Program-made: the position numbers and the translations under genes
Shown: piece by piece, positions 1 through 64,000 of the stretch
Numbering within the stretch: the stretch's first letter is position 1
Layout of the letters: each line of letters starts with the position of its first letter
Notes under the pieces: generated by a model
What the model was told of the DNA's origin: nothing
The model's input: the letters and a program-made list of their open reading frames with translations, nothing else
Database searches by the model: none
NCBI GenBank assembly: GCA_035526765.1
Contig: DATLBS010000030.1
Span: forward strand, 191,153 to 255,152
DNA from: Thermoplasmatota archaeon
GTDB lineage: Archaea; Thermoplasmatota; E2; JACPAO01; JAHFTW01
Direction: 5' to 3'
Length of the DNA stretch: 64,000 bases

Positions 1-1
1 C

Positions 2-658
2 ATCATCGGCAGCGGACAGGTCGGGCAGACCCTTGCGGCAGGGTTCGCGAAGAAGGGGCACGACGTCGTCCTGGGGACCCGCGACCCGAAGAAGGCGCTC
101 GCGGAGACGAAGGCAGGTCCACAGGGACAGCCTCCCCTGTCGGCGTGGGCGAAGGCGAACCCCAGGGTGAAGGTCGTGACGATGGCGGAGGCCGCGAGGC
201 ACGGCGAGGTGCTGGCTTTCGTGGTGCACGGGGCCGAAGTGGCGGAAGCCGTGAAGCAGGCAGGCGCCGACAACATGGCGGGCAAGCTGGTCCTCGACAC
301 CACGAACCCGCTGGAGTTCGGGCCCGACGGCGCGCACATCCCCAAGGGCATCAAGGATTCCTGCCTGCAGACGGCGCAGCGCGCGGCCCCCGGCGCCCGG
401 TTCGTGAAGGCGTGGAACTGCACGCCGGGCAGCCAGATGGTGGACCCGAAGGAGAAGGGCGACCAGTTCATCTGCGGCGACGACGCCAAGGCCAAGGAGC
501 AGGCGGCGAAGCTCCTCAAGGAGTTCGGCTGGAACGTGCGCGACGTCGGCGACGCCAGCATGGCTCCCTACGTGGAGGGGATGGCGCTCACGGTCATCAA
601 CTGGGCCGCGAAGGCCAACGACTGGGGCTGGGTCGTCAAGGTGCCTGGCGCGAAGTAG
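2..658 (+). CDS. NADP oxidoreductase, coenzyme F420-dependent family (NpdG-like dinucleotide-binding reductase). 5' end is outside the window.
   Basis: The frame is open from base 2 and reads IIGSGQVGQTLAAGFAKKGHDVVLGTRDPKK, a Rossmann GxGxxG motif, followed by the COG2085-like C-terminal domain. Stop at 656-658. Confidence 0.6.
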   Translation: MIGSGQVGQTLAAGFAKKGHDVVLGTRDPKKALAETKAGPQGQPPLSAWAKANPRVKVVTMAEAARHGEVLAFVVHGAEVAEAVKQAGADNMAGKLVLDTTNPLEFGPDGAHIPKGIKDSCLQTAQRAAPGARFVKAWNCTPGSQMVDPKEKGDQFICGDDAKAKEQAAKLLKEFGWNVRDVGDASMAPYVEGMALTVINWAAKANDWGWVVKVPGAK

Positions 659-767
659 CCGACCACCGTCCCCAGAGGGCGCAGAGCCGGGGAGACAAGG
701 GGTCGAACGCAAGCTTCGGCACCTGCCCTGTCCTCTGGGTCTCTGCGTCCTTTTCGGACGGGCGAGG

Positions 768-1625
768 TCACGCCGCGGGGATGGTCCCGAACTTGCCCGT
801 CTGGAAATCCTCGACCGCCTGCACGATCTCGTCCCGTGTCGTCATCACGAAGGGGCCGTACTGGAACACCGGCTCGTTGAGGGGCACGCCCGTCACGAAG
901 ACCCCGTCGAACCCCGTCGCCCCGGAATCGACCTGCAACCCGTCCCCGGAACCGCCCAGCACACCCAGCTTGTGGATGGACAGTTGCTGCCCGCCAGCGG
1001 TCGCCGTGCCCTCGAGGCAGTACAGGAATCCCTCGTGCCCCTGGGGGGTCGGGAGCCGCACCTTGCCGCCGGCGTCGAGGCGGACGTGCATGAACTGGAT
1101 GGGGGTGCGCGTGTCGATGACGGCGGCGTGCCCCTGGAACTTGCCCGCGATGACCTTCACGGAACCGCCGGGGAACGTGGCGGAGGGGATCTGCGCGCCG
1201 GGGATCTCCTGGTAGCGCGGCCGCATCATCTTGTCCGCCTTGGGAAGGTTCACCCACAACTGCAATCCATGCAGGCGACCGCCGTTCTTGCGCAGCTCAG
1301 GATGAGGCATCTCCGAGTGCACGATGCCCGCACCCGCCGTCATCCATTGCACGTCGCCCGGGCCCAGCTTGCCGGCGTGGCCGTGCGAGTCCCTGTGCTG
1401 GAACGCTCCCTCCAGCATGTACGTCACCGTCTCGAAGCCACGGTGGGGGTGGTCGGGGAAGCCGGCGCGTGCCCCTGGCTCGAAGTCGATGGGGCCCATC
1501 TCGTCCAGCATGAGGAAGGGGTCGATGCGTCCGACCTCCTGGCCGGGGAAGGCGCGGTGCACGATCATGCCGTCCCCCTCGGGGGTGCGGCGCGCGGTGG
1601 CGATGCGTTGGAGCGTTCGGTCCAT
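768..1625 (-). CDS. Pirin-family protein (cupin, quercetin 2,3-dioxygenase-like)
   Basis: Pirin signature HPHRGFETVTYMLEG and bicupin length (285 aa). Start moved to the internal ATG at 1625 (MDRTLQRI...); the upstream extension is Arg/Pro-rich and looks out-of-frame. Confidence 0.85.
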   Translation of the reverse strand: MDRTLQRIATARRTPEGDGMIVHRAFPGQEVGRIDPFLMLDEMGPIDFEPGARAGFPDHPHRGFETVTYMLEGAFQHRDSHGHAGKLGPGDVQWMTAGAGIVHSEMPHPELRKNGGRLHGLQLWVNLPKADKMMRPRYQEIPGAQIPSATFPGGSVKVIAGKFQGHAAVIDTRTPIQFMHVRLDAGGKVRLPTPQGHEGFLYCLEGTATAGGQQLSIHKLGVLGGSGDGLQVDSGATGFDGVFVTGVPLNEPVFQYGPFVMTTRDEIVQAVEDFQTGKFGTIPAA

Positions 1626-1758
1626 GCCCCCGACGCAGCGTGGAGGCGCAAAGGGTTGGTGGAGTGGGCCACCCAGCCGACCACCGACCACCAGCCACCG
1701 AGGACCCAAGAGAGGGGGTTGCCCCGGCGCCGGGAATGCTCGGCGACTGATGCGATGC

Positions 1759-2658
1759 CTAGCCGAACAATCTGGAAAGTTCCTGGTCGGGCTCCTCTAG
1801 GCTGCAGCTGCCGATGGTGAACGGCAGCCGGGACATGGCGCCTTCCAGCGTGTCGACATGCATCCCGAAGCCGCGCCAGTCCGCCCCGTCATCGAACGAG
1901 AACGCCTTCGCGTCGGTCTCGCGCAGCAGCTCCGCCAGGCCCTGGCTGGGGAACCCGGCGCCGTGCACCTGCAGCAGGCGGAAGGCCATGGCGAGGTTGA
2001 GGAACCCCTGCTCGCGACCCGTGGGCAAGGCATGGTGGAGCCCCTGCGTCGCCTTCAGGGGGACCGCGGAGGCAGCAAGCGCGGGCAGCAGGGCCTGCAG
2101 CGTCGTGCGGCTCACCGCGGTGGGGCCCGCGCAGCGGACCTTCATTCCCACGGCAGGCAATCCGTGGGACCCGGCGCCCAGCCTCTGCAGCAGTCCCAGC
2201 AGCGCAGCCTGCCCGGTCTTCCAGCGCGCAGGCGTCCACTTGGGCTCCAGGTACAGGCGCGCCGGGGCCAGGGCGCGCTGCGCCGCCCGCAGGGAGGCAA
2301 GCGCCTGCGGCGGGAACGCGGCCGCGTGCGCCTCGAGCGAGACGACCTGCGCCCAGGGGGCGGCCTTGCGGTTGAACGACTTCACGCGGCGCACGGCGGC
2401 AGCCAGGTCCTTGCGGTCGACGCCCACGACGGCCAGCGTGCACATGGTGTCGCCGAAGCCCGCGAAGCTGAGCTCGTGGCGTGTCACGAGGTCGAGCTGG
2501 GCAAGGGGCACCACGAAGTCCGCGCCAACCATGCGGGGGCGACGCAGCCGCGGCGCCTTGGCGGCCTCGCGCAGGGCGTCCTGCAGAGGCAGTGCGGCGG
2601 GGGGGAAGAGCCCCGCGTAGTCGAAGAGCCCCGTCACCAGCGTGTCCAGTCCAGTCAT
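1759..2658 (-). CDS. Hypothetical protein (299 aa), translationally coupled to the upstream FAH-family gene
   Basis: ATG at 2658 overlaps the FAH stop (ATGA). The protein starts MTGLDTLVTGLFDYAGLFPP and has normal composition. I recognise no family. The N-terminal 115 codons of the listed ORF are Arg/Pro junk. Confidence 0.5.
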   Translation of the reverse strand: MTGLDTLVTGLFDYAGLFPPAALPLQDALREAAKAPRLRRPRMVGADFVVPLAQLDLVTRHELSFAGFGDTMCTLAVVGVDRKDLAAAVRRVKSFNRKAAPWAQVVSLEAHAAAFPPQALASLRAAQRALAPARLYLEPKWTPARWKTGQAALLGLLQRLGAGSHGLPAVGMKVRCAGPTAVSRTTLQALLPALAASAVPLKATQGLHHALPTGREQGFLNLAMAFRLLQVHGAGFPSQGLAELLRETDAKAFSFDDGADWRGFGMHVDTLEGAMSRLPFTIGSCSLEEPDQELSRLFG

Positions 2659-3635
2659 GCGTGTCGCCTCACTTCCTGCTCGATGGCGCCGAAGACGCTG
2701 CGGCCGCCGTCCCTGACCTCGATGCGCACCCTGTCGCCGAAGCGCAGGAACGGCGTCAGGGGCGCGCCCGTCTTGATCGTCTCCAGCGTGCGGACCTCGG
2801 CCAGGCAGCCGCAGCCGCGCGACTCGTCCGCGTTGCTCACGGTTCCGGAGCCCAGGATGGTGCCCGCCGGCAGGGGGCGTGTGCGGGAGGCGTGCTCGAT
2901 GAGCTGGGGGAACGAGAAGAACATCTCGCCGCAGTCGGGTTCGCCGATGCGCTGGCCGTTGACCTCGACGCGGATGGGCAGGTGCAGGCGGCCCTCGCGC
3001 CATGCGGCTCCCAGTTCGTCGGGTGTGACCGCGAAGGGGCCGAGGCTGCTTGGGGGCTTGCCGTGGAAGAAGCCGAACCCTGCCGCGAGCTCACGGGGGA
3101 TGAGGCCGCGCAGGCTCACGTCGTTCAGCAGGACGAGGAGCTTGATGTGGCGGGCGGCGTCGGCCGCGGCCGTGCCCTGGGGGGTGTCGTCCAGGATGAC
3201 CGCGACCTCGGCCTCCAGGTCGATGCCGTGCTCCTCGCTCGTGGCCTCGATGGGGGCCCGCGGGGCCAGGAGGGGATCGCCCACGCCCTGGTACATGAGG
3301 GGGACCGTGCGCAGGTCGCTGGGCGGCTCGGCGTTGCGGGCCTTGCGCACCAGGAGGATGTGCTGGATGAACGCGGAGCCGTCGAGCCAGCTGGTGGTGC
3401 GCGGCAACGGGGCCAGGAACTCCATGTCGGCCACGGGCTGGACCTCGGGCCAGCGGCCTTCGTGTGCCTGGCGCTCGATGCGGCGGAGCTCGGGCTCGAC
3501 TGCCGCCCATTGCTCGAGGGCGGTGCGCAGGTTCGGGGTGATGCGGGCGGGGACGCGGGCGACGAGGCCCTTGTCCTGCAGCACGACCACGAGGGCGCCA
3601 TCCCGGCTTCCGTCGGGGATGGTCGCGAGCTTCAC
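2655..3635 (-). CDS. Fumarylacetoacetate hydrolase (FAH) family protein
   Basis: 326 aa with the FAH-fold C-terminal half (…GTILGSGTVSN…RFGDRVRIEV…) and a family-typical N-terminal domain. GTG start at 3635. Confidence 0.85.
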   Translation of the reverse strand: MKLATIPDGSRDGALVVVLQDKGLVARVPARITPNLRTALEQWAAVEPELRRIERQAHEGRWPEVQPVADMEFLAPLPRTTSWLDGSAFIQHILLVRKARNAEPPSDLRTVPLMYQGVGDPLLAPRAPIEATSEEHGIDLEAEVAVILDDTPQGTAAADAARHIKLLVLLNDVSLRGLIPRELAAGFGFFHGKPPSSLGPFAVTPDELGAAWREGRLHLPIRVEVNGQRIGEPDCGEMFFSFPQLIEHASRTRPLPAGTILGSGTVSNADESRGCGCLAEVRTLETIKTGAPLTPFLRFGDRVRIEVRDGGRSVFGAIEQEVRRHA

Positions 3636-3698
3636 GATGGGCCCCAGACCCGCGCTTTGCTTAACCGTGGCGGGCGAGGGCGTGGGGCCGCGGTCGCG

Positions 3699-4286
3699 CT
3701 ACAGTGGCTGGCCGCTGGGGAAGCTGGACTGGTCAGGGCGGTCGCTGTAGCCGATCAGCTCCGCCTTGTGGAACCCGAAGAGGCCCGCGGTGAGGGCCGG
3801 GAGGCAGCACTTCTGGATGTGGGCGTTGTAGGCGCCGGCCTTCTCGTTGTAGCGGCCCTTCTCCGTGGCGACCTTGTTGGCGGTGTTGATGGTCTCGGTC
3901 TGCACGTTCTGGTAGAGCGTGACCGACTTGAGGTCGGGGTAGTCCTCGTTCACGACCTTGATGATGAGGTTCCCGGTCTCGGTGACCTGCGAGCTGCACT
4001 GGTCCTTCTCGTTGATGGTCTGGGGGCTGGCGCAGGCACCGCTGCGGAGTGCCGCCACCTTGGTCTGGACGGCGCTCTCGTTGCGGAGGTACTGCTGGGC
4101 GAGGTCCTGGATCTGGGGCAGGAGCGTGAAGGCGCGCTGGTACTGGACGTCCACCTGCTTTCCCTGGGTCTCGACGCCCTGGCGCTCCTGGACGAGGGAA
4201 TTGTAGGCCGACACGGTGCCGATGAGGAGCAGGAGGACCACGAGCCCGACAGCGCCCAGGATGATCCATTTGCGGTCAATGGCCAC
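3699..4286 (-). CDS. lemA: LemA family protein
   Basis: N-terminal TM helix, then YNSLVQ…QYQRAF…LLPQI, a LemA-like pattern, at about 195 aa. GTG start. Followed by a TPM-domain gene, the conserved LemA-TPM pair. Confidence 0.85.
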   Translation of the reverse strand: MAIDRKWIILGAVGLVVLLLLIGTVSAYNSLVQERQGVETQGKQVDVQYQRAFTLLPQIQDLAQQYLRNESAVQTKVAALRSGACASPQTINEKDQCSSQVTETGNLIIKVVNEDYPDLKSVTLYQNVQTETINTANKVATEKGRYNEKAGAYNAHIQKCCLPALTAGLFGFHKAELIGYSDRPDQSSFPSGQPL

Positions 4287-4331
4287 GCGGGCCGATGGTG
4301 ACGTCCCGGTCTTGAATCCGACGGCCAGCCT

Positions 4332-5258
4332 TTAGGCCACGGAACCACGGAAGCCCGCGGGACCATCCGCGGACCAGGTTCGCTGCAGTCGGCCTCCCCA
4401 TCCGCCGCCACCGGAGCGTCCGCCCCCGAACCCTCCGCCGCCGCGGCCGCCACGTCCGCCACCCCAGCCGCCACCGCCCATCCCGCCGCCCCAGCCACCA
4501 CGGCCCCCCCACCCCCCGCCGCCGAAGCGGCCACGTCGCCTGCGGCTTGCCAGGCCCAGGACGAGGACGACGACGGCCACGAGCAGCAGGCTCGGCCAGT
4601 CCCACTCGCTGTCCTCGGGCTCGTCCTCGACGGCGGTGAAGTGCCCGTCCCGGTAGTTCCCGCGCAGGAACCCCACGAGGCCCAGGGTGCCTGCCGCCAA
4701 GGCGTGCGCCGTCGCCTGCGGCTCCGTGGACCCGTTGGCAAGCGCCTGCTGCCTGACCTGCGCCATGGAGTCGACGGCTTGCCGCGCGATGAGGGAATTG
4801 ATCGTGCCTTCCAGGCCATAGCCCGTCTCGACCCGTACGGCACCACTGCCCGACCCGTCGTCGCGGACGTACAGCACCAGCAGGCCGTCGTCGTGGCCCT
4901 TGGCGCCGATGCCCCACGCCTCGAACAGGTGCGTCGCGTAGCCCTCCAGGGATTCCCCTTCCAAGCCAGGGACGAGCGCCAGGACGACATGGGCCGAGGT
5001 CTCGTTGTAGAGCAGGCAGGCACGGGCCTCGACCACGGCCGCCTCGCCTTCGTCCATGAGGCCGATGAAGTCGTGCACGAAGCGGCGGTCGGCGCCAGGA
5101 AAACAATCCGAAGGGAAATAGCGTGGCGCGGCGCCAGCATCGGGGTACGCCGCCGCGAGGCTGGGCAGCAGCAGCAAGGCGGCGATGACGATGCCCCCCG
5201 CCAAAAGCCGGCGCACTGCCCACCCAACGGGCGCCGCGGCTTGAATCTGCTCCCGCAA
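4332..5258 (-). CDS. TPM-domain (TLP18.3/Psb32/MOLO-1 family) membrane protein with a Gly/Trp/Arg-rich C-terminal tail
   Basis: Signal/TM, then YPDAGAAPRYFP…VHDF…EGEAAVVEARA…VVLALVPGLEG, a TPM-like core. A second TM is followed by the tail GGGWGGRGGWGGGMGGGGWGGGRGG. TTG start. Confidence 0.75.
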   Translation of the reverse strand: MREQIQAAAPVGWAVRRLLAGGIVIAALLLLPSLAAAYPDAGAAPRYFPSDCFPGADRRFVHDFIGLMDEGEAAVVEARACLLYNETSAHVVLALVPGLEGESLEGYATHLFEAWGIGAKGHDDGLLVLYVRDDGSGSGAVRVETGYGLEGTINSLIARQAVDSMAQVRQQALANGSTEPQATAHALAAGTLGLVGFLRGNYRDGHFTAVEDEPEDSEWDWPSLLLVAVVVLVLGLASRRRRGRFGGGGWGGRGGWGGGMGGGGWGGGRGGRGGGGFGGGRSGGGGWGGRLQRTWSADGPAGFRGSVA

Positions 5259-5305
5259 CCCAACCCCTTTTCCGTCGCCCCAGGTCGGCCCCCGCGTTGC
5301 CCCGC

Positions 5306-5887
5306 ATGCCCGCCTCCCTGCCGGCCCCGGACGCCTGGGAGTACATCGAGGTACGGCGCAGCAACCTGCACGGGCGGGGGCTGTTCGCGGCCCGCGACCT
5401 CCCCAAGGGCACGTACGTGATGGAGTACCTTGGCGAGCGGATGGGCAAGCGCGAGGGCACGCGGCGCACGGACGAGCAGTGGGCCCGCGGGCGCGTCTAC
5501 ACGTTCGAGCTGAACAAGCGCTTCGACCTCGACGGCTCCATCCGGTCGAACCTTGCGCGGCTGGCCAACTTCAGCTGCGAGCCCAACTGCGAGTCGCAGA
5601 ACGAGCGTGGACGCCGCATCTGGATCGTCGCGATCAAGGACATCCGCAAGAGCTCGGAGATCACGTACGACTACAACTTCAGCTTCGTCGAGCCACCGCC
5701 CGTGTGCCGGTGCGGGTCGAGGCGGTGCCGTGGCTACATCGTCGGGGAGGAGCACATCGGCGACCTGTTGGAGTGGCTGGACCGCAGCGGCAGGAAGGCG
5801 CAGGCGGCCAAGGTCCGCCGCCAGTGGGTCAAGGCCAAGGGGACGGCCAGGGCCGCAGGCAAAGGACATGGCAAAGGCAAAACCTGA
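5306..5887 (+). CDS. SET-domain protein lysine methyltransferase with a Lys-rich C-terminal tail
   Basis: NFSCEPNCE (the NHSCxPN motif), EITYDYNF (the ELxFDY motif), and the post-SET Cys cluster CRCGSRRCRGY. Tail KAQAAKVRRQWVKAKGTARAAGKGHGKGKT. Confidence 0.8.
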   Translation: MPASLPAPDAWEYIEVRRSNLHGRGLFAARDLPKGTYVMEYLGERMGKREGTRRTDEQWARGRVYTFELNKRFDLDGSIRSNLARLANFSCEPNCESQNERGRRIWIVAIKDIRKSSEITYDYNFSFVEPPPVCRCGSRRCRGYIVGEEHIGDLLEWLDRSGRKAQAAKVRRQWVKAKGTARAAGKGHGKGKT

Positions 5888-6533
5888 GGCCCGGGTCGGC
5901 GCGCCCATGACGTTCGCCTGCCCCATGCACCCGGAAGTCGTCCAGGTCGGCCCGGGCCGGTGCCCCGTGTGCGGGATGCGCCTGGTCGAGGGTGCCGCGC
6001 GCGGCGGCCTCCCGATGCCGTCACCGGCCCCCGAGGTGGCGAAGGAGACGACCTTCGGCAGCTACGTCCCCCTCCTCGTGGTCATCCTCCTCATCGCGGC
6101 GTCCGCCGTCGCCGCCAATTGGGGGAGCCTCCGGGATGGCTCCGTCCACCCCAAGCCCATCGTGGCCGCGTTCATGGCGGGGTTCTTCCTCGTGTTCGCG
6201 GGCTTCAAGCTGATGGACCTCAAGGGGTTCGTGGAGGGCTACGGCACCTACGACCTGCTGGCCCGCCGCGTCGAGGCGTACGGTTACGCCTACCCGTTCA
6301 TCGAGTTGGCCTTCGGGGTGATGATGCTGGCCGGCTACCAGCCTGCGTGGCTGCTGTGGGCGGAGGTCGTCGTGATGGCGTTCTCGGGGCTGGGGGTCGC
6401 CATCAAGCTGGCCAAGGGCGAGAAGTTCCAGTGCTCGTGCCTGGGGACGTTCCTGAAGGTCCCGCTCACGAAGGTGACGTTGGTGGAGGACTTCGGCATG
6501 GCGGCGCTGGCGCTGTACTTGCTGTTCGGGTGA
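5868..6533 (+). CDS. Membrane protein with an N-terminal heavy-metal-binding motif and a MauE/DoxX-like domain
   Basis: CPMHPEVVQVGPGRCPVCGM matches the CPMHP…CPxCGM motif seen in copper-efflux proteins. It is followed by 4-5 TM helices (MauE-like). The ATG at 5868 overlaps the SET gene's 3' end by 20 nt. Alternative ATG at 5907. Confidence 0.65.
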   Translation: MAKAKPEARVGAPMTFACPMHPEVVQVGPGRCPVCGMRLVEGAARGGLPMPSPAPEVAKETTFGSYVPLLVVILLIAASAVAANWGSLRDGSVHPKPIVAAFMAGFFLVFAGFKLMDLKGFVEGYGTYDLLARRVEAYGYAYPFIELAFGVMMLAGYQPAWLLWAEVVVMAFSGLGVAIKLAKGEKFQCSCLGTFLKVPLTKVTLVEDFGMAALALYLLFG

Positions 6534-6659
6534 ACTCGCCACTGCCCAGCGCAGAGGACGCAGAGATCCGAGAGAAGGTTCGACGTCGCGGCGAGCAAAC
6601 CACACCACTCCCCTTCTCTACGCTCTCTGCGGCTGGTCGAAGCGGGAGGCGGTGCTGAG

Positions 6660-7088
6660 TCACTTCTTGCCGGAAGCCTTCGCCTTGGCGAACGCCGCCT
6701 GCACCGCCGACTCCAGCCCCTTGCGGTCACCCTGCATGGGGTCGACGCGGACCCAGCCGAACAGCTTGAACACGGCGCCCTCGGGCTCGCCCAGCGTGAA
6801 CCCCGACCCTTCCAGGCTCTTCCTCTGCGCCGGGTCAAGCAAGACCTCGACCGCTCCCGGGTGCTCCCCGCCGCGGAACAGGCGCACGAACTGGTTGCAG
6901 CCGACGATGAGCGCCACGTGCTCCTTGCCGAACTCCGACTGCAGCTCGGCGCCGGCGTCGCTGGCGCACGCCTGAGCGGTGCGCACCAGGTCCTGCAGCA
7001 GCTGCCTGTGCGGCTCCGGGACCGGGGCGCGCTCGAGCAGGCGGAGGGGGCGGTCGTCCCCGGCGGGCACGGTCGGGGTGTGGTCCAT
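6660..7088 (-). CDS. DsrE/DsrF-like family protein (tentative)
   Basis: 142 aa with a …LIVGCNQF… motif, which fits that family. Start moved to the ATG at 7088; the listed start is TTG. Confidence 0.5.
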   Translation of the reverse strand: MDHTPTVPAGDDRPLRLLERAPVPEPHRQLLQDLVRTAQACASDAGAELQSEFGKEHVALIVGCNQFVRLFRGGEHPGAVEVLLDPAQRKSLEGSGFTLGEPEGAVFKLFGWVRVDPMQGDRKGLESAVQAAFAKAKASGKK

Positions 7089-7363
7089 GGGTGGATCGCA
7101 GACGTGCAAAGAGAAGGCCGTTGCGCACGGGGGTGGGTGGTTGCCGCGTTCCGAACGCCACGGAGCACACGGAACCCACGGACCGGACCAGTTGTGATGA
7201 CGGACCCCTGGACTCTGTCGTGCAACCCGCCTCCGTGGCTTCCGTGGATTCCGTAGCTACCGTAGGGCGGCACTGGCAACTTGACGGCCCTACCTACAAT
7301 GTCTCAGTGGGAATTTCCCAGCGACCCAGACTTCGCTCGAGATTTCACGCCGTGACTAGGTTC

Positions 7364-7371
7364 CTTATATT
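7364..7371 (+). promoter_or_regulatory. Archaeal TATA box (CTTATATT) about 25 nt upstream of the ATG at 7396. Implies a leaderless or short-leader transcript.
   Basis: An AT-rich octamer in an otherwise 68% GC region, at the canonical -26/-30 position for the downstream glycoprotein gene. Confidence 0.55.
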
Positions 7372-7395
7372 TCGCGCGAAGCCGTTGCCGTCTCC

Positions 7396-8043
7396 ATGAA
7401 CCTGCTGACGCTCGTTTCATCCCTCGTGCTAGTCGCCTCCACCGCCACCGCCGGCATCCTGGCCGCCCCTCCCCTGCTTGGGACGACGGCTGCCGACGAG
7501 AACCACGGACCCGGCATCGCCATCGGTGGCTGGTGCATCGGCTCCTGCGGCAACCAGACCGGTGGGCAGGACAACTCGACGCACGGCAACCAGACCTCGC
7601 CGCTGCCCCCGCCGCTGGGTGGGCACCAGGGACCCTCCGGCAACCACACCCGCAACCAGACCTCGCCGCCGCCCGCCACCAACCAGACGGCCCCCCCGCC
7701 CACCTGCGGGGTGGAGATCCATGACTCGCGCGACATCGAGGGGCCCACCCGCATCCTGTGGACCTGGATGGTCGGCACCGCCACCACGAACCTCACCGTC
7801 GACCTCAACGTCGATGGCACCTGGGTCCCGATGGGGGGCGGCGCACGCGTGCTCCTGACGGACGGCGACGGCGATGTCGTGGCCAGCTCCTCGAGCTCAG
7901 GGTACGCGCTGCCCTTCGACCACACGTCCATCCGCTACTCGGCGACCGCGGAGGAAGGCCTCGCGTACGGGGAATGGCACCTCACCGTGGAAGCCAATGG
8001 TCTCCTGGGTGGAGCCTACCTCGACGTCCACAGTGCATGCTAA
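7396..8043 (+). CDS. Secreted protein with N-glycosylation sequons and a Pro/Thr-rich segment (hypothetical)
   Basis: Signal peptide MNLLTLVSSLVLVASTATA. Seven N-x-S/T sequons (NQT, NST, NQT, NHT, NQT, NQT, NLT). Ordinary codon usage. Confidence 0.55.
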   Translation: MNLLTLVSSLVLVASTATAGILAAPPLLGTTAADENHGPGIAIGGWCIGSCGNQTGGQDNSTHGNQTSPLPPPLGGHQGPSGNHTRNQTSPPPATNQTAPPPTCGVEIHDSRDIEGPTRILWTWMVGTATTNLTVDLNVDGTWVPMGGGARVLLTDGDGDVVASSSSSGYALPFDHTSIRYSATAEEGLAYGEWHLTVEANGLLGGAYLDVHSAC

Positions 8044-8115
8044 GTACCTTGGAGCCACGCACTTGAAGCGCCTGGGACACCGGTTGGCCTAAGTCGCGCC
8101 GGCCGATGCCCCGGC

Positions 8116-8562
8116 ATGCGCATCTCCTCCCCCTCCTTCGAGCCCAATGGCCCCATCCCCGCGGTGCACACCTGCAAGGGAAGGGACCTTTCGCCTGCCC
8201 TCGTCTGGAAGGACGTCCCGAAGGAAGCCGACACCCTGGCGCTCATCCTGGACGACCCTGACGCCCCGCGTGGCACGTGGACGCACTGGACGTTCTGGGA
8301 CCTCCCTGCGACGGTGACGGGCCTGGCCGAGGGGGAGAAGGCGACACTCCGCAAGGCCACGGAGGGCATCACTAGCGCCAGGACGATGGGATACCATGGG
8401 CCGTGCCCTCCCTCGGGCACGCACCGCTACGTGTTCACGCTGTACGCTGTCCAGGGGAGGCTCGGGCTGCCGTCCACGGCGACCGTGGAGGACCTTCGCC
8501 GCGCCCTGCAGGGCCGCGTCGTCGCCCAGGCGGACGTGATGGGGACCTTCGCGAAGGAGTGA
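8116..8562 (+). CDS. YbhB/YbcL family Raf-kinase-inhibitor-like protein (PEBP)
   Basis: 148 aa. Motifs DPDAPRG and …GYHGPCPP…THRYVFTLYA are typical of the bacterial/archaeal PEBP family. Confidence 0.9.
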   Translation: MRISSPSFEPNGPIPAVHTCKGRDLSPALVWKDVPKEADTLALILDDPDAPRGTWTHWTFWDLPATVTGLAEGEKATLRKATEGITSARTMGYHGPCPPSGTHRYVFTLYAVQGRLGLPSTATVEDLRRALQGRVVAQADVMGTFAKE

Positions 8563-8570
8563 GCGGCGCC

Positions 8571-9230
8571 TCACGACGCGGCGAGGTCGCGCAAGGCCGT
8601 GGCCAGCCCCGCGGGCGCCTCCGACGGGATGAAGTGCGCGGACCCCGGCACCATCTCTGGTTTGATGCCCAGTCGCGCAAGGGCCGCCTTGTGGTGGTCC
8701 TCCCCGTGGTCGGCGCTCAGCGCACCCCAGAGGAGGTGACGAGGGCCTCCCAGCCCTTCCAGCGTTTCCATCCACGACTCCTTGCCGCCATCCCCGGTGG
8801 CAAGTTCCTGGCTCATGGCGTGGAAGACGCGCCAGTCCCATTTTGCGATCCACTCCGCGTAGGTGCCTTCGCCCGTTTGGATGGGCGCCATCCTGCGAAG
8901 GAAACCGGCCCTGGCCTCGGCATCTGGGGTCAGGCCGAGCTCCAGGGTAGGCCTGACCACGAAACCGGCGCGCGGCACGACGTGGGGCTCGACGAGGACC
9001 AGCATGCGGGGCCGCGCCAGCTGCGCCACGCGGATGGCGATCGTGCCGCCCATGGAGTGCCCGACCAGGATGTCAGCGGGCCGCACCTGGGCAGCGATGC
9101 GGCGCGCCTGCGCCAGGATGCCCCACTCCAAGGGCAGGGCCGAAGTGGGACCGTCCGCCCCGTGCAGGGGGACGGCGACCAGCTCATGGTCTGGGCGCAG
9201 GGCGGCGGCGACGCGGGGCCAACCCTGCAA
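8571..9230 (-). CDS. Alpha/beta hydrolase. N-terminus unresolved; the HGxG motif lies upstream of any start codon, so a frameshift or non-canonical start is possible.
   Basis: GHSMGG nucleophile elbow. The in-frame upstream translation …PIRFVAIHGLGCSALQGW contains the oxyanion-hole motif but has no ATG, GTG or TTG before the stop at 9351. An ATG in the +1 frame sits 5' of a G5 run at 9270-9274. Confidence 0.6.
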   Translation of the reverse strand: MQGWPRVAAALRPDHELVAVPLHGADGPTSALPLEWGILAQARRIAAQVRPADILVGHSMGGTIAIRVAQLARPRMLVLVEPHVVPRAGFVVRPTLELGLTPDAEARAGFLRRMAPIQTGEGTYAEWIAKWDWRVFHAMSQELATGDGGKESWMETLEGLGGPRHLLWGALSADHGEDHHKAALARLGIKPEMVPGSAHFIPSEAPAGLATALRDLAAS

Positions 9231-9620
9231 GGCGGAGCAGCCGAGACCGTGGATGGCGACGAAGCGGATGGGGGCCGCGAAGCGTCGCCGCGACTTTGGG
9301 ATTGCGGCACGTGGTCGTGGAGGACGAGGAGCATCCCCGCCCAGGAGGTGCTACTTCTGGGCCAGCTGCTCGCGGCGGCGGGGCTTGTCGAACCAGGACT
9401 CAGTGAGGTCCGTGTCGTCGCCGTCGAGGGCGAACGCGTCGACGCCGAGGTGGCGGCGCAGCAGGTTCTGCATCGGGTTGGTCTCGGGCATGCATTCCAC
9501 CGGGAGTCGACCAGGGAGGGAGGCCCCCTTAAGCCCATCTGCGGGGTTCACGGCGGCAGGCGAAACGAAGTCCCTGCGGCGCCGGCAAGAGCCGAACAAA
9601 TCAATCCAACCTGAACATGT

Positions 9621-10175
9621 TCACGTTTCCAGGAGAAGCGGCGCCCAGGCTCTGTGGACCAGGCGGTCATGACTTTCCCGGGGGACGTGGGGCACCAGCT
9701 GCTGGTCGAAGCCGATCCCCCACGCAAGCCGCAGCCGGGGCATCAGCCGGTCGTAGTGGCCACCGCCCCGTCCAAGCCGTCCGCCCGCCCGGTCCCAGGC
9801 CACGCCTGGAACGGTGGCAAGGTCGATCTCCTCCGGCGCCACCGGCGCCTTCCCCACTGGTTGCGGGATGCCTAGCGGTCCCGCCTCGAACCCATGCCAC
9901 CCGTCCACGGCATGCAGCGAGAGCCCGTCCGGCGTCACGCGGGGGAAGAGCACGCGCTTGCTCGCCCGCCACGCGCCATTGGCCAACCCCACCGTCGAGA
10001 ACTCGGGGGGAACGCTGCGGTAAAGGAGCACGGAGCGCGCCGCCCGCCACTCGGGGGAATCCTGGATGGCCGCGGTGAGGAGCTCCTCCTGCAACGCGCG
10101 GCTTGCGGGGGACAGCTTGAGCAGCCGGGCGCGGATGTCCGCCCGCATCGCGCGCTTGAGGGCTGGCACATCCAC
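9621..10175 (-). CDS. 5-formyltetrahydrofolate cyclo-ligase (MTHFS)
   Basis: 184 aa. …IDLATVPGVAWDRAGGRLGRGGGHYDR… matches the MTHFS core (IDLxxVPGVAFDxxGxRLGxGxGYYDR). GTG start at 10175; alternative ATG at 10148. Confidence 0.8.
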   Translation of the reverse strand: MDVPALKRAMRADIRARLLKLSPASRALQEELLTAAIQDSPEWRAARSVLLYRSVPPEFSTVGLANGAWRASKRVLFPRVTPDGLSLHAVDGWHGFEAGPLGIPQPVGKAPVAPEEIDLATVPGVAWDRAGGRLGRGGGHYDRLMPRLRLAWGIGFDQQLVPHVPRESHDRLVHRAWAPLLLET

Positions 10176-10209
10176 GCACCTGCACCGCCGTGCCGCGAAA
10201 AGTCCTTGG

Positions 10210-10222
10210 CCCCCCCCCCCCC
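10210..10222. repeat. C13 homopolymer (G13 on the minus strand) in the 60-bp divergent promoter region between MTHFS and a lipoprotein gene
   Basis: Thirteen consecutive C read directly. Roughly 0.1 such tracts are expected by chance in 64 kb at this composition. Confidence 0.9.
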
Positions 10223-10234
10223 GGTGGCCCCACC

Positions 10235-10699
10235 ATGCGGTTTGTCGCGATAACGGTGTGTATCCTTTTGGCGGGTTGTCTGGGGAACGGTACGGAGAAT
10301 GGGGAAACCGCGACGCGTGGCACTCCTTTGGGATCCTCGACCACAGACGCTTCCACCACGCCTCCAGTCGCGGTGCACATCCACGAGAAGGGGAATTTCA
10401 CTACGGGTGTCGACAGGAGCTGGACATGGACGGTCTCCGAGGGGTCCACGAAGTCGGCGGTCTCGCTTTGCTTGGCCGGCCCCGCCGGAACCTACACGGG
10501 CGACCACTTTGGATATACCCTCAAGGGCCCTGGCGTGATGATGGGGCGCGAACCCATCGATAGCGTCTCTGCTAGCGACACGTCTTCCGACAATTGCTAC
10601 TTCGACGACGTATCCATGTCGCCTGGTGAATGGAAGATGACGTTCAAGGTAAAGTCTGGCGTGGGGACGTACACGGCCGAAGTCACCGTCGAATATTGA
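10235..10699 (+). CDS. Small secreted lipoprotein (hypothetical)
   Basis: MRFVAITVCILLAGCLGNG gives a lipobox (LAGC). A Thr/Ser-rich segment and NGT/NFT sequons follow. 154 aa. Confidence 0.55.
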   Translation: MRFVAITVCILLAGCLGNGTENGETATRGTPLGSSTTDASTTPPVAVHIHEKGNFTTGVDRSWTWTVSEGSTKSAVSLCLAGPAGTYTGDHFGYTLKGPGVMMGREPIDSVSASDTSSDNCYFDDVSMSPGEWKMTFKVKSGVGTYTAEVTVEY

Positions 10700-11110
10700 A
10701 CGGCCCCGCAAGGCGCCACTGCGACTTCACGCGGATGTCGCGGAACACGCGGAGATTTGCCCCCCCGAGCCAGACGCCGCCACCACGAGTCCGCGTTCTC
10801 CGTGCGTTCCGCGTGACGTCTTCGGCGGCGCGGCTGCGCCGCGCCCCAAATCCATCGCTTGCAATACCAACCCGTTGGGCTAGCCGGCCGCGCCGCCGTC
10901 GCAGGAGTGTTTGACTGGTTGGGGGTCTACGACGGACCGATGGGTCGTGCCGGGACCAGGGCGACCCATCCAAGTCATCTGTGGCATCTGTGGGTTCGGC
11001 AGGTCGCGCAACACCGCAACAGGAAACCGCACCTCCCATTCTCTGCGACCTCTGCGGCTGGCAGTCGCGCAGGGCGGAACGCTCATGAGCAATCCTCGCG
11101 TCGCGCCGGC

Positions 11111-12208
11111 ATGGGACAGGACGTCGCCCGCTGGCTGAAGGGCTACGACGCAGCGGACCTCACGATCGCGACCGCGGTGAGCCACTCCAGCCTGCAGATC
11201 TTCCACGGCGCCAAGGCCGAGGGATTCAAGACGCTGGCCATCTCCGCCGGCGACCGCGACGTGCGCTACTATGACGCCTTCCCGCGCGCGCGCCCGGACC
11301 GCATCCTGAAGCTCCCCAAGTACACGGACCTCCTGGCCATGGCGGAGGAGCTCCGGGCGGAGAACACCCTGCTGGTGCCGCATGGATCCCTCGTGGAGTA
11401 CCTGGGCCCGGACAACTACATCAACATCGGGCTGCCCATCTACGGCAACCGCTCGGTGCTGCACTGGGAGTCCGACCGCGACAAGCAGCGCGAATGGCTG
11501 GAGGCCGCCGGCATCCGCATGCCCCGCAAGATCGGCGACCCCACCGACATCCTCGAGCCGGCCATCGTGAAGTACCACGGCGCCAAGGGCGGACGCGGCT
11601 TCTTCATCGCGAAATCGTACCACGACTTCAAGCGCCACATCCAGGAGGGGCAGCCGTACACCATCCAGGAGTTCGTGATGGGCACGCGCTACTACCTGCA
11701 CTACTTCTACAGCCCCCTCGTCCCCGACGGCTACGCGGTCAAGGTCACGGACGCCAAGGGCAAGGAGATCGCCAAGGGTTCCCTGCAGATGCTCTCCATC
11801 GACCGCCGCGACGAGTCCAACATCGACGAGATGAACCGCTTGGGGTCGCTCAAGGACATGGACGAGATGGGCATCGCGCCCACCTTCGTCGTCACCGGCA
11901 ACATCCCCATGGTCATCCGCGAGTCCCTCCTGCCCGAGGTGTTCCGCATGGGCGAGGCCGTCGTCAAGGAGGCCTACAAGCGCTTTGGCGGCCTGTGGGG
12001 CCCCTTCTGCCTGGAGACGGTCGTCACGGACCAGCTGGAGTTCCGCGTCTTCGAGATCTCCGCGCGCATCGTGGCCGGCACGAACCCGTTCATCGGCGGG
12101 TCCCCGTACTCCGACATGATCGAGCCAGGCATGAGCACGGGCCGCCGCATCGCCAAGGAGATCAAGCTCGCGGCCGCCACGGGGCGCCTGGACAAGATCC
12201 TGGGATAG
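11111..12208 (+). CDS. purP: 5-formaminoimidazole-4-carboxamide ribonucleotide synthetase (PurP, archaeal FAICAR synthetase)
   Basis: Aligns end-to-end with M. jannaschii PurP: LTIATAVSHSSLQIFHGAKAEGF vs ITIATLGSHTSLHILKGAKLEGF; …GNRSVLHWESDR…YHGAKGGRGFFIA…IPMVIRESLLP…FEISARIVAGTN…. Start at the ATG at 11111. Confidence 0.9.
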   Translation: MGQDVARWLKGYDAADLTIATAVSHSSLQIFHGAKAEGFKTLAISAGDRDVRYYDAFPRARPDRILKLPKYTDLLAMAEELRAENTLLVPHGSLVEYLGPDNYINIGLPIYGNRSVLHWESDRDKQREWLEAAGIRMPRKIGDPTDILEPAIVKYHGAKGGRGFFIAKSYHDFKRHIQEGQPYTIQEFVMGTRYYLHYFYSPLVPDGYAVKVTDAKGKEIAKGSLQMLSIDRRDESNIDEMNRLGSLKDMDEMGIAPTFVVTGNIPMVIRESLLPEVFRMGEAVVKEAYKRFGGLWGPFCLETVVTDQLEFRVFEISARIVAGTNPFIGGSPYSDMIEPGMSTGRRIAKEIKLAAATGRLDKILG

Positions 12209-12353
12209 CGCCGTACCCCTGCACTTGGCAGCCACGCCCACACACACCTGGGATTCGCAGGGGTTTCGCCGGCCTGCCGAAAGGAATCGGCCAGCGCATG
12301 TCCGAGCGAGGCCACGTGCGGTGCATGAATCATGGCCTGGGCTGCGGCCCGTG

Positions 12354-13058
12354 ATGACCATGAACACGAAACTGAACCTGGGGATGGCGGCCTTGGTGGC
12401 CCTGCTTGTCGTGCTGCCCGGCGCCTCCGCGATCCCCCAACCCCCGAAGGAAGTGCCGAACGCGCGCAACCTCGCCCAAATGGCTGTCAAAACCGTCGAT
12501 TCGGCGAAGGACCCCACGCACTGCCCCGCGTACAACGACGCCAACGACGACTATTTCGGTGGCCTGCAGGACAGCTGCGCCTACACGTGCCCTGGCCCTG
12601 GGGGAAGCATCAGCGGATGGGTCGATGCCGACGACAGTGATGCCACGGTGACCCTGAACAGCACTTGCGCGAGTGGCCAGCTGCACTGCAACCAGACGGA
12701 TTCGTGCGATGACACTGATACGTATCGGGGATCCGGTGCGGGCACTTGCGACATCAGCACGGACGAGGCGTTCACTGACGGTGTGAGCTGGGGGTGCAGT
12801 TCCAGCATCGAGGACGAGCCGCCTGTGCCTACCTGCGATGTCCCCCTCACCTGCGAGCTCATCAACTTCCTGAGGGATCTGATCGGGGGTACGGAGACTG
12901 GTTCCCGGACGCACTCCGTCTCCATGAGGATTGACGCCAACGGCACCGCTGGCCTTTCCTGCGTCGGCTCGGCCTGCTACAGCTTCGTCCCCCTCTGCAC
13001 CAAGACGGTGTCCGAGGACGCGGGCGTCATGGTCACCCGCCTCACCTGCGGCGTCTAA
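12354..13058 (+). CDS. Secreted cysteine-rich protein (hypothetical)
   Basis: Signal peptide MTMNTKLNLGMAALVALLVVLPGASA, 18 Cys, sequons NST, NQT and NGT. 234 aa. Confidence 0.5.
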   Translation: MTMNTKLNLGMAALVALLVVLPGASAIPQPPKEVPNARNLAQMAVKTVDSAKDPTHCPAYNDANDDYFGGLQDSCAYTCPGPGGSISGWVDADDSDATVTLNSTCASGQLHCNQTDSCDDTDTYRGSGAGTCDISTDEAFTDGVSWGCSSSIEDEPPVPTCDVPLTCELINFLRDLIGGTETGSRTHSVSMRIDANGTAGLSCVGSACYSFVPLCTKTVSEDAGVMVTRLTCGV

Positions 13059-13110
13059 GGCCAACCGGTGGCCCAAAGGGCTCATGTGATCTTTTCCATC
13101 TTCCCCCCTT

Positions 13111-13896
13111 GTGAACGCGGTGGCGCTGGTCATGGTCGCCCTGCTTTTGGCCGGATGCACCCACCCCCCGATTGTGGCCCACACTCCGCCGTTCCAGCGG
13201 AATATGCTCACTAACCTGGAGTATCCCAGCCTGGAGATCCTCACCTACTACATGGAAGGGAACGCGCCTTTGCCAGAAGCATTGGAGACCTTGGCATCGC
13301 GCATCAAGGAACTCACCGCGAAGCAGGAAGTCATCCTCGATCCCCCCCTCCAGCTTCCGTGGACCAGCGTGAAGGGGCGTGATTGGACCAGGGATCGATC
13401 GCTGGATACGGACGACATCCCCCGAAAGCGCTCGGACCACATCCTGTATCTTCGCGTCTTTTACCTCGATGGCAAGGTCGGGGACACTAGTTACGGGCAA
13501 GCCGCGGGCGCATACGGGTTCGACCAGATCACAATCTACCCAGAGACGTTCCGGGACCGGCCCTTCGTCAGTGTGGGGCCGGTGCGAGTCCCCTATTCGG
13601 ACGCTGCCGAAAGGAACCTGGTCTACGAGACCGAGGTGCTGCTCCACGAGGCAGGACATGCGATGGGGCTGGTCAACAATGGCATCCCGATGGTGCACAG
13701 CCACGTCGACGCGTCGGAACCCTGCCGCTGCCATTCCTCGAACACCCGTAGCATCATGTTCTCGGGGTTGGACTCAATCCCTCTTGATTCCTTGGTAGAC
13801 CCCCGCGAGATCCCGCGACACGACTTCGACGCCGACGACCTCGCTGACATCAAGGCCTTCCAGGACGCGGCCCGCGCAGAAGCCAGCACCCGGTGA
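13111..13896 (+). CDS. Putative zinc metallopeptidase lipoprotein (HExxH)
   Basis: Lipobox LLLAGC after a GTG start. HEAGHAMGL zinc-binding motif. 261 aa. Confidence 0.6.
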   Translation: MNAVALVMVALLLAGCTHPPIVAHTPPFQRNMLTNLEYPSLEILTYYMEGNAPLPEALETLASRIKELTAKQEVILDPPLQLPWTSVKGRDWTRDRSLDTDDIPRKRSDHILYLRVFYLDGKVGDTSYGQAAGAYGFDQITIYPETFRDRPFVSVGPVRVPYSDAAERNLVYETEVLLHEAGHAMGLVNNGIPMVHSHVDASEPCRCHSSNTRSIMFSGLDSIPLDSLVDPREIPRHDFDADDLADIKAFQDAARAEASTR

Positions 13897-13947
13897 GGCA
13901 TCAAAGCCTTCCAAGACGCTGTCAGCGCAGAAGCCAGTACGCGATGA
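13848..13947. repeat. Diverged tandem duplication (2 x about 49 bp) of the 3' coding end plus stop of the metallopeptidase gene
   Basis: catcaaggccttccaggacgcggcccgcgcagaagccagcacccggtga, then 2 nt later catcaaagccttccaagacgctgtcagcgcagaagccagtacgcgatga. About 41/49 bases identical and in frame (IKAFQDAARAEASTR* / IKAFQDAVSAEASTR*). Confidence 0.8.
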
Positions 13948-14125
13948 ACCCGAAGCCCACCGCCGTATAGGCCCACGCGACCCATGTCACCCACCGCAGG
14001 ATGCGGCTGCGGCGCACCGCGGACGGGCTTGTTCCCTCCGGCCGTGCCTCGATGGGCCGGTTGGGCTCGAACTTGGAGAAGGGCACATCCACCGGCACGC
14101 GGGCCACCCATGAGGCTTTGCCCCC

Positions 14126-14863
14126 GTGACGCGTGGCCGGCGCGTGCTGCGCATCCTCCTTGCGGAGGCCGAACTGGAACTGGCGCCCCCCGAGATCGCG
14201 GGCCACCCCGCCGTGCGGGCCAGCGCGAAGGCGCAGGACAAGCGGCCGGGGCTCGTGCTGCTGGACCAGAACCTGCACGGCGCCGCACTGGGCAAGCTCG
14301 ACGAGGGCGCGCGCCGCGGCCGGCCCGACATCGTGCACTATTGCCTGCTGACCCTGCTCGAGTCCCCCCTTTGCAAGGCGGGCGGGCTGGAGGTCGCTGT
14401 CCACACGCGGCACCGCCTCCTCATCCGCATCAAGCCCGAGACCCGCCTGCCACGCGGCGAGGCCCGGTTCCAGGGTCTCATCGGGAAGGTCCTGCGCGAC
14501 GGGCGGAGCCAGGACAAGAAGCCCCTCATCTGGGTGGAGGACGAGATGAGCCCTGCGCAGGCGCTGCACGCGTTCGCGAGGGGGCCCGTCCTGCGCCTGG
14601 ACGAGGGGGGCGCCCTGATCCTGCCCGCGGACCTCGCAGGGCGCGCCGATGCCGCCGGCGACCTCACCCTCGTGCTTGGCGCGTTCCCGTCGGGCGCCTT
14701 CAGCCCGGAATGGGTCGAGGCCGCGCCGCAGGCCGCCTCCATCTGGCGGGACCCTCTGAACGCCTGGGCGGTGGCGGCCGAGGTCGTGGCCGGCCACCGC
14801 GCGCGCTGGGGGCCGGCGGACGCACCCCCGGGGGCGCCCGCGGCGCCACCCGCGAAGGCCTGA
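14126..14863 (+). CDS. nep1: Ribosomal RNA small subunit methyltransferase Nep1 (Emg1, SPOUT class; pseudouridine-N1 methyltransferase)
   Basis: GRPDIVHYCLLTLLESPL and IKPETRLPRGEARFQGLIGKVL match Mj Nep1 ([40 protein letters not shown]). GTG start at 14126; alternative GTG at 14144. Confidence 0.85.
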   Translation: MTRGRRVLRILLAEAELELAPPEIAGHPAVRASAKAQDKRPGLVLLDQNLHGAALGKLDEGARRGRPDIVHYCLLTLLESPLCKAGGLEVAVHTRHRLLIRIKPETRLPRGEARFQGLIGKVLRDGRSQDKKPLIWVEDEMSPAQALHAFARGPVLRLDEGGALILPADLAGRADAAGDLTLVLGAFPSGAFSPEWVEAAPQAASIWRDPLNAWAVAAEVVAGHRARWGPADAPPGAPAAPPAKA

Positions 14864-14865
14864 GC

Positions 14866-15513
14866 TCAGCGGCCGGCCGGGGCGGCCTCGCCGCTGGCGG
14901 GAGCCGCCTGCGACGCGAGGGACGCCTGCAGGCGGACCGTGACAAGGAGGAGCCACCCCACCATGAGGACGGCCATGAGGCGCTGCACGAGGGGGTTGAT
15001 GGCCCATTCGAGCCCGTCGCTGAACCCCCACAGGTACCCAACGCCCATGATGGTGGCTGGCCAGGCGTAGGAGCGCCCCGTGACGGCCCCGAGGCGCGGG
15101 TCGCGGCGGCCGGCGTCCACGAGGACCAGCATGGCCGAGGACTCCAGCGTGATCGAGGCGATGGCGGCCAGGACATGCAGGTAGCCGCCGAAGGTGGTGG
15201 GCCAGTCGGTAGGGTCGGTGGGGAAGAGGGCCAGCAGGAGGAACGTGGCCCCCGCCCCCCACAGCAGGGCCGTGCCGAGGCGGACGTCCTTGTCCCGCGG
15301 CGACAGTTCGCGCAGCACGGAGGCAAGGCTCGCCAGGCCCAGCGTGATGGACAGGATGGCCAGGCTCCAGAGCCAGCCGCCGCTCTGGAAGACGAAGTTG
15401 CTCATGTGCCGGGGCTGGGCGCCCCAGTTGAGGAAGTGGAGGGCGGCCATCGCGGCGCCGAAGGCCAGGAACCCGGCAAGGGCGGCGCGCAACCGGATGG
15501 GCGCCGGCATCAT
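14866..15513 (-). CDS. Integral membrane protein (DUF998-like, hypothetical)
   Basis: 215 aa with about 6 predicted TM helices, Trp-rich loops and ordinary codon usage. Converges on nep1 with a 2-nt gap. Confidence 0.6.
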   Translation of the reverse strand: MMPAPIRLRAALAGFLAFGAAMAALHFLNWGAQPRHMSNFVFQSGGWLWSLAILSITLGLASLASVLRELSPRDKDVRLGTALLWGAGATFLLLALFPTDPTDWPTTFGGYLHVLAAIASITLESSAMLVLVDAGRRDPRLGAVTGRSYAWPATIMGVGYLWGFSDGLEWAINPLVQRLMAVLMVGWLLLVTVRLQASLASQAAPASGEAAPAGR

Positions 15514-15565
15514 CGGGCCCCGATGCGGGAGGCATGCTTGTAGGCTTTGCCTTGTGGCTGGGGGT

Positions 15566-15820
15566 TCAGTGGGCGAAGGAATGCACGTAGCCGCACGCGG
15601 AGCAGATGACGGCGACGGCGTCCCGGTTGGCCCAGTCCAGCTTCATGAAGGTGAGGCCGGCCGTGTTCAGGAGGATCCGCTTCGACCAGAACCTTCCCCC
15701 GCCGCACACGAGGCACGCAAGGTCCTTGCCGCCGACCCGGAACGCCTGCGGCTGGTCCTCGGGGATGCGGTCGGGAAGGAGCCCCATGGGCCAGGGCATC
15801 GGGTCGCCCGCTGAAAACAT
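15566..15820 (-). CDS. Small zinc-ribbon protein, paralog 1 (CxxC…CxxCGY)
   Basis: LACLVCGGGRFW…VICSACGYVHSF. Starts 4 nt after the stop of paralog 2. Confidence 0.55.
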   Translation of the reverse strand: MFSAGDPMPWPMGLLPDRIPEDQPQAFRVGGKDLACLVCGGGRFWSKRILLNTAGLTFMKLDWANRDAVAVICSACGYVHSFAH

Positions 15821-15824
15821 GCTG

Positions 15825-16019
15825 CTAGCGGAAGATCTGGCTGTGGCCGCACCGGGCGCATTCGAACCGGTTGAAGGAGCGCCAGGGAGCGAGCAGGGGG
15901 CCGGCGCGGGCGGAGGTGCGCAGCCAGGCCTGGGACCGGATGCTCTGCTCGCTGCTGCAGTGGGGGCAGAGGACCGGGCGGCCCTGCCAGGTGTGCCGCT
16001 CGGGGGACGGCCGGGCCAT
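15825..16019 (-). CDS. Small zinc-ribbon protein, paralog 2 (CxxC…CxxCGH)
   Basis: VLCPHCSSEQ…FECARCGHSQIF has the same spacing pattern as paralog 1. Its ATG at 16019 abuts the atpD stop (16020-16022). Confidence 0.55.
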   Translation of the reverse strand: MARPSPERHTWQGRPVLCPHCSSEQSIRSQAWLRTSARAGPLLAPWRSFNRFECARCGHSQIFR

Positions 16020-16670
16020 CTAGGCCTGCGCGGCCGCGGCCTTCACTTTCGACTTGGCCTTGATCCTCTTCATGCTGAAGAGGCCCTCGCGCTCCATCTC
16101 CTCGAGGCGCAGGCCGATGAACTTGCGGACTTCCTCGAGCTCGGGCAGGACCTTGAACTCGAGGGCGTTGACGCGGCGCTTGGTCTTCTCGACCTCGTCC
16201 AGGAGGCGCTTGATGGCGGTCTCCAGCTCGGCCGCGAGGATGAGCTGCTCCACGAGGGCCTCGTAGGACCCGACGGCCTCGTCGATGGCGGGGCTGGTGC
16301 CGACCAGTCCATAGCCGCGCTGGCTCAGGGGGTGGCGGACCGAGGAGGCGGAGATCTTGGGGACCTTCACGCCCATGATGTTGTGCTCCTTCAGCTGCAC
16401 CTGGGGCGGGTGGGTGACGGTCATCGCGACGGAGCGCACGGTGATGGCGCCCTCGATGGCGGAGGCGACCTGGATGGACTCCTGGGCGGCCTGGTAGCGC
16501 TTCACGAGGTCGCTGCGGATGGACTTGACCTTGGGAAGGATGGCGAAGACCTCGTACATGAGGCCGTCCCGCTTCTTCTTGAGCAGGTTGTAGCCCGACT
16601 TGGACAACGCGATCTTGCGCTTCACGTTGATGAGCTCAGAGCGTGTCGGGGTGACGTTCTGGGCGGCCAT
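16020..16670 (-). CDS. atpD: A/V-type ATP synthase subunit D
   Basis: MAAQNVTPTRSELINVKRKIALSKSGYNLLKKKRDGL… is the canonical V/A-ATPase subunit D N-terminus. 216 aa, basic and coiled-coil. Confidence 0.9.
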   Translation of the reverse strand: MAAQNVTPTRSELINVKRKIALSKSGYNLLKKKRDGLMYEVFAILPKVKSIRSDLVKRYQAAQESIQVASAIEGAITVRSVAMTVTHPPQVQLKEHNIMGVKVPKISASSVRHPLSQRGYGLVGTSPAIDEAVGSYEALVEQLILAAELETAIKRLLDEVEKTKRRVNALEFKVLPELEEVRKFIGLRLEEMEREGLFSMKRIKAKSKVKAAAAQA

Positions 16671-16787
16671 TCAGGCGCGCGACTCAGGCCTCCGACATAA
16701 GGCTTGGGTGGAAGGGGAAGGTTGGCTTCGGCAACGCAAGCACTGTCCGGAACCCTTTCAAGCAGCCCCCGGCCTGCGGCGACCAGC

Positions 16788-17351
16788 ATGTTCCTGTTCG
16801 AGCTGACCCGCAAGGAGACCCTGGGCGAGGCCAACTTCCCCCTCCAGGGGTACCAGGTCAAGCTGACCATCAGCCTGGACTCCGCCCCCGAGGTCGACCT
16901 TCCCCCCAAGGCGCGCCGCCACCTGGCCGCCTGGGTCCTGCAGGAGCTGGCCGAGTCCCTCGACGAGGAGGAGCTGGTGGCCGCCAACGCCCCCGGCTTC
17001 ACCGTGCAGACCGAGACGCCCAGCGCCTCGGAACTGGCCCTGCGCCGCACCGATGGCTGGATGCAGCCCGACGGCCTCGACCTGCGCATCGTCAAGTCGG
17101 CCCACCGCATCATCCTCGAGGTCGCGGAGCGCGGGGTCAGCGGCCGCGTCGTGCTGGCCAGCGAGCTTGTCGGCGCCTCCGGCCTGAGCGCCCCCACCAT
17201 CGGGCGGCTGCTGCGCGACGGCGAGCCCGCCAACGACTACCTCAAGCAGTACGTCATGGTGACCCCCAGCGGCCGCACGAAGGCGCTGGACCTCACGCCC
17301 GCTGGGCGGTTGCTGGCCTCGAAGATCAGGGCTGGCAGCATCCCTGCCTGA
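16788..17351 (+). CDS. Hypothetical protein with a C-terminal winged-helix DNA-binding domain (putative regulator)
   Basis: C-terminal …RVVLASELVGASGLSAPTIGRLLRDGEPANDYLKQYVMVTPSGRTKALDLTPAGRLLA is a TrmB/MarR-like wHTH. Start at the ATG at 16788. Confidence 0.5.
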   Translation: MFLFELTRKETLGEANFPLQGYQVKLTISLDSAPEVDLPPKARRHLAAWVLQELAESLDEEELVAANAPGFTVQTETPSASELALRRTDGWMQPDGLDLRIVKSAHRIILEVAERGVSGRVVLASELVGASGLSAPTIGRLLRDGEPANDYLKQYVMVTPSGRTKALDLTPAGRLLASKIRAGSIPA

Positions 17352-17474
17352 CCGGCCCACCGAACAGGGATTTCGGGGAAACTTGCAACGACCGTGGTCC
17401 CCGGAACCCCCGTAATCCCTGTTTTAGCGGGCGAGGACGCGATGGCTTGAAACCCCCAATTGGAATCCAACCGC

Positions 17475-17738
17475 ATGTTCGGCCCCAAGGGTCCCTTCTG
17501 CCAGAGCTGCGGCATGCCCCTTTCGAAGGACAAGGGCGGGGGCGGTACAGAGAAGGACTGGACCAAGAGCACGGAGTACTGCAGCAACTGCTACCGCGCG
17601 GGGGAGTTCACGCAGCCGGACCTCACCGTCGGCCAGATGCAGGAGCGCGTCATGGGCCGCATGAAGGAGATGCACATCCCGGGGTTCATGGCTCGCCGGT
17701 TCACCAAGGGCATCCCTGACCTGAAGCGTTGGCGCTAG
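17475..17738 (+). CDS. Zinc-ribbon domain protein (putative zinc ribbon family)
   Basis: MFGPKGPFCQSCGMPL…YCSNCYRAGEF has the two CxxC pairs of the bacterial/archaeal zinc-ribbon DUF. 87 aa. Confidence 0.65.
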   Translation: MFGPKGPFCQSCGMPLSKDKGGGGTEKDWTKSTEYCSNCYRAGEFTQPDLTVGQMQERVMGRMKEMHIPGFMARRFTKGIPDLKRWR

Positions 17739-17747
17739 CCGACCCGC

Positions 17748-18575
17748 TCAGCCGGCGACGTCCCGTTGCTGGAACAGCGTCACCGCGACCACCAGCATGA
17801 TGCCCATGTAGACCAGCAGGAGCGTGGCCGCCATGGGGCCGTCAAGTCCCGGCGGCTGCCCCGGCTGCGGCGGAGCCCCCCAGGACATGAAGCTCTGCAG
17901 CGTCCGGCCCGGCAGGTACTTCGCGGCCTTGTTGAACGCCAGGCTGACGATGGGCTCGGCCACGACCGTGTACCCGATGCCGATGCCGACGGCCGCAGCG
18001 GAGGCACGCAGCAGGATGGCAAGCAAGAGGCCGATGACGCCCCAGGCCCAGGCCCCCAGGATGACGCGCAGCACGAGGAGCCCCGCGTCCCGCAGGCTGC
18101 CCTGCGTGAACCACGGCGTCGCGTCGAGGCCTTTCGCCGCGGCAAGGACGGCGGCCAGGAGGCTCTGCAGCACGAAGGCGGCAAGGGTCGCCAAGGTGAC
18201 GAGGAGGGCAAGGGCGAGGGCCTTCCCGAACAGGACGCGCAGGCGGCGGGGTTCCCGCGCCAGGAGGGCCTTGAGCGTCCCCTGGCTGTACTCGGCGCCG
18301 AGGTTCTGGGCGAAGATGACGAGGGAGACGATGCCGATGAGCTGGCCGGTGAGCGCGAAGGCCAGCACCATGCCGCCCTCCGTCTGCAGCATCTCGCGCG
18401 TGATGGTGCCGCGCCCGCTCAGCAGGTCCTCGCGGGTGATGTCGGCCTCCGGCTTGGCCATGGCGAACATGAGGCCGGTGATCAGGAGCGTGAGGGCCAC
18501 GATGGTCCCCCCACCGCCCAGGAGGACGCCGGGGCGCATGAGGCGCACCCACTCGCTGGAGAAGGCCCTCATCAT
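17748..18575 (-). CDS. ABC-2 family transporter permease
   Basis: 275 aa with 6 TM helices. The start (MMRAF…) overlaps the stop of the upstream ABC ATPase (ATGA). Confidence 0.8.
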   Translation of the reverse strand: MMRAFSSEWVRLMRPGVLLGGGGTIVALTLLITGLMFAMAKPEADITREDLLSGRGTITREMLQTEGGMVLAFALTGQLIGIVSLVIFAQNLGAEYSQGTLKALLAREPRRLRVLFGKALALALLVTLATLAAFVLQSLLAAVLAAAKGLDATPWFTQGSLRDAGLLVLRVILGAWAWGVIGLLLAILLRASAAAVGIGIGYTVVAEPIVSLAFNKAAKYLPGRTLQSFMSWGAPPQPGQPPGLDGPMAATLLLVYMGIMLVVAVTLFQQRDVAG

Positions 18576-19453
18576 GGCGCGCCCCTCCCCGTCATGCGCA
18601 GGATCGTCTCCTCGAGGTCCTTGGTGCTGGGGCGCAGCTCGCACAGGACGATGCCCGCCGCCATGGCCCGGCGGTTGATGTCGGCGGAGGCCTCGGGGCC
18701 GGCGTGGACGTGCAGCGTGCCATCCTTGGCCTCGACGGGGTGCCCGGCCTTGCGGAGGAGGTCGGCCAGCGCCGCGTGGCGGGTGCGGTCCTCGGCCACG
18801 ACGACAAGGCCCTGCTTGCGGACGAGCCCTTCGAGGCCGCCCTGGTAGAGAAGGCGGCCCTTGCGCACGACGATGAGGTGGTCGCACATCTTCTGGATCT
18901 CGGAGAGCAGGTGACTGGAGACGAAGACGGTCTTCCCTGCGTCGCCCAGGCCGCGCAGGAAGTCACGCACCTCGTGGATGCCGCCTGGGTCGAGGCCGTT
19001 GGTGGGCTCGTCGAGGATGACCAGCTCCGGGTCGGGAAGGAGGGCCGCGGCGATGCCGAGACGCTGCTTCATGCCAAGGGAGTACATCTTGTAGGAGTCC
19101 TGGCCGCGGTCACCAAGCCCCACCTGGGCGAGGAGCCGGGGGATGCGGTCGGTGCTGAAGCCGCCCAGGACCGCCAGGGCGCGCAGGTTGCGGGCCCCGG
19201 ACAGCTGCGGGTAGAACGCGGGAGCCTCGATGAGGGCGCCGACACGGGGGAGATAGCTGCGCGGGCGGGTGATGGGGTGCCCGAGGACGGTGGCGGTGCC
19301 GGAGGTGGGCTGCACGAGGCCCAGCAGCATGCGGATCGTGGTCGTCTTGCCGGCGCCGTTGGGGCCGATGAAGCCGGTGACGCCGCCGCGGGGGACCTCG
19401 AAGGAGATGCCGTCGACGGCGGTGGTGGACGCGTAGCGCTTCGTGAGCGCCAT
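18572..19453 (-). CDS. ABC transporter ATP-binding protein
   Basis: Walker A GPNGAGKTT, signature LSGGMKQR-like (YSLGMKQRL), Walker B LVILDEPTNGLD. ATG at 19453; could extend to the GTG at 19516. Confidence 0.85.
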   Translation of the reverse strand: MALTKRYASTTAVDGISFEVPRGGVTGFIGPNGAGKTTTIRMLLGLVQPTSGTATVLGHPITRPRSYLPRVGALIEAPAFYPQLSGARNLRALAVLGGFSTDRIPRLLAQVGLGDRGQDSYKMYSLGMKQRLGIAAALLPDPELVILDEPTNGLDPGGIHEVRDFLRGLGDAGKTVFVSSHLLSEIQKMCDHLIVVRKGRLLYQGGLEGLVRKQGLVVVAEDRTRHAALADLLRKAGHPVEAKDGTLHVHAGPEASADINRRAMAAGIVLCELRPSTKDLEETILRMTGRGAP

Positions 19454-19691
19454 CACCTGGATGGCGGCTTCGCGGGGCGGGGCCTCTGCCGCGCGTCCCC
19501 CTTGCGGCGCGCGCACGAGGCGGGTCCGGGCCAGGCGGGGCGTGCTGGCCGGGCTGGCGGGTGGGCGGGCGACCACGGGGGGCCATGGCCGCGTGGCTAT
19601 ACAACCGCGACCAGGCTCGGTGCGGTCGTGGTGCCTCGGGTGGCGGTCCCCGGCGCGCGGCAAGGGCTGGCCGCCTTTCGGTCGGCAGGGC

Positions 19692-19699
19692 TTTTATAC
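19692..19699. promoter_or_regulatory. TATA-like box TTTTATAC (TATAAAA on the minus strand) in the intergenic region between the divergent ABC operon and rpl11
   Basis: The only AT-rich octamer in 19460-19850. It sits about 150 nt upstream of the rpl11 ATG. Confidence 0.4.
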
Positions 19700-19851
19700 G
19701 TCCCCTTTGTCGAGCGGTCTGCCCTCCATCCCTGTGCGTCCGCGTCCCCCTGGGCTGCGGGCGACTACCACGGGACGAGAGCCGGTCTGCGACATCCCGT
19801 CAGGGAATCTGCGGGATCTGAGCTCTCGAATACGGGTCGGAGACAACCACA

Positions 19852-20325
19852 ATGGCACAGACTATCGAGACCGTCGTCGACGGCGGCAAGGCAGCAGCGG
19901 GCCCCCTGGGCCCTGTCCTGGGTCCCACGGGCGTCAACATGGGCCAGGTCATCGTGAAGATCAACGAGGCGACCAAGCCCTTCGCGGGCATGAAGGTCCC
20001 CATCAAGATCGTCATCGGCGACCGGAAGGACTTCACCATCGAGGTCGGCACGCCCCCGGTGAGCCAGCTCGTGCTGAACAAGACCAAGATCGAGAAGGGC
20101 TCGGGCACCCCGAACAAGAGCCAGGTCGGCAACCTCACGATCAAGCAGGCCATCGAGATCACCAAGATGAAGGGCAACACCATGCTCGGTGGCTCCCTCA
20201 AGGCCCGCGTCAAGGAAGTCGTCGGCACGTGCAGCTCCATGGGCGTCACCGTCGAGGGGCGCATCGCCAAGGAAGTCTCGAAGGCCATCGAGGCCGGCGA
20301 GTTCGACTCCCAGATCAAGGAGTAG
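19852..20325 (+). CDS. rpl11: 50S ribosomal protein uL11
   Basis: MAQTIETVVDGGKAAAGPLGPVLGPTGVNMGQVIVKINEATKPFAGMKVPIKI is the archaeal/eukaryal-type uL11 N-terminus. 157 aa. Confidence 0.9.
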   Translation: MAQTIETVVDGGKAAAGPLGPVLGPTGVNMGQVIVKINEATKPFAGMKVPIKIVIGDRKDFTIEVGTPPVSQLVLNKTKIEKGSGTPNKSQVGNLTIKQAIEITKMKGNTMLGGSLKARVKEVVGTCSSMGVTVEGRIAKEVSKAIEAGEFDSQIKE

Positions 20326-20407
20326 GCGTACGCCCGCTCCCTCCTCCTCCATTCCCTCTCCTTCTCCCCCCGCTTCTTCGCCCATCGCTGCCGCCAGCGC
20401 CAGCCCC

Positions 20408-20644
20408 GTGCCCCCGGAGGGCACCGTCAAGGCCGAGCGCCTCATCCTCGGCCTGTTCATCGCCCTGGCGGCCGCCACCGCCATCGCGCTGCTGTGGTTC
20501 ATCCAGATCACGGAGCAGCGGCTCGCGCCCGTCGACTTCGCCCGCATCAAGTGGCGCCTCTACGGAGCGCTGCTAGGGGACCTTCTGGCCCCCGTCGTGG
20601 CGTGGTTCGTCATCAAGGCCATCAATCAACGCCGGGCCATCTAA
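20408..20644 (+). CDS. Possible small two-TM membrane protein (78 aa, GTG start)
   Basis: VKAERLILGLFIALAAATAIALLWFI…LYGALLGDLLAPVVAWFVIKAINQRRAI. Only the part downstream of rpl11 looks protein-like. Confidence 0.35.
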   Translation: MPPEGTVKAERLILGLFIALAAATAIALLWFIQITEQRLAPVDFARIKWRLYGALLGDLLAPVVAWFVIKAINQRRAI

Positions 20645-20663
20645 GGGCAAGATGCGGACCCAA

Positions 20664-20731
20664 AGTCCTGCATTCGACTACATGAGGCTGCATGGGGCTA
20701 CGTAGTCCTGCGTTCGCGGATGCAGTCCTGC
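20664..20731. repeat. Three direct copies of AGTCCTGC (at 20664, 20704, 20724) plus the palindromes CCTGCGCAGG and GTGCAC in a 340-bp convergent intergenic region
   Basis: Read directly. Copy spacing is 40 bp and 20 bp. Confidence 0.7.
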
Positions 20732-20987
20732 GGTGCACCTCATTGGCCTGCGCAGGCCTCGGATGTATGCACTGATCTGCTCGACTCATGTTGTGGGGGC
20801 GGGGCAAGTCCTTCTCGGCCTGGGCGGTCGCGCCGCGCAGCGGCCCCGAGGAGCAGCGACGAGGGACGAAGCCGGCCGCGCGATGAGCGCGGCCACGCTG
20901 GTGCGACCGCCCTCTCCTCGGGGTGCAGGGGCGGAGCACCTGCGAAGGATTTGGCTCTCGGACGAATGGCCGCAGGCCATTCGGCCG

Positions 20988-21980
20988 CTAGGCAAAGCAG
21001 TAAACGTCGTGCAAGAATTCTCCCACTGCCTTCGTGGGGATCTTGGCTCCCGCCGAGTGGGGATGTCCGCCCCCGACGATGCCGTGCTGCGCCGTGAAAT
21101 CCGTCACGAACTGCCCCAGGTTCAGGTGGTCCGTCTCGGCGCCCCGTCCCGTGCGGCGGAGGCTCATGCTGCTGAGCTCGTTGCGGCGGTTGAGGAGGAT
21201 GGACACGGAGGCTCCCAGTTCCTTGGCGACCTCCGCAAGGGCGCGGCTGCCGAACCCGAAAAGGCTGGGCTTGCGGCGGCCGAACCGTAGCAGGGCCACG
21301 TTGTGCTTCAGTTCGATGCGTTCGCGGACGCGGTCGAGGGCGCGGTCCCACCTCTGTTCGTTGACCATCTGGAGGTAGCGGGCCTTGACCTCGGGGACCT
21401 CGCTGGGCCACTTGCCGGAGGCCAGCTTGAGGGCGGCGGCGTAGCGGAATCGGTCGTCGTCCACGCGGTAGCGCCACGCGAAGTCGATCATGCGGGCCTC
21501 CTCCTCGAGGCGGTCGGTGCCGACGTCGGCCTCGACTTCCTGCAGGAGAGGGCTGGGGCAGTACTCGACGAGGTCGGCAAGCGCCACGAGGTGGCGGTGG
21601 GCGCCGTTCAGGCCAAGGTAATCGTAGGCGACCCCGGCGGCGGAGACCCCTTGGCGGACGATGCCTTCCATCTCCCCGTCCAGCTCGTCCAGGTGCAGGC
21701 CGCTTTGCTCGTGGTGGTCGAGGTAGTGCACCTGCTGGCGCGTCTTGGCCTTGTCATTCAGCGTCTTGATGAGGCGCGGCGTGAGGCCCAGGTCCACGAG
21801 GTAGAAGTCGTGGCTCGCGATGTCCTTGCGCAGCACGTCGACGGCCATGTCCCCACTGGGGACGAAGCTGACCTTGGTGGCGGGGTCCTTCGCGAGGAAC
21901 AGGGCGGCGCTGACGATGCCGTCCACGTTGCCGCGCGTCAGGAGATGGGTCTTCCTGTCGTCTCGGGAGCGGAGGTCCAT
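20988..21980 (-). CDS. DHH-family phosphoesterase (NrnA-like nanoRNase/pAp phosphatase)
   Basis: …VHYLDHHEQSG… DHH motif, a Gly-rich C-terminal DHHA1-like region, 330 aa. Confidence 0.8.
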   Translation of the reverse strand: MDLRSRDDRKTHLLTRGNVDGIVSAALFLAKDPATKVSFVPSGDMAVDVLRKDIASHDFYLVDLGLTPRLIKTLNDKAKTRQQVHYLDHHEQSGLHLDELDGEMEGIVRQGVSAAGVAYDYLGLNGAHRHLVALADLVEYCPSPLLQEVEADVGTDRLEEEARMIDFAWRYRVDDDRFRYAAALKLASGKWPSEVPEVKARYLQMVNEQRWDRALDRVRERIELKHNVALLRFGRRKPSLFGFGSRALAEVAKELGASVSILLNRRNELSSMSLRRTGRGAETDHLNLGQFVTDFTAQHGIVGGGHPHSAGAKIPTKAVGEFLHDVYCFA

Positions 21981-22057
21981 CGCCGGTGCAATCCCGCAGG
22001 GAAATCCACCCGCGACCTATGAAGGGCTTGCGGTTTCTTCTCCTGGCCGCCAAAGCG

Positions 22058-22378
22058 CTATTTCCGCTGGAGCCCGCGCGCCTGGCGACGCGTCCGCCGG
22101 CCCTGCGTACGGCAGCGCGGGCAAGCCCCGAGGGGGGCGGGGCGGCCACAGACGGTGCACCAGCGCTGGCCCTCGCGGGGCGGTGTGAAGAGCCCCGGCA
22201 TCGTGGGACCGCGCATCGTGGCCCAGAAGGGAAGGAGGGAGATTCCGACACAGGCGGCGGCCACGAGGAGGAGACCCGCCAGGGGATCGAGGAGGAACCC
22301 CAGCGTGATGCGGCCCAGCAGCGCGAAGGCGAGAGCTGCCGCCACGAGCCCCAACGCAGCGATGGCCCGTCCCCGCAC
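22058..22378 (-). CDS. Possible small membrane protein with a C-terminal CxxC…CxxC zinc ribbon (106 aa, GTG start)
   Basis: Two hydrophobic helices, then CTVCGRPAPLGACPRC. Sits between dphB and the DHH gene on the same strand. No ATG start. Confidence 0.3.
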   Translation of the reverse strand: MRGRAIAALGLVAAALAFALLGRITLGFLLDPLAGLLLVAAACVGISLLPFWATMRGPTMPGLFTPPREGQRWCTVCGRPAPLGACPRCRTQGRRTRRQARGLQRK

Positions 22379-22490
22379 GCTGCCCGATTCAGGGTCGAAG
22401 GGATGAACTGTGTGGCTGGGTCCTGCGAACGTCCGGTCCGCCAACGGCTGTGGCAGGAAGGTGGGACCCGCGGCACGCGCGGCCCTTGGG

Positions 22491-23255
22491 TCAGCGGAGC
22501 AGGTCCCACGCCTCTTGCTCGACCACTTGCAGGGCACCAGGCACGACGAGGCAGTGCAGGGGCTTGCCGAAGTCCATGCCGGCCACCTCCGCCACGGGCC
22601 CAGTGCGCCGGATGCCCTCGTCGGATCCTGCCCTGGCCACCACACCGACCTGCGTCTGACCATCGAACCAGGCATTGCCGGTGCGCTGCGCCAGCTCCAG
22701 GAGGATGCGCAATCCCTCGTTGGCCGTCATGAAGTAGCCCTCGTCGGCCTTGATGTCGAGGAGGACCAGGGTGTGCAGGCCGCGGACCTGGTTCTCGGCC
22801 AGGGCGTCGAAGGGGCTGGTGGGGGACCAGTTCGCCTCGGGCCGGACCAAGGTCGTGGTGCGTCCGAACTTGTAGTGCTGCAGCCCCAGGAGACCCGGGG
22901 CGGCGGAGTAGATGCTGGAGCCGTGGACGATCCGCACCCTGACCCCTGCCGCCTGGGCGCGCACCAGCAGGTCGGTGTGGGTGGTGGCGGTGAGCGGGTC
23001 CCCTGCGGTGAGGAGGCAGACCTCCTTGTTCCGGGCCTCCTCCACCAGGTCCTTGCCGCCCTTCTCGACGCCAAGCCGGTCGAGCACCTGGACAGGCCTG
23101 CCGAGGAACCGTTCCAGCTCCTGGTGCGGGGTCCCCGTGAGGATGGCCGTGTAGAACTCGGCGTAGACCGAGTCGGCGGCGCGGATGCGCTCCAGGCCCT
23201 TGACGGAGACGTCCTTGGCGTCGTGCAGGCCCAGGCCGACGAGATGCAGCGCCAC
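22491..23255 (-). CDS. dphB: Diphthine synthase (Dph5/DphB)
   Basis: ALHLVGLGLHDAKDVSVKGLERIRAADSVYAEFYTAIL matches Mj DphB ([38 protein letters not shown]). GTG start at 23255, 254 aa. Confidence 0.85.
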   Translation of the reverse strand: MALHLVGLGLHDAKDVSVKGLERIRAADSVYAEFYTAILTGTPHQELERFLGRPVQVLDRLGVEKGGKDLVEEARNKEVCLLTAGDPLTATTHTDLLVRAQAAGVRVRIVHGSSIYSAAPGLLGLQHYKFGRTTTLVRPEANWSPTSPFDALAENQVRGLHTLVLLDIKADEGYFMTANEGLRILLELAQRTGNAWFDGQTQVGVVARAGSDEGIRRTGPVAEVAGMDFGKPLHCLVVPGALQVVEQEAWDLLR

Positions 23256-23356
23256 GCTCCCGGGAGGGAGGCAACCCTTGAAAGGTGCGGCCTCGGCGCC
23301 GCAAGTTCTGCGATGCATCAAGAACGTTCATGAGCTGGCCCCCACCTGGTCCTTGG

Positions 23357-24190
23357 ATGCGGCTGTCCGGGCCGTTGCTGGCCCTCGCTTTGGCTGCAGT
23401 GACGCTGCCATCGGTCGTGGCCACGTCCCCCGCCCCTCCGTACAGTTCCACCGTCGAAGGGGACGCCCGTGTTGGCTCCATGATCACGTTGAACGTGACC
23501 CTGAAGGCGTACTTCGGGGAACCCGCGCGCCTTGTCGCCTCCCCGATCCTGCATGTCGAGGACGACCCGGATTGGCTCGTCGGCGACGTCGGCCCGCAGA
23601 CGCGTTCTTGGCACCTCAAGGTGGTCGGCACCGGTTTCTGGCGTGCCACGTTGCAGTTCGCCCCGGACCACCCCGGCTTCTCCACGTATTGCTGTGCCGT
23701 GGGCTGGTCTGGGCACGACGGCGGCGATGCGGTCCCCGCGAACCAGGCCCAGACCTACTTTTCGTCTTGGCAGGTCCCAGCCGACCTGCAGGTGTCAGCC
23801 ACCCTGGTCAATGAGACCTACGTCCGGGTCGACGCAGCCGTCCACAGCGGCGATGCGCGCATGGCCACGGCGGACACCACCCTGCGGGTGCACCAACTGG
23901 ACGGCCCATCCGCGACGTTTTTCCTGCCGGAGCGCGGCTACTCGACCGGCGTGGACGCCTACTGGCGTGTCGAGGTCCCAGACCCCGCGGACCCGAAGGC
24001 ACCCCCCGTCCAGCTCGGTGGCCATCTCGTCTGCACGCAGGCGTCGCTGCACCGCCAGAATGGCACCGTGACCCTGGAACGTTCGCCTTGCCCCGTCGCC
24101 GTGGGGGTTCCTGGCCCTTCCTTCCTGCTAGCCGTCGCAGGCCTGGCCGTGGTGGTCGTGGCCCGCCGCCGCCTCAAGCTTTTCCCGTAG
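23357..24190 (+). CDS. Secreted protein with a C-terminal PGF-CTERM-like sorting signal (hypothetical)
   Basis: Signal peptide MRLSGPLLALALAAVTLPSVVA. Sequons NVT, NET and NGT. C-terminus …PGPSFLLAVAGLAVVVVARRRLKLFP. Confidence 0.55.
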   Translation: MRLSGPLLALALAAVTLPSVVATSPAPPYSSTVEGDARVGSMITLNVTLKAYFGEPARLVASPILHVEDDPDWLVGDVGPQTRSWHLKVVGTGFWRATLQFAPDHPGFSTYCCAVGWSGHDGGDAVPANQAQTYFSSWQVPADLQVSATLVNETYVRVDAAVHSGDARMATADTTLRVHQLDGPSATFFLPERGYSTGVDAYWRVEVPDPADPKAPPVQLGGHLVCTQASLHRQNGTVTLERSPCPVAVGVPGPSFLLAVAGLAVVVVARRRLKLFP

Positions 24191-24207
24191 GGCGCTGTCG
24201 CAAGGGC

Positions 24208-25200
24208 ATGGTCCAGGCCTCCGGCGTGCGTGTGCCCCGCTCGCAGGCCGAGGCCACCCGCCGCCGGCTCGTCGAGCTGGACGTCCTGCGCATCGACCTG
24301 GGCGTGGCGCGAGAGGGCGACGACGTGATCTTCCCCGTCCTGGACTCCTGCGGCCCCCGCATGCCGACGGCGCCGTTCGAGTTCGAGGCCCGCACCATCC
24401 GGCCCGCCTCCTACCTCGAGCTGCTTCCCCCCGAGGTGCAGGACGTGGCCCCGCGCGCCTTCGAGGCCGTGGGGGACATCGTCGTCGTCAAGGTGCCGCC
24501 AGCGCAGGCCTCCCATCGCGCCCTCATCGGGGCCGCCCTGCAGAGGTTCCACGGCGCGCGGGCCGTCTTCCACGACAAGGGCGTCAAGGATGAGTTCCGC
24601 GTGCGCGACCTCGAGCTCATCGCGGGCGAGGGCGGCCCGCTCACCCTCGTGAGCGAGAACGGCGTCAAGCTGTGGATCGACCTTTCGAAGGCGTACTTCA
24701 GCCCCCGCCTGGCCGCCGAGCGCGCCCGTGTCGCTGCCCAGGTCCGCCCCGGCGAGCATGTCGTCGACCTCTTCGGCGGGGTCGCGCCCTTCGGCGTGCA
24801 GGCGGCGTTGCGTGGAGCCGTCGTCGACTCCATCGACCTCAACCCCGAAGCGGTGGCGTTGGCGCGCCGCAACGTGGAGGCCAACAAGGTCGAGGCTTCC
24901 GTGCGGCTGCACGAGGGGGATGCGCGCCAGGTCGCCAAGACCCTCGAGCCCGCCGACCGCGTCCTCATGAACCTCCCCCATGGGGCGCGGCACTTCCTGG
25001 ATGTCGCCTGCAAGCTGGTGAAACCAGGAGGCATCGTCCATTACCACGAGATCTCCTCCGTCGAAGGCCTGGACAAGCGGGAGAAGGAGCTCAAGCGCGA
25101 GATGGCCTGGAACGGCCGCCCCGTGCACGCCGTGTCGGTCCGCGTCGTGCGCAACTATTCGCCGCAGGAAGCGCATTTCGCCTTCGACCTCAAGGTGTGA
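24208..25200 (+). CDS. tRNA (guanine37-N1)-methyltransferase Trm5 / Taw2-like (Met-10+ class I SAM methyltransferase)
   Basis: …VVDLFGGVAPFGVQAA… SAM motif, …VLMNLPHGARHFLDVACKL… the family's NLP motif. 330 aa. Confidence 0.8.
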   Translation: MVQASGVRVPRSQAEATRRRLVELDVLRIDLGVAREGDDVIFPVLDSCGPRMPTAPFEFEARTIRPASYLELLPPEVQDVAPRAFEAVGDIVVVKVPPAQASHRALIGAALQRFHGARAVFHDKGVKDEFRVRDLELIAGEGGPLTLVSENGVKLWIDLSKAYFSPRLAAERARVAAQVRPGEHVVDLFGGVAPFGVQAALRGAVVDSIDLNPEAVALARRNVEANKVEASVRLHEGDARQVAKTLEPADRVLMNLPHGARHFLDVACKLVKPGGIVHYHEISSVEGLDKREKELKREMAWNGRPVHAVSVRVVRNYSPQEAHFAFDLKV

Positions 25201-25201
25201 C

Positions 25202-25822
25202 ATGCCCCTTCGCCTCGTCACGCTGGACCTCGACGGGACGCTCATCCCGCGCGACACCGTGTTCGCCGCCGTGCTGCGGGAGAACGGCAGGGCCCGCGAG
25301 GTGGAGGAGTCGGATGCGCGCTACTTCGCGGGGAAGACCACCCTGGCGGAATGCTTCTGGGAGCAGTGGGCGTGGGTCAAGCCCCTGTCGCCCGCGGACA
25401 TCCACCGGGCCCTGCGCAAGGCCAGCTGGCTTCCCGGCATCGGCGAGGGGGTCCGGCAGCTGAAGGAGGCGGGGCTCAAGGTGTGCCTCCTCACGGACCA
25501 GCCCAGCACGTTCACGGATTTCCTTGGGCGGTGGGGCCTCACCGATGCCATCTGCAGCCCGGTCACGGTCAAGGAGGGACGGCAGGTCGCCATCGAGGCC
25601 CGCTTCGACAAGCTTGCGAACCTGCGGCAACGCCTGGGGCAGTGGGGCATCGACCCGGGCGACGTGTGCCACGTCGGCAATGGCGTCAACGACGTTCCGG
25701 TGTTCGAGGCCGTGGGAGCATCGGTGGCCTGCTTCGCGCCTCCGGAGGTCACTGGCCGGGCGCGCGTGGTCCTGCCTGAGCCGGCCGACCTGCCCACCAT
25801 CGTCTCCAGGATCCTGCGTTAG
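25202..25822 (+). CDS. HAD-superfamily hydrolase (phosphoserine-phosphatase-like)
   Basis: Motif I VTLDLDGTL. C-terminal …HVGNGVNDVP… is motif IV (GDGxND). Start is 1 nt after the trm5 stop. Confidence 0.8.
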   Translation: MPLRLVTLDLDGTLIPRDTVFAAVLRENGRAREVEESDARYFAGKTTLAECFWEQWAWVKPLSPADIHRALRKASWLPGIGEGVRQLKEAGLKVCLLTDQPSTFTDFLGRWGLTDAICSPVTVKEGRQVAIEARFDKLANLRQRLGQWGIDPGDVCHVGNGVNDVPVFEAVGASVACFAPPEVTGRARVVLPEPADLPTIVSRILR

Positions 25823-25839
25823 TCATCCCGGCGCGTTCA

Positions 25840-26100
25840 CCGTACAAGCGGGAAGAAGGAAAGGGAGGAGAGAGGTGTCCGAGGATTGGATGGGAAAAGG
25901 GGTGTCCAAGTGACGGGAAGTGAAGGAGAGGGAAGAGGGAGGTGTCCGAGGATTGGAAGGGAAGAGGGGTGTCCAGGTGATCGGGATGTTGAGAGGGAGG
26001 GGGAGGAGGAAGGTGTCCAGGATAGGGAGAAGGGAGGTGTCCGGGGAGCGGGAAGGGGACGTGGGGGTCCCGGTGGATGGGAAGAGGGAGGGGAAAAGGG
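25840..26100. repeat. Purine-rich tandem repeat: two 67-bp units plus degenerate copies, with six GGTGTCC cores
   Basis: GAGGTGTCCGAGGATTGGA[T/A]GGGAA[A/G]AGGGGTGTCCA[A/G]GTGA recurs at 25871 and 25938. GGTGTCC occurs six times in about 180 bp. The top strand is almost pure purine. Confidence 0.8.
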
Positions 26101-26114
26101 GACCTGCGGCTTGC

Positions 26115-26738
26115 CTACAGGCGGCGGCGCAGCATCAGCAGGCTGCCACCCAGGGCGCCCACGGTGCCGATCATCAGCGCGCCGACCGAGGGGAACACGG
26201 GGATCTCCGTGCTGGGGCCGGTCTCGGTGCCGGGAGGGGTCGTCTCGGTGCCCGGCGGGGTCGTCTCGGTGCCGGTCGGGGTGCTCTCCTCGCACTCCAC
26301 CCAGAAGACCTTCATCTTCTCGTGCTGCTCGTCGCTGACGAAGAGCTTGTAGTGGCCGGACGGGAGCGAGTAGGGCCCGTTCAGGAAGTGGTGGGAGTCC
26401 TCGGTCTGGTCGTCGGCCGTGTAGGTGTCCTCGAGGACGACGGTCTTGTCGCCCGTCGGGGGCCAGGACTTGATCACGATCGTGCCGTGCTCGGCGTCCA
26501 TGTTGAAGCCCTCGACATAGAAGGGGCAGTCGACGTGGGGGTCGTTCTCCATCTCCCCGATGTCGCCCTCGGTGTGCACCTTCACGGTGCCGTTGTTGTT
26601 GCAGTCGGCGGCGTCATCGTCGCCGTCGCACACGGGGGCGGCCATCGCGGGCGTCCCAAGGGCCACGAGGGCAAGCCCCGTGAACAGGAAGAGGGCGGTC
26701 GTCAAGGCTAGCTTTCGGCGGGAGTTTGGGCGCACCAT
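26115..26738 (-). CDS. Secreted Thr/Pro-rich protein with a C-terminal archaeosortase-type sorting signal (hypothetical)
   Basis: Signal peptide MVRPNSRRKLALTTALFLFTGLALVALGTPAMA. Linker TPTGTETTPPGTETTPPGTETGPSTE. C-terminus IPVFPSVGALMIGTVGALGGSLLMLRRRL. Confidence 0.6.
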   Translation of the reverse strand: MVRPNSRRKLALTTALFLFTGLALVALGTPAMAAPVCDGDDDAADCNNNGTVKVHTEGDIGEMENDPHVDCPFYVEGFNMDAEHGTIVIKSWPPTGDKTVVLEDTYTADDQTEDSHHFLNGPYSLPSGHYKLFVSDEQHEKMKVFWVECEESTPTGTETTPPGTETTPPGTETGPSTEIPVFPSVGALMIGTVGALGGSLLMLRRRL

Positions 26739-26913
26739 GCGTTCCACAGACTCTGCTCATCGGACCGCATCCAAAGGGAAGTTGGGACGGATTTTCGGTC
26801 CCCGCACATATTCACGGACAGGCCTCGGCGGCCGGCCGCGCCTCCGCCCCTGCGCAACCCTGGAAAAACGAGGCCGGCCCAGTCCCCTTGTCCTAGCGGC
26901 TTCGTCCCAGCGG

Positions 26914-27492
26914 CTACGTCCCAGCCCGCAGTTCGCGGTACACGATGGGGCGCACCTTCTTGAGCCCCAGGTCGGACTTCTCGACGAGCCACCGGATGTA
27001 GGCCGCCGCCTCCTTCACGCCCCCCGCCTCACGGTCCTTGGCCAGTCGCTCGCGCAGCAGCACCGTGGCCGGGTTGGGCGCGCGTCCGCGCGGACCCTTG
27101 CCCGCACCAGCCCCCCCGCCCGCAGCGGCCGCCCGGGCCTTGCGCCGCCCGTTGCCGACCTTGCCGCCCCCGATGGCCCGCAGCTCGCGGTACACGGTCT
27201 GCTGCAGCCCCGTGCGGGACGCCTTGGGGTCGCGCGCGGCGACCCAGTCGACGTACTCCGTGGCGGGGCGGAGGCGGCCCGCCGCCTGGTCCGCGGCCAG
27301 GCGCTCGCGCAGTTCCAGCGTGCTGGGCCGCGGCGGTCGCCCCTTGCCCTGCGAAGGCCCAGAGGGCCGTCCCAGGGGCGTGACGCTGACACCCTTGCCA
27401 TAGGGGCCTGGCTGGATGCGGACAAGGCTGCCGTCCGGCAGCTCGAAGGTCATCTTGCCCTGCAATGGGGTGGAGGCGGTTCCCTTGGCCAT
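26914..27492 (-). CDS. Hypothetical nucleic-acid-binding protein with two tandem helix-extension-helix (SAP/Rho-N-like) repeats and Lys/Arg/Gly-rich spacers
   Basis: Repeats …TLELRERLAADQAAGRLRPATEYVDWVAARD…VYRELRA and …TVLLRERLAKDREAGGVKEAAAYIRWLVEKSD…VYRELRA. 192 aa. Lies 52 nt downstream of lhr. Confidence 0.5.
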   Translation of the reverse strand: MAKGTASTPLQGKMTFELPDGSLVRIQPGPYGKGVSVTPLGRPSGPSQGKGRPPRPSTLELRERLAADQAAGRLRPATEYVDWVAARDPKASRTGLQQTVYRELRAIGGGKVGNGRRKARAAAAGGGAGAGKGPRGRAPNPATVLLRERLAKDREAGGVKEAAAYIRWLVEKSDLGLKKVRPIVYRELRAGT

Positions 27493-27544
27493 CGCACCGC
27501 CCAACCCCGCCCTTTTGATAATGCTTGGCAAGGTTCCGTTTATG

Positions 27545-30500
27545 TCAACGGCGCCAGAACGCGTTCGTGCGGGCGAAGGTGAGCTCGGCCTGCAGGATCT
27601 CCCGCCAGAAGGCCCCCTGGCTCGGGTCGCTGGCCTTCTGCAGGATGCGGGCCGCCGTGTCAGGCCCGACGCCGCGCGCCACGAGGCACCGGCAGGCCAG
27701 CGAACCGAAGCTCGCGACGAGGGCCCCGTTGCGGAGGAGCCGCTCGCGCTCCACGGCCTCCTCGGGCGTGGCCCCCTTGATGCGCAGCAGCCGGGCCTGC
27801 TCCTCGTTCCAGGGGCGCAGGCAGGCCACCTGGATGGATTGGCAGCGCCGGCACGCGATGCGCTTGGGCAGCAGGTCGACGCGGCTGGACCACGGGTTGC
27901 CGCAGGCACAGCACACCATGAGGGCGTCGGACTCCTCGATGCGCTTGCGGACGGCGGCCAGGAGGGCGTCGTCCGTGCGCGGGTTGGCCAGAAGGTGGCG
28001 TGCCGTGTCCTGCCCCAGGAACGTGAGGGGGCCGGTGCCCTGCACCTTGAAGGCGAGGCGGCCCTCCCTGACGGCTGCCACGAAGGTGCGCACGGCGGCG
28101 AGGTCCATCCGGTCGTGCAGGAGCCGGGACAGGGTCTCCTCCTCCAGGGCAGGGTGCTGCAGGAGGGCATCGATGCGGCTGCGCGTGGCATGGTTGGGGT
28201 CCAGCTGGGAGGGCAGGGCGCCGAACTGCTTGGCGACGTGGACGAGGTGGTGCCGGACCTGCGGGGACTCGCGCAGCAGCATGGAGAGAAGGAGGTCGAG
28301 GGACCCGGGGTCCAGTGCCTGCCAGGTCTCGAGGAGCATGGGGGCGGGGACCTGTTCGGGGAAGGTGAGGTGGATGCGGTACGCGTCCGACTCCATCGCC
28401 ACGGGGGCACCCAGCCTCTGCGACAGGAGCCCCTGCGTGATCTTGCCGAGGGCCTCGTTGCCCCTGGTGCCCAGGGCCACGTTCACCACCACGAGGCGCT
28501 TGGCGACCTCGAGCGTCACGACCTGGTCGGTAGCCACGGCGAGGCCCAGCGCCTGGTGGTCGCGCAGCACCTTGGCGCAACGGTCCAGCAGCCCTGGCGC
28601 GAAGGGGTAGGCCCGCGCCCCGGCCCCGGCGACCCCGCCCTCCAGGAGGACACGCCGCAGGGCCGCGACCTCCTGGGCCACCTCGAAGCTGACGGGCAGC
28701 TGGCTGCCCGCCCATTGCGGCACGGGGCCGAGTTCGCGCACAGGGGCGACCCGCACGCGCGCCGCCTCGGCCTCGACCTCGAGGACGCGCCAGCTGCGGC
28801 CCGCCATGACGATGAGGGCCCCGGGCGCCATGCTGGAGGCGACGAAGGCGTCGTCGACGGTCCCGATGGCGCGCTTCGAGGCCTCGTCGACCACGCGGTA
28901 CGTGCGCTCGTCCGGGATGAGGCTGATGTGCTCGAGGAAGTGGCGGCGCGCCCGCCCTGAGCGCGCCATCCGGTCCGCCCCGCCGCGCCCCTCGGCGGGG
29001 AACAGGGTCTTGACCTCCTGCAGGCAGGACCACACGGCGTCGAACAGCGCCGGGTCGAGGTCGAGGAAGCATCCGGCTCGGCCCACGACCTCGCGGCACC
29101 ACTCCTTGCGCACATCCTTGTACTCGTTGGCCAGCGCGACCAGCTGGTTCGCCAGCACGACGAGGGGCAGGTCCCGGACGAGGAGGGGTTCGAGGCGGCC
29201 CTCGCTGGCGCGGCGCGCCACGGCGGCGCACTCCATGGCGTCCTCGGTTCCGGTGGCCACGAGGGTGCCGGAGGAGATGCCGCCGACGCGGTGGCCGCTG
29301 CGGCCCAGCCGCTGCACCAGGCGGGCGACGCTGCGTGGGCTTGCGACCTGCACGACGTGGTCGATGGCGCCGACGTCGATGCCCAGCTCCAGGCTCGACG
29401 TGGCCACCAGGCCGCGCAGCTCCCCTGCCTTGAACCGCTCCTCCGCGTCGGCCCGGTGCTCCGCGGAAAGGCTGCCGTGGTGCAACCCAAGCAGGGGGGT
29501 GGACGGGGGGTCGCCTGGCCTGTCGTGCTCCTCTTGCGCGGGGCCTTGCTTTCCTTCGTGCGTCGCAACAGGACCGGGGTTGGGGCCGGCGTGGCCTGAC
29601 GCACGGGAATCCAGCATCGCGCTGCGGCTGGCCAGCAGCTCGGCGCCGTCGCGGGTGTTGTGGAAGACGAGGACGCGCCCATGCTCCCGCACGATGCGGC
29701 GGACCGTGCGGACCTGGGCCACGACGGCGGGCGGCAGGGCCAGCTCTGAGGCCAGTTGCTGGTCCTCCGGCCGTGCCTCCGGCTCGACGACCGTCAGCAC
29801 AATCGTCTTGCGCGCCTCGACCAGGACCGTGTCGATGGGGCGGTCCCGGCCGGCCAGCCACCTTGCGATGCGCGGCGGGTCCGCGACGGTGGCGCTGAGG
29901 CCGATGCGCTGGAAGCCTCCTCCGGGCCGCGCCACCGGCCGCGCAGGGCCTTCGCGCTCCCGCGCGGGCGTGCTGCGCAATGCGGCCGGCTGGGCGATGG
30001 CCTCCTCGAGGCGCTCCAGGGCGACCAATAGCTGGGCCCCGCGCTCCGAGGCGGCCAGCTCGTGCACCTCGTCGACGATGACGAAGCGGACGGTGGCGAG
30101 GTGGCGCCGCAGCGTGTCGCCGTACAGCAGCAGCTGCAGGGTCTCCGGGGTCGTGATGAGCAGGTCCGGGGGGTCGCGCGCCTGCCGGGTCCGTTCGCCT
30201 TGGGGCGTGTCGCCGTGCCGGACGGCCACCCCGAGCTCCAGCGCCTCGGCCCAGGACCGCAGCCGGCCCATGAGGTCGCGGTTGAGGGCGCGCAGCGGCG
30301 TCACGTAGAGGGCCTTGAAGCCCTTCGGCCACGGTCGACCCTTCGCGGCGAGGGCGTCGCGCTCCTCGAGGATGCGGCTGAGGACCGGCAGCAGCGCAGC
30401 CTCCGTCTTGCCGTGCCCGGTGGGGGCCACCAGCAGGACGTGGCTGCGGGCCCTGAGGGGGCCGGCCGCGGCGGACTGCGCCTCGGTGAGCCCGCTCCAG

Positions 30501-30553
30501 CCCTGGCTGCGCAGCAGCGCGGTGAGGCGGGGATGGAGCCCGCTCTCCTCCAT
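27545..30553 (-). CDS. lhr: Lhr-family ATP-dependent DNA helicase (DEAD/DEAH box plus Lhr C-terminal domains)
   Basis: 1002 aa. …LLVAPTGHGKTEAALLP… Walker A, …FVIVDEVHEL… DExH, and a long Lhr-specific C-terminal domain. Confidence 0.85.
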   Translation of the reverse strand: MEESGLHPRLTALLRSQGWSGLTEAQSAAAGPLRARSHVLLVAPTGHGKTEAALLPVLSRILEERDALAAKGRPWPKGFKALYVTPLRALNRDLMGRLRSWAEALELGVAVRHGDTPQGERTRQARDPPDLLITTPETLQLLLYGDTLRRHLATVRFVIVDEVHELAASERGAQLLVALERLEEAIAQPAALRSTPAREREGPARPVARPGGGFQRIGLSATVADPPRIARWLAGRDRPIDTVLVEARKTIVLTVVEPEARPEDQQLASELALPPAVVAQVRTVRRIVREHGRVLVFHNTRDGAELLASRSAMLDSRASGHAGPNPGPVATHEGKQGPAQEEHDRPGDPPSTPLLGLHHGSLSAEHRADAEERFKAGELRGLVATSSLELGIDVGAIDHVVQVASPRSVARLVQRLGRSGHRVGGISSGTLVATGTEDAMECAAVARRASEGRLEPLLVRDLPLVVLANQLVALANEYKDVRKEWCREVVGRAGCFLDLDPALFDAVWSCLQEVKTLFPAEGRGGADRMARSGRARRHFLEHISLIPDERTYRVVDEASKRAIGTVDDAFVASSMAPGALIVMAGRSWRVLEVEAEAARVRVAPVRELGPVPQWAGSQLPVSFEVAQEVAALRRVLLEGGVAGAGARAYPFAPGLLDRCAKVLRDHQALGLAVATDQVVTLEVAKRLVVVNVALGTRGNEALGKITQGLLSQRLGAPVAMESDAYRIHLTFPEQVPAPMLLETWQALDPGSLDLLLSMLLRESPQVRHHLVHVAKQFGALPSQLDPNHATRSRIDALLQHPALEEETLSRLLHDRMDLAAVRTFVAAVREGRLAFKVQGTGPLTFLGQDTARHLLANPRTDDALLAAVRKRIEESDALMVCCACGNPWSSRVDLLPKRIACRRCQSIQVACLRPWNEEQARLLRIKGATPEEAVERERLLRNGALVASFGSLACRCLVARGVGPDTAARILQKASDPSQGAFWREILQAELTFARTNAFWRR

Positions 30554-30559
30554 CCGGCC

Positions 30560-32068
30560 TCAGGTCCCAGCGACGGCCTTGAGGCCGACGTTCAGGTAGG
30601 CCAGGAGCAGGGGGGCGCCGAGGATGTAGCCGAAGGGGTACGCGAAGGCGCCGGGGAGTCCCATGAAGCGGCCGCCGTGCATGAGCCAGGTGCTGTTCTT
30701 CAGGATCACGCGGATGGGGGTGATGACGGCGAACATGACGGCGAACATGGGGCCCAGCTCGATGGCGGCCATGATGAGGGCGGCCTCCCCCGACGCGGAG
30801 CCGTCCAGGAGGCTGACCCCCCACACCGCCTTGACCTCCATGTCCCAGAGGATGAAGAACAGGATGAACAGGGCGACGCTGCAGACGATGCCGACCCAGC
30901 GGTAGCGGTCGTACACGGGGTGCTCCTTGGGGGGCTTCACGACCAGGCGCGCCACGAAGACGCCGATGGCCAGCATCCAGAGCAGGTAGCTCCACCACGG
31001 GAGCTGGAAGACCGCGAAGCCGATGAGCGGGGACGCGTGCGCCACCTCGCCGTCCTGCACGGTGAGGGGGCCCTCGCCGCGCACGGCCATCTCGGATCCG
31101 TTGCTCTGCACGTCCAGGGAGCCGAAGCGGACGAGGCCGACGGCCTTGGCAGGGTTCGTGGATTCGTCCGTCTTGGCGGGGAGCCGCAGGACGGCGCCGT
31201 TGAGGAGCTTCGGGATGAGGGGCTCGAGGGGGCCCAGGTTGATCTCCGGGGCCTTTCCAGTGACGCCCGCCTTGCTGGCGGCATCCACGTTGGTCCCCAG
31301 GGTCGCGATGCGCGCGAGGTCGAGGCCGACGTCGGCGGCCTCCTGGGCGGCGGGCTCCATGTGCACGCTGCTGCCGGCCTCGAAGGGCAGCAGCATGAGG
31401 CCAGGGTGGAGGGTGCCGAGGCGGGGACTCCCCTGGAACGCGATGGAGTCTGTCTTGCCTGCGGCGAACGAGTGCCTGACCTGGCTGCCGTCGAGGACCT
31501 GGATGACGGTCTGCGCGTCGAGGCCGACCAGCCCGCCCGCGTTGGCGTGCGCGGAGGCGGCGTCGGGGATGCCTGCCGTCGTGGGGATGGCGGGCACGTC
31601 CGTGAGGTCGAAGGAGCCCAGGATGGAGGGCGCCATGAGGGTCTTGCCCATCGTGAAGGTGTTCAGGTCGCGGGAGCCCTCGAAGTCGACGAGGAGCCCA
31701 AGGACGTGGTCCGCGTGGGCCTTGGCGCTTGTGGCGTGGGGGAACTTGAGGCCGAAGGAGCCGCCGGCCGCCACGTCGATGGCGAGGTTGCCGCCCGGGC
31801 TGCTGAGGCAGGTCTTGGCGAAACAGACGCGCGTGAGGCCTTCGAGGCGGGCATGGTCGGACTGGAAGATGCCGTAGGGGCCGCGCACGTCCACGATGAT
31901 GGCCTCCATGGAGCCGGACAGCAGGGTGAAGGACCCGCCCTGCGCGCCAAGGCCATCCTGGTAGGGAAGCATCGCCTCGTAGGGGTGGTCCCCGTTGATG
32001 GCGGCCTGGGCCGGGGGGGCCAGGGCCAGGAGCAGGAGGACGGTGCCCAGGAGGACCGCGCGGGTCAC
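30560..32068 (-). CDS. Hypothetical protein: signal peptide, roughly 330-aa extracytoplasmic domain, and a C-terminal 4-5 TM anchor
   Basis: GTG start at 32068 (VTRAVLLGTVLLLLALAPPAQA). Ends 6 nt before lhr. A G7 tract lies just 5' of the start. Confidence 0.55.
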   Translation of the reverse strand: MTRAVLLGTVLLLLALAPPAQAAINGDHPYEAMLPYQDGLGAQGGSFTLLSGSMEAIIVDVRGPYGIFQSDHARLEGLTRVCFAKTCLSSPGGNLAIDVAAGGSFGLKFPHATSAKAHADHVLGLLVDFEGSRDLNTFTMGKTLMAPSILGSFDLTDVPAIPTTAGIPDAASAHANAGGLVGLDAQTVIQVLDGSQVRHSFAAGKTDSIAFQGSPRLGTLHPGLMLLPFEAGSSVHMEPAAQEAADVGLDLARIATLGTNVDAASKAGVTGKAPEINLGPLEPLIPKLLNGAVLRLPAKTDESTNPAKAVGLVRFGSLDVQSNGSEMAVRGEGPLTVQDGEVAHASPLIGFAVFQLPWWSYLLWMLAIGVFVARLVVKPPKEHPVYDRYRWVGIVCSVALFILFFILWDMEVKAVWGVSLLDGSASGEAALIMAAIELGPMFAVMFAVITPIRVILKNSTWLMHGGRFMGLPGAFAYPFGYILGAPLLLAYLNVGLKAVAGT

Positions 32069-32083
32069 GGGGTTCCCACGACT

Positions 32084-32090
32084 CCCCCCC
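32084..32090. repeat. G7 homopolymer (C7 on the plus strand) between an out-of-frame ATG (32099-32097) and the GTG start of the secreted protein
   Basis: With 7 G the ATG frame reads MDKGGESWEPRD (junk). With 6 G it would read MDKGGSRGNPVTRAVLLGTVLLLLALA, a perfect signal peptide. Confidence 0.8.
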
Positions 32091-32167
32091 TTTATCCATT
32101 GTTCGGCGAGGCCCTGACGCCCATCTGGAACGCAACGGCTTTTTGGGCCGCGCCCCACGCCGCCCTG

Positions 32168-33919
32168 ATGCCGCAGGCCGAGGCCGTGCAGCGTTTCCGG
32201 CCCGGCCCCTTCCTGGCCGTGAACCTCATCGAGCTCATCGAGCGCCTGGCCTACTATGGCGCCCTGTCGGTGACGTCGCTCTATCTTGCCTCCCTGGGTT
32301 ACCCGTCGACCGTCATCGGCCCCATGCTGGCGCTGCTGCTGCCCCTGCCGTACCTGGTCAACCTCGTGGTGGGGCCCCTGGCGGACCGGCACGGGTACAA
32401 GCCCACGATGCTGGTGGCCTTCGCCATCTACACGGCAGGGTTCCTGCTGCTGGGCCTGTTCACGTCCTTCGTCCCCCTGCTCCTCGGCATCGTCCTGGTG
32501 GGGGTCGGCGCCGGCGTGTTCAAGCCCGTCCCCGCGGCCACCATCGCGCTCACCACCACGGAGGCGCAACGCAACCTCGGCTTCAGCGTGTACTACTGGG
32601 CCATCAACCTCGGCGCGTTCGTCGGACCCATCCTCATCGCCTTCCTCCTGCACGGCTACCGGGCGGCCTTCTTCCTCTCCGCCGCCATGGTGGCAGCGAA
32701 CCTCGTCCTCGTCGCCGTGGCGTACAGGGACCCCCGGCCCACGGAGGGCAGGGCAACGCAGGAGAACGCGTTGCGGACCTTCCTCGCCATCCTCTCGGAC
32801 ACGCGGTTCCTCCTCCTGCTGGTGATCTACTCCGGGTTCTGGTTCGTCTACAGCATGAACTTCAGCTTCGTCCCCCTCTACCTCGCCGACTTCGTGGCGC
32901 TGCCTTCCTGGTTCACGCCGAACCTGCAGCAATCCATCGACCCAGGCGTCGTCATCCTGCTGAGCCTGCCCCTCGGCGCCCTGGTCTCCCGCATGGGCTG
33001 GCCGCCCCTGCGCGTGATGGCGGTCGGCATCGCCCTCGCCACCGTGGGCTTCGCCATCGTGGGCTTCACGCGTTCCTGGGAGCTCTTCGTGCTGGGCATC
33101 GTCGTCATGTCCATCGGCGAGATCCTCACGTTCCCGGGTTTCCTCAGCCTCGTCTCCAAGATGGCCCCGCCCGGCAAGGCCGCCGCTTACCAGAGCGCCG
33201 GGTTCCTACCCCTCGGCCTTGGCTTCTTCTTAGGGCCCCTTGTCACCGGCTTCCTCTACAGCAACGTGGCCAAGGACCAGTTGCGCCCCACCCTGTTCTG
33301 GGCGCTCGTCTGCAGCATCGGCTTCCTCACCGTGGCGGCCCTGCTCCTGTACCTCCGTGCCGCCGGGCCGCGGGATGAGCGCACCCGGGCCGGTGCCACG
33401 GCGGCCCTCGGCGCCGTCGCCGCGGCGGCCCTGCTGGTCCTCGCCGGCGCCGCCGCGGGCCGCACGCCCCTGGTGGGGCAGGGGCCCGGCGCGGGCCCGG
33501 AGGGGCCCGGGGTCCTTGACCTCGGCACGTGGACGGGGACCACGCAGGAAGGCGCCACGAGCCAACAGACCCTCCCCGTCCCTGCCGGGAAGGCCGGCAA
33601 CCTCACCCTGACCTTGACGTGGAGCGACGCCACGCCACCCGGGACCGTGCCCGGGACCAACAATGCCCCAGACGGCTTCGACCTGGGCCTGCGCGACTCC
33701 GCTGGGCGGCGGGCCCCGGACGCCAGCGGGACGAATCCGCCAGGGCAGCAAGGGACCCTCCGTGTGACGATGCAGGTGACGGCAGACAGTGCACCCACGG
33801 CCCTGATCAGCCTCACGAACGCCGGCGACTTCACGATCGGCCCCGCCGGCACTGTCGTCAGCGCGGACACTGCCAACGACTGGACCCTCAAGGCCTCCTT
33901 CACGCCGGCAGGCTCCTAA
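32168..33919 (+). CDS. POT/PTR2-like MFS transporter fused to a C-terminal roughly 150-aa soluble domain
   Basis: ELIERLAYYGALS matches the POT signature ExxERFxYYG. 12 TM helices. C-terminal Gly/Thr/Pro-rich beta-rich tail. Confidence 0.7.
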   Translation: MPQAEAVQRFRPGPFLAVNLIELIERLAYYGALSVTSLYLASLGYPSTVIGPMLALLLPLPYLVNLVVGPLADRHGYKPTMLVAFAIYTAGFLLLGLFTSFVPLLLGIVLVGVGAGVFKPVPAATIALTTTEAQRNLGFSVYYWAINLGAFVGPILIAFLLHGYRAAFFLSAAMVAANLVLVAVAYRDPRPTEGRATQENALRTFLAILSDTRFLLLLVIYSGFWFVYSMNFSFVPLYLADFVALPSWFTPNLQQSIDPGVVILLSLPLGALVSRMGWPPLRVMAVGIALATVGFAIVGFTRSWELFVLGIVVMSIGEILTFPGFLSLVSKMAPPGKAAAYQSAGFLPLGLGFFLGPLVTGFLYSNVAKDQLRPTLFWALVCSIGFLTVAALLLYLRAAGPRDERTRAGATAALGAVAAAALLVLAGAAAGRTPLVGQGPGAGPEGPGVLDLGTWTGTTQEGATSQQTLPVPAGKAGNLTLTLTWSDATPPGTVPGTNNAPDGFDLGLRDSAGRRAPDASGTNPPGQQGTLRVTMQVTADSAPTALISLTNAGDFTIGPAGTVVSADTANDWTLKASFTPAGS

Positions 33920-33941
33920 CCCCGCGCCCTGGTGCCGCGGC

Positions 33942-35312
33942 GTGGATTTCGCGGACCTCGCAGTCGGCCCCGCCCCCCAGTTGCCCCGCTCCGTGCACGA
34001 GGCCCGCCGCAGGGCCCTGGCCGCCAAGCTGGGCGACGGCAACGCCCTCGTCGTCGCGACCCACGCGCCCCACCAGTACAGCAACGACGTCGAGTACCTG
34101 TTCCGGCCGCACAGCGACTTCTGGTACCTCACCGGGTTCGACGAACCGCGCGCCCTGCTCGTCCTGCACGGCGGCTCGGGCGGCACCGACCTGTTCGTGC
34201 AGCCACGCAAGAAGGACGCCGAGATCTGGACGGGCCGCAGGCTGGGCTGCGACCGCGCGCCACGCGCCCTCGGCATCGACCGCGCGCACAGCTGGGACGA
34301 GGTGGCCTCGACCCTGCCAGGCATCCTCGGCAAGGCGAAGGTGCACGCCCTGGCCGACCACGACCCGGCCGTGAAGCGTCGCATCCAGCGCGCCGCCGGC
34401 AAGCGCATGGTCGCGGACCCTCTTGACGGGCGCCCCGGAGGCCCCGCCAGGAAGGCCGGGAAGCGCAAGGGGCCGCCGCACGGCAGCACGCTCCTCCACG
34501 AGATGCGGCTCGTCAAGTCGCCGGAGGAGATGCGGATGCTCCGGAAGGCGTGCGACCTCGGCGTCGCCGGCCACCTCGAGGCGGCAACCCGCATCCGGGC
34601 CGGCGTGCCCGAGTACCAGGTCGAGGCCGCCTTCGCGCACCACGCCCGCCACAACGGCTCCAACGGCGTCGGGTACCCCTCCATCTGCGGCTGCGGCCCC
34701 AACGCCGCCATCCTGCACTACGTCACCAACCGCGGAACGCTGCGCAAGGGCCAGCTCTTCCTCGCCGACATGGGATGCGAGTGGGGCTGGTACACTTCCG
34801 ACATCACGCGGACCCTGCCGGTGGGCGGGGAGTTCTCGACCCGCCAGGCGGAGGTCTACGACCTCGTGCACGCGGCCCAGAAGGCGGCCATGCGGAAGGT
34901 CAAGCCCGGCGCGCTCTTCAGCGACGTCCACGACAAGGCGGCCCTCGTGATCAACGACGGCCTCGTGGACCTGGGCCTCATCGCCATGGACAAGGAGCGC
35001 TCCATGAAGGAGAAGGCGTTCCGCGCGTTCTTCATGCACGGCACCAGCCACTGGCTGGGCCTCGACGTCCACGACGCGGGGGCCCGCACGGAGCCGGACG
35101 GGAAGCCCCGCCGCCTCCGGGAAGGCATGGTCCTCACGGTCGAGCCTGGCCTCTACTTCAACCCGGATTTCGCGGAATGCCCGCCCGGCACCGCCGGCAT
35201 CGGCATCCGCATCGAGGACGACGTCGCGGTGACGGCGGACGGCTTCAGCAACCTGACGCGCGCCCTCCCCGCGGAGATGGATGCCGTGGCGGGCCTCGTC
35301 TCGCGCGCCTGA
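33942..35312 (+). CDS. pepP: Xaa-Pro aminopeptidase (PepP, M24B)
   Basis: N-terminal creatinase-like domain plus M24 pita-bread core. …HGTSHWLGLDVHD…GMVLTVEPGLY… metal ligand motifs. GTG start. Confidence 0.85.
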   Translation: MDFADLAVGPAPQLPRSVHEARRRALAAKLGDGNALVVATHAPHQYSNDVEYLFRPHSDFWYLTGFDEPRALLVLHGGSGGTDLFVQPRKKDAEIWTGRRLGCDRAPRALGIDRAHSWDEVASTLPGILGKAKVHALADHDPAVKRRIQRAAGKRMVADPLDGRPGGPARKAGKRKGPPHGSTLLHEMRLVKSPEEMRMLRKACDLGVAGHLEAATRIRAGVPEYQVEAAFAHHARHNGSNGVGYPSICGCGPNAAILHYVTNRGTLRKGQLFLADMGCEWGWYTSDITRTLPVGGEFSTRQAEVYDLVHAAQKAAMRKVKPGALFSDVHDKAALVINDGLVDLGLIAMDKERSMKEKAFRAFFMHGTSHWLGLDVHDAGARTEPDGKPRRLREGMVLTVEPGLYFNPDFAECPPGTAGIGIRIEDDVAVTADGFSNLTRALPAEMDAVAGLVSRA

Positions 35313-35320
35313 GGCAGTCC

Positions 35321-35350
35321 CTGCAGGGATTGGGCATGGCTGCCCTGCAG
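35321..35350 (+). terminator. Hairpin CTGCAGGG-(14 nt)-CCCTGCAG, 9 nt after the pepP stop
   Basis: 8-bp perfect inverted repeat. A T-rich stretch follows about 30 nt later. Confidence 0.35.
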
Positions 35351-35421
35351 CGGGGGCGCCCCACCGCTCCACCGTTGCTCTTATCTATCGCCCTTTAGTC
35401 GGCGCGTCCGCCGCAAGGCAT

Positions 35422-35497
35422 GGGCCATTAGCCGAGACAGGTCAATGGCAGCGGACTCTTAATCCGCGATTCATCGGTTCGAATCCGATATGGCCCG
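35422..35497 (+). tRNA. tRNA-Lys (anticodon CUU)
   Basis: Acceptor GGGCCAT/ATGGCCC, D stem GCCG/TGGC, anticodon stem GCGGA/TCCGC with loop CTCTTAA, T arm ATCGG-TTCGAAT-CCGAT, discriminator G. No encoded CCA. Confidence 0.85.
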
Positions 35498-35607
35498 CTC
35501 CTCGTGGGCTTCGCCGCTCGGCGAGGCCCGTCGGATTCTAGCTTCCTCGCGTCCGCTCGGAAGCCGGTCAGCCAGCGGCGCGAATCCCAACCTAGAAGGA
35601 CGGCCCA

Positions 35608-37356
35608 TCAGCAAGCCGAGGTGGGTGTCGCGTTCGGCCAGATGTAGCCGCCGGAGAGGTCCGTCGCCCCGCTGCTGCCGTGGGCACGGAAGTCCACCTT
35701 CTGGCCGTTCAGCACATGGATGCTCTTGGACCACCCGTACGATTGCTTCGCCAGGGGGATCCAGGAGCCGCTGCAGTTGACGCGCGCGTCCACTCCGGCG
35801 ATGGTCTCGGTGCCCGAGACGCTCGCCTGCACCCAGTACTCGTTGCCCTTCACGCCGCTGAAGGTGGCGTCGAAGCCGGTGGGCGGGGGCGGCGGGGGCG
35901 GCGGGGAGCCGCTGGGGACCCAGCTGAACATCGTCAGGTGACCGTAGCGCATGTCGATGTCGAAGGTCGAGGCGATGACCTCCCGCTTGCCGTCACCTGT
36001 GGCGTCCCCCACGATGAGGCGGTACCCGGCCTCGTCGAACGAGGGCGTGTCGCCCATGTCCGTCTTCTGCCATGCCGAGGCGACCTTGCGGACCTGGTAG
36101 ACATGGTGGTCGGCCAGCAGGACGTAGAGTTCCTGGGTGCCGTCGTTGTCCCCGTCGGCCAGGAACAAGTCGTACCCGTAGGTCGGCAGGGACATGACGA
36201 CGCTGGACACCCAGGCGCCATTGATCCTCTTGATGACGACGAGGTCGTAGTCGCTGAGCAAGGCGATCTCGCCGGAGCCTTCGTTGTCCACGTTGCCGGC
36301 CACGACGGCATCCACCGTGCCGGCCCAGACCTCTGTGGCGACCCAGGCGGAACCCGTGTAGTCCACCATGTACACGAACTGGCCTGGCTTCCCGTAGGAG
36401 GCGACGACCAGCTCGTTCTGGCCGTCCGCGTCCGCGTCCCCGCCCCAGATCTCGCCGGGGCTGATGTTGTACGAAGTGTCGGCGTGGAAGCGTGCGAGGG
36501 GCCCCAGGTTCCAGACTCCGTTCGCGAACCACAGCTTGCTGGCGGTCGTATCGACTCCGTCGCTGCCGGTCACGTACAGCTCGCGGGTGCCCGTGCGGTC
36601 GATGTCGCCCAGCATGAAGGGGCCGCTCACGCGGGCGCCCGTCGCGATGACCTTGTCCACCCAGGCGCCGTTGACGCGGGTGAACTGGTGCATCTCCATC
36701 TGGTTGGTCGCCACGTTGTACCCGTTGGCGTACACATCCGGCTTGCCGTCGCGGTCCCCATCGCCCACCGCGATGTTGCTGAATGGCATCGAGGAGGAGA
36801 TGTGCTCGACCTGGGCGTTCGTGAGGCCCACGGTCCAGAACCTGAACAGGCCTTCGCGGCCGACACCGTAGAGCTCGGCCTTGCCGTCGCGGTCCGCGTC
36901 GCCCGTGCCCATGTCATAGATGCCCTCCACGACCGTCGCGAAGGTGCCACCGCTCTGCCAGACGCCCGATGAGGGCGGCGGAGGTGGTGGCGATCCGCCG
37001 CACGACTCGACGCCTTGCGGGTGGCTGAACCAGCAGCTCGAGACCTGCACACCATCCGCCCACGTGGCCCGGAACTTGACGGGGTTGCCGGACTCGATGT
37101 GGAACGAGGCGCTCCACGAGCCGTAGCTGGTCTTCTTCATGGCGACCCAGGGGCCGCCGTAATCCATGGCGTCCACACGTGCCACCGAGGCGGCGCTGGA
37201 GCCGGACAGGACGACCTCCACCCAGTACTCGTTGCCGCCGGGCTTGTGGTCGAAGACGATGGTCTTGCCCCCTTCCGCCTGGACATGGTTGGCCTGCACG
37301 GGGGCCAGCACGAGGACGAAACTGGCCACCACGAGGACGGCAAGGAGGCTCTTCAT
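35608..37356 (-). CDS. Secreted FG-GAP-repeat (7-bladed propeller) protein flanked by two expansin-D2/CBM63-like modules
   Basis: Signal peptide. Seven GD[AG]D[RN]DG…ELY repeats. N- and C-terminal roughly 95-aa GNEYWV…SW…FRA… modules. Poly-Pro linkers (P6, P8). Confidence 0.75.
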   Translation of the reverse strand: MKSLLAVLVVASFVLVLAPVQANHVQAEGGKTIVFDHKPGGNEYWVEVVLSGSSAASVARVDAMDYGGPWVAMKKTSYGSWSASFHIESGNPVKFRATWADGVQVSSCWFSHPQGVESCGGSPPPPPPSSGVWQSGGTFATVVEGIYDMGTGDADRDGKAELYGVGREGLFRFWTVGLTNAQVEHISSSMPFSNIAVGDGDRDGKPDVYANGYNVATNQMEMHQFTRVNGAWVDKVIATGARVSGPFMLGDIDRTGTRELYVTGSDGVDTTASKLWFANGVWNLGPLARFHADTSYNISPGEIWGGDADADGQNELVVASYGKPGQFVYMVDYTGSAWVATEVWAGTVDAVVAGNVDNEGSGEIALLSDYDLVVIKRINGAWVSSVVMSLPTYGYDLFLADGDNDGTQELYVLLADHHVYQVRKVASAWQKTDMGDTPSFDEAGYRLIVGDATGDGKREVIASTFDIDMRYGHLTMFSWVPSGSPPPPPPPPTGFDATFSGVKGNEYWVQASVSGTETIAGVDARVNCSGSWIPLAKQSYGWSKSIHVLNGQKVDFRAHGSSGATDLSGGYIWPNATPTSAC

Positions 37357-37506
37357 GGATGTTCATCGGCCTTCACTCGCCAAAAGGGCGTGAGGACAAT
37401 CATGGTAACGGCCTGGAAACCTCTCTGTTGGGGCCAGGGACGAACTTGGTGGTCTGGACGATGGCGCCCCCACAGCCCTTTTCTACGCTGGAAGGGAGCC
37501 GGCGGC

Positions 37507-38670
37507 GTGGCCCGGCCCCGGTTCCTCCCTGCCGAACGAGCCCTGGTGGCCACGGCCGCGGCCATCGTCTTCACCCGCGTCTTCGCCTTCAGCCTCACGA
37601 CGCTGGGCTTCACCGAGTTCGCGCGGGCCCTGGCCCCCGCCGGCACCCCACCCGCAACGGCGGACCTCCTCGCAGGCATCGCCCTGGGAGCCTATGGCGT
37701 CACCATGGCCCTGGCCCAGCTCGCGACGGGGATCCTCTCCGACCGCATCGGCCGCCGCCCGGTCCTGCTGGTGGGCACGGCGGTCTTCGTCCTGGGGGCC
37801 GTCGCCTGCGCCCTCGCCACGGACCTGCGCGTGCTGGTCGGCGCCCGCCTCCTCATGGGTCTCGGTGGGGTATCGAGCGCCGCGATGGCCGCCGTGGGGG
37901 AGACCGTCCCCGAGGAGCGCCGCACCACCGCGATGGCCCTCGTCGGCATCCCCGCGGGCCTGGGCGTGTTCCTCGGCTTCCTGGTGGGGCCCGCCGTGGC
38001 CGCGTCCTTCGGGTTCCGTTCCCTTTTCTGGGCGACGGCGGCGCTGGGGCTCCTGGCCAGCCTGGCGCTCATGCGCCCCCTGCCTGCGCCTCTGTCCGGC
38101 ATGGCCCAGCCCAACCGGAGCCTGGGGATGCCCGTCACCGCGCTGGCGCTGGCCGGCTTCACCATCAACTTCGCCATGAACGCCGTCATGTTCGACTTCC
38201 AGACCGGCGTCCTTCCCACCCTGGGCCGGGTGGGGCTTGCGGCGTGCCTCGTCGCGGCCCTCCTCATCATGGGCGTGGCCAGCCGCAGGGTCGACCGCTC
38301 GCGCGCCACGTGGATGCCCATCCTCGTGGCCCTCGCCATCGTGGCCGTAGCGGCACCGCTCTTCCGCCTCTCCTCCGCGCTCGCGATGCTGCTTGCGGCA
38401 GGCACCGCGTTCTTCGCGGCCCACGCCATCCTCTCGGCGGTCCTGCCCAGCCAGGTGAGCCGCCTCGCCGGCCGCAGCGGCGGGCTGGGGCATGGCATCC
38501 AGCTGGTCATGGCCTACCTGGGCAGTGCTGCCGGCGCCATCGTCGCCGGCGCCTTCGCGCGCCACCTCGGCGAGGCCTTCGCCGTGCTGGCCGCCTTCGC
38601 CCTGTGCGCGATGCTGCTGGTCGTCGTGGGCCTCAGGCCGGCCACGCGCCTCGGGGAGGTGCCTGCGTGA
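37507..38670 (+). CDS. MFS transporter
   Basis: GILSDRIGRRPVLLVG is MFS motif A. 12 TM helices. GTG start at 37507; alternative ATG at 37402. Confidence 0.75.
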   Translation: MARPRFLPAERALVATAAAIVFTRVFAFSLTTLGFTEFARALAPAGTPPATADLLAGIALGAYGVTMALAQLATGILSDRIGRRPVLLVGTAVFVLGAVACALATDLRVLVGARLLMGLGGVSSAAMAAVGETVPEERRTTAMALVGIPAGLGVFLGFLVGPAVAASFGFRSLFWATAALGLLASLALMRPLPAPLSGMAQPNRSLGMPVTALALAGFTINFAMNAVMFDFQTGVLPTLGRVGLAACLVAALLIMGVASRRVDRSRATWMPILVALAIVAVAAPLFRLSSALAMLLAAGTAFFAAHAILSAVLPSQVSRLAGRSGGLGHGIQLVMAYLGSAAGAIVAGAFARHLGEAFAVLAAFALCAMLLVVVGLRPATRLGEVPA

Positions 38671-38720
38671 CCGCCCGGGCCAACCTTGATAACAAGGGGG
38701 ACCTGGGTGCGACTCCGACC

Positions 38721-39326
38721 ATGGACGCGCGTCTTGTGTGGGTGCGCCGGCTCGGCGTCGTCTCCGTGGCCATGACGTTCATCCTCATGGTGCTGGGCGC
38801 GTGGGTGAAGGCCAACGGGGCGGGGCTCTCCTGCCCCGACTGGCCGGCCTGCTACGGCTCCTACTTCCCCCCGTTCCCCAGCCTCGAGAACGGCGGCACC
38901 TACCATGGCACCCCCGTCGTCTACACGCAGGCGCAGATCCTCTACGAGTGGACCCACCGTGCCGTCGTCGGCCTCATCATCGTCCCGGTCCTTGCCCTTG
39001 CCATCCTCGCGGCCCGCGACCGCCGCTTCACCAAGCCGCTGCGCACCCTTCCTGTCCTTGCCGTCGGCATCTACGTGCTGCAGGCCCTCCTGGGCGCCGT
39101 CACCGTGGTCACCGGGAACCCGCCCTGGGCCACGACGCTCCACCTTGCCACCGCCGTGCTGTGGTTCTTCACCCTGACCCTCGCCGCCTGCCACGCCTTC
39201 CTCAAGCCCTTGCGGCCCGCCGCCATGGTGCGCACGACCCGGCCCGACCCCGAGCCCCAGACGCGCCGCGTGCAGTTCACGTACCCCGAGCCCACCCTCG
39301 ACGCGGACGAGGCCCGGGATGGCTGA
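38721..39326 (+). CDS. ctaA: Heme A synthase, short archaeal type (CtaA/COX15)
   Basis: GLSCPDWPACYG conserved Cys loop after TM1, 4 TM helices, 201 aa. Overlaps ctaB by 8 nt. Confidence 0.75.
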   Translation: MDARLVWVRRLGVVSVAMTFILMVLGAWVKANGAGLSCPDWPACYGSYFPPFPSLENGGTYHGTPVVYTQAQILYEWTHRAVVGLIIVPVLALAILAARDRRFTKPLRTLPVLAVGIYVLQALLGAVTVVTGNPPWATTLHLATAVLWFFTLTLAACHAFLKPLRPAAMVRTTRPDPEPQTRRVQFTYPEPTLDADEARDG

Positions 39327-40290
39327 GGCCGGTACGCTGGTCCCCCCCGTGGAGGTCCAGCAAGGAGTCTCCCTCCAGGCCCCCGCCAGCGGCAGGCGCG
39401 CCTTCGGCGCCGTTGCCAAGGACTACTACGACATCTCGAAGCCCCGCATCCTGTACCTCCTTCTCATCGTGGCATGGAGCGCGATGGCCGTCGCAAGCCG
39501 CGGCTTGCCCCCATGGCGGCCGTTCCTGGCGGTCACCCTTGCCGGCGCCTTCAGCGTCGCAAGCTCCGGCGCCTTCAACCACGTCCTCGAGCGCGGCCGC
39601 GACGCCCGCATGGCCCGCACCGCCACCCGCCCCATCGCCTCCGGCCGCCTCTCCCCCACGGCCGGCCTCGTCTACGGCTTCGTCACCGCGGCCCTCGCCT
39701 ACGCAAGCCTCGCCGTGGCCGGCCTGCAGGTCGCCGCCCTGCTGACGCTCGGCGCCATCGCGTACTACGTGCTGGTCTACACGGTCGTCCTCAAGCCCTC
39801 CACGCCGCAGAACATCGTCATCGGCGGCCTGGCCGGCTCGTTCCCCGCCCTCATCGGCTGGAGTGCAGCCACCGGCGGCCTCGCGTGGCCTGCCAGCCTC
39901 CCCGCGTGGGCCCTCGCGCTGCTGGTGTTCCTGTGGACCCCCGCCCACTTCTGGGCACTGGCCCTGCTGTACAAGGAGGACTACGGCGCCGCCGACTACC
40001 CGATGATGCCCAACGTGCGCGGCGAGGCCAGCACGCGCCGGCAGGTGGTCGCCTACTCCGCCCTCACCGTCGCGTGCTCGACGAGCCTCGTCTTCTCCGG
40101 CAGCGCGGGGTGGGTGTACCTCATGGTCGCTGCCCTCCTCGGCGCCTTGCTGCTGATGCGGTCCGTCCGCATGATGGCCGAGCCGTCGCCGAAGGCATAC
40201 CGCGGCTTCTTCCTCTTCACGATCCAGTACCTCGGCGTCCTGCTGCTGGCCCTCATCGTGGACCAGGCGGCCCGCTTCCCGGTCGCCTAG
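39319..40290 (+). CDS. ctaB: Protoheme IX farnesyltransferase (heme O synthase, UbiA family)
   Basis: UbiA motifs …NHVLERGRDARMARTATRPIASGR… and …WTPAHFWALAL…DY…. 323 aa. Confidence 0.9.
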   Translation: MAEAGTLVPPVEVQQGVSLQAPASGRRAFGAVAKDYYDISKPRILYLLLIVAWSAMAVASRGLPPWRPFLAVTLAGAFSVASSGAFNHVLERGRDARMARTATRPIASGRLSPTAGLVYGFVTAALAYASLAVAGLQVAALLTLGAIAYYVLVYTVVLKPSTPQNIVIGGLAGSFPALIGWSAATGGLAWPASLPAWALALLVFLWTPAHFWALALLYKEDYGAADYPMMPNVRGEASTRRQVVAYSALTVACSTSLVFSGSAGWVYLMVAALLGALLLMRSVRMMAEPSPKAYRGFFLFTIQYLGVLLLALIVDQAARFPVA

Positions 40291-40343
40291 TCCCGGCTGG
40301 TCCGGCAGGTCGGCCTTTTCACCCGGGGCCCCGGTGCCCTGCC

Positions 40344-40922
40344 GTGGCTCCCAGCAAGAAGACCCCCGCACGCCCGCCACGCAAAGGGGCAGCCAAGCGC
40401 GCATCGCCCGCCGCGAAGGCGGCAGCACGCCGCACGGCCCCGCGCAAGGCTGCCTCGCGCCGCGCCCCGGCCCCCCGTCCCGCCATCGGGTCGGGGACTT
40501 CTGCCAAGGGGCAGGAGGTCCGTCTGGTCGTGGCGCGCAGCCTCGTCGCGCAGGGCCGCATCCAGCTTGCCGTGGAGGCGCCTCCCCGCATCCGGCTCCC
40601 CTTCGGCGCGCTTCTGCTGGTCCGGCACGCGTACGCCCTGCAGGAGGCCTCCCCGGACCGCGAGTCCTACACCTTCACGCTGCACGCCGGCATCGAGGGG
40701 CACGAGAAGGAGAGGCTGGTGGAGCGCATCAGCGACCGCATGGGCGTCGACGACGACCTGGAGGGCTTCATCCAGCACCGGTTCCGCCCACGGGCCCCTG
40801 GCACCTACCACCTCGACTTCGACGTGGAGGCCGAGTACGTCGTGGGCCCCTGGGGGTCCCGCAAGGTCCAGCAACAGGACCGCCGCGTCGGCGCGGGGCG
40901 CGTCACGGTCGTCGTGGGATGA
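40344..40922 (+). CDS. Hypothetical protein with a histone-H1-like Lys/Ala/Pro-rich N-terminal tail and a roughly 130-aa C-terminal domain
   Basis: GTG start. Tail APSKKTPARPPRKGAAKRASPAAKAAARRTAPRKAASRRAPAPRP, then a globular domain of normal composition. Confidence 0.45.
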   Translation: MAPSKKTPARPPRKGAAKRASPAAKAAARRTAPRKAASRRAPAPRPAIGSGTSAKGQEVRLVVARSLVAQGRIQLAVEAPPRIRLPFGALLLVRHAYALQEASPDRESYTFTLHAGIEGHEKERLVERISDRMGVDDDLEGFIQHRFRPRAPGTYHLDFDVEAEYVVGPWGSRKVQQQDRRVGAGRVTVVVG

Positions 40923-42189
40923 GGCGCGGCAGCCTCGCCTCGCGCCCCACGAACTGCGCCTCGTAGCCCGTTGCGATGCTGGCGATCTCGCCCAGCACCC
41001 GGTAGACGTGCGCCGAGCAGGGGTCGAGCACGACCTCGCCCGCCGACGCCGCGCCCTGCTCGGGGAACGCCAGGGGCTCGAACCGGCTTCCCGGCGAGTT
41101 GAGGTTGTCCGCGTCGCCCTTGTCCGCGTGGGCGCGGTAGAAGCCCCCCACCGTGCGGCTGCACACCATGTAGATGACGGGCTCCGCCACGATCCCGGCG
41201 CCACCGCGGATGTCGGTGGGCACGCCTTCCTGCACGATGACGGACGTCGTCTTCACGCGGCCCTTGCCGCGGTCCATCTGCTCCCGGCCGCGCGAGTTGA
41301 GCCCCTCGATGAGGTCGGCACCGGAACGGGCGGTCGTGATGGCCATGCCATAGGTGCCCGCGTCCGCCTTCACGAACACGGAGGGGGCGCGGCGGATGCC
41401 GTGGGCGTCGTACTTGGCCTGCACCCGGCCGATGACGGTGTCCACGGCGGCGGCCAGGACGTCCAGGTTCCCCTTCCCCTTGAAGTCGAGGCCGTCCACG
41501 CGCTCGAAGTCGGCGCTGATGAGCCACGGATCGAAGCCGACCTTGGCGCCCAGCTGTGCCGCCATCTGGGCGACGACGGCGAAGTGCTCCGACTTGCGGC
41601 GGCGGTGCCACCCCATGGCGGGCGGCGGCGTCACGGAAGCTCCCAGTCCCTGCAGCTCCGGCGGGATGCCCTCGGAGAGGTCGTTGTTCAGGACGACGAG
41701 GTCCGCGGGCCTGCCATCTGCCCACAGGCGGTCGCCCTCGCGGCGGATGCGGTGCAGGCGCACGCGCCCGGCGGGGCTGGGCATCTCGGCGCCGTCCATG
41801 ACCTCGGGGCTGAGGGTCCCGAGCGTGACGCCGTAGCCCGCCTCCTGCAGGATGTCCCTGAGGACGGCAAGGTGCGCGAAGTATCCCTGGTTGCGGGTGT
41901 GGCTCTCGGCGACGACGAGGACATGGCGGGCCCCTGGGTCCATGCGGCCAAGGTACCCGCGGGCGACGTCGGCGGCGACGTGGCGGCTGCGCGGCGCGAG
42001 GTTGTTGAAGCCGGCGGGGAAGGCGTTGGCGTCCACGACGGCGGCCTTGTTGGCGTTGCGGCGGATGTCGACGCTCGTGTAGATGGGGCAGCGCACGTGG
42101 TCGCGGTGGAAGGCCAGGAAGCTCTCGACGTGGTCGGCGCGCCGCACCAGCACCTGGTCCAGCTCGTTGAGGTCGTCGCACTCCTGCAT
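40903..42189 (-). CDS. ATP-grasp-type carboxylate-amine ligase, possibly a glutamate-cysteine ligase of the rare A. ferrooxidans GshA type, or GshB-like
   Basis: 428 aa. …SVFVKADAGTYGMAIT… resembles the GshB ATP-grasp motif (ILKPLDGMGGASIF). N-terminal CPIYTSVDIRRNANKAAVVDANAFPAGFNNL motif. The ATG overlaps the asnB stop (TGATG). Confidence 0.5.
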   Translation of the reverse strand: MQECDDLNELDQVLVRRADHVESFLAFHRDHVRCPIYTSVDIRRNANKAAVVDANAFPAGFNNLAPRSRHVAADVARGYLGRMDPGARHVLVVAESHTRNQGYFAHLAVLRDILQEAGYGVTLGTLSPEVMDGAEMPSPAGRVRLHRIRREGDRLWADGRPADLVVLNNDLSEGIPPELQGLGASVTPPPAMGWHRRRKSEHFAVVAQMAAQLGAKVGFDPWLISADFERVDGLDFKGKGNLDVLAAAVDTVIGRVQAKYDAHGIRRAPSVFVKADAGTYGMAITTARSGADLIEGLNSRGREQMDRGKGRVKTTSVIVQEGVPTDIRGGAGIVAEPVIYMVCSRTVGGFYRAHADKGDADNLNSPGSRFEPLAFPEQGAASAGEVVLDPCSAHVYRVLGEIASIATGYEAQFVGREARLPRLIPRRP

Positions 42190-43832
42190 CACGCGAGTGC
42201 CTCCAGGGAGATCGACTCCGGCCTCGCGCCGTGCACGAAGAGCTCCTGCCACAGCCCGAACAGGAGCCGGTCCGCGTCGCTGGCCAGGGCGCCGGCCGGG
42301 TGGTGCAGGCCGCCCGTGGGCCGCAGCCGGGCGGCCTGTGACTCGAACGCCTGCATGACGCGGGGCCCCGTCGCGCGGCCGGCGGGCACCTTCTTCCGCC
42401 AGGCAAGCTCCTTGGGGAGGGCCGGCTCGACGGCGCGCCGCAGCACCCATTTCTCGATGCCTTCGCGGACCTTCAGGTCCCAGGGCGTGGCGTCGCTGAG
42501 GGCCTGCTGCGGCCGGCTGAGGAAGGGGACGCGGACCTCGAGGCCGTGCGCCATGCTGTTGCGGTCGACGAGGCGGAGCTGGAAGTTGGCCAGCTGCGCG
42601 CCCTGGTCCCACTTGGCCAGCTCCGCGGCGGTGGCGTGCTCGCGCAGGATCGTGTCCGGCAGGGTGGTGTCGGCGGGGTGCGCGACGCGCAGGCGGCGCA
42701 TGCGCTCGGCGGCCAGGGCGTGGGGGTCGCGGTAGCGCCCGTAGCCGCCCCACAGCTCGTCGGCGCCCTGCCCGCACAGGCCCACGGTGACGTGGCGCCG
42801 CATCATGCGGAAGAGCGGGTAGAAGAAGTACTCCGTGTAGTTCACGTTCTCGTTGTGCCACGCGTGCCGGGGAAGGTCCCGCAGGAGGTCCTCGAGGCTG
42901 AACGTGGCCTCGTGGTGGTCGGTGCCCAGGTGGTCGGCCAGCCTGCGCGCGGCCTTGGCGTCCTCGACCTCGTCGGACTCCGCGATGGTGAACGTGGAGA
43001 TGGGGCGGTCGGACATGCCCTGGTGGAGGGCCGCGACGGCCGCGGAGTCCAGTCCGCCTGACAGGATCACGCCGAGGGGGACCTCCGACATCAGCTGCTC
43101 GCGCACGGATCCGGCGAGCCGGTCGCGCAGCGCCTTGACGGCCTCCTCGGGGGGAAGGGGCTGCTCGGGGGCCAGGAGGACGTAGGGCCGCGGCTGCACG
43201 TGCCTTGCCCCGGGCTTGACCAAGGCCCAGGTGCTGGGCGGCAGCTGGTTGACTCCCTGGAAGAGGGTGCGGGTCCCGGTGAGGAACTCGAACACCGCCT
43301 GCTCCCGGAACGCGTCGAGGTCGGCGCGGGGCGGGCGCGCGTCATGGGCGAAGAGGGCCTTGGCCTCGCTGGCGAACACGAGGTCGTCGCCGGCGAAGGC
43401 GTAGTGGAGGGGCTTGATGCCCCAGGGGTCGCGCGCCAGGAACAGCTCACGCTTCTGGCCGTCCCACAGCGCGAAGGCGAACATGCCCTCCAGGCGGGTG
43501 AGCACCTCCGCTCCCCAGAGGCGGTAGCCCTCCAGGATCACCTCGGTGTCGCTGCGGGTGCGGAACGTGGCCCCCGCGGCCTCGAGTTCGGCCCGGAGGG
43601 CGAGGTGGTTGTAGACCTCGCCGTTGTACGTGATGGTGAACCGGCCGGAGGCGTCGGCCATGGGCTGCTGGCCGGTGGCGACGTCGATGATGGCGAGGCG
43701 GCGGTGGCCGAGCGTCACCTGCGCGTCCGACCAGGTGCCGGACCCATCGGGACCGCGGTGCGCGATGCGGTCGCACATCCGCGTCACCAGGGCGCGGTCG
43801 TCACGCCCCAGCAGGCCCGCGATGCCGCACAA
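42189..43832 (-). CDS. asnB: Asparagine synthetase (glutamine-hydrolysing) family amidotransferase
   Basis: Class-II GATase N-terminus (M)CGIAGLLGRDD… then the PP-loop SGGLDS. TTG start at 43832, placed so that the catalytic Cys is residue 2. Confidence 0.85.
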   Translation of the reverse strand: MCGIAGLLGRDDRALVTRMCDRIAHRGPDGSGTWSDAQVTLGHRRLAIIDVATGQQPMADASGRFTITYNGEVYNHLALRAELEAAGATFRTRSDTEVILEGYRLWGAEVLTRLEGMFAFALWDGQKRELFLARDPWGIKPLHYAFAGDDLVFASEAKALFAHDARPPRADLDAFREQAVFEFLTGTRTLFQGVNQLPPSTWALVKPGARHVQPRPYVLLAPEQPLPPEEAVKALRDRLAGSVREQLMSEVPLGVILSGGLDSAAVAALHQGMSDRPISTFTIAESDEVEDAKAARRLADHLGTDHHEATFSLEDLLRDLPRHAWHNENVNYTEYFFYPLFRMMRRHVTVGLCGQGADELWGGYGRYRDPHALAAERMRRLRVAHPADTTLPDTILREHATAAELAKWDQGAQLANFQLRLVDRNSMAHGLEVRVPFLSRPQQALSDATPWDLKVREGIEKWVLRRAVEPALPKELAWRKKVPAGRATGPRVMQAFESQAARLRPTGGLHHPAGALASDADRLLFGLWQELFVHGARPESISLEALA

Positions 43833-43842
43833 GTTCAGGCCC

Positions 43843-44082
43843 TCAAGGCGCGGCCCCGTACTGCTGCTCGATGTGGCGGCAGATCTCGGCGAGGTCGTTG
43901 GAGAGGAAGGGGCCGTCCTGCAGGACCGGGACGGACTGGCTGCCGAACTTGGCGCGGACGAGGGACTTGTCGCCCACGGGCAGGGTGACGGCCTCGAAGG
44001 GGACCTGGTACTGCCGGAGCAGGCGGCGCACGCGGCCGCACTCATGGCATTCCGCGAACTGGTACAGGGTCGGGGTGGCCAT
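43843..44082 (-). CDS. Glutaredoxin-like protein (CxxC)
   Basis: MATPTLYQFAECHECGRVRRLL…VPVLQDG has the Grx fold pattern. 79 aa. Sits 10 nt upstream of asnB. Confidence 0.75.
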   Translation of the reverse strand: MATPTLYQFAECHECGRVRRLLRQYQVPFEAVTLPVGDKSLVRAKFGSQSVPVLQDGPFLSNDLAEICRHIEQQYGAAP

Positions 44083-44144
44083 GGGGCCGCGAGGAAAGCG
44101 CGCGTTGATAAGGTGCCGGGTGGGGGGCTCCGACGCTCCTTGGT

Positions 44145-44816
44145 TCAGGAGTGGACGGTCCAGGAGTCGACGACCCAGGTGGCGCGGCTGGCCGTGGGCT
44201 CGACGTGCCCTTCGCATTCGAGGCGGCCCCGGTAGTGGGGCGCGGCGACCACGAGCGTCTCGTATTCCCCTCCCTCCCCCGCGACGTGGGGGCGGGCCGG
44301 GTGGCGTTGCATGGCGGCGACCTTTGCCTGGTCGAGGCGCAGGCCTACCCAGTCGTTGGGGACGCCCTCGGCGGCGGTGCGGCTGAACCGGATGTCGTAG
44401 CCGGCCGCCAAGAGCGACCCCAGGTAGGTGGCCGGCTCCTTGTGCCAGAGGGGCGCGAACGTCTTCAGCCCAAGCCGGTGGCCGATGGCATCCAGCCGGG
44501 TCTTCTGGTACTCGCTGGCCAGGGCACCGCTGACGAGGGCGTCCAGCCTCAGGTCGCGCTGGGCCGTGGCAAGGGCTGCTTCCAGGTCGGCGACCTCCCC
44601 CTCCGCCCCGGCGCGGCAGGGCGCCTCAAGCAGCGGGAAGCCCAGGCACTGCGCCACGCCGCGCACCACGCCGAGGTTCGGGGTGTGGAACATCCAGGCG
44701 TCGTCCTGCGCAGGGACCATCGTGAGGCCAGCCACCACCTCCCAACCGAAGCCTTGGGCGACCTCGACGGCGGCCACAGAATCCTTGCCGCCCGAAAGCA
44801 GGGCAATGACTCGCAT
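44145..44816 (-). CDS. PP-loop ATPase of the MJ0570/Dph6 family (diphthine-ammonia ligase-like)
   Basis: MRVIALLSGGKDS… N-terminal PP-loop and the family-typical 220-aa length. Confidence 0.75.
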   Translation of the reverse strand: MRVIALLSGGKDSVAAVEVAQGFGWEVVAGLTMVPAQDDAWMFHTPNLGVVRGVAQCLGFPLLEAPCRAGAEGEVADLEAALATAQRDLRLDALVSGALASEYQKTRLDAIGHRLGLKTFAPLWHKEPATYLGSLLAAGYDIRFSRTAAEGVPNDWVGLRLDQAKVAAMQRHPARPHVAGEGGEYETLVVAAPHYRGRLECEGHVEPTASRATWVVDSWTVHS

Positions 44817-44902
44817 CTATTGGCCTCGCACCGGACAGGGATTTCGGGGATTCCGGGGAACCATGGTTGCCCCCGACTCCGTGAGCCCGGTCTGGTCGCG
44901 CG

Positions 44903-45700
44903 TCATGGCAGGTCGGCGAGATCTTCCAGCTGCGTGTCGCGCAGCGTGGGCCGGAACTCGCGCGCCGGCACGAGGTCGTCGGGGTCCAGCTCGACGACGA
45001 GGCGTCCTGCCTCCATCGGCTCGAGGCGGCCGAGGCGGTCGCCGCGCGGACCGTACGCCTGCGCGCCGCCCCAGAAGACGATGCCGTCCTGGGCGCCGAC
45101 GAGGTTCGTGTACGCGCTGAAGCACGCGTTCTCGATGGCGCGCGCGGGGAGCAGGGCCTCGAAGAAGCGCTGGCTCGTCGTGGGGCTTGCGCTGATGTTC
45201 AGCAGGAGGTCGGCGCCCGCGAGGGCCTGGCGGCGGTTGGCCTCCGGGAAGAACAGGTCGTAGCAGATGTTGATGCCGAGGTCGCCCAGCTCGGTCTGCC
45301 ACACGGGCGATTCCCTGCCGGGCTTGAAGAACAGGGATTCCTGGAAGGTGGTGAAGGTGGCCAGGGAACGCTTGTCGTAGGCCGTCGTCGTGCCGTCGGG
45401 GGTGATGAGGAACGCGGAATTGTGCGTGATGCCGGCGCGCGGGGTGCGCGGACCTCCCACCACGACGTGCGCCTTGGCCTTCCCTGCTGCCTTCCGGATG
45501 GGCTCCAGCCTCGGGTCGTCGAGGCGGAGTGCCAGGCGTTGCGCGTCGTCGCCGATCGCGTAGCCGGTGAGGAACATCTCGGGGAACACGACAAGGTCGG
45601 CATTCCGCGCAAGCACGGCCTTGGCGACGGTCGCCACGTTGGCCTCCACGGCCCCGAGCCTGGGGGCAGCCGCGTGCAGGGCCAGCCGGATGCGGTCCAC
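44903..45700 (-). CDS. Carbon-nitrogen hydrolase (nitrilase superfamily)
   Basis: …LVVFPEMFLTGY… catalytic Glu, …KRSLATF… Lys, …NICYDLFFPE… Cys. GTG start. Divergent from nadE. Confidence 0.85.
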   Translation of the reverse strand: MDRIRLALHAAAPRLGAVEANVATVAKAVLARNADLVVFPEMFLTGYAIGDDAQRLALRLDDPRLEPIRKAAGKAKAHVVVGGPRTPRAGITHNSAFLITPDGTTTAYDKRSLATFTTFQESLFFKPGRESPVWQTELGDLGINICYDLFFPEANRRQALAGADLLLNISASPTTSQRFFEALLPARAIENACFSAYTNLVGAQDGIVFWGGAQAYGPRGDRLGRLEPMEAGRLVVELDPDDLVPAREFRPTLRDTQLEDLADLP

Positions 45701-45714
45701 AAGGTCGCCTTCAA

Positions 45715-46575
45715 GTGGCTCGCCTACTTGGGGGTGTCGTGGCGGACGCGCATGGGGCCCTGCCCGTGGACGGCCCGGCGCGCTGGGAGCAGTCGATCGT
45801 CGCGTTCTTGCAGCGGCACGTCGAGTCCGCGCACGCCAAGGGGCTCGTGGTCGGGGTGTCCGGCGGCCTGGATTCCGCGGTGGTGGCGGCCCTGGCGGTG
45901 CGCGCCCTGGGCAAGGGGAAGGTCCTGGCCGTCATGCTTCCTGCGCCCGACTCGAACAAGCAGGACAAGCAGCACGCCCTTCTGGGCTGCAAGACCCTTG
46001 GCCTCAAGCCGCTGGAGCATGGCGTCGGCCCCATCGTCGAGGGCCTCGAGAAGACCCTGGGCTACACGCCGGAGGCGCGCGTCCGGGGCAACGCCAAGGC
46101 GCGGGCGCGCATGCTGATCCTGTACGCCGAGGCGCAGAAGCGCGAGTACCTCGTCTGCGGCACCGGCAACAAGTCGGAGATCCTCACGGGCTACTTCACG
46201 AAGTACGGCGACGGGGGCGTCGACGTCAACCCCATCGGCGACCTGTACAAGACGCAGGTGCGGCAGTTGGCGCGCCACCTCGGCGTGCCGAAGCCCATCA
46301 TCGGGAAACCGCCCAGCGCGGGCCTGTACGCCGGGCAGACCGACGAAGGGGACATGGGCCTCACGTACGAGGAGCTGGACGCGGTGCTGCGCGGCATGGA
46401 GCTGAACCTGTCCCTCGACGTCATCGCCCGCCGCACGGGTCTGCCGCGCAAGAAGGTGGAGAAGGTGGAGGGGATGGTGCGGCGCACGGAGCACAAGCGC
46501 CGGATGCCCCTCATCCCGAAGATCGGGGTGCGCACGGTGGGCATCGACTGGCGCCGGTCGGTGCACTGGGACTGA
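45715..46575 (+). CDS. nadE: NH3-dependent NAD+ synthetase
   Basis: …VVGVSGGLDSAVVAAL… PP-loop, …YGDGG…IGDLYKTQV… NadE motifs. GTG start. Confidence 0.9.
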   Translation: MARLLGGVVADAHGALPVDGPARWEQSIVAFLQRHVESAHAKGLVVGVSGGLDSAVVAALAVRALGKGKVLAVMLPAPDSNKQDKQHALLGCKTLGLKPLEHGVGPIVEGLEKTLGYTPEARVRGNAKARARMLILYAEAQKREYLVCGTGNKSEILTGYFTKYGDGGVDVNPIGDLYKTQVRQLARHLGVPKPIIGKPPSAGLYAGQTDEGDMGLTYEELDAVLRGMELNLSLDVIARRTGLPRKKVEKVEGMVRRTEHKRRMPLIPKIGVRTVGIDWRRSVHWD

Positions 46576-46596
46576 AGCCGAGTTCGGCGCCCACCT

Positions 46597-46662
46597 AACC
46601 ACAGATTTCACAGATGACACAGATCGTGGTTGGTTCTGTGAAATCTGTGCAATCTGTGGTTC
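46597..46662. repeat. Inverted array: 3 x CACAGAT (9-bp period) facing 3 x ATCTGTG, forming an imperfect hairpin of about 28 bp between convergent genes
   Basis: aaCCACAGATttCACAGATgaCACAGATcgtggttggttCTGTGaaATCTGTGcaATCTGTGgtt. Locally AT-rich. Confidence 0.8.
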
Positions 46663-46695
46663 GTTGGGTCGCGAACCCCCGCGGCCAGGCTTCCG

Positions 46696-47592
46696 TCACA
46701 CGAATTTGAAGTCCTGCGGCGCCGGGTCGACATAGAAGGTCGTCACGTACAGGTCGAACTCGATGTTCTGGCCCGCCCCGACGCCCAGGAAGCAGTTGAA
46801 CGTCTCCGAGGGGTCGCACACTTCGCCGTAGCCTAGCCCCTCGGGATACACGTCCATCACGAAGACGGTCGTGTTGGCGGGGACCGCGGAGGTGCCATCC
46901 CGGTACGTCTGGCCGGGCTCGATGCGGAACTGGAAGGGGGCGCTGCCGTCGAAGCGGCCGTACTGCTCGTAGGAGGCAAGAGCATCGTCGTCCTGGCCGC
47001 CCCGCACGGTGACATGCAATCCCTGCAGCGCCGGCGAGGCGTCCGGGTCGAACACGAGGTCGGCGAGGACCGTCCTCCACGCGTTCTGCACGGGGAACAC
47101 CGCGCTCGTGTTGGAGGGGAAGATCATGGGGCCGCCCACGCGCGGGTCGGTGAGGAGGGTGTCGCAACTGGGCGTGATGATGAGGGCCTCGAGGGCACAC
47201 TCCATGAAGCCATGGAAGTGGAGCGTCTGGTTGTAGGGGACCAGGCCGGGCAGCGCCTCCAGCACGATGCGGACCTCGTCGGCGGCCATCTCGGGCGAGA
47301 CCGTGAGAAGCTGCGTGCGGAAGCCAAAGGAGGAGACGCGCAGGCCGTGGACGCCGGGAGCAAGGTCGTCGAACCGGAAGACGCCATCCTCGGTGGCCTG
47401 CGTCTCGTTGGTCTCGACCAGCGTGACGTTGGCGGAGAGCGGCCGGAGCCCCTCGTCCACCACGACGCCATGGATGTCCAGCCGGCTTGCCAGCAGGTCC
47501 GTGGTGGTCTGGCTGGCCTCGGGACCCGGGGCGTGGGCACATCCGGCCAGCAGCAGCGCCACGGCGAGGGGGCAGGCCAGGCCGGGGCGCAT
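46696..47592 (-). CDS. Lipoprotein with a carboxypeptidase-regulatory-like (CarbopepD_reg) beta-sandwich domain
   Basis: Lipobox LLLAGC. …IHGVVVDEGLRPLSANVTLVE…DGVFRFDDLAPGVHGLRVSSFGF…. Five sequons. Confidence 0.55.
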   Translation of the reverse strand: MRPGLACPLAVALLLAGCAHAPGPEASQTTTDLLASRLDIHGVVVDEGLRPLSANVTLVETNETQATEDGVFRFDDLAPGVHGLRVSSFGFRTQLLTVSPEMAADEVRIVLEALPGLVPYNQTLHFHGFMECALEALIITPSCDTLLTDPRVGGPMIFPSNTSAVFPVQNAWRTVLADLVFDPDASPALQGLHVTVRGGQDDDALASYEQYGRFDGSAPFQFRIEPGQTYRDGTSAVPANTTVFVMDVYPEGLGYGEVCDPSETFNCFLGVGAGQNIEFDLYVTTFYVDPAPQDFKFV

Positions 47593-47676
47593 GGACGCGC
47601 GAACGCGGCATCTACAAAAGCGCTGGGCCGGCCCCAGGGTGGACATGTCGCGTCGTTCGGAGAGGTGGCCATTGAC

Positions 47677-48828
47677 ATGGAAACACGGGAAAGAGGAAGA
47701 ACCTGGCCCGCGTGGGCCAGGCCACGCATGCTGGAGGTCGCAGGCCGTCGCCTCAAGGAGCCCCTCGTGCTGTCACCGATGGTCGACGTCACGGACGCGG
47801 CCTTCCGCAGCATCGCCACCGAGTGGGGGGCCGACGTCACCTGCAGCGAGATGGTGGCGGCAACAGGGCTTGTGCACGACAACGCCGCCGCGTGGGCGCA
47901 CCTGCAGCCGTGGCCCGGCGAGTCGCCCTACGGCGTGCAGTTCATGTGCGGGAACCCCGAGGAGATGGGACAGGCCGTCCGGCACATGGCCACGCGCGTC
48001 AAGCCCGACTTCGTGGACGTGAACCTCGGCTGCCCCGCCCCCAACATCCTGCGGTCGTGCGCCGGCGGGTTCCTCATGAAGGACCCCAGGCAGGCAGGCC
48101 GCGTCATCCGCGCCGCCAAGGAGGCCGCCGACGAGGCTGGCATCCCCCACGTCTCCGCCAAGATGCGGCTGGGGCCCGATTCGCGCCATCTCACCTACCT
48201 GGAGGTCGCGGAGGAGGCGCGTGCCGCCGGCGCCAGCTGGGTGACCTTGCATGCCCGCACGGTGGAGCAGGGCTACGCGGGCGAGGCGGACTGGAGCCAC
48301 ATCGCGCGGCTCGTGGAGGCCGTCCAGCTGCCCGTCATCGGCAACGGCGACCTCTGGAGCGCGGAGGCTGTCGTCCGCATGCGGGACGAGACGCATTGCG
48401 CGGGCTTCTTCATCGCCCGCGCCGCCATGCGGGACCCCACCATCTTCCGCCGCATGCGGGCCGCCCTCGACGGGTCAGCGCCGGAGGGCACGGGGCCGGG
48501 CGGCGCCGCGGGCCTATCCCCCGCTCCCGCTGCGGGGCCGTCGATGGCGGAGCGCCTGGAGACGCTGCAGGAGTACCTCCGCCGTGCCCAGGCCGTCGGC
48601 ATCACGCGCCTGCCTGACCTGCAGCGCCAGGCCACGCGCTTCGTCGCGGGCGGTCCGGGGGCGCGCCGGCTGCGCGCTGCCTTCGCGCAGGCGCGGTCGC
48701 TAGAGGCGCTGCGCGGCCTGGTGGCCGCGGCGCAGGCGACGGCGACGCTGGCCCCGGGGTCACTCGAAGTTGCGGCGCTGCACGACCAGGCAGCTGAGGG
48801 CGAAGAACACGACCGTGTACGCGAGTAG
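47677..48828 (+). CDS. dus: tRNA-dihydrouridine synthase
   Basis: …LSPMVDVTDAAFR… and …VNLGCPAPNILRSCAGGFLMKDP… match the Dus TIM-barrel motifs. Alternative start at 47728. The 3' end overlaps the convergent permease by 69 nt. Confidence 0.8.
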   Translation: METRERGRTWPAWARPRMLEVAGRRLKEPLVLSPMVDVTDAAFRSIATEWGADVTCSEMVAATGLVHDNAAAWAHLQPWPGESPYGVQFMCGNPEEMGQAVRHMATRVKPDFVDVNLGCPAPNILRSCAGGFLMKDPRQAGRVIRAAKEAADEAGIPHVSAKMRLGPDSRHLTYLEVAEEARAAGASWVTLHARTVEQGYAGEADWSHIARLVEAVQLPVIGNGDLWSAEAVVRMRDETHCAGFFIARAAMRDPTIFRRMRAALDGSAPEGTGPGGAAGLSPAPAAGPSMAERLETLQEYLRRAQAVGITRLPDLQRQATRFVAGGPGARRLRAAFAQARSLEALRGLVAAAQATATLAPGSLEVAALHDQAAEGEEHDRVRE

Positions 48829-49887
48829 GGCCAGGGCGGCCGTGCCCACGTCCTTGGCTGCGACCCCGACGGGATTGATGAACTCCAGGATCTCCTGCAC
48901 GTCGCTCACCTCGCTGCTGAGGGAGGACGGGATCAGCAGGCGGGCTCCTGCCTGCATGTCGGAGGCGGGGTTGAAGTAGCGCCAGGCGTCGATGGTGCCG
49001 GACTGGAAGTTCGGCGGGTTCTTGCTCAGCTCGATGAAGGTGCCGGTCGCCCCCAGGATGGGGAACACCAGCAGCCAGAGGCTGAGGATCAGCAGCAGGC
49101 TCAGCACCGTGGAGCGCGTCAGCGTCGAGAAGAACAGGCTGATGGCGCAGAACGCCGCCGACCCGAGGATGATCATGCCCAGCATCCCAAAGAAGCCGCG
49201 CACCTCCTCGCCACTGGGGGAGCCCTCGTAGAACGGCTGCATGAGGACGTACGTCACCACGAAGAGGGTCACGAGGGTCGCCGTGATCGTGAACAGGTTG
49301 CCGAGGAACTTGCCCGTCACGAAGGCGATGCGGGTCACCGGCTTGGACAGCAGCAGGAAGATGGTGCGGTTCGACCACTCCGAGCATACGGCGTCGGACG
49401 TGAGCACGATGGACAGCAGCTGCGTGAACTGGAGGCCGCCGATGAAGCCGACGCCGAAGTAGAAGGTCAGGATGACGTGCTCGCGCGAGATGACGCCGCC
49501 AGTGGGGAAGTTCTTCGCCACGTTGGGCCCGAACACGAGCGTCACCATCACCAGGAACGCCATGAGGACGCCGCCGATGATCAGCAGCCGCTTCGTGCGG
49601 ATGTGCTGCATGAACTCCTTGCGCGCCACCTGCAGGACGGCGTTGGTGAAGGCCTGCAGTGGGGTTGCCTGGGGCCCAAGGGCGCGAGGGGCGCCGGTGG
49701 GCCGGGCCGCCGCGGCTGGCAGCGCCGGGGGTGGGGCCGGGGCCGGGAGCAGCCTGCTGGTGTAGGCGGGAGGGGTCGCAGGCGTGGCGGGGACGGGTGC
49801 GGGGGTGGGCTTTGCGAGCGCGGGGCGGGCGGGGCGGGCGCTCGCCTTGGCGGGGGCCCGGGCGGCCTTCTTCGGTGCCGCGGCCAT
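48760..49887 (-). CDS. ABC-2 family transporter permease with an 80-aa Ala/Pro/Lys-rich N-terminal tail
   Basis: MAAAPKKAARAPAKASARPARPALAKPTPAPVPA…, then 6 TM helices. The ATG overlaps the ATPase stop (TGATG). Confidence 0.75.
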   Translation of the reverse strand: MAAAPKKAARAPAKASARPARPALAKPTPAPVPATPATPPAYTSRLLPAPAPPPALPAAAARPTGAPRALGPQATPLQAFTNAVLQVARKEFMQHIRTKRLLIIGGVLMAFLVMVTLVFGPNVAKNFPTGGVISREHVILTFYFGVGFIGGLQFTQLLSIVLTSDAVCSEWSNRTIFLLLSKPVTRIAFVTGKFLGNLFTITATLVTLFVVTYVLMQPFYEGSPSGEEVRGFFGMLGMIILGSAAFCAISLFFSTLTRSTVLSLLLILSLWLLVFPILGATGTFIELSKNPPNFQSGTIDAWRYFNPASDMQAGARLLIPSSLSSEVSDVQEILEFINPVGVAAKDVGTAALALLAYTVVFFALSCLVVQRRNFE

Positions 49888-50816
49888 CACTTCCTCTCCT
49901 CCTGGGTGAGCTCGAGGAACGCGTTCTCGAGCGTGGCCGAGGTCGCCGTCACGGCGGCCACCTGGGCGCCGGCCCCGCTCATCGCGGCCACGACCTCCCC
50001 GGTGAGGGCCTCGTCCGCCTCGAAGGACACGGTCTGCCCCTCCAGCGTGGGCTTGCTGCCCAGGACCTTGGCGGCGGCCGCCAGGATCTTCGGGTTGGGG
50101 TTCAGAACGCGCACCTGCACGGTGCCGCCCTTCTTGGCGGCCTGGCGCTGCAGCTCCGCCACGGAGGCCACGACGGCCAGCTCGCCGCGGCGCAGGATGG
50201 CCACGCGGTGGCAGGTCTGCTCGACCTCGTTGAGGAGGTGGCTGTTGAGGAACACGGTGGTGCCGTCCTTGGCGAGGCCCTTGATGAGCTCGCGCAGCTC
50301 GAAGGCGCCCTTGGGGTCGAGGCCATTGGTGGGCTCGTCGAAGAGGATGAGCTCGGGCTCGTGCAGGATGGCCTGCGCGATGCAGATGCGCTGCTTCATC
50401 CCGTGCGAGTAGGCCTTGACGCGGGAGTCGGCGCGCTCCTGCATCCGGACGAGGTCGAGGACCGCCTCGATGCGGTCGCTGCGGCGGGTGCGGGACATGC
50501 CCAGCAGGCGGCCGTAGAAGTCGAGGTGCTGGCGGCCCGTGAGGTTGCTGTAGAAGTCGTACTGGTCCGGCACGAGCCCTACGTGGTAGGCGGCCTGCTC
50601 GGGGTGGCGCAGGGCGTCGATGCCGACGACGCTGACCTCGCCGGCGTTGGGGCGCACGAACCCGGTGACGCACTTGGTGAACGTGGTCTTGCCCGCCCCG
50701 TTGGGGCCAAGGAAGCCGAAGACCTCGCCGCGATGGACCTCGAGGTCGATCCCCCGGAGGGCCTGGACCTCGCCGTAGCGCTTCCGGAGTCCGCGTGTCT
50801 GCAGCACGGCTTGCAT
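49887..50816 (-). CDS. ABC transporter ATP-binding protein
   Basis: Walker A GPNGAGKTT, Q-loop, signature YSHGMKQRI, Walker B LILFDEPTNGLD. Start MQAVLQTRGLRKRYG. Confidence 0.85.
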   Translation of the reverse strand: MQAVLQTRGLRKRYGEVQALRGIDLEVHRGEVFGFLGPNGAGKTTFTKCVTGFVRPNAGEVSVVGIDALRHPEQAAYHVGLVPDQYDFYSNLTGRQHLDFYGRLLGMSRTRRSDRIEAVLDLVRMQERADSRVKAYSHGMKQRICIAQAILHEPELILFDEPTNGLDPKGAFELRELIKGLAKDGTTVFLNSHLLNEVEQTCHRVAILRRGELAVVASVAELQRQAAKKGGTVQVRVLNPNPKILAAAAKVLGSKPTLEGQTVSFEADEALTGEVVAAMSGAGAQVAAVTATSATLENAFLELTQEERK

Positions 50817-50963
50817 CGCGGCGCCAACCGATGGGGGATTAAAGGACCGATTGGAGGGGCCCTTGGATTGTAGGGTGGTCCGCGAAACGTCGCGGCGCAA
50901 GGACAGGCCATGGCGCAAGGACCCTACGTCGGCGGGAGGACCCCCTGACTTCTTCGCATCCCC

Positions 50964-52286
50964 ATGGTTGCCACGACCCACCCGATGCTCCTGGCTTTCG
51001 ACGACACGGACGGGCCCGACGGCGGCTGCACGACGCACCTTGCCTTCCAGGTCCTGCTCGCGTTGCCGGGGCTGGCGCTGTCCGGGCTCCCGCGCCTCGT
51101 GCGCCTCAACCCGAACGTGCCGTGGAAGACGCGCGGCAACGGCGCCGTCGTCCTGCCCCTGGCGCGGCCGGAGGGCCCCAGCGCCCGGGTGGGCGAGCTC
51201 CGTGGGCGCGAGGTGCATGCGTTCCCGGACGGCCCCCGTCCAGCCCCCTCCCAGGCCGCAGGCATCCTCGACCGCGTCTGGGAGGTCCTCGAGGCCGAGG
51301 CGCAGCAGGACGCCGAGCCCGGCGTCGCCCTCTTCGCGCAGCCGCCGCCCGCCGCCGCGTACTGGCAGGCCGTGCGCACGCGCGTGCACGCCGACGATGC
51401 CGCGACGGCCTTGGGCAGCCTGGGCGCGCCCCACCGGGCCGCGGAATCCCGCCGCGCGCTGGCAGGGTGCCTCGGCGCCGCGGCGTGGCCGGGCCCGCCG
51501 GCCAGCTTCGAGTTCATCGCGTACCGCCACCCCAGCAAGTGGGGGACCGAGCGCGCCGTGCACGAGGAGCCGTTGCGCAGCCTCGACCCGACCGGCGCCA
51601 CGTTCCACACGTTCGACGCGGAGAGCGGCCGCCTCGCCTGCCTCCCGCACACCCCGGACCCTGTCCTGCTTGGATTGCGGGGGCGGGACCCTGAGGCGCT
51701 GGTGGCGGCGGCCACGCGCACGCTGCCCTTCGTGGTGCAGGAGCCCATCGATGGATGGCTGCTCTGGGCCACGAACCATGCCTCGGGGGACCACGTCTCC
51801 CCCGTCGCCTCGCTTGCGGAGGCGCCTGGGTGGGCCAGCGTGCAGGTGGCGGCGACCGTGGCTGGCTTGCCGGAATCAAGGCGTGGCGGCCACGTGTTCG
51901 TGCCCTTGCGCGATGCGGCGGGAGCGTCCTTCGAGGCGGCGGCCTTCGAGCCGACGCACGGGTTCCGCGAAGCCGTGCGCGCCCTTCGCCCGGGGGACGG
52001 CGTGGAGGTGGTGGGCTCCCTCAACGAAGGTGTGGTGAACCTGGAGAAGCTCCACGTCAGGTCGCTGGCCACGTGGGGGAGGAGGGAGAACCCGAAGTGC
52101 CCCGCGTGCGGGGGCAGCATGCCCAGCCTTGGAAAGGACGCCGGCCACCGCTGCAGGAAGTGCGGGGCGAAGGCGCCCCCCGGCGCGGGAGGCCTCGTGC
52201 CGGAGGAACGGACCGTCACGCCCGGATGGCACGAGGTGCCCGTGATGGCGCGGCGGCACCTGCACCGGCCCCTCGGTTGGGGATAG
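50964..52286 (+). CDS. tiaS: tRNA(Ile2) 2-agmatinylcytidine synthetase TiaS
   Basis: MLLAFDDTDGPDGGCTTHLA carries the TiaS DDTD/CTT kinase-like motif. C-terminal zinc ribbon CPACGG…CRKCG. 440 aa. Alternative ATG at 50985. Confidence 0.8.
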   Translation: MVATTHPMLLAFDDTDGPDGGCTTHLAFQVLLALPGLALSGLPRLVRLNPNVPWKTRGNGAVVLPLARPEGPSARVGELRGREVHAFPDGPRPAPSQAAGILDRVWEVLEAEAQQDAEPGVALFAQPPPAAAYWQAVRTRVHADDAATALGSLGAPHRAAESRRALAGCLGAAAWPGPPASFEFIAYRHPSKWGTERAVHEEPLRSLDPTGATFHTFDAESGRLACLPHTPDPVLLGLRGRDPEALVAAATRTLPFVVQEPIDGWLLWATNHASGDHVSPVASLAEAPGWASVQVAATVAGLPESRRGGHVFVPLRDAAGASFEAAAFEPTHGFREAVRALRPGDGVEVVGSLNEGVVNLEKLHVRSLATWGRRENPKCPACGGSMPSLGKDAGHRCRKCGAKAPPGAGGLVPEERTVTPGWHEVPVMARRHLHRPLGWG

Positions 52287-52358
52287 GATGGCCCGATCTG
52301 GCGAGCGGAGGCGCCCCAAGGTGGCAGCGGAGCGTCGGGTCCGGCCGCGGGCTTTTGG

Positions 52359-53030
52359 CTACTGGATCTTGACGTCGTCGAAGTAGGCGATGGTGTCCCC
52401 GCGCACGAAAGGCCCCGCGGAGCCGCTGCGGCTGTGGCCCTCCGGGACCTGGTAGGAGAGGACCGTGGTCGAGCCGTCCTTGACCGTGACCATGCCACCT
52501 TGGCTGGAGACCGTCATGTGGACCCATTGGCCGAAGGCGGGGTGCGTGCCTCCCTCGACCGTCGCGGCGGTCTGCTTGTTGCGGGTGCCGTCCTTGACGG
52601 TGAACAGGTTCCAGGAAAGCTCGGTGGCGGAGTAGCGGATGATCTGGAAGTCCTTGTCGCCTGAGCGGTGGATGATGGCGCCTGCGCCCTGGGGGATGTC
52701 GCCGATCTTGCCGCCCCCGCCGGAGACCATCACGAAGTCGAGGGCCAATTCCAGGTCGTCCCAGGATCCGGTGGCCAGCAGGGCACTGAAGCCGGGGTCC
52801 GCGGCGCCGACTCCTTTGAGGACGGAAGAGCCGGAGCGCGCAGTGTCGTTCTTCACCAGGGACCAGACGCCGTTCTGGATGGTCCATCCGGCCGGGATGA
52901 CGCCGTTGAGGTTCGTCTCGAAGGTCTCGGACACGGTCTTGGGGGCGGCCGACGTCGAGGACGTGGTCTCCGTCCCTGTGCAGCCGGCGAAGGCAGCGAA
53001 GCAGATCATGGCAAGGATGGCGGCGCGCAT
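52359..53030 (-). CDS. Lipoprotein with a concanavalin/LamG-like beta-sandwich domain (DUF1080-like, hypothetical)
   Basis: Lipobox FAAFAGCTG. …GQWVHMTVSSQGGMVTVKDG… beta-sandwich pattern. Confidence 0.55.
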   Translation of the reverse strand: MRAAILAMICFAAFAGCTGTETTSSTSAAPKTVSETFETNLNGVIPAGWTIQNGVWSLVKNDTARSGSSVLKGVGAADPGFSALLATGSWDDLELALDFVMVSGGGGKIGDIPQGAGAIIHRSGDKDFQIIRYSATELSWNLFTVKDGTRNKQTAATVEGGTHPAFGQWVHMTVSSQGGMVTVKDGSTTVLSYQVPEGHSRSGSAGPFVRGDTIAYFDDVKIQ

Positions 53031-53111
53031 CGGTTCCGCAGTTGTCTCCCCTTCTTAGGGGCTTGCGTCCGGCCGCGCAAACCCCTTTTCCCCGGCCGCC
53101 CATGGCTCCCT

Positions 53112-53564
53112 GTGCGGCTGCTGCTGATGCCCCTCCTCCTGGCCTTCATGTCCGGCTGCTCCGATTCCTCCGTGCAGGAGATCACGCTCCACGTGGGATG
53201 GAACGAGGACGGCAGGACCCAGTACATGCGCCCTGCCTCGGTGACGGTCCACCAGGGAGACAAGGTGCGCTTCATCGTCGTCAACGACGACGACCCCAAC
53301 CGCGACTACAACGGTCCGGGGGTCCCCACGAACGACAACTTCCATGACGTGGCCCTCATCGACTACGCCGGCGCCACCTACGAGCACGAGGCCCCCGCCG
53401 GCGAGGCGCCCAGCAGGACGTGCGTGCAGGACATCAGCAAGCCGGGGTGCGTGGCGGACCACTTCGTCGCCAGCGAGAAGGGCACGTTCCGCCTCATCTG
53501 CGAGGTGCGCACGTCCCCCAGCCACGAGGCGCGCGGCATGCACGCGACGTTCATCGTGGAGTGA
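53112..53564 (+). CDS. Putative cupredoxin-fold lipoprotein (blue-copper-like)
   Basis: Signal peptide with lipobox AFMSGCS. C-terminal …CEVRTSPSHEARGMHATFIV gives a Cys…His…Met ligand spacing. GTG start; alternative ATG at 53127. Confidence 0.5.
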   Translation: MRLLLMPLLLAFMSGCSDSSVQEITLHVGWNEDGRTQYMRPASVTVHQGDKVRFIVVNDDDPNRDYNGPGVPTNDNFHDVALIDYAGATYEHEAPAGEAPSRTCVQDISKPGCVADHFVASEKGTFRLICEVRTSPSHEARGMHATFIVE

Positions 53565-53590
53565 ACCCGGTCCTCCAGGGACCTTCGTCC

Positions 53591-53618
53591 AGGGCGAGCG
53601 TTCCGTTCCGCCCTTTTT
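53591..53618 (+). terminator. Hairpin GGGCG-(12 nt)-CGCCC followed by T6, 27 nt after the cupredoxin stop
   Basis: gggcgagcgttccgttccgcccttttttcc. Oligo-T is the archaeal termination signal. Confidence 0.45.
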
Positions 53619-53882
53619 TTCCACGGACCGCGCGGAACACCCGCGGAACCTTTGCGGGCCCGGTTTTGCGTGAGGTTCCATCGTGCGTTCCGCGGCTGGC
53701 GTTCGGCGGGCGCGCTTCGTGCGCCCCTTCCATCGCCTGCAATACCAACAGGTCGTGCTGGACCACGGCGTCGGCACCACATGGTGTTTGACGGGTGCGG
53801 GTCGACGACAGACCGGCGGGGTGCCGAGCAGAAGCCGTGGGCCGTGCCCGTGGCGGGCGACGTCATCTGTGGACCTGGTGGA

Positions 53883-55955
53883 CTACATCCCCCAGAACTT
53901 GTCTTCCTTGCGTCGGACCTTGAGGAACTCCAGCAGGACGTCCTTCTCCTCCGGCGTGATCTTCCCCTGCGTCAGGAGCCACTTGGCGTCCGTCTCGGGG
54001 ATGTCCATGTAGAGCATGTCCTCCTCGTTGATCTGGCGCCCGATGGTGGGGCCGTGCACGGAGATGGCGACCTCGTCCCCCAGGCGGGCCTCCTCGACGG
54101 CCTTCTTGTCCTTCTGGATGCTCTTGATGCGGCCGATGGCCTTCCCGTCCGCCTTCAGCAGCATGCGGCCGTTGCGGATGGTCCCCGCCAGCACGCGGAC
54201 GCCGAAGACGGCGGGGTCGCGCATGCGGAAGCTGTGGTTGGGCAGGAACCGGATCTTGGCCGGGTGGATGTGCTCCGTCCGGTTCTGCGCCTCCAGCCGC
54301 TTCTTGGTCTCGGCCAGCCACGCATCATAGCGGTCGAGGAGGTTGTAGATGACGGGCTCCGTGAACACCGGCAGCTCGCGTGCCGCCGCCTCCGACTCCA
54401 CGTCGGGCAGCGCCTTCACGGAGAACCCGAGGATGATGCGGTACAGGGGGTCGGTCATGCTGCTGGCCTCGACGACGTCGCGCCGGCTGATGTCGCCCAC
54501 CTCGGCATTGCGGATCGGGATCTGGCGGTCCTTCAGCAGGTTCGCGAGGGCCTCCAGCCCGCCGATGGTGTCCGCCTTCACGAAGACGCCCGCGTCGGCG
54601 AGGTCCACCTGCGGCTTGCTGGCGGACTCCACGGTCTCGTAGGCGGCATCGTAGTTGTCCGCCCGCACCACGCGCATCGGGGCCCCCGCCACGACGCCCT
54701 CGGCATCCGGGATGAGGAGCTTCATCCCTGCAGCGGCCACGATCTCGTCCTGCTGCGTGAAGGCCTTGCGGGCGTCGCGCATCTCGTCGTTGGGCGCGGG
54801 CTTGAGGAGGCCCTTGACGCGGGTCTGCAGCGGCTCGTTCTTGGTGCCCAGGAGGATGACGTCCGACTTGCGGATCTTGCCGGCGTACAGGATGACGTCC
54901 AGGACGGTGCCCAGCCCCTTGTCCTGCTTGACCTCAAGGACGGTCCCTTCGCCTGGCAGCTCCTCGTCGGTCTCCAGGCGGGCCTCGAGGAACTTCTGGG
55001 CGAGGCCCACCAGCATGGCCAGCAGGTCCGGGATGCCTTCGCCGCTCTGCGCGCACGTGGGAACGATCGCGATGTTCTGCGTGAAGTCGGAGATGCGGTC
55101 GTACCGCTCGGCGGGGAGCTTGACCTGGTGCAGCGCCGCGATGAGGTGGTAGAACTTGTCGTCGAAGCTGGTCTGGGCCTGCTCCGATTGCCCGCGCACG
55201 TTGAGGATGAACGGGGCGTCCTTCCTGGTGAGCCAGCCCTGGCAGCGGTCGACCTTGTTCGCGGCGATGATGAAGGGGGTCCTGGTCGAGCGCAGGATCT
55301 GGATGGCCTCCAGGGTCTGCGGCATGAGGCCCTCGGAAAGGTCCACCACGAGGACGGCGATGTCGGCCAGCTGCCCCCCGCGGCGACGAAGGGAGGAGAA
55401 GGCGTGGTGGCCGGGCGTGTCGATGAACAGGAGGCCCGGCACGCCGAACTTCTTGCCCTTCAGGAGGACGCCGCAGCGCTCGTAGATGGTCGCCATCGGC
55501 ACCTCCGAGGCACCGATGTGCTGCGTGATGGCACCGGCCTCGCGGTCGAACACCTTCGTGCCGCGGATCTTGTCCAGCACGGATGTCTTGCCGTGGTCGA
55601 CGTGGCCCAGCACCGACACGATGGGGGAACGGGTGTACGCGGTGGCGGAGCGGGCCGTGAGGGCGCCGATGGCCTTGTCCGCGTCGCCCTCCGCCGCCTT
55701 CCTTCCCTTCTCGCGCGCCTTGGCGACCTCGGCCTCGCTGACCTCCATGGGCTTCGGCGGGGGGATGGATCTGGGTTCCTGCACAGATGGAGCAGATGCC
55801 TTGTCCTTCTCAGGTGCGGCAGGCTTCTCCGCGGGTTCCTTGGCCGGCTTCTGCGCCGGTCCTTCCTCGACGACCACGTCCGCGAACTCCGCCTCCAGCT
55901 CATCGGCCAGGAAATCGGCCAGCTTCTCCTCTGCGGTCCTGTCGTCCCGCGGCAT
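53883..55955 (-). CDS. infB: Translation initiation factor aIF5B (IF-2 family GTPase) with a roughly 90-aa charged N-terminal extension
   Basis: G domain …VSVLGHVDHGKTS…DTPGH…NKVD…. 690 aa from the ATG at 55955. Extension …EEKLADFLADELEAEF…KPAKEPAEKPAAPEKDK…. Confidence 0.9.
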   Translation of the reverse strand: MPRDDRTAEEKLADFLADELEAEFADVVVEEGPAQKPAKEPAEKPAAPEKDKASAPSVQEPRSIPPPKPMEVSEAEVAKAREKGRKAAEGDADKAIGALTARSATAYTRSPIVSVLGHVDHGKTSVLDKIRGTKVFDREAGAITQHIGASEVPMATIYERCGVLLKGKKFGVPGLLFIDTPGHHAFSSLRRRGGQLADIAVLVVDLSEGLMPQTLEAIQILRSTRTPFIIAANKVDRCQGWLTRKDAPFILNVRGQSEQAQTSFDDKFYHLIAALHQVKLPAERYDRISDFTQNIAIVPTCAQSGEGIPDLLAMLVGLAQKFLEARLETDEELPGEGTVLEVKQDKGLGTVLDVILYAGKIRKSDVILLGTKNEPLQTRVKGLLKPAPNDEMRDARKAFTQQDEIVAAAGMKLLIPDAEGVVAGAPMRVVRADNYDAAYETVESASKPQVDLADAGVFVKADTIGGLEALANLLKDRQIPIRNAEVGDISRRDVVEASSMTDPLYRIILGFSVKALPDVESEAAARELPVFTEPVIYNLLDRYDAWLAETKKRLEAQNRTEHIHPAKIRFLPNHSFRMRDPAVFGVRVLAGTIRNGRMLLKADGKAIGRIKSIQKDKKAVEEARLGDEVAISVHGPTIGRQINEEDMLYMDIPETDAKWLLTQGKITPEEKDVLLEFLKVRRKEDKFWGM

Positions 55956-56050
55956 CAGGCACCCGTGCCAGAAGGGGAGAGGTCGGAGCGGTCGCAGGCC
56001 ATGCCGCTCGCACTGGAGGCCTCTATTTGCGGGTTTTCCTCGCCTCGCTG

Positions 56051-59000
56051 TCAGGTCGAGATGGTGAGGCCGGGGAGGCTCCACATCGAGACGCTGCCAG
56101 GGAGCTTGCCCAGGCTGTCATTGAAGGAACCGCCGCTTGAGGGCAGGTCGAGGGCGCCCACGAAGACGCGGCCGTTCGCGAGGGAGGCCCCGCCCAGCAC
56201 CCCGCCGCCAGCGTCCAGGGTCGTGACGAGGCGACCGGTGCGGAGGTCGAAGCCCTTGAGGTGCCCTTCGTAGGTGCCGATCCAGGCCAGGCCGTTGCCC
56301 AGGGCGACGGGGGCGAAGTTCGTCCCGGTGAGCCGCTGCTCCCACAGCAGGTCCCCCGTCCTGGCATCGAGGCCGGCGATGCGGTCGACGTCGGTGGAGC
56401 TCACCACCTCGACGTCCCCGGCGATGCCGCCGGAGCCCACCATGGCGGTGCGCATCTCGAGGAGGTGGCCGCCATGCAGGAGGGACCCCGTGGCCAGGTC
56501 GACGGTCCAGGTGGGGCCGTGCTTCTCCGAGGCGGTCACCACGGGGCGGCCGTCCAGGAACGAGAGGTGCGGGGTCCCGCTGATGTCGCGGTTGATGGCC
56601 CGCGTGGTCGCCTCGGTGTCCTCCTTGTTCGTGTCGTACCAGAAGAACTGGTGCACCCAGACGATGTGGCCGTCCGTGCGGTCGAGCGCCATGAGGGAAT
56701 CCATGTTGGGCGTCTGCGGGGACCCCTCGTTGCCGGGGCTCGTGCCCACGATGACGAGGCCGGAGCCGCCAGGGACAAGGGGGGACGCCCAGACGCGGGC
56801 GCCGGAGCTGGGCTGCGGGGTGGTGGGGACCTGCCATAGCATCTGGCCGGTGGCCGGCACCAGCTTGGCGACGTACCCACGGTCTGCATCGACGCCGACG
56901 AAGAGGTCGCCCCCCTCGAGGATGGGGCTGGCCCACAGGTGTCCGCCGAAGGCCCTGCTCCACACCGTGGCGCCGTTGTCCGTGCGCAGGGCGTAGATGG
57001 TGTTGCCGGCCGCCACGATGACGAGCCCCTGGCCTTCCACGAGGGCGGGCGAGGCGTCGACGTTGGCAGGCAGCGTGACGCGCCACACGACGGTGCCCGT
57101 GGCCTCGTTCAGGCTGTAGAAGGACTTGGCCCAGGTCCCGACGTACACCCGGCCTGCCGCGACGGCGGGGGTGCTGGTGACGCTGCCGTCGACGCGGGTG
57201 CGCCACTGCAGCTCTACGTTGCCGGCGTCCGACGGTCCCGGCAGGGAAGCATCAGGGTTGTTGCGGGTGTTGAAGGTGTCGCGACCATATTGGGGCCAGC
57301 CAACGCTGGTCCCCAGGGGATCGACCAGGGGGGCGGGGGGCAGCGGGGAGGGGGCTGCGCCGGGGGTGGCGGATAGCCTGTCGAAACGCACGCTGGGTCC
57401 TGTGTAGGGGTTCTCGAAGGAGGCCCCCAGCGCGTAGCCGACGCCGGCGACCAGGAAGCGGGTCGTGCCCACGTCCACCGTGGTGCCTTCCAGCGACTCT
57501 GCGACGATGGTGCGGTTGAGCCACAGGTGGACGAGGGGGCCGGTCGTTGCGATCGTGCCCACGCCTTGCACGCGCAGGTCGTACCAGCCGGACTCGCCGA
57601 CCACCAGCGGGGACTCCAGGAACCCGAAGTCGGTGAAGCGCCACCCGGATCCTTCCGCGAGGCCGCCGGAGTGGATGCGGGCCGCGGCGCCCGTGAACGC
57701 GGTCGGAGGCGGGCTGCCCAGCAGCTGCAGGGCGGAGACCAGCACCGGTCCGCCCACGGCGCGGTACGTGACCGTGCGGGGACCGGAGGCCAGGTCGAAG
57801 GGGGTGAGGCAGGGCCGCTCGACGGGGCCGGCCACGCGCGCGTCCTGGACGATGCTGCCCTCCAGCTCGACCTGGATGCGTTGCCGCAGGTTCACGTCCG
57901 AGGGGGTGGCGACCTCGGCCAGGATGTCGCCGGGGCCGCCCATCCACGTGAACTGGATGCTGCGCGACTGGCCGTCGGCCAGCGTGAACGAGGCGCCCGT
58001 GGGGAAGTCGCCGCTGCCGCCTCCGCCGCCGCCCTCGCCGAGGCGCACGACGTCGAGGATGAGGTTGCGGTCCTCGCTGCCGCTGGCCGCGTCGTTGGTG
58101 AACGAGACCCGCACGACGTGGTCGCCGGCGGCGATGCCGGGGACCTGGTAGCCGGTGAGGGTGGCGCTCGAGACCGGGGTGGTGAGCACATCGCTGCCAT
58201 CGACGCGCACGACCATGGTTGGCCAGATGCCGCCCAACGGAGTGCCGCGCGCGACGACGGTGAGGTTGCTGGCCGTGTCGGCGCCAAGGTGGTCCTCGAT
58301 GTAGCCGTTGGACCACAGGTTCCACACTGCACCTGCCGAGGCCGTCCCCGAGAACTGCTTCCCGCCGGCCGTCTTCAGGGCGAAGACCTCCGCCTCGCGC
58401 ACGGCCACGGTGCCCGGCGGCGGGGGCGGGGGGGGCGGCGGGGGCGGGGGCGAGCCGCTGCAGGGGGTCGTCGGGGTGGCGCCGGGCCAGATGTAGCCGC
58501 CGGAGAGCGCCTGCTCGCCGCTGGTGGAGCGTGCCCGGAAGTCGACCTTTGAGCCGGAGGTGACGTGGAAGCTGGCCGCCCATCCCCCCCAGGATTGCTT
58601 GGTGAGGGACACCCATGTGGCGCTGCAGCCCGAGCGCGCATCGACGCCGGCCAGCGGCTTGTTCGCGGCGACGTTGGCCTGCACCCACCACTCGTTGCCC
58701 TTGACGCCGCTGAAGCTGGCCGAGAAATCGCCCGAGGGGGGCGGTGGGGGCGGGGGCGGTGGAGGGGGTGGGGTGGTGCCGGCGCACTTCTCGACGGCGC
58801 CCGGGTGCGTGAACCAGCAGCTCTCGACGACGGATCCGCTGGGGAAGTTGGCGCGGAACCGCACCTGGTGGCCGGCCTCGACGTGGAAGCTGGCGGCCCA
58901 CCACGTGTGGTCGCTGGTCCAGGTCTGCGGCGAGAGCGCCGTCCAGGGCCCGCCCGTGTCCATGGCTTGCACGGCCGTGGCCTTGCCGCCTTCGGTGCCG

Positions 59001-59161
59001 CCGAGGCGGACCTGCACCCACCACTCGTTGCCGCCGCCACTTGCGAAGCTCACGGTCCCGCCGCTGGGCACGGGCTGGGAATGGCTGGCCGCGGAGAACG
59101 GGATCGCGAGCAGGAGCACGACCACGCCTCCCAGGGCAGCGGCTTGGCGGGACTGGAGCAT
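56051..59161 (-). CDS. Large secreted multidomain surface protein: 2 expansin-D2/CBM63-like modules, P12 linkers, 3 CBM6-like beta-sandwich domains, C-terminal PQQ-type beta-propeller
   Basis: Signal peptide. GNEWWVQ…SW…FRA… modules x 2. Two runs of 12 Pro. …VFALKTAGGKQF…NLILDVVRL (CBM6-like). PQQ repeats …GTVVWRV…GATVWSRAF…GQMLWQV…. Confidence 0.8.
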   Translation of the reverse strand: MLQSRQAAALGGVVVLLLAIPFSAASHSQPVPSGGTVSFASGGGNEWWVQVRLGGTEGGKATAVQAMDTGGPWTALSPQTWTSDHTWWAASFHVEAGHQVRFRANFPSGSVVESCWFTHPGAVEKCAGTTPPPPPPPPPPPPSGDFSASFSGVKGNEWWVQANVAANKPLAGVDARSGCSATWVSLTKQSWGGWAASFHVTSGSKVDFRARSTSGEQALSGGYIWPGATPTTPCSGSPPPPPPPPPPPPGTVAVREAEVFALKTAGGKQFSGTASAGAVWNLWSNGYIEDHLGADTASNLTVVARGTPLGGIWPTMVVRVDGSDVLTTPVSSATLTGYQVPGIAAGDHVVRVSFTNDAASGSEDRNLILDVVRLGEGGGGGGSGDFPTGASFTLADGQSRSIQFTWMGGPGDILAEVATPSDVNLRQRIQVELEGSIVQDARVAGPVERPCLTPFDLASGPRTVTYRAVGGPVLVSALQLLGSPPPTAFTGAAARIHSGGLAEGSGWRFTDFGFLESPLVVGESGWYDLRVQGVGTIATTGPLVHLWLNRTIVAESLEGTTVDVGTTRFLVAGVGYALGASFENPYTGPSVRFDRLSATPGAAPSPLPPAPLVDPLGTSVGWPQYGRDTFNTRNNPDASLPGPSDAGNVELQWRTRVDGSVTSTPAVAAGRVYVGTWAKSFYSLNEATGTVVWRVTLPANVDASPALVEGQGLVIVAAGNTIYALRTDNGATVWSRAFGGHLWASPILEGGDLFVGVDADRGYVAKLVPATGQMLWQVPTTPQPSSGARVWASPLVPGGSGLVIVGTSPGNEGSPQTPNMDSLMALDRTDGHIVWVHQFFWYDTNKEDTEATTRAINRDISGTPHLSFLDGRPVVTASEKHGPTWTVDLATGSLLHGGHLLEMRTAMVGSGGIAGDVEVVSSTDVDRIAGLDARTGDLLWEQRLTGTNFAPVALGNGLAWIGTYEGHLKGFDLRTGRLVTTLDAGGGVLGGASLANGRVFVGALDLPSSGGSFNDSLGKLPGSVSMWSLPGLTIST

Positions 59162-59344
59162 CGTGCCTTGTTAGCGCGCCCGCGTCGAATCCCCATGCCT
59201 AGGGGCAGATTTGGAGGTCTTGCGCACAAGCGTCCCCTCCCTGGGTTTCGCTCCCAGGACATGTCCTGCCAGGCAAAGCCGCGCCCGCACGACTACGACC
59301 CAACGGGGACCGCAGCTATTTCGGAGGGTCCCCTTCGGGGCCGC

Positions 59345-59920
59345 ATGTCCCTCGACATCCCGGTCATCCTGGGGACCGTGCGCGAAGGCCGGCGCTCCGA
59401 GCATGTCGCGCGCTACGTGCACGGACGCCTGTCCGCGCGCCCCGGCGTCAGGAGCGCCTTCGTCGACCCGCGCGACTACGCCTTCGGCGACCTCGTGGCG
59501 CGCGAGTTCGAGATGAAGGAGCGCCCGCCCAACGTGCTGCGCTTCATGGAGGTCGTGGAGGCCGCCGACGGGTTCGTCGTCGTGACGCCGGAGTACAACT
59601 ACGGGATCCCGGGGGCGCTGAAGAACCTCCTGGACATCACGTTCAAGCCCTGGAACCGGAAGCCCTTCGGCCTGGTGGGCTGCGGTGGCGTGAGCGGCGG
59701 GCTGCGCGCCCTGGATTCCCTGCGCCAGACGGTCGCCGGGCTGGGCGCCGTCACCGTGCCGCAGCATGTCCCCGTCCCGCATGTCTCGAGATCCTTCGGC
59801 AGGGACGGCCCCACCTCCGAGCCCGAGGAGTGGGCGAAGCGCATCGACGGCTTCCTGGAGCACGTGGAGTGGTACGCGAAGGCCCTCCAGGCCGCCCGGA
59901 AGTCGGACCAGGCAACGTAG
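59345..59920 (+). CDS. NADPH-dependent FMN reductase (flavodoxin-like)
   Basis: MSLDIPVILGTVREGRRS…FVVVTPEYNYGIPGALKN… are the FMN_red family motifs. 191 aa. Confidence 0.8.
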   Translation: MSLDIPVILGTVREGRRSEHVARYVHGRLSARPGVRSAFVDPRDYAFGDLVAREFEMKERPPNVLRFMEVVEAADGFVVVTPEYNYGIPGALKNLLDITFKPWNRKPFGLVGCGGVSGGLRALDSLRQTVAGLGAVTVPQHVPVPHVSRSFGRDGPTSEPEEWAKRIDGFLEHVEWYAKALQAARKSDQAT

Positions 59921-59928
59921 ACAGACGT

Positions 59929-60699
59929 TCAGGGTCGACGCCCTGGGCTGCCCGCGAGGCGCGCGCTTCGGTTCGCCGCACGGTTGCGCAGCATCACGCC
60001 TGCCATGAGGGCGACCGCCCCCCACGTGATGGCGGGCTGGTGCGTCTGCACTCCCAGGAGGTAGAGGGCGAAGGCCGGGATCCAGGCCTCCGTCAGGAAG
60101 CCGTTGCGCCAGTCTGGGGCCACGGGGGAGTCGGGGGTGCCGCGGCGGGGAGGCCAGGGCAGGAAGGAAGGCACCCTGGCGGCGTAGGCTTCGTACTCCG
60201 CGCCGTGCCGCAGGCGGAGGGCCTTCGCCTCAAGGTGGGCCAGCGTGCCAAGCAGGAGGCCGTGCAGGGCGAGGGCCAGCAGGAGGCCAGGCGGTGGAAG
60301 GAGCAGCCCGAAGGCCGCCACCATGAACAGGTTGCCCAGGTAGAGGGGGTTGCGCAGCCACCGGAACGGCCCCGCGACGATGAGGCGGTCGACGTGCATC
60401 CGGGAGTCCGCCATCACGTGGCCGCGCAGGTAGCTGGTCCCCCACGACCGCCACCCCCAGCACACGAGCACCAGCAGGAAAGGGACGGCCGCCTGGACGA
60501 GAGGCACGTCGCCCCCCGTCGAGCCGATGCGTCCGGCAGGGGCGACCGCGAGGAACCGGTCGAGGGGGCCGGCCGGCCACACGGGTTGCAAGAGGTAGGC
60601 GAGCCCTGCGGACAAAAGATACGCGAGGCCGATGAGGAGGCCGCGGTGGCGGAACAGGAAGGGTGCCGGTGGCTTCTGGTCCCCCGTCTCGGCCATCAT
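59929..60699 (-). CDS. Isoprenylcysteine carboxyl methyltransferase (ICMT/PEMT) family membrane protein
   Basis: …FRWLRNPLYLGNLF… is the RHPxYxG-like motif. 5-6 TM helices. Confidence 0.7.
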   Translation of the reverse strand: MMAETGDQKPPAPFLFRHRGLLIGLAYLLSAGLAYLLQPVWPAGPLDRFLAVAPAGRIGSTGGDVPLVQAAVPFLLVLVCWGWRSWGTSYLRGHVMADSRMHVDRLIVAGPFRWLRNPLYLGNLFMVAAFGLLLPPPGLLLALALHGLLLGTLAHLEAKALRLRHGAEYEAYAARVPSFLPWPPRRGTPDSPVAPDWRNGFLTEAWIPAFALYLLGVQTHQPAITWGAVALMAGVMLRNRAANRSARLAGSPGRRP

Positions 60700-60741
60700 G
60701 CCTGCAGCGGGCTGTCACTTGTGAATCTTGGCAGCGGGCCC

Positions 60742-61194
60742 TTACTCGAAGAGATACTCGTCGCCGGCGCGCTTGTAGGAGGCGCCGCCCTTGGGGAACC
60801 AGAGGCCCAGCTCGAAGGCCGCAGTCTCGGCGGAATCGCTGCCGTGGATGATGTTGCGGCCGATGTGCTGCCCGAGGTCGAAGCGGATCTCGCCGGGCTT
60901 TCCCTGCACCGGGTTGGTGGCCCCCATCATGGCGCGGGCGACGGCGATGGCGGACTCGCCCTCCACCATCATCGGGACCACCGGTCCGGAGGCCATGTAC
61001 TTCACAAGGCCGGGGTAGAAGCCGCGCGCCTTGTGGACCTCGTAGTGCTTCTCGATGACCTTCGGGTCCGGCATCTCGAGGCGCATGGCCTTCACCTTCA
61101 TGCCCTTGCGCTCGAAGCGTGCGATGATCTCCCCGACGAGGCCGCGCTGGACGGCATCGGGCTTGATCATGACGAAGGTCGTTTCGAGGGCCAT
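60742..61194 (-). CDS. ndk: Nucleoside diphosphate kinase
   Basis: MALETTFVMIKPDAVQRGLVGEIIARFE…NIIHGSDS… with active-site His. 150 aa. Confidence 0.9.
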   Translation of the reverse strand: MALETTFVMIKPDAVQRGLVGEIIARFERKGMKVKAMRLEMPDPKVIEKHYEVHKARGFYPGLVKYMASGPVVPMMVEGESAIAVARAMMGATNPVQGKPGEIRFDLGQHIGRNIIHGSDSAETAAFELGLWFPKGGASYKRAGDEYLFE

Positions 61195-61214
61195 GTCCCC
61201 GGCGACAGGGGACC

Positions 61215-61222
61215 GATATTTG
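61215..61222 (-). promoter_or_regulatory. TATA-like box (minus strand CAAATATC) about 22-28 nt upstream of the ndk ATG, implying a leaderless transcript
   Basis: The only AT-rich element in the 77-bp ndk upstream region. Confidence 0.5.
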
Positions 61223-61271
61223 AGGCTGAGGAGGCCATGTGGCCCAGGCTGACGAATGCGAGGAGGGGCTC

Positions 61272-62909
61272 TCAGGCGCGGCGCCGGAAGGCCAGCGCGG
61301 CCAGCAGCATCGCCGCCAGCGGCACGAAGGCGGGCAGGGGCGTGCCCTTGCCGGTGTCCGTCGTGCCGTCGCCGTCGGAGTCGGGGTCCTGCTCGTTGGC
61401 GATGCCGTCGCCGTCCCGGTCCGGGTCCTGGTCGTTGGGGATGCCGTCGGCGTCCAGGTCGGTGGCCGTGGTCGCGACATCCGATTTCGCGAACAGTCCC
61501 CTGCCCTCGGTCTGCCGCATGACGCGGGCGGCGCGGTCGCGGTACCCCTGGCTTCCCGTCTTGAGGGTGGAGGCGCACTCGCGGGTGCAGCCGTCCGCGA
61601 ACCCGATGACCATGCGGCCGTTGGAGTCGATGTCCATGTCCTTGAAGTCCAGCAGGTTGCGGCAGGCGCCCGAGCCGTCCACGACGACATCGTACATGCC
61701 ACCCAGCTGCACCGGGTCGTCGCTGACGCGCTTGACGGTCCAGGTCTGCCCGGCGTCATAGCTGGCAGCGATGTAGGAACGCCACACCAGGTCCTCCTGG
61801 CGCTCGTCGCAGTTGTAGATGCGGTCTGAGCGCAGGTAGGTGCGGTTGGCGGCGGTCTCCTCGAGGCCGAAGAAGCTCAGGGCCACGCGGTCGTCGTCGC
61901 CGGCCTCCACGTCCGTGAAGGAGCCGGCCCACACGGGCGGGCTGGCCAGGAGGCCGAGGTCGAGCCAGCCGGTCGCGGCGCCGTGCGAGGAGCCCAGCGG
62001 CTCCCAGGTCTTCCCCTCGTCCTTGGTGAGGGCGACGTGGACGCCGTGCTCCGATGCCATCGCATAATACATCCAGCCGGAGGCGCGGGTGAACTGCAGG
62101 CTCGGGTCGAAGCCGTTGGCCCACTCCTCGGTCCCGGGGACCTCGTTGGATTTCCAGGTGAGCCCCCCGTCGGCGGTCGAGAGGAAGCCGTGGCGTTCGC
62201 CGCATGCGCCGGTGGGCACCGCCACGAAGCCGTCGCGCGGGTTGACCTGAAGGTGCCCGTGGAAGCCGTGGCAGGCGCCCGGGACGTCCACGAACGGTCC
62301 CCAGACCTGGCCGCCGTCGAGGCTGCGCGCGCAACTGATGGTGCCTCCCTGAGCGCAGTAGTAGGCCACGTGCCCGCCCTCGGAGGTGACCGGCAAGGGT
62401 CCGGCGGGCGGCCCGGTGCCGACGGTCTGGTGGTCGAAGTTGGACCCGCTGCACATGTTGATGGAGGGCAGCCAGGTGGCTCCGTCGTCGTCGGAGATCA
62501 TCATCTCGCTGCAGGGGCCGAGGAGGCCGCCGGCGAAGACGCGACCGGTCGTGACGTCGGCGTAGATCATGGGGTCGAGGTTCTGCGGGACCTGGTAGGG
62601 AGGGGTGACATCGGCCCACGTGGGCTTGCCTGCGGCGTCGAAGCGGGCGCGGTACGTGTGGACGCCGGCATGGTAGAACACGGAGTCGGTGGTCCACGGG
62701 ATGCCCAGGGTGGGCTCCGAGGCACCGGTGGCCGCAGGCACGGCGAACTCGGTGAAGGCGGGGGCTCCCGACTGGCCGAAGGAGGCAGTTGCGTCCGGGA
62801 CGAGGACCAGGGTGAGCGTCAGGACGGCAACGAGCGGGAAGAGGATGCGCACGTCCCTTCGGAAGCTGGCTGCTTCATCAAGGTTGGGGGGCGCCCCTGC
62901 GCCTGCCAA
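61272..62909 (-). CDS. Secreted BNR/Asp-box repeat (sialidase-like propeller) protein with TSP3-like Ca-binding repeats and a C-terminal archaeosortase-type sorting signal
   Basis: Five SxDxGxTW Asp-boxes. DLDADGIPNDQDPDRDGDGIANEQDPDSDGDG. C-terminus PLPAFVPLAAMLLAALAFRRRA. TTG start. Confidence 0.7.
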   Translation of the reverse strand: MAGAGAPPNLDEAASFRRDVRILFPLVAVLTLTLVLVPDATASFGQSGAPAFTEFAVPAATGASEPTLGIPWTTDSVFYHAGVHTYRARFDAAGKPTWADVTPPYQVPQNLDPMIYADVTTGRVFAGGLLGPCSEMMISDDDGATWLPSINMCSGSNFDHQTVGTGPPAGPLPVTSEGGHVAYYCAQGGTISCARSLDGGQVWGPFVDVPGACHGFHGHLQVNPRDGFVAVPTGACGERHGFLSTADGGLTWKSNEVPGTEEWANGFDPSLQFTRASGWMYYAMASEHGVHVALTKDEGKTWEPLGSSHGAATGWLDLGLLASPPVWAGSFTDVEAGDDDRVALSFFGLEETAANRTYLRSDRIYNCDERQEDLVWRSYIAASYDAGQTWTVKRVSDDPVQLGGMYDVVVDGSGACRNLLDFKDMDIDSNGRMVIGFADGCTRECASTLKTGSQGYRDRAARVMRQTEGRGLFAKSDVATTATDLDADGIPNDQDPDRDGDGIANEQDPDSDGDGTTDTGKGTPLPAFVPLAAMLLAALAFRRRA

Positions 62910-62975
62910 CCGCCACGAATTCCACGGAGTGCACGAAGCCCACGTGTTCGTGGGTTCCGTGGTTTTGGGGGGAGA

Positions 62976-63263
62976 CTAGCGACGCCGGCTCTCCCGCAGG
63001 ACCTTGAACGCCTCGAATTCCCCCGTGGCCGGCTCTTCCCGGGTCTCGACGTGCCGCACCTTCGCCCGCTCCGGGCCGTGGTGGCACCACTCGGCCACCG
63101 CGTCCACGGCGAACGGCGTGCCCTCCAGGACCGCCTCCACCCTTCCGTCCGGCAGGTTGCGCACCCACCCCTTCACGTTGTACTGCTCCGCCTGCCGTCG
63201 GGTGGACTCCCGGAACATCACGCCCTGCACCACCCCTGTGATGTAGAGGTGCAGCCGTTTCAC
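62976..63263 (-). CDS. acyP: Acylphosphatase
   Basis: VKRLHLYITGVVQGVMFR…GWVRNLPDGRVEAVLEG… are the AcyP motifs. GTG start, 95 aa. Confidence 0.8.
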   Translation of the reverse strand: MKRLHLYITGVVQGVMFRESTRRQAEQYNVKGWVRNLPDGRVEAVLEGTPFAVDAVAEWCHHGPERAKVRHVETREEPATGEFEAFKVLRESRRR

Positions 63264-63322
63264 GCCCCACGGAGCTCCGACCCGGCATAGTACGCCACCG
63301 GAATCGACACGCTTGCGACACG

Positions 63323-64000
63323 ATGCCCCGACCTGAACCTGTTCGATGTCCCGTTGAACCCGTGCAAAACGTTCATGGCGCGGTGGGGGATTGCGCGGGC
63401 ACCTTCGTGGCCGAGCCCCCTCCCCGACCCGCCAAGACGCAGTGCCCCGCCCCTGCCGGCACCGCCCACCTTCTGGGCCAGGACGCGCTGCTTTTCCTGG
63501 CCGACCTGCACCACCGCTTCGAGCCCGTGCGGCAGCGACTCCTGCAGGCCCGCCGGCACCGCCAGGGACTCTGGGACCAAGGCGAGCGGCTGGCGTTCCT
63601 GCCAAGGTCGGGTGGCATCCTGTCGGCGTGGCGAGTCCCCCCCGCTCCGTCCGACCTGCGCGACCGCCGCGTCGAGATCACCGGGCCCACCGAACGCAAG
63701 ATGATGGTCAACGCCCTCAACTCGGGAGCCAAGGTGTTCATGGCCGACTTCGAGGACGCCACGAGCCCGACGTGGGGCAACCTCCTGGAGGGGCAGCGGA
63801 ACCTCCACGACTACGTCCACGGCCGCCTCGAGCACACCGGGCCCGACGGGAAGGCCTACCAGGTGGGACCCGACCCGGCGACCCTCGTCGTGCGCCCCCG
63901 CGGCTGGCACCTGCCTGAACGCCACTTGCTGGTGGACGGCCAGCCCATGTCGGGCTCCCTCTTCGACGCGGGGACGTTCCTCTTCCACAACGCCGCGGCC
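63323..64000 (+). CDS. aceB: Malate synthase A (AceB-type). 3' end is outside the window.
   Basis: …RRVEITGPTERKMMVNALNSGAKVFMADFEDATSPTWGNLLEGQRNL…VVRPRGWHLPERHLLVDG…GSLFDAGTFLFHN is near-identical in pattern to E. coli AceB. The frame was not listed as an ORF because it runs off the window. Confidence 0.8.
   Translation, partial: MPRPEPVRCPVEPVQNVHGAVGDCAGTFVAEPPPRPAKTQCPAPAGTAHLLGQDALLFLADLHHRFEPVRQRLLQARRHRQGLWDQGERLAFLPRSGGILSAWRVPPAPSDLRDRRVEITGPTERKMMVNALNSGAKVFMADFEDATSPTWGNLLEGQRNLHDYVHGRLEHTGPDGKAYQVGPDPATLVVRPRGWHLPERHLLVDGQPMSGSLFDAGTFLFHNAAA

Follow-up and report, generated by a model that had tools for sequence, protein, structure and literature searches.

The closest described counterparts of the repeat analysed here are the REP/BIME and REPIN sequences associated with RAYT (HUH-Y1) proteins. 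In the consulted portions of two surveys, these are described as short, extragenic, imperfect palindromes found in many copies per genome (PMC6006769; PMC3733652). They form genome-specific families in which inverted doublets fold into larger hairpins, turn over quickly, generate no target-site duplication and mostly lie without an adjacent transposase. The present repeat, which has three 9-nt modules in each arm (hereafter the 3x9 repeat), is like them in all of these respects, but other features set it apart. A REP carries a GTAG/GTGG or CGTC tag at its 5' foot, whereas the foot of the 3x9 repeat is aaC-CAC. A REP arm is a single hairpin unit, whereas a 3x9 arm comprises three direct modules whose core is conserved between phyla and between domains. 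Furthermore, a crude motif search of the window (the whole 64-kb stretch of DNA that was analysed) and of the collected loci found no RAYT-like gene to go with it. The curated REP table, in the portion of the PMC6006769 supplement consulted, contains nothing of the 3x9 architecture. The consulted part of PMC3733652 gives no 3x9 repeat, only the TIR consensus GGGGWSAS; TIRs of the TIRYT type, which bear this motif, are unlike the 3x9 repeat.

MITEs and foldback elements, for example Correia (CREE), offer further parallels: inverted arms enclose a non-coding centre that varies, some families are multi-copy and copies nest. The terminal inverted repeats of foldback transposons are made of short tandem subrepeats, like the 3x9 arms. 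The 3x9 repeat possesses terminal inverted repeats as MITEs do, but neither a target-site duplication nor a related autonomous IS was seen for it. Internal sequence is common to copies in the related archaeon L001 and in Rhodocyclaceae UBA2271, but not among the copies in the window. Several phased direct sites, with the two ends inverted, are also characteristic of the ends of Mu, Tn7 and IS21 and of the subterminal repeats of Ac/En-Spm, Mu having three per end. All these sites, however, have a length of about 20 bp, lie on either side of a transposase gene and are accompanied by target duplications, whereas the 3x9 module is of 7+2 nt, the element encodes nothing and no such duplications were seen.

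Mycobacteriophage stoperators and SAS/ESAS sequences are short asymmetric repeats located in the small gaps that precede many phage genes. In this they are like the single 3x9 arms present in some phage contigs. They are, however, phage-cluster-specific single sites of 13-17 bp that are not found on host chromosomes across phyla, unlike the three phased 9-nt modules. Ribbon-helix-helix operators, such as the omega heptads and the MetJ met-boxes, are contiguous short direct or inverted repeats at which cooperative binding is possible. Those arrays are promoter-specific and conserved together with the regulated gene; the element at the locus described below, element A, is neither.

Element A lies in the gap between two divergent genes (Table 1). 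A sequence-only reading of this DNA had described three CACGGA units at an exact 9-bp period, and these are present as claimed (7159-7164, 7168-7173 and 7177-7182). The four facing inverted units that it reported are there too (7232, 7241, 7250 and 7259), but they are spaced by exactly 9 bp and not by 9-10 bp. Both arrays are also reported by TRF, and a repeat search identified the arms (7142-7182 and 7232-7272) as a 41-nt imperfect inverted repeat that is 73% complementary. The proposed TATA box at 7364 is present as CTTATAT and is kept in orthologues; some 100 nt separate this box from the right arm, which places it outside the repeat. The label ‘DsrE-like’ for the 6660-7088 gene finds no support, no Pfam or NCBIfam family matching its product, and the product of the 7396-8043 gene likewise has no family match in Pfam or NCBIfam. 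A metagenome scan for orthologues of the 6660-7088 protein returned 3 distant loci only; the loci of relatives were obtained mainly through exact-protein look-ups.

Table 1. Coordinates of element A, its neighbouring features and the other members of the repeat in the window.
Feature	Position	Strand	Description
Flanking gene	6660..7088	-	Conserved hypothetical protein, 142 aa
Element A, whole	7142..7272	.	Imperfect inverted repeat, 41-nt arms, around 49-nt loop
Element A, left arm	7159..7182	+	Three 9-nt units, core CACGGA; 0 mismatches to CRCRRA-N3 x3
Element A, loop	7183..7231	.	Small internal hairpin of its own; no similarity to loops of other copies
Element A, right arm	7232..7264	+	TCCGTG 7232, TCCGTG 7241, TCCGTA 7250, degenerate fourth unit ACCGTA 7259
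TATA-like CTTATAT	7364..7370	+	Serves 7396-8043 gene; 26-32 nt upstream of ATG 7396; conserved in orthologues
Flanking gene	7396..8043	+	215 aa; signal-peptide-like N terminus; many N-x-S/T sequons
Degenerate member	6550..6631	.	CGCAGAG 6550, 6559; TCTACG/TCTGCG 6617, 6626; between convergent genes
Member B	10730..10813	.	CGCGGA x3 10730-10753, 36-nt loop, TCCGCG/TCCGTG/TCCGCG 10790-10813
Partial arms	10978..11056	.	ATCTGTG x2 10978-10992; CTCTGCG x2 11042-11056
Member C	46582..46676	.	11-nt loop; between convergent nadE and CarboxypepD_reg-domain gene
Member E	53622..53694	.	CACGGA/CGCGGA/CGCGGA, then decayed TTTGCG/TTTGCG/TCCGCG; 3' of a gene
Member D	62914..62961	.	CACGAA/CACGGA/CACGAA, then TTCGTG 62947, TCCGTG 62956; truncated right arm

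The suggestion that the arrays might form a hairpin is supported by the predicted fold of both strands of 7140-7275. Each strand is predicted to adopt a long interrupted hairpin (-68 and -70 kcal/mol by strand; z = -4.6), with 6-7-bp helices broken by small internal loops, and none of 200 shuffles was as stable. Element A does not have the features of an intrinsic terminator: it lies between two 5' ends, lacks a T run and has a 49-nt loop.

At least six elements of the same architecture are found in the window, all of them intergenic, in divergent, tandem and convergent gene settings. With at most one mismatch allowed, three-unit arrays of CRCRRA-N3 occur 7 times, whereas 100 dinucleotide shuffles give an expectation of 0.07 (largest count, 1). 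Two-unit arrays occur 18 times, against an expectation of 0.62. Occurrence at background frequency, which the sequence-only reading had named as an outcome that would count against it, is thus not what is found. Its second site, at 46597-46662, also proves genuine, with CACAGAT three times at 46600-46624 and ATCTGTG three times at 46635-46658. This is member C, the 42-nt arms of which are 81% complementary and the hairpins of which have z scores of -7.2 and -7.8. Member B follows one gene and precedes purP. Member D lies between tandem minus-strand genes and is the only one with a TTTT run, which comes after its truncated right arm. Within this one genome the core variant changes from locus to locus, yet it is uniform within each locus; the loops are mostly not conserved among the window copies.

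The general architecture is aaC-CACGGA-N3 x3, a loop with a median of 58 nt, and TCCGTG-N3 x3-Gtt. Of the 9 nt of each module, the first seven form the core, C-R-C-R-R-A and a further base specific to the family, and the last two are free; the arms are inverted with the CAC ends pointing outward (aaC-CACGGA ... TCCGTG-Gtt). The number of units is exactly three in 664 of 780 arrays (85%), and 101 of 114 pairs are of the 3+3 type. Conservation at the core positions is 72-100%. Between the arms, position 7 matches at a frequency of 0.88, compared with 0.31 in the control, and positions 8-9 at 0.37-0.50, compared with 0.26-0.38. The flank consensus before CACGGA is A (57%), C (69%), and the inverted repeat extends outside the arrays by a median of 3 nt only. 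Nested shells of three units are seen in L046, L040, L123, L562, L511 and L001.

Raw counts from the sequence collections are uninformative because control hexamers are listed as abundantly; it is the paired architecture alone that discriminates. Among the matches listed, exact CACGGA triples have an inverted array within 400 bp downstream in 64 of 151 cases in genomes and 40 of 162 in viral contigs, and upstream in 9 and 3 cases, respectively. The hexamers GACCGA and AGCGCA, controls of the same composition, have an inverted partner in 0 of 122 and 0 of 127 of the matches listed, so that the totals among these matches are 104/313 for CACGGA vs 0/249 for controls. CACAGA arrays act like CACGGA (15/144 vs 2, among the matches listed). 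Triple arrays of the control hexamers are mostly coding three-residue repeats among the matches listed. Within 400 bp, pairs are oriented forward-then-reverse 55 times vs 7 times for reverse-then-forward.

The same architecture recurs in at least 10 bacterial phyla, in one Methanosarcinales assembly and in phage contigs, its carriers including Verrucomicrobiota, Planctomycetota, Acidobacteriota, Bacteroidota and Proteobacteria. Among the carriers in culture are Thiohalobacter thiocyanaticus Hrh1, Wenzhouxiangella sp. EGI_FJ10305 and Opitutaceae bacterium MBA3-11. In the related archaeon L001, a composite of about 240 bp, in which the non-array sequence is also conserved, is present at least 5 times, whole or as a half-copy, within 10.6 kb. 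The partial arms at 10978..11056 of the window resemble the outer shell of these composite elements. Rhodocyclaceae UBA2271 (L027, L051 x2, L109) likewise has a multi-copy family with shared internal sequence.

On balance, 7142-7272 is probably a REP/REPIN-like dispersed non-coding foldback repeat, copied in trans by a putative sequence-specific factor and inserted between two promoters, a reading that is held with some reserve. Further copies occur in the window, and the repeat is also present in related archaea, numerous bacterial phyla and phage contigs. Its turnover at orthologous sites is rapid, in some genomes it forms multi-copy families with conserved internal sequence, and it nests in the loops of other copies. 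Folded as single-stranded DNA or RNA, the element would form a hairpin of three 7-bp helices with 2x2 internal loops between them. A sequence-specific protein that reads the phased cores, probably three per arm, on folded single strands might then copy it in trans, in a manner analogous to the mobilisation of REP/REPIN by HUH tyrosine transposases, which likewise proceeds without target duplication. At this locus, a copy would have landed or persisted in a permissive gap between two core promoters, and any effects on the two genes, through a cruciform, a roadblock or 5' structure, would be secondary.

In 100 elements no target-site duplication exceeds the shifted control, repeats of 0/2/3/4 bp occurring in 70/24/5/1 vs 63/28/7/2. 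A crude regular expression found no HUH-Y1 motif in the ORFs of the window, which covers 64 kb of this genome, its contig by itself measuring at least 264 kb, or in the genome and viral loci. All-against-all BLAST of array-neighbour ORFs revealed no recurrent family in genome loci, and in viral loci the neighbouring families are phage structural genes only (portal, terminase, capsid). Where paired arms lie far apart, the genes that they enclose have housekeeping roles (trmB, SDR, radical SAM, rarA), and none is a transposase. In weighing the foldback-repeat reading, copy-and-spread in two lineages (the L001 archaeon and Rhodocyclaceae UBA2271) was counted for it, together with the excess of arrays in every kind of gene context, their absence from orthologous promoters, the sequence-specific and polar architecture, the prevalence of three units, the constrained cores, the nested shells, the lack of target-site duplication and the stable hairpins. 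Counted against it were that no mobilising gene turned up in the sequences searched, that the loci compared included no clean filled-vs-empty pair with exact boundaries, the similar left flanks in the neighbouring convergent gap, the phage single arms and the lack of a REP tag.

An alternative, judged unlikely, is that the phased cores and hairpin constitute a structural signal used by the host and read by a conserved cellular factor, and not a selfish repeat. Depending on the variant of this idea, the element could be an insulator or a terminator working in both directions, could affect the processing or stability of RNA or, in the case of single arms, could be a signal linked to translation starts, with phages copying it to exploit the host. 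One argument for it comes from the neighbouring convergent gap, 3' of the 6660-7088 gene, occupied in the window by the degenerate member at 6550..6631; of 8 related lineages, 6 have an element there. Their unit variants are not the same (CGCGGA, CACGAA, CACAGA and CGCAGAG across L493/L494, L003, L495, L001, L488 and the window), yet the arms are complementary within each lineage, as compensatory evolution would be expected to leave them. Since the left flanks are alike across relatives (CCGAC(C/T)(A/G)A(A/C)), these copies may represent one old insertion that has undergone compensatory change in place, with selection acting on structure and not on mobility. More generally, the two arms covary at position 7 and at the purine positions, whereas their spacers drift. 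Orthologous sites can nevertheless do without the element: in L491/L492 the convergent gap is empty and measures 5 bp, and the divergent promoter is free of arrays in 5 lineages.

The strongly stable hairpins, with z down to -7.8, and the TTTT run after element D would also suit a structural signal. Most copies, however, have no U tract, and some lie between divergent genes where there is nothing to terminate. Nor would a hairpin function alone account for a core hexamer that is kept from Thermoplasmatota to Verrucomicrobiota, or for the three-unit rule. Single arms occur in phage contigs (L539, L565, L180 and the portal-gene group) in tight gaps, 5-70 nt upstream of many consecutive genes, with some positions conserved among related phages. 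As they are unable to form a hairpin and many are close to a start codon, they suggest a host-used signal as opposed to a purely selfish element. We know of no factor common to Bacteria and Archaea that reads such a motif. A similarity search with the canonical element gave no match in E. coli genomes, PLSDB plasmids or cultured-phage records, so the element is not a universal signal.

The sequence-only reading had offered, as one of two interpretations, an operator array at which a cooperative transcription factor would govern the 6660-7088 and 7396-8043 genes from their divergent promoters, a proposal that is now very improbable. In its favour are the position of the site between divergent genes, each arm facing one start codon at a distance of 50-70 nt and about 130 nt, and the arrangement of phased short direct and inverted repeats, a known operator architecture exemplified by the omega repressor heptads and MetJ boxes. 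In the orthologous divergent promoters of five related Thermoplasmatota lineages, however, the TATA region is kept and the array is found in none. These loci are L003 (flanking protein 87% identical), L491/L492, L493/L494 and L495 (about 78%), and two of the promoter regions total just 76-106 bp. Absence from orthologous loci had been named in advance as evidence against the proposal. Moreover, the identical architecture is found in the window at convergent gaps (46600, 6550) and at tandem or 3' sites (10730, 62914, 53622), positions at which a promoter operator would make no sense. Variation of the core from locus to locus, coupled with uniformity within each locus, is not expected of one regulator, and 9-bp phasing would place successive sites on different faces of B-DNA. 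The comparison of orthologues largely refutes the operator reading. A chance origin, or local slippage that left unrelated microsatellite-like duplications of 9 bp facing one another by accident, merits practically no credence and is already refuted by the control scans, for although 9-bp-period tandem repeats are generally common and the control hexamers, mostly in coding three-residue repeats, are abundant too, chance does not explain 7 window arrays where 0.07 are expected, inverted partners confined to the C-R-C-R-R-A family, the strong bias in orientation (55 vs 7) or a unit number fixed at three.

A number of known motifs and families were considered as identities for the repeat and rejected. 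At the gathering score, Rfam 15 recognises only a tRNA-Lys in the window and no family at the elements of 18 bacterial carrier loci; permissive Rfam searches of the window, the locus and the carrier loci gave only generic miRNA-precursor-like hairpin noise. Matches to Acido-Lenti-1 in L013 concern an unrelated motif. The Class 3 HUH-Y1 ‘CnGA-foot’ structures occur in overlapping taxa, and CGGA and CAGA fit CnGA, but the repeat given in the consulted part of the supplement, CCGAGCCGCGACCGTAAGGGAGCGG, is different (PMC6006769). The REPs of RAYT subclasses 2.6 and 2.7, as presented in the portions consulted, have the words CACGGAAA and CACAGAT in common with the 3x9 repeat, but they are single short hairpins and not 3x9 arrays. 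A DnaA box was considered in view of the resemblance of TTATCCGTG to TTATCCACA and the DnaA-C-like domain of some RAYTs. With an approximate sequence of E. coli DnaA domain IV as the query, phmmer found no ORF of the DnaA-C type, either in the window or in the carrier loci from genomes; to our knowledge, Archaea are without DnaA. The idea of a CsrA sponge was set aside since GGA is missing from variants and archaea, as far as we know, have no CsrA; rut sites were set aside likewise, as we know of no Rho in archaea. Only the subset with a TGG spacer fits a sigma-54 -24 element, and the register does not match that of the consensus RNAP pause. Many loops are too short for invertons, and fresh copies are perfectly paired, which does not suit K-turns.

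The 3x9 repeat is absent from Rfam and from the consulted portions of the REP/RAYT surveys PMC6006769 and PMC3733652, and searches by sequence words and by concept, outside which most subscription journals lie, found no published description of it. It is tentatively proposed that the repeat belongs to a cross-domain class of elements not recognised before, in which putative conserved machinery would recognise phased C-R-C-R-R-A-D cores in sets of three. The proposed class would take in no fewer than 10 phyla of Bacteria, archaea of the Thermoplasmatota and Methanosarcinales, and tailed phages. The machinery could be a new trans-acting mobilising enzyme that leaves no target duplication, or a nucleic-acid-binding factor that phages, too, put to use ahead of their genes; core changes restricted to transitions, and matched in the opposite arm, would record selection on single-strand pairing. 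The grammar is strict, with a 7+2-nt module, three modules per arm, fixed polarity and nested shells of three, and extends from a soil archaeon of 70% G+C to bacteria and phages, which implies a specific reader protein. Mobility of the repeat would mean that REP-like biology reaches into Archaea and includes a new mode of recognition; a role as a host signal would make it a widespread intergenic feature that has escaped annotation. At the present locus, a tempting regulatory story is removed, the arrays being probably an insertion between two core promoters that are each self-sufficient. On a practical level, the 3x9 repeat is a cause of contig breaks, and in metagenome-assembled genomes it could be mistaken for regulatory motifs.

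Element A, a foldback repeat between the divergent genes 6660-7088 (-) and 7396-8043 (+), belongs to a dispersed family whose grammar is strict and which has several copies in the window (70% G+C, with an archaeal purP gene, DUF1246/DUF1297). Its arms are arrays of 9-nt units, each a 7-nt core and two free nucleotides, inverted around a loop. The sequence-only reading had described three CACGGA hexamers at a 9-bp period, which the sequence and TRF bear out. The four facing complements that it placed 9-10 bp apart are present and also reported by TRF, although their starts, like those throughout element A, are exactly 9 nt apart. An imperfect inverted repeat, detected by repeat search, joins the two arrays, which are separated by 49 nt. 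The related heptamer arrays noted at 46597-46662 proved to be of the same kind. When the window was scanned for hexamers of any sequence in three copies with 9-bp periodicity, only low-complexity G/C runs and four loci, elements A to D, emerged; a two-unit scan added three decayed copies. Core variants among the window copies differ by transitions only and all fit C-R-C-R-R-A, and the elements occupy every type of gap: divergent, convergent and tandem or 3'.

Repeat copies in the window, and gaps of related stretches (L numbers) orthologous to those on either side of the 6660-7088 gene
Feature	Position or gap length	Units	Setting or remark
Element A, left arm	7159, 7168, 7177 (+), by inspection	CACGGA	divergent-gene gap
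Element A, right arm	7232, 7241, 7250, 7259 (+), by inspection	TCCGTG, TCCGTG, TCCGTA, ACCGTA	divergent-gene gap
Element A, inverted repeat	7142-7182 / 7232-7272		41-nt arms
Element B	10730 / 10790	CGCGGA / TCCGCG	tandem or 3'
Element C	46600 / 46635	CACAGAT x3 / ATCTGTG x3	convergent-gene gap; 42-nt arms, 81% complementary
Element D	62914	CACGAA/CACGGA	tandem or 3'; truncated partner
Decayed copy	6550-6631		convergent-gene gap
Decayed copy	10978-11056
Decayed copy	53622-53694		tandem or 3'
Divergent gap, L491/L492	106 bp
Divergent gap, L493/L494	76 bp
Divergent gap, L495	227 bp
Divergent gap, L003	917 bp		lengthened by unrelated lower-G+C insertion
Convergent gap, L491/L492	5 bp		empty
Convergent gap, L005	6 bp		empty
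Convergent gap, L493/L494		CGCGGA x3 / TCCGCG x3	complete element
Convergent gap, L003/L004		CACGAA x3	element
Convergent gap, L495		CACAGA	element, two units
Convergent gap, L001			composite element
Convergent gap, L488		CGCGGA/CGCGAA	element; protein 61% identical
Convergent gap, window		CGCAGAG	decayed element

The anatomy of the family was drawn from about 100 elements. Exactly three units are present in 664 of 780 arrays, and 101 of 114 array pairs have a 3+3 architecture. The loop has a median length of 58 nt (interquartile range 32-96), the inverted repeat reaches a median of 3 nt past the arrays, and the consensus foot is A-C ahead of the first CAC. Conservation within the unit is strong at positions 1-6. 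At position 7, T, G and A each account for about one third of cases, yet the base matches between arms at 0.88 vs 0.31 for shuffled partners, whereas positions 8-9 are almost free and scarcely matched (0.37-0.50 vs 0.26-0.38). The spacers are unmatched between arms, which shows that the majority of copies did not arise recently by inverted duplication; selection or homogenisation preserves the cores as the spacers drift. For the window copies, ViennaRNA predicts three 7-bp helices with 2x2 internal loops between them, the stability z being -4.6 on both strands for A, -7.2 and -7.8 for C, -3.2 for B and weak for D. The earlier suggestion of a hairpin-forming element is thus supported at the level of predicted structure.

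An exact search for CACGGA-N3-CACGGA-N3-CACGGA matched at least 120 stretches in species-representative genomes, and the same pattern in IMG/VR viral contigs likewise gave a lower bound. Carriers among the matches listed include Verrucomicrobiota (Opitutales, Pedosphaera, Akkermansiaceae, Chthoniobacterales), Planctomycetota, Acidobacteriota, Gemmatimonadales, Leptospirales and Spirochaetota, Bacteroidota, Kiritimatiellia, Lentisphaeria, and beta- and gamma-proteobacteria, with the isolates Thiohalobacter thiocyanaticus, Wenzhouxiangella and an Opitutaceae strain. A second archaeal order is represented by a contig binned as a Methanosarcinales archaeon MAG (L098, 46% G+C), with a complete element at 7436-7520 whose units are CACAGA/CACGGA, then TCCGCG/TCCGTG x3. 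The canonical element had no match in PLSDB plasmids, cultured-phage records or E. coli genomes.

The raw counts are themselves uninformative because a scan with either of two composition-matched control hexamers is saturated too, mainly by long coding tandem repeats. The matches listed were therefore scored for an inverted array within 400 bp (at most 3 mismatches in 18). In genomes, at least 151 CACGGA triple arrays included 64 with a partner downstream and 9 upstream; the viral figures were 40 and 3 (at least 162 arrays) for CACGGA and 15 and 2 (at least 144) for CACAGA, against 0 and 1 (at least 122) for the control GACCGA and 0 and 2 (at least 127) for AGCGCA. Since partners accompany CACGGA and CACAGA rather than the controls, and lie mostly downstream, the architecture is sequence-specific and polar, with the CAC ends outward. 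Separately, the start of a 1-kb Streptomyces diastatochromogenes contig (L041, 1-120) carries at least six 9-bp units (GCGGAATAC / GCGGAGTAC / ACGGAGTAC ...) adjoining a long G+C-rich palindrome, possibly a different, actinobacterial use of the same unit.

Several genomes carry multiple copies. In a related archaeon (L001), a ~240-bp composite occurs, whole or as a half, at least five times within 10.6 kb; the copies have non-array sequence in common and are built of half-types alpha and beta joined head-to-head. Rhodocyclaceae UBA2271 has four copies of a ~175-bp element, two of them in tandem, that have the loop and ~50-bp arms in common, and L067 carries three copies in tandem. Core variants also nest as concentric three-unit shells: CACGAA around CACGGA (L046), CACAGAG around CACGGAG (L040), CACAGAG around CACGAAG (L562) and CACAGAT around CCGCGGAA (L001). 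No target-site duplication was found at the flanks of the roughly 100 elements. In Thiohalobacter thiocyanaticus Hrh1 (L014), two ~200-bp elements (244-442 and 1795-1954) lie either side of a rarA-like gene; within their loops is a REP-like palindrome of another sort (GTCATTCCTGCGCATGCAGGAATGAC / GTCATTCCGGCGTATGCCGGAATGAC), one repeat family thus being housed in another. The L001 contig terminates within an array at position 1; on the basis of this single end, the repeats may break short-read assemblies.

The best-supported model, which we favour with modest confidence, is a foldback repeat akin to REP/REPIN, the palindromic repeats and doublets mobilised by RAYT transposases. A sequence-specific factor would recognise the three phased cores of each arm, would do so on folded single strands, and would thereby propagate the repeat in trans. 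Multi-copy families, loop nesting, fast turnover and the lack of target duplications argue for this model; so do the extragenic position, which holds in every context, and the distribution over domains and phages.

The main rival, a structural or binding signal used by the host, is possible, if rather less probable, and is kept alive by single arms in phages. In related tailed-phage contigs (portal, terminase and capsid genes), such arms occupy tight intergenic gaps in either orientation. In L131, L177, L219, L235, L245 and relatives, a small gene precedes the portal gene and has ccccTCCGTGctcTCCGTGtccTCCGTGGttaa ~35 nt ahead of its start; TAA-CCACGGAgaaCACGGAgagCACGGAgggg fills the gap from portal stop codon to next ATG in L182, L206 and L229. 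In the phage-like IMG/VR contigs L539 (9556-13341), L565 (453-10797) and L180 (7702-11799), arms of three units with no inverted partner precede many consecutive genes, pointing either way and often only 5-70 nt ahead of the start codon. As no hairpin can form from one arm alone, these arms argue for phased cores that are themselves read by something. A single arm is kept in one syntenic gap near the shared portal gene in L131, L177, L216, L217, L219, L235 and L245 (orientation R) and in L182, L206 and L229 (orientation F); in the latter group the third unit and GGGG make a Shine-Dalgarno-like GGAGGGG directly before the ATG.

The orthologous loci bear on the host signal in both directions. 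Eight related lineages with the same gene neighbourhood were gathered from exact-protein look-ups, and more distant relatives from a metagenome scan. On its opposite flank, the 6660-7088 gene has a convergent gap whose state differs by lineage. An element persists there across lineages with arm-matched core changes, both arms of any one locus being of the same unit variant, as a host signal would have it. Nevertheless, the element is dispensable at orthologous sites, where its turnover is fast, and neither the conserved core nor the constant count of three units follows from a hairpin function by itself.

A cooperative transcription-factor array in the divergent promoter, as the sequence-only reading proposed, is very unlikely: the arrays are not a conserved operator of this promoter. 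In the divergent gaps of L491/L492, L493/L494, L495 and L003, the TATA box with the sequence around it (ctaggttccttatat...) is retained and no array is present, and other copies lie in convergent and tandem or 3' gaps. Only L001 has repeats there, of another variant (CCGCGGAA) inside a larger composite. By this comparison, ~100 bp of promoter region is sufficient in itself, and element A is an insertion relative to it. The L003 insertion (2430-3340, orthologous to window 7089-7395) contains a called ORF of 97 aa (2620-2913) for which Pfam gives no hit; the insertion is unrelated to the arrays and occupies the same permissive site. Chance is negligible as an explanation and the arrays are real, since the window holds 7 three-unit C-R-C-R-R-A arrays vs 0.07 expected from dinucleotide shuffles and 18 two-unit arrays vs 0.62, far above the background frequency that the earlier reading had named as refuting it.

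The label 'DsrE-like' for 6660-7088 is unsupported, as Pfam and NCBIfam give no match; its product has 155 homologues (E <= 0.001) and, among the 120 listed, all that bear a name are called hypothetical, with named sources mostly Thermoplasmatota. It represents a conserved uncharacterised family, with genes for a MauE/HMBD membrane protein and a SET-domain protein as its usual neighbours. The 215-aa product of 7396-8043 matches no family; its N terminus is hydrophobic and its N-x-S/T sequons (NQT, NST, NHT, NLT) are numerous, and its exact sequence recurs on one other short contig only.

Comparison of the genes near arrays revealed no recurring family, and neither an HUH-Y1 motif, sought by regular expression, nor a DnaA-C-like domain was found near arrays or in the window; where the arms of a pair lie far apart, the genes enclosed are housekeeping ones. 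No Rfam 15 family covers the element. Dispersed extragenic palindromic repeats are a well-known general kind, and surveys covering REPs together with their tyrosine transposases (PMC6006769, PMC3733652) describe GTAG- and CGTC-tagged REPs, class-3 CnGA-foot structures and TIRYT TIRs. These differ in architecture and were rejected as its identity; the three-by-nine arrangement has no counterpart among the repeats examined in the text and REP table of the former or in the main text of the latter. Provisionally, the 7+2-nt module, three units per arm, polarity, shell nesting and cross-domain and phage range are in no family found; no description emerged from the literature searched, largely outside subscription journals, and 'undescribed' is to be read in that light. 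The element is surprising for its regularity and reach, and is open to direct testing in cultured carriers.

Other motifs and tandem repeats were also seen. A Blastocatellia contig (L013) has two matches to the Acido-Lenti-1 RNA motif, at 1346-1390 (-) and 1477-1521 (+) (45 and 37 bits), inverted ~90 nt apart and unrelated to the 9-nt arrays. In the window, TRF reports a purine-rich tandem repeat at 25855-26100 (67-bp unit, GAAGGAGAGGGAGGAGGGAGGTGTCC..., 2.5 copies), followed by related 24-bp and 12-bp repeats, also unrelated to the arrays. A 21-bp unit is repeated three times at 26221-26282 (90% matches), and a 39-bp unit 2.5 times at 61364-61460, within a BNR-repeat protein gene (61272-62852, minus strand).

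Follow-up and report, generated by a model that had tools for sequence, protein, structure and literature searches.

In bacteria, simple sequence repeat (SSR) tracts of poly-C, poly-G or dinucleotide units are found between the -35 and -10 elements of promoters, as in Neisseria porA and opc, Haemophilus hifA/B and Bordetella fim. In such a -35/-10 arrangement the change of a single nucleotide can toggle the promoter. The archaeal transcription start site (TSS), on the other hand, is measured from a single BRE/TATA block and, to our knowledge, no second upstream element exists in an archaeal promoter. A promoter box of ~26 nt has been described in archaeal 'group D' genomes, including 11 of 11 Thermoplasmata (PMC6028130). 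The leaderless consensus of haloarchaea is CGAAA plus TTWT, and in Haloferax transcripts with a 5' end 0-5 nt before the start codon form the leaderless class (PMC4983044). Phase variation in general was reviewed in 2025, and archaeal phase-variation loci were named there only as future work (PMC11868660). In prokaryotes, among them Sulfolobus islandicus, the indel variability of SSRs has been shown to increase steeply as the tracts become longer (PMC3315296). Prokaryotic homopolymer surveys that include archaea have dealt with coding regions and mainly with poly(A/T) (PMC2831843). The present study describes a run of 13 cytosines between two divergent genes of a Thermoplasmatota archaeon and compares it with these systems.

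Position and rarity of the C13 tract

The window, that is the whole 64-kb stretch of DNA that was analysed, has a GC content of 69.9%. The features around the tract are as follows.

9621-10175, minus strand: 5-formyltetrahydrofolate cyclo-ligase (MTHFS), 184 aa, GTG start (PF01812, 3.8e-34; TIGR02727, 2.6e-36)
10176-10234, no strand: divergent intergenic spacer of 59 bp, from the MTHFS GTG to the lipoprotein ATG
10198-10206, minus strand: BRE/TATA-like box of MTHFS, AGGACTTTT, starting 31 nt before the GTG
10199-10207, plus strand: candidate promoter box AAAGTCCTT for the lipoprotein gene, with its start 36 nt from the ATG
10210-10222, plus strand (G13 on the minus strand): C13 homopolymer, read directly from the sequence
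10210-10231, minus strand (MTHFS-sense): canonical G-quadruplex motif GGGGCCACCG13, found by regular expression (G3+N1-7 x4)
10235-10699, plus strand: small lipobox protein of 154 aa (MRFVAITVCILLAGC...), supported by alignment with the orthologue in relative L063, by the lipobox and by an AF2 model
11111-12208, plus strand: PurP, formate-dependent FAICAR synthetase (PF06849, PF06973; NF009781, 1.3e-156)

The sequence-only reading had described a C13/G13 run between MTHFS and a lipoprotein gene of an archaeon, and the run was confirmed at its place. Its distances from the two genes, given there as 12-25 nt and about 35 nt in a spacer of 60 bp, were also correct, as the tract occupies -25 to -13 relative to the lipoprotein ATG (10235) and -35 to -47 relative to the MTHFS GTG (10175, minus strand). 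The gene names held as well, that of MTHFS by PF01812 and TIGR02727 and that of the lipoprotein by an LLAGC lipobox together with a full-length orthologue. The archaeal origin was borne out by MTHFS, whose 184 residues all match NCBI HUR62504.1, a protein of a Candidatus Thermoplasmatota MAG (100% identity). The GTG at 10175 was taken as the MTHFS start because HUR62504.1 is also 184 aa long, the Pfam and TIGR profiles start at residue 7 of the protein and an M/V-D start is common to 10 of the 16 aligned homologs. The remaining support against the internal Met is the L found at that position in other MTHFS homologs.

The tract is flanked by ...gaaaagtccttgg on one side and ggtggccccaccATG on the other, and its context up to the lipoprotein start is ...CGCGAAAAGTCCTTGG-C13-GGTGGCCCCACC-ATG. 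A homopolymer census of the 64-kb window revealed that C runs of length 4, 5, 6 and 7 occur 293, 91, 25 and 9 times, a roughly geometric drop, after which the next length is 13. The longest G run is 8, and C13 is the sole homopolymer above 8 in the window. Runs of 8 or more are depleted, with 2 observed against an expectation of 12.5 (first-order Markov) to 18.8 (iid). Compared with the actual run-length distribution of the window, C13 is a clear outlier. In dinucleotide-preserving shuffles 0.05 C13 or G13 runs are expected per window, and at least one was obtained in 4 of 100 shuffles; from composition alone, it would be no surprise to meet roughly one of them in a 1-2 Mb genome. The tract was not reported by TRF at a score threshold of 30. 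A search of the window with Rfam gave nothing near the tract and only one tRNA (35422-35497).

Two other repeat-rich regions were observed in the window. One is G-rich (58414-58457), contains the G8 run (58428-58435) as well as (CGGGGG)n-like repeats, and has the top G4Hunter score of the window. The other (25855-26100), a purine-rich and apparently intergenic tandem repeat, has 2.5 copies of a 67-bp unit (TRF score 236), and G/A-rich repeats of 24 and 12 nt come after it.

With 13 C the tract exceeds the length of about 8-9 nt from which the mononucleotide tract of a contingency locus would be expected to be hypermutable. Like the hypermutable homopolymers of the surveys (PMC2831843, PMC3315296), it far exceeds the length at which runs become depleted and indel-prone. 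It differs from them in being an intergenic poly(C) of an archaeon with 70% GC, whereas the surveys concern coding and mostly poly(A/T) runs; we infer both its hypermutability and any effect on expression.

Promoter geometry on the two sides of the tract

A crude set of window genes, filtered by GC1 > GC2, was used to look for A/T-rich hexamers upstream of candidate starts. It was found that 26 such hexamers lie 27-31 nt before the starts, while each single distance of 14 to 26 nt has 0-1. A de novo motif search in 19 promoters of the window and its relatives gave a 9-mer, AAGCCTCAT, whose start falls at -33+/-1 in 12 of them and within -30 to -35 in 15. Genes in this genome thus appear to be leaderless, with a BRE/TATA-like box that starts about 33 nt before the start codon, and this spacing matches both the 'group D' promoter box (PMC6028130) and the haloarchaeal picture (PMC4983044). 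The boxes of the lineage are GC-adapted (AAGCCTCAT, CTCATSA, CTTTTS, CCTTAT and ATTCAAG) and would imply mostly leaderless mRNAs.

The two genes of the divergent pair differ in how well they fit this architecture. The position weight matrix (PWM) was trained on a small set, hand-picked partly for boxes at that distance, and its scores are therefore partly circular; on this scale the MTHFS box scores 9.6, where the 99th percentile of random 33-nt windows is 8.9. The same box is also found as an A/T-rich hexamer at a distance of 28 nt, within the genome-wide peak of 27-31 nt, and AGGACTTTT at 31 nt can be assigned to the archaeal leaderless BRE/TATA class. The candidate box of the lipoprotein gene reaches about the 90th percentile of the same random windows (score 4.4), a weak match, and it lies 3 nt beyond the modal distance of 33 nt. 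AAAGTCCTT overlaps the MTHFS box on the opposite strand of the same A/T island. As this is the only A/T-containing element in the 59-bp spacer, it is the sole candidate box for the lipoprotein gene, and the C13 fills the interval between it and the ATG.

On the MTHFS side the G13 lies upstream of the box. Since the tract is upstream of 10198-10206, its length should not alter the geometry of the MTHFS core promoter. The tract had been proposed to lie where a TATA-to-TSS spacer would be and to change promoter spacing for one or both genes. The first of these proposals is supported for the lipoprotein gene with its weak candidate box, in a genome with apparently leaderless genes and boxes at a fixed distance, and fails for MTHFS; as to spacing, MTHFS drops out as well. 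The analogy with bacterial phase-variable promoters turned out to be weak. There, two elements have a spacing that is set by the tract, whereas the 59-bp spacer has one A/T-containing element, and the promoters of the genome show one archaeal box each, the distance of which from the starts is fixed. Contingency loci have their tracts in the core promoter or the 5' coding region, and the C13 has such a placement with respect to the lipoprotein gene, downstream of its sole candidate box, and lacks it with respect to MTHFS.

Compared with archaeal leaderless BRE/TATA promoters, the likeness therefore lies in the fixed distance from box to start, into which MTHFS fits well. The differences are that the boxes here are GC-adapted, and that the lipoprotein box is weak, 3 nt beyond the mode and followed by 13 C where the relatives have mixed sequence.

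The lipoprotein gene and its slot in related genomes

The product of the downstream gene has a signal peptide and an LLAGC lipobox (MRFVAITVCILLAGC) that agrees with the pattern [LVI][ASTVI][GAS]C, and by this motif it is a putative lipobox lipoprotein. An exhaustive HMMER search among 1.84 billion representatives gave 12 relatives at E<=1e-3, the best with 46% identity. This best relative is located in L063 in the same order of MTHFS, lipoprotein and PurP. Once this orthologue is translated from its true ATG, it can be aligned over the full length of the window protein, from Met1 through the final residue (45% identity, E 3e-45). All family members with an N-terminal signal region have the lipobox Cys. 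Other family motifs are W.W.V, G.W and a nearly invariant C-terminal V.V.Y. The AF2 model, for which the family alignment was the input, is confident (pLDDT 83.4, above 90 in most of the domain) and predicts an all-beta sandwich. A Foldseek search of this model against the PDB gave generic beta-sandwich matches only, all with E > 1e-3, and the protein had no Pfam or NCBIfam match. On this evidence the ORF can be regarded as a real gene, with ATG 10235 as its start.

A word-indexed search of a 5.8-billion-protein collection gave no homolog of the lipoprotein, and exact-protein look-ups of its 154-aa and 169-aa versions and of the 184-aa MTHFS gave no match. As the lipoprotein is absent from that collection, its gene has apparently been left without annotation both in the source MAG and in a contig of a separate Logan assembly; the gene callers of both would seem to have skipped it. 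Its GC3 is 0.72 against 0.82-0.96 in six measured neighbouring genes, while that of the L063 orthologue is 0.89; this points to a gene of atypical composition that was missed by gene callers.

It should be noted that a conserved secreted protein of about 205-215 aa, with a linker rich in NxT/S and Pro, is encoded at 7396-8043 (plus strand) and is distantly similar to the beta domain of the lipoprotein. It has counterparts in L004 (5514-6137), L005 (5361-5981), L007 (2211-2846) and L062 (4365-4982), and its promoter box, (AC)TAGGTT(C/G)CTTATATT, is near-identical in the window and in these four relatives.

Relatives of the locus were reached through MTHFS homologs (60-76% identity) and through the lipoprotein homolog, and a scan of genome contigs gave one usable relative, L001. 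The eight related loci amount to 45.8 kb (45,775 bp). A metagenome scan with the MTHFS alignment yielded only distant relatives, with 27-51% identity in the best segment against 60-76% for Thermoplasmatota, and was dominated by the generic pattern GGRLGRGGG.

A lipoprotein orthologue lies between MTHFS and PurP in L004, L005 and L063 as well as in the window (3-4 of 8 relatives). MTHFS is directly divergent from PurP, without the lipoprotein gene, in L061 (which has the closest MTHFS, 76%), L062 and L001, and the slot in L007 holds a 65-aa signal-peptide ORF. The lipoprotein gene is thus an accessory, fast-evolving gene in a variable slot. On the PurP side of the slot, about 410 bp between the lipoprotein stop and the PurP ATG (10700-11110) are non-coding and contain a C7 run (10760-10766). 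Rfam gave no match in 10700-11110. The last ~40 bp before the PurP ATG, with the box CTCATGAG, are conserved with the relatives. On the other side, a conserved small ORF of 46 aa (MPETNPMQNLLRRHLGVDAFALDGDD...) without a Pfam family lies directly downstream of MTHFS (9351-9491, minus strand). Its counterpart of 46-58 aa is called at the same position in L004, L005, L006, L007, L061, L062 and the Logan contig, and a similar sequence is also found in L001.

No homopolymer longer than 7 was found in the eight related loci (45.8 kb), and no C10 or G10 in the 63 fetched loci. The tract is absent at the orthologous lipoprotein promoter in L063, L004 and L005. In L063, the closest relative with a lipoprotein gene, the spacer measures 103 bp and holds two separate boxes, compared with 59 bp in the window. 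In L063 and L004, the two loci read in detail, both genes of the divergent pair have boxes of their own, those of the lipoprotein genes lying at -34 and -32, without a homopolymer. A DNA pattern of flank, gap and flank had no match in metagenome contigs. With no tract at the orthologous spacer in any of these relatives, it is not a conserved device. The intergenic DNA of the relatives cannot be aligned beyond the coding starts.

Origin and possible effect of the tract

With a confidence slightly better than even, we regard the tract as a genuine, lineage-specific and recent product of slippage that has at most a tuning effect. The poly(dC:dG) run would most likely have grown by replication slippage inside a compressed divergent promoter. 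If the TSS is set by the distance from the box, the length of the tract would set the 5' end of the lipoprotein mRNA relative to the ATG. Since the box exceeds the modal distance by 3 nt, this 5' end is predicted to lie a few nt before the AUG, and at C13 about 3 nt upstream of the ATG, within the 0-5 nt leaderless class. A stretch made up of G:C pairs only, so near the DNA to be melted, should make initiation weaker. Slippage by +/-1-2 would bring only a modest retuning of the 5' end and of expression, whereas the loss of about 5-6 C or more would leave the TSS downstream of the A of the AUG, and the lipoprotein would be silenced. The MTHFS core promoter would stay unaffected by the tract. 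The expected effect of a length change would thus be graded and not a switch of the bacterial -35/-10 style.

An alternative is that the tract is a selected contingency locus, in Archaea the counterpart of bacterial SSR promoters with phase variation, in which slippage stochastically varies the expression of a surface lipoprotein through the TATA-to-start distance of a leaderless mRNA. The tract length of 13 is well above the range in which mononucleotide runs are depleted in the window, and the gene whose core promoter holds the tract encodes a secreted, fast-evolving and variably present lipobox protein. Genes of this class are typical of bacterial phase-variable loci (PMC11868660). On the other hand, the orthologous promoters in L063, L004 and L005 have no tract, the lipoprotein genes of L004 and L063 have ordinary boxes, and there is no second long tract in the 64 kb of the kind that a recurrent set of loci (phasome) would show. 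In addition, a change of +/-1 is not expected to toggle an archaeal promoter, and a spacing 3 nt beyond the mode is on the tolerant side. Non-conservation may be compatible with an adaptive switch that evolved recently, but on balance selection for switching is unlikely. That the locus works as an archaeal contingency locus, with the 5' end shifting on, near or past the AUG and giving heritable and reversible variation of a surface protein, is considered decidedly unlikely.

An artefact of sequencing or assembly is also conceivable: the organism may lack a tract of about 13, or the tract may mark a chimeric junction. The sequence comes from a short-read MAG, which carries a third-party ('TPA') annotation label. 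Homopolymers are error-prone, and two-colour Illumina chemistry yields poly-G artefacts. A 13-nt run is shorter than the usual k-mers of assemblers, however, and reads must therefore contain the flank, the tract and the other flank. Moreover, the tract is interior to a contig of 264,642 bp, and the order of MTHFS, lipoprotein and PurP across it is the same as in L004, L005 and L063. A 3,631-bp contig of the separate Logan assembly of SRR8554898 runs from ~10515 through the tract into MTHFS. This contig encodes MTHFS (175-aa query match) and extends ~367 bp upstream of the internal ATG, as judged from gene coordinates. An artefactual or chimeric join is thus unlikely, and we hold this explanation as a whole to be highly improbable, although the exact count in a single MAG consensus could be off by a base or two. 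The tract could instead act as a structural element, a G-quadruplex/i-motif or a rigid poly(dG:dC) block that insulates or modulates the back-to-back promoters. GGGGCCACCG13 matches the G3+N1-7 x4 motif, and no other region of the window has a G4Hunter score as negative as that of the tract (-2.56). A window of 70% GC contains 24 such canonical motifs, though, so that the one at the tract is not distinctive; a stronger score occurs elsewhere (3.04 at 58414-58457), the relatives have no G4 counterpart of the tract, and a structural role appears very doubtful.

If the lipoprotein started at the GTG at 10190, which is in frame with it and without an intervening stop, the tract would be coding (PPPP) and slippage would frameshift the N-terminus. 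Such a start would place the MTHFS promoter box inside a coding region, and it is opposed by the alignment of Met1 at ATG 10235 with the L063 orthologue. The n-region ahead of the hydrophobic stretch and lipobox is short in 10 of the 12 family members that keep the signal peptide and long in the other 2. Even after a frameshift from GTG 10190 the ATG at 10235 would still be usable, and a coding tract is barely credible. A recent, genuine slippage product is the reading retained here, and in the absence of any sign of a conserved or selected switch the tract is best read as a recent mutational by-product.

What this locus shares with bacterial SSR promoters is the location of a long mononucleotide tract within the core promoter of a divergent surface-protein gene, where slippage would change the geometry. 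It differs in that a single BRE/TATA block is present and the TSS is set by distance; a shift of the 5' end would be expected here and not a lost contact with a sigma factor. A further difference is that the tract is unconserved, has no second locus in the window and is known from the consensus of one MAG. At present the case amounts to a single homopolymer, unconserved, from one short-read MAG, and an archaeal switch is not yet demonstrated. Although phase variation by SSRs is well established in bacteria, the same cannot be said of archaea, and a validated archaeal SSR promoter switch would be new. If its length were variable and it governed the lipoprotein, the tract would provide a concrete archaeal example with a distinct mechanism, namely the TATA-to-AUG distance of a leaderless mRNA.

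Follow-up and report, generated by a model that had tools for sequence, protein, structure and literature searches.

Intergenic minisatellites consist of head-to-tail copies of a 10-100-nt unit, and VNTRs are defined by copy-number polymorphism. In Archaea, terminators take the form of T/U stretches for which a hairpin is not obligatory, and a T5C motif is found in the GC-rich Haloferax volcanii (PMC7237163; PMC8716108); FttA/aCPSF1 binds U-rich nascent RNA over ~36 nt (PMC11616081). The rut sites of bacterial Rho are C-rich, G-poor, and unstructured stretches of RNA, ~70-80 nt or more in length, that become exposed where translation has ended (PMC8501993; PMC13323073). The tract described here, a purine-rich tandem repeat between two genes of an uncultured archaeon, shares traits with all of these systems.

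The tract fills most of a 292-nt intergenic gap (25823-26114) between convergent genes for a HAD-family hydrolase (+) and a secreted protein (-), as the earlier note on this DNA had already recognized. Both lie in the window, by which we mean the whole 64,000-nucleotide stretch that was analyzed; it has a GC content of 70%, against 62% for the array, and its housekeeping genes include those for archaeal Trm5b, an Lhr-type helicase, A/V-type ATPase subunit D, and ribosomal protein L11, with tRNA-Lys(CTT) at 35422-35498 as the sole RNA gene detected. The nearest HAD homologs in GTDB genomes belong to Thermoplasmatota MAGs (61-78% identity), and the secreted protein is identical, start codon apart, to NCBI VM286_09215 from a ‘Candidatus Thermoplasmatota archaeon’ MAG. 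The family of the secreted protein (26115-26747 on the - strand, and P0002-P0020) is uncharacterized and has no Pfam or NCBIfam match; it carries an invariant, sorting-signal-like C-terminal motif, IP[VF]FP-x-TM-RR[RK], all orthologs end in ...MLRRRL followed by the stop, and the named homologs include Thermoplasmatota, Chloroflexi, and actinobacteria. Within the gene itself, a 21-nt × 3 tandem repeat at 26221-26282 (90% matches) encodes a Thr/Pro/Glu/Gly linker (TETTPPG repeats), the length of which varies among orthologs (alignment A3). Elsewhere in the window, a 39-nt × 2.5 tandem repeat at 61364-61460 (86% matches, TRF score 138) lies within a predicted - strand ORF (61272-62852) and is presumably a 13-aa coding repeat.

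On the + strand, positions 25840-26100 comprise 137 G, 71 A, 30 T, and 23 C, a purine fraction of 80% that is six standard deviations above that of the window as a whole (mean 50%, sd 4.8%); the richest other 261-nt stretch in the window reaches 63%. The description of this strand in the earlier note as almost exclusively purine was therefore overstated; the boundaries it gave, 25840-26100, were confirmed except at the right-hand end, where the tract continues to 26104. The note also overlooked the key context, namely that on the other strand the tract forms the 3′ flank, rich in pyrimidine, of the secreted-protein gene. Read on the sense strand of that gene, the tract is 52% C, 27% T, 11% A, and 9% G; the 3′ flank of the HAD gene is conversely the purine-rich strand, and no T-run follows that gene.

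Internally, the tract is a degenerate tandem array with hierarchical duplication. TRF returned a period of 67 nt (2.5 copies, 25855-26023, 85% matches) with a score of 236, the top score in the window, as well as shorter periods of 24 nt (25995-26063) and 12 nt (26075-26100), and a repeat search recovered a 59-nt core in two copies with 90% identity (25855-25913 and 25922-25980) and a third with 61%. These results bear out the 67-bp tandem repeat described in the earlier note, with copies ~90% identical; its near-identical cores are also present, although 42 nt long (25872-25913 and 25939-25980) rather than 44 nt, as are its divergent tails, which measure ~25 nt rather than 23 nt. All six of the reported GGTGTCC motifs were located, all on the + strand, starting at 25874, 25901, 25941, 25968, 26012, and 26036 and thus spaced by 27, 40, 27, 44, and 24 nt; at least six copies in 170 nt would have a Poisson probability of ~2e-12, a figure that treats as independent copies that arise by duplication. 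The series is completed by two more cores that are degenerate, GGGGGTCC (26063-26070) and GGGGACC (26098-26104). Cutting the tract after each core yielded eight units of 24-44 nt that share a ~24-nt purine-rich consensus, ..GGA.GGGGAGGAGGGAGGTGTCC (alignment A1), and the alignment of all units to this common consensus suggests that a single small unit was duplicated several times over to build the array, the 67-nt repeat being the latest step. The core of the last unit, U8, closest to the stop codon of the secreted-protein gene, is a 24-nt uninterrupted purine run on the + strand; on the sense strand, its T4 run (26094-26097) falls at +18 to +21 after the stop. A second T4 lies at 25895-25898, giving two T4 runs in 265 nt, and runs of T5 or longer are absent from the tract. 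With its 67- and 24-nt periods and eight head-to-tail units, the array has the structure of a minisatellite, as the earlier note had suggested among other readings.

Table 1. Positions of the tract, its parts, and associated features in the window, and the corresponding features of orthologous loci.
Feature	Position	Strand	Description
HAD-family hydrolase gene	25202-25822	+	Pfam Hydrolase/HAD
Secreted-protein gene	26115-26747	-	Signal peptide and C-terminal membrane anchor; 210 aa
Whole tract	25840-26104		Polypurine on + strand, polypyrimidine on - strand; non-coding; basis, composition
Higher-order 67-nt tandem repeat	25855-26023	+	2.5 copies; TRF, repeat search
Eight degenerate base units	25849-26104	+	Each ends GG(T/G)G(T/A)CC
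U1	25849-25880	+	Alignment A1
U2	25881-25907	+	Alignment A1
U3	25908-25947	+	Alignment A1
U4	25948-25974	+	Alignment A1
U5	25975-26018	+	Alignment A1
U6	26019-26042	+	Alignment A1
U7	26043-26070	+	Alignment A1
U8	26071-26104	+	Alignment A1
Six exact GGTGTCC	25874-26042	+	GGACACC on sense strand of secreted-protein gene
Stop-proximal unit (U8 core)	26079-26104	-	CCCCTTTTCCCCTCCCTCTTCCC; starts ~+12 after stop
Two canonical G-quadruplex motifs	26043-26067, 26079-26101	+	G4 motif search
Ribosomal protein L11 gene	19852-20325	+	
Second tract of the class in the window	20337-20379	+	43 nt, 95% pyrimidine, +12 after L11 stop
L011 tract			ctccctcttcccctccctcccctcctccctt; no T-run
L010 tract			ccttcctctccccctctttcctattttttt; T6-T7 in L010/L001
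L013 tract			ccctttccctccttcttcctc
L001 tract			ctccccccgcccctctccttttcccctgttttttc; T6-T7 in L010/L001
~280-aa membrane-protein gene	L010 3778-4614; L011 3701-4570; equivalent position in L001		

Four orthologous loci were recovered via protein homologs, namely L010 (JGI metagenome, 68% identity), L011 (Logan, 65%), L013 (NCBI MAG, 60%), and L001, which also has an ortholog. In all four, a polypyrimidine tract of 21-36 nt follows the ...MLRRRL-stop after a spacer of ~8-13 nt. The U8 core aligns with the short post-stop tracts of all four loci and is a direct match to that of L011; because the stop-proximal unit of the window matches the L011 tract, the window appears to carry the same feature, extended 6-8 fold. 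In L013, both genes of the convergent pair carry a tract, each on its own sense strand, which argues for a 3′-end feature rather than a promoter element. A further Logan contig with another ortholog (L012) stops 38 nt past the stop codon, and those 38 nt (3645-3683) are not pyrimidine-rich. In the sole other assembly of the window locus, a Logan contig (SRR8554898) from a different assembler that encodes an identical HAD protein, the gap to the next gene is also 292 nt; the closest other genomes belong to different species and have a single unit. Nine GTDB loci were additionally found with the HAD protein, but these have different downstream genes and no purine tract after HAD.

The orthologous loci also differ from the window in gene content. 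In L001, L010, and L011, a gene for a multi-pass membrane protein of 278-289 aa lies between the secreted-protein gene and HAD, and no homolog of it is present in the window; the presence of the gene in three relatives and its absence here are read as a loss in the lineage of the window. In L010, the secreted-protein gene and the ~280-aa gene are each followed by a polypyrimidine tract, so that the gene may plausibly have been removed when two direct, low-complexity tracts of this kind recombined with loss of the intervening DNA. Neither tblastn nor blastn detected similarity between the tract of the window and the ~280-aa gene of L010 or L011.

To place the short tracts in a wider context, genes were called by a codon log-likelihood model, and the 25-nt stretch richest in pyrimidine among the 80 nt downstream of each stop was scored at a threshold of at least 88% pyrimidine, with the nine HAD-synteny loci serving as extra sequence for these statistics. 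On the sense strand, 13 of 127 genes from the window and its high-GC relatives reached the threshold, compared with 0.76% of background windows (binomial P ~2e-11), whereas only three genes did so on the antisense strand; lower-GC relatives contributed a further 3 of 47 genes, for a combined 16 of 174 (~9%, or roughly one in eleven, vs. ~0.8% of background windows). The short tracts are 21-44 nt long and begin at +8 to +14 after the stop. T-runs are enriched in the same position, with T4 or longer after 15 of 128 stops (1.8% in the background) and T5 or longer after 7 of 128 (0.25%), and about half of the polypyrimidine tracts (7 of 13) contain a run of T4-T7. The window has a second member of the class downstream of the gene for ribosomal protein L11, the orthologs of which in L001, L002, L003, L007, and L009 have the same post-stop tract at the same offset, for six genomes including the window. 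The 192-aa gene upstream of the secreted-protein gene (26914-27492, -) has a 3′ flank (26850-26915) with a plain T5 run (cgtttttcc) and not a polypyrimidine tract; therefore, both kinds of 3′ flank coexist in this genome. No comparably expanded tract was found in ~190 kb of related sequence, nor in 222 kb of loci with distant homologs. Alignment of the secreted protein against metagenomes, with matches mostly from contigs taken as soil samples, returned distant homologs only (36-48% identity), none with a purine- or pyrimidine-rich stretch of at least 60 nt.

From their position and composition, the short tracts are putative terminator regions of this lineage, an uncultured group of Thermoplasmatota with 60-72% GC in which a nearly pure C/T tract lies at a fixed distance past the stop of ~9% of genes. 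If so, they would show how the archaeal U-tract signal is accommodated in high-GC genomes, could improve the calling of operons and 3′-end boundaries in MAGs, and would yield a testable prediction on the sequence preference of FttA/aCPSF1. The array itself is of little import, being a one-off, lineage-specific non-coding expansion with no sign of a new mechanism.

Taken together, we consider it probable that the array arose by tandem amplification, specific to this lineage, of the terminator-like and pyrimidine-rich tract that lies 3′ of the secreted-protein gene; it is most likely for the greater part an ordinary non-coding minisatellite and not a new kind of element. According to this explanation, the tract is the non-coding 3′ end of the minus-strand secreted-protein gene and would be unstructured and C/U-rich as RNA, and the short tracts may be the form that the archaeal oligo-U terminator, or the binding region of FttA/aCPSF1, takes in this lineage. 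An ancestral tract of ~30 nt, presumably the U8 core, would have undergone tandem duplications by slippage or unequal exchange to give eight degenerate units spanning ~265 nt, with a 67-nt duplication as the final step, and the product would now fill the place where relatives have the ~280-aa membrane-protein gene. To judge by position and composition, the secreted-protein transcript most likely ends at the stop-proximal unit, which has the T4 run, and the other units are probably neutral and would at most provide redundancy between the convergent genes. GGTGTCC would then be no more than the stretch of the duplicated unit that carries pyrimidines, its six copies hitch-hiking rather than being independently selected.

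Three findings weigh against this explanation. The documented preference of FttA is for U-rich RNA, whereas the tract is C-rich and has only the two T4 runs; an expansion of equal size was seen nowhere else in the ~190 kb of related sequence or the 222 kb of loci with distant homologs, leaving a general proneness of such tracts to slippage without support; and exact GGTGTCC is kept in six units while their flanks differ by 10-40%. The last of these could reflect selection on the core, but an alignment anchored on the sole pyrimidines, together with recent duplication, also explains it.

A more far-reaching reading, which we regard as doubtful, holds that C-dominated polypyrimidine tracts are an undescribed class of FttA-loading terminator in high-GC Thermoplasmatota, and that the array is an amplified ‘super-terminator’ or insulator. 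The tracts would serve FttA/aCPSF1 as unstructured loading sites, as rut sites serve Rho, and their offset of +8 to +14 would correspond approximately to the point at which the mRNA leaves the terminating ribosome; the strand-asymmetric 265-nt array may have been selected once gene loss had joined two convergent genes. A variant of this reading, in which the GGACACC cores are bound by a hypothetical roadblock protein, is less likely.

That the multiplicity of GGTGTCC (or GGACACC) reflects a site for a DNA- or RNA-binding protein, several copies of which would be recruited (a chromatin protein, for instance, or one that binds origins or acts as a roadblock terminator), is improbable. Six exact 7-mers and two near-copies do lie within 230 nt, and conservation within the unit is highest in the core (alignment A1), but duplication alone explains this multiplicity, and the protein-binding array proposed in the earlier note found nothing in its favor beyond the repetition itself. 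The excess of GGTGTCC is purely local (19 copies in the whole window against 16 expected), and the motif does not occur in the orthologous tracts and hardly at all in related loci. The search for further arrays that the note had suggested came up empty for the remainder of the window, and a pair of GGTGTCC motifs separated by 20 purine-biased nt had no match in JGI metagenome contigs. A three-core pattern with the spacing of the array matched 119 stretches of viral contigs; L060, the one that was inspected, proved to be a coding acidic repeat, and among the 25 viral three-core loci that have a purine- or pyrimidine-rich stretch, only one has it adjoining the match. Within the array, the spacing is irregular and without helical phasing, every copy is in direct orientation, and GGTGTCC is not palindromic; there is neither an adjacent promoter nor an AT-rich unwinding element, and the 27 ORFs scanned include no orc1/cdc6. 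A replication origin, which was considered separately, was rejected on the last two of these grounds and on the absence of inverted ORBs. A Shine-Dalgarno/anti-Shine-Dalgarno ‘sponge’ (GGAGGTG on the + strand, CACCTCC on the - strand) was also rejected, SD-like motifs being unenriched upstream of 128 predicted starts. A scan for bacterial promoters and terminators found nothing, hairpin-plus-T sites included, which was to be expected of an archaeon.

Quite improbable, in our assessment, is a functional non-B structure or R-loop, in which a G-quadruplex, H-DNA, or a stable purine-RNA:DNA hybrid would stall the polymerases transcribing HAD and so insulate the convergent genes. The 80% purine strand, the lack of a + strand T-run terminator for the HAD gene, and two canonical G-quadruplex motifs, each with four runs of at least three G and loops of up to 7 nt, are consistent with such a role, and G4Hunter exceeds 2 at 26042-26069 and 26077-26102. 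However, such motifs abound in the window, which at 70% GC has 24 of them, many within genes, and they say little on function. G-rich simple repeats with high G4Hunter values (GGGGGC/GGCGGCGGG) occur at 57326-57354, 58415-58452, and 58737-58773 inside one large - strand ORF (56051-59161). The triplex or H-DNA propensity put forward in the earlier note also found no support, with purine runs broken every 15-26 nt (the longest pure run being 26 nt), no perfect mirror arms of at least 8 nt, and one imperfect 10-nt mirror that was equaled in 8.5% of shuffles; the long homopurine run and mirror symmetry of H-DNA are therefore both lacking. The short tracts of the relatives, moreover, lie on the sense strand of the upstream gene, which points to a role at the level of RNA or termination and on the pyrimidine strand rather than to one of DNA structure.

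An assembly artefact, a mobile-element remnant, or a pseudogene remnant of the lost ~280-aa gene is very improbable, even though low-complexity repeats are prone to mis-assembly and a gene is missing at the locus relative to its relatives. A different assembler gives the same 292-nt gap, making an assembler artefact, the refutation that the earlier note had anticipated, unlikely; the 67-nt period lies below typical read length and the copies are 10% diverged. Neither the terminal inverted repeats of a MITE or other mobile element nor a second, dispersed copy was found in the window, related loci, or metagenome contigs, and nucleotide or protein similarity to the ~280-aa gene was nil.

Least credible is an independent gene, either for a small non-coding RNA or for a low-complexity peptide (Pro/Ser-rich on the - strand, Gly/Glu/Arg-rich on the + strand), given that the open minus-strand frames across the tract, which could speak for a peptide, follow from its composition, stop codons requiring bases that are scarce there, that GC3 is at most 0.72 in any frame against a gene mean of 0.92, that neither the 67-nt period nor the 40- and 44-nt units are multiples of 3, that both strands are too T-poor for a TATA box, that homologous copies were not found in the window, related loci, or metagenome contigs, that folding energy equals that of shuffles on both strands (z -0.13, +0.33), and that ARAGORN detected nothing tRNA-derived and Rfam had no match at gathering score, only chance-level hits (E at least 0.7), among them a weak C/D-box sRNA match (sR58, E = 2) with no C or D boxes visible in the sequence.

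Of the systems outlined above, archaeal U-tract/FttA sites share with the tract a position directly 3′ of the gene and on the sense strand (+12, and ~+8 to +13 in orthologs) and a hairpin-free, accessible RNA, the minimum free energy being no better than that of shuffles on either strand. The T4 runs of the tract, followed by C, recall the Haloferax T5C motif (PMC7237163), the 21-44-nt length of tracts in the lineage is similar to the ~36-nt RNA contact of FttA (PMC11616081), and T-runs are enriched after stops in the lineage. Unlike those sites, the tracts of this lineage are C-dominated rather than U-rich, with T4 or longer in about half of them, and the copy in the window, a putative terminator, is 6-8 times the normal length and internally repeated. 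The longest T-run is a T4 in the window and T6-T7 in L010 and L001, and L011 has none.

Rho rut sites offer a second comparison, as a transcript of the tract would be 52% C and 9% G and have no stable fold; the likeness would be functional only, and the documented preference of FttA is for U and not C. To our knowledge, Archaea do not have Rho. With H-DNA and G-quadruplex tracts, the array has in common a strong strand asymmetry and two canonical G4 motifs, but it has neither the mirror symmetry nor the long uninterrupted homopurine run of the former, and its density of G4 motifs is not distinctive for the genome. Archaeal ORB repeats are likewise short repeated motifs with G-rich flanks in intergenic DNA; the copies in the array are instead all direct and not inverted around an AT-rich unwinding element, the GC content is 62%, orc1/cdc6 is absent among the 27 ORFs scanned, and GGTGTCC is not known to resemble the ORB consensus sequences. 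Finally, the array resembles intergenic minisatellites and VNTRs in its head-to-tail degenerate units of tens of nucleotides, its hierarchical duplication, and its lineage specificity, except that its units would derive from a functional-looking 3′ tract and not from anonymous sequence; it is a variant of the archaeal U-tract terminators combined with a minisatellite.
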